DNA of 13,936 bases, taken from contig JBDRGF010000138.1 of the NCBI GenBank assembly GCA_043818055.1, forward strand, positions 1 to 13,936, read 5' to 3'. Shown in pieces: positions 1 through 13,936 of this stretch. How positions within the stretch are numbered: the stretch's first letter is position 1; every line of letters starts with the position of its first letter. The translations under genes and the position numbers were made by a program. Source of the stretch: Pseudomonadota bacterium. GTDB taxonomy: Bacteria > UBA10199 > 2-02-FULL-44-16 > JBDRGF01. Under the pieces are notes generated by a model. The model had not been told where the DNA came from and did no database searches. It saw only the letters and a program-made list of their open reading frames with translations.

Positions 1-435
1 TCGATCACCTACAAAACCATTTACGGCGGATGCAGTCGCGTGACGCTGCTCGATTTTGATCTGCTCGATTCTCCTGAGATGAAGGAGCTCTTGAAGCTTC
101 GAGAAACGTTCAGGGATTTTGGAGCACCGCCATATACGATTCTCTTCGATGGAGAAGAGACCCAAATCAACGATCTTCAGGAACTCAAGGCCCAGATCCT
201 CGCCGTCGGTCGCAAGGGGCATTACATACAGCGCTACAAAGGTTTAGGCGAGATGAATCCAAGTCAGCTCTGGGAGACAACTCTCAATCCGGAAAAACGT
301 TCCCTTTTGCAAGTCAGGGTCGAAGATGCAGTCGAGGCCGACACCATCTTCTCCGTCCTCATGGGAGACCAGGTCGAGCCAAGACGCGAATTCATCGAAC
401 AGAACGCGTTGTATGTGAGAAATCTGGATGTATAA
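1..435 (+). CDS. gyrB: DNA gyrase subunit B, C-terminal part (5' truncated by window)
   Basis: Frame is open from base 1. Contains [19 protein letters not shown] and [28 protein letters not shown], the canonical GyrB C-terminus. Confidence 0.97.
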
Positions 436-439
436 AAGC

Positions 440-469
440 AGTATGTAGTATGTGGCATGTAGCATGTAG
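440..469. repeat. Heptamer tandem array (agtatgt agtatgt ggcatgt agcatgt ag)
   Basis: Four 7-nt units read directly, starting 4 nt after the gyrB stop. Confidence 0.75.
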
Positions 470-536
470 GCAAAAATCAACAAACCTGGTTCTTCCTCCT
501 CAGGAGGAAAGTTATCCTCAATGACTTTTTTCAATT

Positions 537-608
537 CTGCCCTTCACCCTTGACGGGGGAAGGTGCCCTTGCCATGTCGAATGACGTGGCGCAGGGCGGA
601 TGGGGGTG
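537..608 (+). repeat. GC-rich double-hairpin REP-like element, copy 1 (expanded second loop)
   Basis: ccttcaccc-ttgac-gggggaagg-t-gccc-[tt gccatgtc gaat gacgtggc gca]-gggc-ggatggggg; same layout as 12993-13044. Confidence 0.7.
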
Positions 609-655
609 ATGTTTTTATATGATCATTGACCAATCCGAATCGAATAAAAAATCAC

Positions 656-682
656 GCAACTTACGTTCAATTTAGTCGATAA
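656..682 (+). promoter_or_regulatory. Sigma-28/FliA-like promoter motif
   Basis: GCAAC-N14-GTCGATAA upstream of the propeller gene; -10 resembles FliA consensus GCCGATAA; motif recurs three more times in the window. Confidence 0.6.
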
Positions 683-700
683 ATATTATAGAGGATGCGC

Positions 701-1822
701 ATGAAAAAAATCATAATACTGGCAGGTCTTGTAGTAGCTATGTTTTGCCCTAAGCCATCTGCGGCTGACTTTGTAGTATGGGATTTGCAATCGATATTAA
801 GCGACAAATCAGTTGTTTCGATTGCTACGGGAAAACTTGGAGAACCTGTGCTGATGGGGAATTGGGGGGAGATATCAGATTCAAATCAGGATGTGACATT
901 ATCGGTAGCGTTTATCGATGACTGGAAGAATATAAGCCTTGATCTTCGTGACCTTGTCGATAAATTCAGCGATGAACATATCCCGGAGCCTCTTTATGGA
1001 ATAGTCAGCTCTTTTCCGATTTCGGCAGTAGCAGCTGATGAGAATCGTTTTTATGCAGGGACTTCCGGCGCCTTGCTCTATTCGAACGATGCGGGACAGA
1101 CGTGGCATTTTCTCGATCTTACGCCTGATATCTCTACAAAATCCAATCAGCAGGGAACTCACACAACCTGCAAAAGATTAAAACAAAGAGGAATTGAATC
1201 CGATAAAGCTTTTCAGATGATTAGTCTCAATCGGATCTGTGACCTCGTCATTCTTGGGACCGGACGCGTCTTGATGGCATTCGACAATGGGCTCGTTTAC
1301 AACGATCATATCGACAAACATATAGCGGATCGAACTGATCCGAGATTTCAGTGGAATGGTGTCCCATCCAATGTTGCAAACGAGCTTTTTGGCCGTGTGG
1401 TCAACGATCTTGCAGTGAATAAGAAGACGATTTTTGCAGCGACCGATCAGGGCGTTTGGGAAAGCCTCGATGATGGCACTACGTGGAGAATCATAGGCCT
1501 CGATAGTGAAAATGTTTATACGCTGAATATTGCTCCGGACGGCACGCTCTTTGCCGGAAGTGAAAGAGGCCTTTATTTTTATCGTGATGGGCAGTGGAAA
1601 TTTTTAAAAGCGATCAAAAACATTAATGCTATCGCGGTAAATGGCTCGACGCTTTTTGTAGGTACGGATCAAGGTTTGCTCATCAGTTACGATTCAGGAA
1701 CTAATTTTGATTTAATGACGAATGTGCCTGCCGTATATGTGATCGAATTCGTGGAAGATGGTTACTATCTTGGAACCAGCAAGGGATTTTGGTTTTTGAA
1801 GAAAAGAACTAAGGCGTTGTAG
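701..1822 (+). CDS. Secreted BNR/Asp-box beta-propeller protein
   Basis: Signal peptide MKKIIILAGLVVAMFCPKPSAA; Asp-box motifs YSNDAGQTW, ESLDDGTTW, ISYDSGTNF; repeated FAGS/FVGT/YLGT blade signatures. GAGG at 691-694 favours the ATG at 701 over 695. Confidence 0.8.
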   Translation: MKKIIILAGLVVAMFCPKPSAADFVVWDLQSILSDKSVVSIATGKLGEPVLMGNWGEISDSNQDVTLSVAFIDDWKNISLDLRDLVDKFSDEHIPEPLYGIVSSFPISAVAADENRFYAGTSGALLYSNDAGQTWHFLDLTPDISTKSNQQGTHTTCKRLKQRGIESDKAFQMISLNRICDLVILGTGRVLMAFDNGLVYNDHIDKHIADRTDPRFQWNGVPSNVANELFGRVVNDLAVNKKTIFAATDQGVWESLDDGTTWRIIGLDSENVYTLNIAPDGTLFAGSERGLYFYRDGQWKFLKAIKNINAIAVNGSTLFVGTDQGLLISYDSGTNFDLMTNVPAVYVIEFVEDGYYLGTSKGFWFLKKRTKAL

Positions 1823-1882
1823 TAGAATATAACTCTGCGTTTAAATTTTCACTACATGCTGTTAATCCTGAATGGAAATGAT

Positions 1883-3151
1883 TCAATCGAGCAACGATTC
1901 AAATAATCCCTTCTGAAGTGTCTTATAAAAAAGCTCGTTGTTTGAATAACCAGTCATAGTAGAATATTTTTGGTTTTTTTGCTTCCGGCCGGAAATAATT
2001 AATGGAAGTGCAGAAAATATAATGAATGTCGGAAACAGAAGTCGTTCAATCCATTTAGAATAAAGATGCAGTGGTGTTCTGTGCAGTTTCCACCGCAAGT
2101 CAAAGTGTGAACCTACCGCTTCTATAATATTTACTCTTCCCATTAAAATGCCAATTAGATGTATTAAATGAACGGCATCTTTTCTCACCTCTTTTGTGAT
2201 ATCAACATCATCTTCAATCTTTTTCAAATATTCATTAAGATCTCTTAATTTATTATTACACCATGTGATTGCATCGGGGTGAGAATTTTTAAAGCTATCC
2301 ATTCTCCAGGATCGGTGTTGTAGGATTTTTCTTAGGATATCCTTATTAATACCATCGATAAGCCTCTTGTAGTGTAAGGCATGAAGGGTCTCATGGATAA
2401 TGGCATGCATCTGAGCTTTTTGAGAATAGCATATAGTATTGTGTTTGAATGAATAGAATGCGTAATTTCCTCTTTTAAAAACACTCATTCCACCTGGAAG
2501 ATTGTCAATTACCTTCAAATCCTCAAGCTCTTCAACAAGATTAAATGCGTTGGGTTCATGGTAGCCTAAAAAGTGAAGGAGGTCAGGTTCACTTTTAAGA
2601 AGCATTTCCATTTTATTTAATGCCTGCATAAAGTGGGGATCGGATTCTATCTTCTCTCTTAGCGGCTTTGCATCTTGCAGATGTTCAGTTAAAAAATCAT
2701 CTGATGGACTTTCTATCTCACTTGAAAACGCTCTTCTGTTGAGATAGAAGCTGCCGCCAAATAATGTGATAGCACCAGCCATCAGGCCTAGTCCCGCATC
2801 GATTAACGGAGATGATGTCGGAGCTAGAGCGAATGTTTGGTAAGCAGATGTAATGGCTGTACTTGTAATAAAAGAAGCAAATGATAATTCCCTGTTTTCC
2901 GGGTTCTTATCAAGTAAAGCACCCAGACACAAAATAGGTGAAAACCACTATGCCTTTGCAATTCCCACTATTCCTAATGATGTTGTTACTCCAACTTGTA
3001 TTTTGTGTTTTATGGAAGCCTTAAATAATTGAAAGGAACTAATGGAAGGTGAATAAACAGCAGCCTCCTTTGTAGAGGCTGAATCATTTGTAGCAATCGC
3101 TGGAAAACCGCATGCAGGGCGATATTTTAGTAAGTTCATTCTTATACTCAT
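1883..3151 (-). pseudogene. Membrane protein with HExxH motif interrupted by one in-frame TAG (pseudogene or readthrough)
   Basis: ORFs 2948..3151 and 1883..2932 share a frame and are separated only by TAG at 2950-2948 (IAKA*WFSPILCLG). AGGA and a promoter motif lie upstream of ATG 3151. HETLH at 2395-2381; several hydrophobic segments. Confidence 0.6.
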
Positions 3152-3174
3152 AAAATTGATTTCCTATACCACTA

Positions 3175-3202
3175 TTATCGGCATATCAGGTAATTTTGTT
3201 GC
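3175..3202 (-). promoter_or_regulatory. Sigma-28/FliA-like promoter motif
   Basis: Minus strand GCAAC-N15-GCCGATAA (perfect FliA -10), 23 nt upstream of ATG 3151. Confidence 0.65.
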
Positions 3203-3279
3203 GCCGCGGGGCATATTTTTTAACCATGGAAAAATATCTCTCATCGTGGTATTGTACGACAATAACAAAGGAGGGGGAT

Positions 3280-3582
3280 ATGACGCTTTTTTACGGGATC
3301 ATCTCATTGGTAGTCGCGACTGCATTTCTGGTCTGGGTGAATGAGAGAATTCCATCCGGGATTCAGAAGTTCGCGAAGGTGGTTGGCTGGGTAGCCGTGG
3401 TTTTGAGTGCAGCTATGCTTTTGCACAAGGCCTATTTTTTCTCAACTTCGTGTATGAAAGGGGATTGTGGGTATGGCAAGGGAATGCACAAGATGATGAT
3501 GAAAGGCGATGGCATGATGGGCGGCATGGGCATGGGCAGGATGCCACCACCACCACCTCCTCCATCTCCAGCAGGAAATTAA
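3280..3582 (+). CDS. Small two-TM membrane protein with Cys/Met/Gly-rich and poly-Pro tail
   Basis: Strong SD (aaggaggggg) before ATG 3280; two hydrophobic helices; tail CMKGDCGYGKGMHKMMMKGDGMMGGMGMGRMPPPPPPP. Confidence 0.75.
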   Translation: MTLFYGIISLVVATAFLVWVNERIPSGIQKFAKVVGWVAVVLSAAMLLHKAYFFSTSCMKGDCGYGKGMHKMMMKGDGMMGGMGMGRMPPPPPPPSPAGN

Positions 3583-3594
3583 TCGGTTTTTTAT

Positions 3595-3630
3595 ACAACT
3601 CCGACCTACGAGGTCGGAGTTGTTGTTTTG
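3595..3630 (+). terminator. Intrinsic terminator
   Basis: Perfect 13-bp stem acaactccgacct-acg-aggtcggagttgt followed by tgttttg. Confidence 0.75.
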
Positions 3631-3656
3631 ACAGTAGCCTCACAATCAACTATAGC
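3628..3656 (+). promoter_or_regulatory. Sigma-70-type promoter for gatD (probable leaderless start)
   Basis: TTGACA-17 nt-TATAGC, ending 7 nt before ATG 3664; no SD before that ATG. Confidence 0.55.
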
Positions 3657-3663
3657 ACCCCTC

Positions 3664-5049
3664 ATGGGAGATTTTGATTACAAGGGATATCGCGATTCAG
3701 CGCTAGCGAAATTAAAGGAGTTTGATGCGAAGGTCTGGGATCGTGTAGAGATTGCGACCTGCAAGGGCCCTTTTACAGGGCTTGTTCTCCCCCGCTCTGA
3801 GACTGAGGATGCGTTTCATATCGTCATCAAGATGCCGAGTGGCTATAACACAGGCATCCACGTCGATTCGATAACTAATATAAAAAGGATAGGGCGCAAA
3901 GAGGGACATTACGAGATCCCCCAGAAGGAATTTCCCGTCGATAAAAGTAAACCGAATGTCACGCTCTTGGGAACAGGCGGGACGATCGCCTCGCGCCTCG
4001 ATTACACGACAGGCGCGGTGATACCGGCCTTTTCCCCCGGAGAGCTCTACGGCGCTGTTCCCGAGCTCGCCGACATATGTAACCTCAATACGAAAAAGCT
4101 TTTCGGCGTCTTCTCGGAAAACATGGGACCAACGCAGTGGAAAAAGCTGGCAGAGGAGATAGGCAACGAGATTGAATCGGGCGCCGATGGAATCGTGATT
4201 GGGCACGGCACCGATACTATGCATCATTCATCCGCTATCCTATCATTCATGGTGCAGGACTCACCAGTTCCGATCGTTTTCGTCGGCTCGCAGCGCTCAT
4301 CCGACCGTCCATCATCGGACGCCGCCAGAAATCTTTTGCACGCGACATACACCGCAGCCCATTCGGACATCGCCGAGGTTATGGTCTGCATGTTCGGGCC
4401 AACCTCCGATGATTACGGCCTGCTTCACATGGGCACGCGCGTAAGAAAGATGCATTCGAGCTATCGCTCCACATTTCGCACAATAGGAGAGACCCCGCTG
4501 GCGATGGTCTGGAGTGATCGCATAGTTCCGATAAGGGAGGGATACAAAAAGCGCGACAGGGAAAGAAAGGTGAAGATCGATACGGCGTTTGAGGAGAGGG
4601 TGACGCTTTTATATTACTATCCGAACATGCAGCCGGACATCGTCGATTCGCTTGTTGATAATGGATATAAAGGCATCGTTATCGCAGGCACCGGCCTTGG
4701 CCATGTCAACTCTGCCCTTAATCCAGCGCTAAGAAGGGCTATCGACAATGGCGTCGCTGTAGTGATGACGGTGCAGACGCTATGGGGATACGTCCAGATG
4801 TATGTCTATGACACCGGCCGATATCTTCTCGACCTCGGCGTAATACCGTGCGAAAACATGCTACCAGAGACCGCCTACGCTAAACTCGCATGGGTGCTCG
4901 GTCACACGAACGATCTCGAAAAGGTGAAGAAGATGATGTTGACTCCGATATCATTTGAAATTACAGAACGCGAACCACACAACGGCTATCTCGTCTATCA
5001 GGGTGGGATTCCTGAGGTCGAGCAGTTTTTGGCAACGTATAAGAAATAA
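3664..5049 (+). CDS. gatD: Glu-tRNA(Gln) amidotransferase subunit D (asparaginase-1 fold with GatD N-terminal domain)
   Basis: GatD N-domain (GLVLPR...HIVIKMPSGYNTG), TGGTIASRLDYTTGAV, HGTDT, GSQRSSDRPSSD, RVRKMHSSYRSTF, AGTGLGHV, NMLPETAYAKLAWVLG. Confidence 0.92.
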   Translation: MGDFDYKGYRDSALAKLKEFDAKVWDRVEIATCKGPFTGLVLPRSETEDAFHIVIKMPSGYNTGIHVDSITNIKRIGRKEGHYEIPQKEFPVDKSKPNVTLLGTGGTIASRLDYTTGAVIPAFSPGELYGAVPELADICNLNTKKLFGVFSENMGPTQWKKLAEEIGNEIESGADGIVIGHGTDTMHHSSAILSFMVQDSPVPIVFVGSQRSSDRPSSDAARNLLHATYTAAHSDIAEVMVCMFGPTSDDYGLLHMGTRVRKMHSSYRSTFRTIGETPLAMVWSDRIVPIREGYKKRDRERKVKIDTAFEERVTLLYYYPNMQPDIVDSLVDNGYKGIVIAGTGLGHVNSALNPALRRAIDNGVAVVMTVQTLWGYVQMYVYDTGRYLLDLGVIPCENMLPETAYAKLAWVLGHTNDLEKVKKMMLTPISFEITEREPHNGYLVYQGGIPEVEQFLATYKK

Positions 5050-5081
5050 CCATTTATAATGATACAACGGGAGGAGACAAT

Positions 5082-6326
5082 ATGTTAAATGGTATATCCG
5101 CGAACACCGCATGGCAACATCTCAAGCCATATTCGATACAGATGAGAGATGGAACTCCCTTTCTTTGCGTTCCTCCAGGGATGCACCCAAAACTTGGTAA
5201 CTTGCCATACCTTGGTCTTTCCCTCTCTGGTGATGATAGGGGGCAGTTTGTCATGACGAATCTATCCGATCGCCTTGCTTTTTTGAGAGGAGGGGATGAT
5301 CGAACAGTTGAGGTCAGGCCTTTTTACAGAAACGTATATAATAGTGAAGGGACAAGGCTTGAAACATGCAAATGGAATCAGATCGAACCGGGAACTGTGC
5401 TGACTTGTGGAGCTGTCAAATTTGGCGTGGATTTCGATCCTCGGGAAAATTGGGGAGATTCGTCAAGGCATGTTGATATCGGTTTGAAGTGGAATGATAA
5501 GAAGCTCCCCTTTTCATTAAATATAGGTTCAAGGGCGATTCTCGGAAGTGCTTCTGAGTGTTGTGAGAAGAATGATCAGGCCGTAGTTCTCAGTGGAGAG
5601 GAAATTTTGCCCAATCATGCATCGCTAGAATTTTCGCTTGATGGCACTTTGCAGATCAAATCTCTCACCAAAGGGGCAGCGATTCTCTTAGATGGAAGCG
5701 CGATAAACGACATCCCAGTTCCAGTCGATCTTGCTAGAGGGGCTTCGTTGTTGTTCGGAAAAGAGGCGATGAGGATATATAGTATCGATAGACACTCATT
5801 TACAGAGAATGTTTTAAATGGGTCACTTGAATCGGAAGTCTGGCTGGAAGTTGGGAGGGGTTCGAGATCGAATATGTTCAGATTTTCGCTGCCAGGGGAA
5901 GATGATCAACAATCGATTATCATCGGACGTAAGCTTAAAGAAAATGAGTCAAATCCGGGCGTATATGAAACCTCTGATGACACAGTTTCAAGAGTTCATG
6001 GCTGGTTCTTTGTCAGGGGAGGCAAACTTTGGTATGAGGATCTCGCTTCGCTTAATGGAGCCCAAATGAACGGAAGAGAGGTTATCAGATCACAATTATC
6101 GCCAGGAGATACGTTGCGCCTCGGCGAATCTATAATTGTTAAAGTACAGTCCCAACCGAACGCGAATTTAAGATTCCCCAGCGGTGAAAGTCATGAACTG
6201 AGAAGAGTTACAAGCACATCTGCCGCAATCGCAATCCACGGATTTCTGGCTGCGTTACGAAGTGAAGAAAGGAAAAATTACGGCACATATACAGGGCTGC
6301 ACCCGTTCAAAAAGGGTGAGCAATAG
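5082..6326 (+). CDS. FHA-domain protein, paralogue 1
   Basis: SD ggaggag; canonical FHA at about 5916-6145 (IIGR...VSRVH...EDLASLNG...LSPGDTLRLG); a degenerate FHA-like middle segment (ILGS...ILPNHA). Confidence 0.85.
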   Translation: MLNGISANTAWQHLKPYSIQMRDGTPFLCVPPGMHPKLGNLPYLGLSLSGDDRGQFVMTNLSDRLAFLRGGDDRTVEVRPFYRNVYNSEGTRLETCKWNQIEPGTVLTCGAVKFGVDFDPRENWGDSSRHVDIGLKWNDKKLPFSLNIGSRAILGSASECCEKNDQAVVLSGEEILPNHASLEFSLDGTLQIKSLTKGAAILLDGSAINDIPVPVDLARGASLLFGKEAMRIYSIDRHSFTENVLNGSLESEVWLEVGRGSRSNMFRFSLPGEDDQQSIIIGRKLKENESNPGVYETSDDTVSRVHGWFFVRGGKLWYEDLASLNGAQMNGREVIRSQLSPGDTLRLGESIIVKVQSQPNANLRFPSGESHELRRVTSTSAAIAIHGFLAALRSEERKNYGTYTGLHPFKKGEQ

Positions 6327-6332
6327 CTAGAG

Positions 6333-6359
6333 ATAACTTTTTTCCAATAACAACGATAA
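6333..6359 (+). promoter_or_regulatory. Sigma-28/FliA-like promoter motif (degenerate)
   Basis: ATAAC-N14-AACGATAA, 22 nt upstream of ATG 6382. Confidence 0.45.
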
Positions 6360-6381
6360 TGAGTATACAACAGGAGGAGCT

Positions 6382-7278
6382 ATGACAAAAGCTATTATAT
6401 CGGTCAATCCAAATTGGAGACATATCAATCCACATTCGATATCGACAAGAGATGGTATTCCATTTGTGGAGATATCGAGGGAAATTCATCCAATGCTCGG
6501 CAATATGAATTTCTTAGGATATACCATGGGAGATGCAGATCGCGCTGCCTTTGTCACAAGAGGTTTGAGTGATCGTGTTGCCTTCTTTAGAGGATCTGAA
6601 GATGGTAAAAACGTCCAAGTGTACTCCTTAAATAAACCTATTTTTAACTCTGATGGCAGATTCTTGACCTTGAAGGGTTGGGATGATGTTTCTCCCGGTG
6701 AGATTTTAGAAGTTGGTGGTATGAAGTTTGGTGTAGATTTTGATCCGCGAGAGAATTGGGATCCAAGAACGCATAAGCTCTTTTCAGAAGAGGCCATACT
6801 TGACTCACAAAAAATTCCATTGAGATTGGATGAAAGAGCGCTTTACATGAAGATCGATCAAACGGTCAGAATCGGTGATTCAACAGGAGTTAAAACTCTC
6901 TATAGACATCTTATTTTTGACCAGTCACATAGCGAGAATGCCTTTCTTTTGGCCAGATACAGCGGGGATGTTGCGCAATTTGGAGGTTTTTATACCATCC
7001 CTAATGGAAGTGTCTCACGTGTGCATGCGATGATACTTTTCGGCGCCGCTGGCGTCTTTGTTCAGGATCTCTTTTCGCTCTCAGGCACCAGTGTGAATGA
7101 GGAATTGATATATGAGGCGCAGGTTTTTGAAGATGATACGATCTCCATGCCTTCGGTCAGAATCTCATTTACACATGATCTTCCAAAGGGCGAGGTTGTT
7201 AAATACCCGACAATGGATTTAGCCAGCCTTCGCGTCCATCTCGATACAATCCGGGTTCCAAAAAATCTACCATACTAA
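6382..7278 (+). CDS. FHA-domain protein, paralogue 2
   Basis: SD aggagga; N-terminal ~125 aa aligns by eye with paralogue 1; C-terminal FHA (VSRVHA...QDLFSLSGTSVN...EDDTI). Confidence 0.82.
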   Translation: MTKAIISVNPNWRHINPHSISTRDGIPFVEISREIHPMLGNMNFLGYTMGDADRAAFVTRGLSDRVAFFRGSEDGKNVQVYSLNKPIFNSDGRFLTLKGWDDVSPGEILEVGGMKFGVDFDPRENWDPRTHKLFSEEAILDSQKIPLRLDERALYMKIDQTVRIGDSTGVKTLYRHLIFDQSHSENAFLLARYSGDVAQFGGFYTIPNGSVSRVHAMILFGAAGVFVQDLFSLSGTSVNEELIYEAQVFEDDTISMPSVRISFTHDLPKGEVVKYPTMDLASLRVHLDTIRVPKNLPY

Positions 7279-7296
7279 TTATTATGACAGACCTCC

Positions 7297-7325
7297 TTGT
7301 CAGAGCTTCTAAAATGAGTTAAAGT
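7297..7325 (+). promoter_or_regulatory. Sigma-70-type promoter
   Basis: TTGTCA-17 nt-TAAAGT upstream of ORF 7361. Confidence 0.5.
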
Positions 7326-7360
7326 CTCCTTCAGTTTTATAACAAAAAAAGGGGGGTATT

Positions 7361-7606
7361 ATGAGATTGAGTGTAAAGGGTTTGGGATTGACGTTGGGTA
7401 TTCTCTGGGCGTTTATCGTCCTCTTCATCTGTCTGATGACCAAGTTCGGCTACTATGCAAATGTCTATAATCTTCTGAATGAGTTCTATCTAGGCCTCAT
7501 CACATTGACACCGGTTGGCATGTTGATCAGCGTCGTGATCGGCTTTGTCGATGCCTTCATCTTCGGAATAATTCTCGCCTGGGTATACAACAGATTTGTA
7601 AGCTGA
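7361..7606 (+). CDS. Small two-TM membrane protein resembling a family often annotated as putative holin
   Basis: SD-like ggggggg; pattern GLTLGILW...GFVDAFIFGIILAWVYNRF. The family label is from recall and there is no phage context. Confidence 0.7.
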   Translation: MRLSVKGLGLTLGILWAFIVLFICLMTKFGYYANVYNLLNEFYLGLITLTPVGMLISVVIGFVDAFIFGIILAWVYNRFVS

Positions 7607-7687
7607 AATACGTGAAGCGCAGTTCGCAAGATATATACAATATTTTTTTTACGCTTCACGCTTCACTGGCGGACGTTTCACGTATTT
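7606..7687. repeat. Heptamer-based inverted repeat
   Basis: aaatacgtgaagcg (7606-7619) pairs with cgtttcacgtattt (7674-7687) or with cgcttcacg (7652-7660); units acgcttc x2, acgtttc, acgtatt. Confidence 0.65.
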
Positions 7688-7690
7688 ATC

Positions 7691-8227
7691 ATGATGAGAA
7701 TCATTTTATATATTCTTATCGTGTCATTTATCTCTCTTATTGTAATGGCAGGAGGTCAGATGAAGCTCACTTCAACTGTCTTTGACGACAAGGCCAAGGT
7801 TCCACAGGAATATGTCATGGCGGCCGCCGGTGGGAGTAATATCTCTATTCCACTAGCGTGGGAGCATGCGCCGGAGGGAGTGAAGTTCTTTGCGATTTCA
7901 ATCGTGGACCATCACCCGATGGCGTCAAGGTGGGTGCACTGGCTGGTCATAGATATTCCAGCAAATGTCACCTCGCTCGCCAGAGGCGCATCACAGAAAA
8001 ATATGCCAAAAGGTTCACTGGAGTTGAAAAACTCATTTGGATCGGCAGGCTACGGCGGCCCGCAGCCTCCAAAGGGCAGAGGCGATCACGCCTACGTTAT
8101 CACTATATATGCGCTCAATGCTGATTCCCTCTCGCTTGGCGACTCTGTAACTGAGGCTCAGTTTCTAAAAGCAATAGAAGGTAAAGTGTTGGGATCGGCA
8201 CATATTACGGGATACTATGGGAGATAA
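7691..8227 (+). CDS. YbhB/YbcL family Raf kinase inhibitor-like (PEBP) protein
   Basis: MKLTS start of domain, NISIPLAW, WVHWLVIDIP, NSFGSAGYGGPQPPKG..HAYVITIYAL; hydrophobic N-terminal leader; alternative ATG at 7760. Confidence 0.92.
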   Translation: MMRIILYILIVSFISLIVMAGGQMKLTSTVFDDKAKVPQEYVMAAAGGSNISIPLAWEHAPEGVKFFAISIVDHHPMASRWVHWLVIDIPANVTSLARGASQKNMPKGSLELKNSFGSAGYGGPQPPKGRGDHAYVITIYALNADSLSLGDSVTEAQFLKAIEGKVLGSAHITGYYGR

Positions 8228-8229
8228 AG

Positions 8230-8313
8230 CAATATCCAATTAACAATAATCAATCTTCATTATAGAAATTGTTAATTGGGTATTGAGTATTGGAAATTAT
8301 TTATTGTTAATTT
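8230..8313. repeat. Inverted heptamer array, probable bidirectional terminator between convergent genes
   Basis: caatatc caattaa caataat caatctt cattata, then gaaattg ttaattg ggtattg agtattg gaaatta tttattg ttaattt; 8230-8247 pairs with 8268-8285 (18 bp, one G:U). Confidence 0.75.
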
Positions 8314-9272
8314 TCCGATAGATACATTATCGCCCCCGCAGCTGCTGCATTGTACCATCTTTTTGAAGCGTTGTTGAAAGAGCATTGGAACGTGATCGCT
8401 TCCCCTTTTTTCATGGCGACCCCCTTTGGATCGATGAATGGATTGTTCTCAAGGTTTTTTATGCGATAATTTTCGTCGAGCTCTGCTTGTGCCCGCCAGA
8501 AGGGAATAGGATCGGTATCCTTTGAAATAGCCAGCGTTACGCCATAATCCTGCAAAATTCCGTTAGCCAGAATCAATCGCGACGCGTTCTCGATCCTGAA
8601 GGTCTTAGCCTTTTCAACTATTTCATCCTTTTCAATCTTGATAGGTTTATGTTCACACGGGTCGAGATCGACCATGACGGGTTTTAGATCCTTCATCTTA
8701 ACAAATTCGTTCATCGGCTTTGTGATGAGTTTTAGCTCGAAGGTAACTCCCAAAAATCCCCCTTCGGTTTCATTTTGCAAAACAACCTCCACCTGCAGTG
8801 GATCAGAGGGGAGGAGGGGATAGGCATACCCTAAAGGAAATTCGATCTCGGTCAGCGCGGACGAAGCAATCATGATCGGATTTCCCTTCTTTGCCTCGCT
8901 GCACAGCGGATTTGATTCGTGCTGATTGTAGATGATAGCGCGATGAATGAGCTCTCCGGGGAGCTTTTTGCCTAAGCCATCAACGACAGCAGGTTTAAAT
9001 CCGATCACCCACACAGGTTCTCCCACCTGAAATTTCATCGTGAGCGGTTTATCTAACATCTCTGTCGGATCGGTATTCGGCTTGAGGTCTATAGGACCTA
9101 TATGGAATATGAATTCTTTTAAGTCTGTCCGGACTATTGTCTCCGAATCATCAGAGTTCGAAGGGGAATTGCTGTTATTGAAATCCGGGCTATTAAGGCC
9201 GCCACCGCTCCCTTCGCAGGATGAAAAAAGCAGGATCACAAGCAAAAATGATGTAAGTTTAAGTAATTTCAT
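8307..9272 (-). CDS. Lipoprotein with copper type II monooxygenase-like (PHM/PNGase F fold) two-domain layout
   Basis: Lipobox LFSSC and a Ser/Asn linker; segments IGPIDLKP, WVIGFKP.VVD, LIHRAII, DYG, GEAITF..SFNN follow the PHM-like motif order. Fold assignment is by eye. Confidence 0.65.
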   Translation of the reverse strand: MKLLKLTSFLLVILLFSSCEGSGGGLNSPDFNNSNSPSNSDDSETIVRTDLKEFIFHIGPIDLKPNTDPTEMLDKPLTMKFQVGEPVWVIGFKPAVVDGLGKKLPGELIHRAIIYNQHESNPLCSEAKKGNPIMIASSALTEIEFPLGYAYPLLPSDPLQVEVVLQNETEGGFLGVTFELKLITKPMNEFVKMKDLKPVMVDLDPCEHKPIKIEKDEIVEKAKTFRIENASRLILANGILQDYGVTLAISKDTDPIPFWRAQAELDENYRIKNLENNPFIDPKGVAMKKGEAITFQCSFNNASKRWYNAAAAGAIMYLSEN

Positions 9273-9348
9273 ATCTTTTTATTCTCAATTTTCACCCCAA
9301 AACTCAATGTGCATCGCGGCATATTAAATGATGCAAGGTGTTACCCTA

Positions 9349-9375
9349 TCTTCGGCTGTGAAATGGGAAAGTTGC
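9349..9375 (-). promoter_or_regulatory. Sigma-28/FliA-like promoter motif
   Basis: Minus strand GCAAC-N14-GCCGAAGA upstream of the lipoprotein gene. Confidence 0.55.
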
Positions 9376-9467
9376 TTGTGTGAGGTAGGTTTTTTAAAAA
9401 GGTAAAGATTGCTGTCGACCGGCTTGGGAGATGAATATCTGCCGTTTCCGTAATGTTAACCCCTCCC

Positions 9468-9496
9468 TTGCATTTGATTTCGTACAAGTTTAGAAT
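9468..9496 (+). promoter_or_regulatory. Sigma-70-type promoter for the psd-family gene
   Basis: TTGCAT-17 nt-TAGAAT. Confidence 0.65.
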
Positions 9497-9549
9497 AACG
9501 CTGATTGAGGACACATATTAAAACGGTCTGACCACATAAAGGGGGAAAG

Positions 9550-10683
9550 ATGAGAAATATGACGAGCATCGTGCTGCGGCTGAAAAAGATGATAGATGCA
9601 AAGGAGAAATTTAAAATAGAGCTTGAAAAATGCATTACGGATGCAAACTGGACACCCCCCTATCGGGATACGGCCCTCTCCAATCTGGATGACTTCTATG
9701 AGTACCTGGATAAAATGCTGGTCACCACGCCTGTCGATTCCACATTCAGCGACCTGTTTCATGGACTCTACTTTATTGTCAGCCAGCGGGATAATAAATT
9801 TCAAAATGATCCTAACTTCGCCGAGTTTAAGAATTGGATGATCTTATACACACAGCAGTATGGCGCCTTCTTAAATAGCCCCCAGTCAGCCAACGACCTG
9901 CAGTCCTTTATAGACGACAAGGGCTTTGTGATTGAAAATTTCACGGTGCCGCCTGGCGGTTTTAACAATTTTAATACTTTTTTCTGCAGATACATCAGGC
10001 CCGGCAAGCGCCCCATAGGTACAAAAACTTTCCCCTACGAGAATGCCAGCACTGGTCTTGCCCCAAATCCAAAAGAGGACCGAAACGAGATCCACAAGAA
10101 CATGGCCGATGACAATGTGATCACTGTGCCGGCAGACAGCGTATATAGGGGTTCGTGGAAGATAAGCGAAACAGACACGATCACCGTCTCCAAGGGCAAC
10201 ACCTATAATATAGACACGTTGTTACAGCACAGCAGATATGCGGACAGGTTCAAGAACGGTATATTTACTCACAGCTATCTGACGGTTTTGACTTACCACA
10301 GATACCATACGCCGGTCCGAGGTACCGTTTTAGAGACCAAGGTAATATCGGGGGATGTTTACGCGAGCGTTACCAGAGACGATCAGGGACACCTTGGGGC
10401 TTCCGACGGCACCGGCTATCAGTTCACGCAGGAGCGCGGCCTTCTGGTTATGGACTCGCCAGTGGGTCTGGTTGCCTGTTTGCCGATCGGCATGGATGTC
10501 ATCTCGTCCTGTAATCTCAGCGTCGACGAAGGCGACTACTTGAATAAGGGTGATGAGTTTGGCAATTTCCTCTTCGGCGGTTCCGACATGATAATGCTGT
10601 TCGAGCGGGATGATATCGATATACAGCTGACAGAAATCGGCAAACTGCATAAATTGGGTCAGGTATTTGGCAAAGCTAAGTAG
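9550..10683 (+). CDS. Phosphatidylserine decarboxylase-family pyruvoyl proenzyme
   Basis: FNNFNTFFCR..RPGKRPI, VPADS, YHRYHTPV.G, KGDEFG.FLFGGSD (GS autocleavage site); SD aaggggg. Confidence 0.9.
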   Translation: MRNMTSIVLRLKKMIDAKEKFKIELEKCITDANWTPPYRDTALSNLDDFYEYLDKMLVTTPVDSTFSDLFHGLYFIVSQRDNKFQNDPNFAEFKNWMILYTQQYGAFLNSPQSANDLQSFIDDKGFVIENFTVPPGGFNNFNTFFCRYIRPGKRPIGTKTFPYENASTGLAPNPKEDRNEIHKNMADDNVITVPADSVYRGSWKISETDTITVSKGNTYNIDTLLQHSRYADRFKNGIFTHSYLTVLTYHRYHTPVRGTVLETKVISGDVYASVTRDDQGHLGASDGTGYQFTQERGLLVMDSPVGLVACLPIGMDVISSCNLSVDEGDYLNKGDEFGNFLFGGSDMIMLFERDDIDIQLTEIGKLHKLGQVFGKAK

Positions 10684-10699
10684 ATAATATCTAGGGAAT

Positions 10700-10735
10700 A
10701 AAACAAGCCCTACCTCTTGGTGGGGCTTTGTTTTG
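10700..10735 (+). terminator. Intrinsic terminator
   Basis: aagccctacc-tctt-ggtggggctt stem followed by tgttttg. Confidence 0.7.
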
Positions 10736-10808
10736 TAAACCCGTCACAACCCGTCAGAGCGAGCAAAGCGACTCTCTCAAAGCAGACAAAAAAATCTTGC
10801 TATACCCC

Positions 10809-10838
10809 TTGACTCTGGGTGAGCTGACACTATATATA
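10809..10838 (+). promoter_or_regulatory. groESL promoter (sigma-70-type)
   Basis: TTGACT at 10809-10814 and TATATATA at 10831-10838, directly upstream of CIRCE. Confidence 0.55.
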
Positions 10839-10852
10839 GGCAACCTGAGAGG

Positions 10853-10879
10853 TTAGCACTCTTTGGGTCTGAGTGCTAA
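10853..10879. promoter_or_regulatory. CIRCE element (HrcA operator)
   Basis: TTAGCACTC-tttgggtct-GAGTGCTAA, a perfect consensus with 9-nt spacer upstream of groES. Confidence 0.97.
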
Positions 10880-10928
10880 TAGATTGAAAAATAATGTTTT
10901 TTAATAGTTAACCAAAGGAGGTAGAAGT

Positions 10929-11228
10929 ATGAGTAACCTAAACTTTCGTCCGTTGCAGGACAGGGTGCTGGTAAAGAGGCTCGATGGAGAGGAAAAATCC
11001 GCAGGTGGTATCATCATTCCCGATGCTGCTAAGGAAAAACCGCAGCAGGGTGAGGTTGTAGCTGTCGGCAGCGGCAGAGTTACTGAGGATGGAAAGGTTC
11101 GTCCTCTGGATCTCAAACAAGGGGATAAGATCCTCTTCGGAAAATATTCCGGAACAGAGGTGAAATTCAGCGGTACAGAGTATTTGATCATGCGCGAGGA
11201 TGATATCCTTGGCGTCGTAACAGCTTAA
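10929..11228 (+). CDS. groES: Co-chaperonin GroES
   Basis: [49 protein letters not shown] aaggaggt. Confidence 0.99.
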
Positions 11229-11245
11229 ATAAAAGGAGGAAAAGT

Positions 11246-12895
11246 ATGTCAGCAAAACAGATCGCATTTAGTATAGAAGCAAGGGACAAGATTAAAAAAG
11301 GCGTTGATATTTTAGCCAACGCAGTAAAAGTCACATTAGGCCCAAGGGGGCGCAATGTGGTTTTGGACAGGTCTTATGGCAGTCCGACCATCACAAAAGA
11401 TGGCGTTACGGTTGCCAAGGATGTAGAGCTCTCAGACAAGTTTGAAAACATGGGCGCTCAGATGGTGAAAGAGGTCGCTTCGAAGACCTCCGATGTCGCA
11501 GGCGACGGAACGACAACCGCGACAGTATTAGCGCAGCATATTTATTCCGAAGGTGCCAAGCTCGTAGCAGCCGGCCACAATCCGATGTCGCTCAAAAGGG
11601 GAATCGAGAAAGCAGTTGAAGCCATCGTCGAAGAGTTGAAGAATATTTCCAAGCCGACGAAGGACAAAAAGGAGATCGCGCAGGTTGGTACGATCTCAGC
11701 CAACAACGATGAAACGATTGGCAACACGATTGCCGAAGCGATGGAAAAGGTTGGCAAAGAAGGTGTCATCACAGTTGAAGAGGCCAAGAGCATGGATACC
11801 ACGCTGGATGTTGTCGAAGGTATGCAGTTCGATCGCGGCTATCTCTCTCCATATTTCGTGACCGATCCGGAGAGGATGCAAGCGACACTGAACGAGCCTT
11901 ATATCCTCATCAATGAGAAGAAGGTTTCGAGCATGAAGGATCTCTTGCCCTTGTTGGAACAGGTAGCAAAGTCAGGAAGAGGACTTCTGATCATCGCCGA
12001 AGATGTCGATGGCGAAGCTTTGGCAACACTTGTTGTCAATAAACTCCGTGGCACATTGCATGTAGCAGCAGTGAAGGCCCCGGGCTTTGGCGATCGCAGA
12101 AAGGCTATGCTCGAGGATATCGCAACCCTCACCGGCGGAAAGTTGATCGCTGAGGAACTCGGACTTAAGTTAGAGAGCATTACGCTGAACGATCTCGGAA
12201 GCGCAAAGCGCGTCACTATTGATAAAGACAACACGACCATCGTCGATGGCGCCGGAACAAAGGCAGACATCGAAGGTCGCATCAAGCAGATCAGGGCTCA
12301 GGTCGAAGAGACCACATCCGATTACGATCGCGAAAAGTTGCAGGAGAGACTCGCGAAGTTGGTCGGCGGCGTCGCCGTCATCAACGTCGGAGCAGCAACT
12401 GAGACCGAGATGAAGGAAAAGAAAGCCAGAGTTGAAGATGCACTCCACGCGACACGCGCTGCAGTCGAAGAGGGCGTTGTTCCGGGAGGAGGCGTTGCTC
12501 TGATTCGTTCTTCCATCGCGCTTGATAAAATTAAGCTAAACGATGAAGAGATGGACGGTGTCAGGATTGTAAGACGCGCCATCGAAGCTCCATGTCATTT
12601 CATCGCGCATAACGCGGGATGGGAAGGAGCTATCGTCGTAGATAAAGTAAAATCAGGAAAGGGCGCGGAGGGTTTCAATGCCCAGACATGCAAATATGAA
12701 GATCTCATGGCTGCCGGCGTTATGGATCCGACCAAGGTCGTTCGTAGCGCATTGCAGAACGCAGCCTCTGTCGCCGGCCTTATGATCACGACCGAAGCTA
12801 TGATCGCCGAGAAGCCAGATGACAAGAAGGATATGCCCCCGATGCCCGGTGGCGGCGGTATGGGTGGAATGGGCGGCATGGGTGGAATGTACTGA
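11246..12895 (+). CDS. groEL: Chaperonin GroEL
   Basis: [32 protein letters not shown], and a GGM-repeat tail. Confidence 0.99.
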
Positions 12896-12900
12896 TAAAG

Positions 12901-12935
12901 CAGTTGTTAGTTTTCAGTGCTTAGTGCATAGTGAA
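12901..12935. repeat. Heptamer tandem array (cagttgt tagtttt cagtgct tagtgca tagtgaa)
   Basis: Five yagt-initiated 7-nt units starting 5 nt after the groEL stop. Confidence 0.65.
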
Positions 12936-12943
12936 ATGCAAGG

Positions 12944-12977
12944 AAGGGCGGGTATAAAACCCCGCCCTTTTATTTTG
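12944..12977 (+). terminator. groESL intrinsic terminator
   Basis: aagggcggg-tataaaac-cccgccctt followed by ttattttg. Confidence 0.85.
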
Positions 12978-12992
12978 TGCTTTCCGCTCTGC

Positions 12993-13044
12993 TCTGCCCC
13001 CCTTGTGGGGGAAGATGCCCGAAGGGCAGAAGGGGGGGGGTGGG
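12993..13044 (+). repeat. GC-rich double-hairpin REP-like element, copy 2
   Basis: tctgcccccc-ttgt-gggggaaga-tgccc-gaa-gggca-gaaggggggggg. Confidence 0.7.
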
Positions 13045-13107
13045 TCAGAAAAAGGAAACGATAGAATTATTTTGCCCTATCCCTGTTAAAATAGTAGAAA
13101 AGTTTTT

Positions 13108-13936
13108 ATGAAACGATTCTTCTTCATCATATTTTCATTATTTCTGGCGGCTTCTTGCAGCTCTTTTGATCGGGGGAGCGATAAAAAAATAAGTGTGATG
13201 GTCAGCATTGAACCTCAAGCCTATTTTTTGAAACGCATCGGTGGGGATCTTGTGGATGTGGGCGTATTGATCGGGTCGGGACAGTCGCCTCATACATATG
13301 AGCCCACTCCCCGCCAATTGGCAAAGTTATCGGATGCTAAGATATTTTTCACAATCGGATTGCCATTTGAAAGGGAGCTTACGAAAAAGATCAGTGCTCA
13401 GATGGGTCTACTCAGGATAATCGATACTAGTGCCGGAATAAAAAAGAGAGGCATGAATGATCATTCTCATCACGGTGAGATGCAGGATCCTCATGTCTGG
13501 TTGGACCCTGTGTTGGTTGCAGTTCAGGCTTCGACTATCGCCAGAGAACTAATAGTTTTGGATCCCAAACATGAAGCGTTTTATATCGGAAACCTGTCAA
13601 AGTTTATCGATGATATCAACACCGTCACGAACGAGATCGCGACAGAATTGAGCCCATATCAGGGGAAAGAATTTTATGTCTTTCATCCATCCTTCGGATA
13701 TTTTGCGGATCGATTCGGCTTAAAGGAGGTTGCAATTGAGATCGAAGGGAAGGAACCTAGTTTAAAGCAGCTGATCGAATCGATCGATGAGGCCAAAAAA
13801 AGTGGCGCAAAGGTGATCTTTGTAGAACCGCAATTTTCTGAAAAGAGCGCCAAGGTCATAGCAAGTGAGATCGATGGCAGGGTTGAGACGCTCGACCCCC
13901 TCGCAAAAGATTATTTGATGAATTTGAAAGAGATTG
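13108..13936 (+). CDS. znuA: Zn/Mn ABC transporter substrate-binding lipoprotein (ZnuA/cluster A-I), 3' truncated
   Basis: Manual translation: MKRFFFIIFSLFLAASC (lipobox), VSIEPQ, SPHTYEPTP, short DHSHH loop, DPHVWLDP, FHPSFGYFA, GKEPS, IFVEPQF, LDPLA; frame is open to the window end. Confidence 0.92.
   Translation, partial: MKRFFFIIFSLFLAASCSSFDRGSDKKISVMVSIEPQAYFLKRIGGDLVDVGVLIGSGQSPHTYEPTPRQLAKLSDAKIFFTIGLPFERELTKKISAQMGLLRIIDTSAGIKKRGMNDHSHHGEMQDPHVWLDPVLVAVQASTIARELIVLDPKHEAFYIGNLSKFIDDINTVTNEIATELSPYQGKEFYVFHPSFGYFADRFGLKEVAIEIEGKEPSLKQLIESIDEAKKSGAKVIFVEPQFSEKSAKVIASEIDGRVETLDPLAKDYLMNLKEI

Follow-up and report, generated by a model that had tools for sequence, protein, structure and literature searches.

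Results

The gatD locus

The window analysed here, the whole stretch of 13,936 nucleotides, is a single contig (C138) of a bacterial genome, G000, that is 93.6% complete and 2.7% contaminated. On its forward strand, an open reading frame from the ATG at 3664 to the TAA at 5049 encodes a complete GatD of 461 amino acids, recognisable from profile searches, its N-terminal and asparaginase domains, and its catalytic motifs. The protein scores 523.6 bits against the GatD model NF003217 (cut-off 310) and 515.9 bits against TIGR02153 (cut-off 324), the GatD_N domain (Pfam PF18195) lies at residues 23-74 (E 5e-13), and the motif SQRSSDRPSSD begins at residue 209, so the initial annotation was right to describe a full GatD with its N-terminal domain and this motif. 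The top matches in the PDB are 1ZQ1_A (E 1e-124) and the GatD chain 2D6F_A (E 1e-115), with E 1e-43 at best for plain asparaginases. A plain type I asparaginase is ruled out, because the corresponding model, TIGR00519, scores 386.4, below both GatD models, and because GatD_N is present. Judged by motif position, Thr107, Thr183, Asp184, and Lys262 are the catalytic Thr and the Thr-Lys-Asp triad, which is described in passages of PMC2330236. The GGT, HGTD, and RKMHS motifs are conserved at 95% or more in 99 bacterial GatD rows, and the protein has a conserved C-terminal extension in common with these rows.

Neither neighbour of gatD is gatE, as had been noted from the start: a 128-aa ORF without a family match lies upstream, and two FHA proteins are encoded downstream. 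Directly after the upstream ORF, a 13-pair hairpin with a T-rich tail (3595..3623, forward strand) is a likely terminator, in which case gatD would be transcribed on its own; with 2 terminator-like sites found in the window and 1.5 expected from shuffles, the hairpin is no more than suggestive. Two further features served as synteny markers. One is a lipoprotein-like ORF of 321 aa on the reverse strand (8307..9272), which has no match in Pfam or NCBIfam, and the other is the block of CIRCE, groES, and groEL on the forward strand (10853..12895). The CIRCE named in the initial annotation is a perfect copy at 10853-10879, ahead of groES and groEL, judged by what we take to be the CIRCE pattern, and 0 of 200 shuffles gave one. 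The names groES and groEL, and gyrB for the 3' end at 1-435, are those that we presume from the sequence.

Several other features of the window are worth recording. The tandem FHA-domain ORFs at 5082-7278 (414 and 298 aa) each begin with a domain of about 120 aa that is 46% identical between them and has no Pfam match, and neither ORF has a match among 100 gatD loci of relatives. A further FHA ORF lies directly 3' of gatE on contig C60, and the genome has 15 FHA matches in all. An 81-aa membrane ORF at 7361-7606 scores 65.1 bits against a holin model, just below the cut-off of 70, and no other phage genes were recognised near it. Public contigs connect position 569 to 13007, which suggests a short repeat common to the regions downstream of gyrB (450-620) and groEL (~13000-13040).

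gatD is native to the genome

Of 93 genomes in the class, 23 carry gatD; 17 of these belong to the order, which is represented by 22 genomes. G000, G006, and G007 have the arrangement gatD, lipoprotein, groES, groEL in common, and a homologue of the lipoprotein at 8307-9272 (39-46% identity) adjoins gatD in G006, G007, G008, and G011 (loci L213, L222, L230, and L232); the FHA genes and the others lying between the synteny markers of the window have no match in these four loci. At 0.61, the GC3 of gatD is high for G000, yet similar to that of groEL (0.57), gluRS (0.58), and gatB (0.59). Taken together, synteny with relatives, distribution in the class, and GC3 establish that gatD is native to G000 and inherited within the order, and they rule out a chimeric contig or a recent import. 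Contigs from four public runs, belonging to several studies, contain identical pieces inside and around gatD, none of them spanning the window; with these and the synteny, the concern raised at first that the assembly might be chimeric finds no sign in its favour. An RNA library also contains identical gatD pieces, and it covers 28 of 30 bins, hence it possibly represents DNA.

A tail-less GatE is encoded on another contig

The initial annotation proposed two explanations for the missing neighbour, a gatE elsewhere in the genome or a GatD repurposed with another partner. The genome-wide profile search bears out the first: gatE lies on contig C60 (16444-18105, reverse strand). The genome also has gatCAB, on contig C97, and GlnRS was not found. 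The 553-aa GatE passes both GatE cut-offs (519.4 against 456 for NF003107). G000 has a single gatD and a single gatE, and GatD is its only asparaginase-family gene. Within the class, gatE occurs in 22 genomes, every one of them with gatD, and thus in 22 of 23 gatD genomes; among the best loci of relatives in representative genomes, gatE lies within 5 kb of gatD in 69 of 80, upstream and on the same strand in 68. A foreign partner for GatD is ruled out by these co-occurrences, and the second explanation falls with it. Within the order, gatD and gatE are often divergent neighbours, and in G000 they are separated. G026 (L226; 98% complete) has gatD without a detected gatE, and there the gene adjoins an M42 aminopeptidase, as in G048.

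The GatE of G000 ends after its helical domain at a true stop that follows residue 553, and lacks the C-terminal tail of about 80 residues. No frameshifted or split tail was found in other frames, and no match to GatB_Yqey (PF02637) or YqeY (PF09424) in the protein. The tail is lost in all 14 aligned GatE of this lineage, which are 553-610 aa long with tail columns 15% filled; GatE in 65 other bacterial rows measures 622-682 aa. An AlphaFold model of the G000 protein (pLDDT 95.2) has its final helix ending at residue 552, and its best structural matches are 1ZQ1_C and 2D6F. A stand-alone YqeY gene is present in G000 on contig C159; none was found among 68 flanking ORFs from loci of the class.

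By sequence, both gatD and gatE of G000 are intact genes with conserved catalytic residues. The Mg-binding His18, Glu160, and Glu187 of GatE (His15, Glu157, and Glu184 in 2D6F) are kept in all 79 bacterial GatE, in which Arg121, Lys122, and Arg225 are also invariant, and the insertion domain carries two invariant residues seen in bacteria only, Cys344 and Asn350. Features associated with tRNA recognition have fared differently. Gln240, whose position we take to be tied to tRNA recognition, is kept by 83 of 86 rows of the archaeal type and 29 of 29 of the Asgard type, and of the bacterial rows 2 of 79 have Gln there. Among archaeal-type rows, 48 of 115 contain the tail motif GxxAxG, which occurs in 0 of 79 bacterial ones. 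In the catalytic region and the tail, identity averages 0.74 and 0.22 in the other bacteria, and 0.77 and 0.49 in the Asgard type. The alignments thus indicate decay of the tRNA-recognition parts of the protein and strong constraint on the kinase core. The decay is not uniform in the tail-less lineage, where the basic acceptor-stem loop (Arg218, Arg225, and Gln226) and Arg517 are kept in 14 of 14 proteins; with these residues and a free YqeY, tRNA binding by the tail-less GatE would still be possible. According to passages of PMC2811023, the tail of GatB is essential for tRNA binding and that of GatE is placed at the D-loop. We dropped an earlier idea that 'bacterial-specific' active-site motifs act as a substrate switch: the N-terminal RKxYLDGS-type and neighbouring motifs are common to bacterial and tail-keeping Asgard GatE, so no residue indicates an Asp pocket.

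GatDE is not the main route to Gln-tRNA

G000 has an intact gatCAB on C97 and one GluRS. Both of its tRNA-Gln genes have the pair U1-A72. The same pair is present in 29 of 29 tRNA-Gln from other GatD genomes, read in the first 30 loci of a pattern search in which 2 of 31 matches were not tRNAs, and A1-U72, the pair that archaeal GatDE recognises according to passages of PMC2330236, occurs in none of the 31 read (the 2 of G000 and those of the first 30 loci). Whether tRNA-Gln carries G37 or A37 does not track GatDE. No tRNA-Asn was found in the assembly, probably a gap. The second tRNA-Lys(TTT) of the genome (G000:C9:7414-7487) has an unusual C1-G72 acceptor stem.

For a wider view, we assembled a panel of 70 genomes: 22 gatE genomes of the class and 48 gatD genomes of other phyla, the latter from 50 of the best 80 loci, with G093 and G094 duplicating G006 and G012 and counted once. 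GlnRS or GatB is present in 68 of the 70; only G006 (83% complete) and G116 lack both. This count, like all the others given here, is drawn from related and partly incomplete genomes that are not independent of one another. Within the class, gatB stands alone in 11 genomes and GlnRS in 7; 3 genomes have both, and G006 has neither. In the other phyla, GlnRS is present in 45 of 48 and gatB in 22 of 48, with neither only in G116, and over the whole panel gatB is absent from 34 genomes. The pattern is sharpest in the tail-less lineage (n=18), where 11 genomes have gatB without GlnRS, 6 have GlnRS without gatB, 1 has neither, and none has both. GatCAB is thus lost where GlnRS is present and kept where it is absent, with GatDE throughout, from which we infer that GatDE cannot alone carry Gln-tRNA synthesis. 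GatDE coexists with GatCAB in G000 and is not its main Gln-tRNA route. The archaeal Gln-tRNA pathway of the initial annotation therefore does not stand as a main route, given the GatCAB, the U1-A72 pair, and a panel in which GatDE does not replace GlnRS or GatCAB.

Asparagine and glutamine supply

AsnRS, AsnA (on C133), and glutamine synthetase are present in G000, where the search found no AsnB-family gene. AsnRS accompanies GatD(E) in 65 of 70 panel genomes (19 of 22 in the class and 46 of 48 in the other phyla), and in the class it is found in 19 of 22 genomes with gatE versus 21 of 71 without. The anticodon loop of AspRS, read in 22 of 27 fetched loci, has Leu or Met in 19 of 19 GatDE genomes, and His, presumably an imperfect marker, only in the AsnRS-less G034. 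A literature search found no publication backing the role of Gln240 or the His marker.

In the class, 9 of 23 genomes with gatD have AsnA, compared with 0 of 43 tested that lack gatD; since AsnA accompanies gatD, an exchange of GatDE for AsnA is ruled out in the class. In the other phyla, 29 of 48 gatD genomes contain AsnB-family genes, many of them possibly unrelated paralogues. Eight gatD genomes (G108, G116, G117, G119, G120, G125, G135, and G142) have AsnRS without gatB, AsnA, or an AsnB-family gene, and all five tested genomes that have AsnRS without GatDE, AsnA, or AsnB keep gatB. The class has 14 AsnRS genomes without GatDE, AsnA, or AsnB, so no asparagine synthetase is needed in them. 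Of 11 GatDE genomes, 10 have glutamine synthetase (G000 and 9 of 10 further ones), as do 5 of 5 others, which rules out that GatDE replaces it.

A GatDE clade across bacterial phyla

At least 591 relatives of gatD occur in representative genomes of many phyla. The best 80 of these have 67-78% identity across phyla; among the names in their titles are Ignavibacteria, Aminicenantes, Zixibacteria, Bacteroidales, Caldithrix, Fermentibacteria, Myxococcota, Planctomycetaceae, and Chloroflexota. No conserved third gene was found beside gatED, neither in 129 scanned (of 142) flanking ORFs from other phyla nor in 68 from the class; several of the former encode peptidases or enzymes of amino-acid catabolism, and one is glnA. 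Databases already label such proteins GatE in bacterial records. Our full-text search found no publication on a bacterial GatDE, and a prior mention is possible. Passages of PMC2811023, PMC2330236, and PMC9499178 (2008 to 2022) describe GatDE as confined to archaea, and one in PMC2943598 calls the GatDE transamidosome archaeal-specific. Two surveys of bacterial amide pathways leave GatDE unscored: it has 0 occurrences in the text of PMC3927822 and appears in that of PMC4206432 in the reference list only.

When GatB serves as the outgroup, the GatE tree unites 26 bacterial-type rows, 13 of them assigned by motif and tree position, with one Thermoplasmata-labelled protein in a single clade (SH-aLRT 100). 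The nearest archaeal branches in the free tree are Asgard-labelled GatE (SH-aLRT 89). An AU test that left out the protein P0402 and one long-branch GatB did not reject archaeal monophyly (p=0.92), and the constrained tree had a higher likelihood than the free tree. The free tree suggests an Asgard donor for the clade, and the AU test fits both this and an ancient sister branch. P0402, the Thermoplasmata-labelled GatE, is encoded on a 5.16-Mb contig and sits inside the bacterial clade, which would reflect either a transfer back into an archaeon or a wrong label on the genome. The Asgard-labelled GatE P0153, P0169, and P0184 and their relatives resemble GatB in having Tyr in the RKxY motif and fall outside the clade of typical archaeal GatE; they may differ in substrate range.

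Discussion

The genes described here encode a GatDE by homology, yet three defining features of the archaeal Glu-tRNA(Gln) amidotransferase are missing from G000: the GXXAXGX tail, an A1-U72 tRNA-Gln, and a position as sole route to Gln-tRNA(Gln). Compared with the archaeal complexes of Methanothermobacter thermautotrophicus (2D6F) and Pyrococcus abyssi (1ZQ1), the same N-terminal domain and asparaginase core are found in GatD, and the same cradle, insertion, and helical domains in GatE, with the Mg-binding His/Glu/Glu kept. The differences are a bacterial host, split loci for gatD and gatE, a GatE without its YqeY-like tail and with Pro in place of Gln240, a U1-A72 tRNA-Gln, and coexistence with GatCAB or GlnRS. 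The Asgard-labelled GatE (P0153, P0169, and P0184, under the NCBI names Heimdallarchaeota, Thorarchaeota, and Odinarchaeota) have the same RKxYLDGS-type motifs, and unlike the GatE of the tail-less lineage they retain Gln240, the full tail, and a GAD insert that Pfam detects. Bacterial GatCAB, encoded separately on C97, contains a paralogous kinase subunit, GatB, that likewise phosphorylates and then amidates, and differs in its ammonia-releasing subunit, the amidase GatA.

We tentatively suggest that GatDE functions as a tRNA-independent, glutamine-dependent asparagine synthetase, a possibility that we place first among the candidates while holding it loosely. GatD would pair with the tail-less GatE encoded on C60 in a GatDE-type amidotransferase and release ammonia, presumably from glutamine; a tunnel would pass the ammonia to GatE, which would phosphorylate free aspartate, the putative acceptor, with ATP and then amidate it independently of tRNA. 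When ammonia is scarce, the free asparagine could serve AsnRS in addition to that from the ammonia-dependent AsnA. The suggestion is favoured by the presence of GlnRS or GatB in 68 of 70 genomes and the U1-A72 tRNA-Gln, which speak against a main role in making Gln-tRNA, and by the decayed tRNA-recognition marks. It would fit the AsnRS, needed to use free asparagine, in 65 of 70 genomes together with an AspRS loop lacking His, and it is also favoured by the eight gatD genomes without gatB, AsnA, or AsnB, set beside the comparators without GatDE that all keep gatB. Counting against it, AsnA and GatCAB are both present in G000, so an extra source of asparagine is not needed there, AsnA accompanies gatD in the class, AsnB-family genes occur in 29 of 48 genomes of other phyla, and 14 AsnRS genomes of the class have none of these genes. 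The acceptor-stem loop and Arg517 kept in the tail-less lineage, the free YqeY, and the N-terminal motifs common to bacterial and Asgard GatE also weigh against it. There is also the risk of a futile cycle, for which the asparaginase-fold GatD would have to reject asparagine as a donor; according to passages of PMC2330236, archaeal GatDE uses asparagine and glutamine about equally. Under this reading AsnB would be the functional analogue, with the same net transfer of an amide from glutamine to free aspartate. The folds of AsnB and GatDE are unrelated, and GatE activates through an acyl-phosphate and AsnB through an adenylate. Family searches with GatD and GatE gave no match to AsnA or AsnB, so the likeness to asparagine synthetases would be an analogy of function only.

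The main rival, to our minds nearly as likely as the free-asparagine synthetase and possible to a similar, slightly lesser extent, is an auxiliary Glu-tRNA(Gln) amidotransferase that has adapted to U1-A72 and serves as backup or repair, with asparagine as donor when glutamine is short. It would require the least change from the archaeal enzyme, given the kinase residues, insertion domain, acceptor loop, and Arg517 that are kept; Glu-tRNA(Gln) must be formed in G000, which has one GluRS and no GlnRS; and the positive association with AsnA and AsnRS fits an asparagine-fuelled enzyme. Set against this, the complex is never sufficient alone, GlnRS is widespread among the other-phylum genomes, and the tail, which GatB needs to bind tRNA and which in GatE is placed at the D-loop according to passages of PMC2811023, is lost in the tail-less lineage.

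An unlikely variant has GatDE amidate Asp-tRNA(Asn) and so replace GatCAB in its asparagine role. Genomes without gatB, eight of which also lack an AsnA or AsnB-family gene, count in its favour, as do the bacterial-only Cys344 and Asn350 in the insertion domain. The AspRS loop without its presumed, imperfect His marker speaks against this variant, as do the loss of the tail in the tail-less lineage and the retention of AsnRS, which the route would make dispensable. Moreover, the insertion of archaeal GatE excludes ND-AspRS according to passages of PMC2943598.

Quite unlikely, too, is a tRNA-independent transfer in which free Glu, Asn, and ATP yield Gln and Asp. It would retain the preference of GatE for Glu and that of GatD for Asn, in a genome where GatD is the only asparaginase-family gene, and the neighbours of gatD in relatives include peptidases, a dicarboxylate symporter (G012), and the single glnA. 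There is no gap for such an enzyme to fill, however, as glutamine synthetase is present in G000 and in nearly all GatDE genomes tested, and peptidase neighbours are common in such genomes. It is very unlikely that GatDE amidates a macromolecule other than tRNA or a metabolite, such as a peptide, a cofactor, or an envelope precursor: decayed tRNA marks around a strongly constrained core would suit such a target, but the flanking ORFs of the class and of other phyla contain no conserved third gene beside gatED.

A recently imported archaeal Gln-tRNA route, or a chimeric contig, can be dismissed as highly improbable, for although both proteins score above the archaeal GatD and GatE cut-offs and GlnRS was not found, GatCAB is intact, tRNA-Gln is U1-A72, and gatD shows an order-wide distribution, shared gene order, a GC3 like that of groEL, gluRS, and gatB, and identical pieces in the runs of several studies. 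What survives of the initial proposal of horizontal acquisition is a possible deep origin from an Asgard donor, with an ancient sister branch as the alternative, both compatible with the AU test; the recency does not, in view of a widespread bacterial clade with 67-78% identity and inheritance within the order.

For the many-phyla GatDE as a whole, we consider it a fair-sized possibility, if short of an even chance, that these complexes are tRNA-free amino-acid amidotransferases, likely a third kind of asparagine synthetase, derived from an Asgard-type donor or from the last common ancestor. Such an enzyme would spend one phosphoanhydride bond (ATP to ADP).

A conserved GatDE clade across bacterial phyla alters the inventory in which GatDE is an archaeal signature, and again raises the question whether GatDE dates from the last common ancestor or was transferred from Asgard archaea. 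The naturally tail-less GatE offers a direct test case for a kinase working without tRNA. If free asparagine synthesis is indeed its function, the tail-less lineage would be the cleanest natural example of a tRNA-free GatDE, and 'asparagine auxotroph' calls in uncultured bacteria may change.
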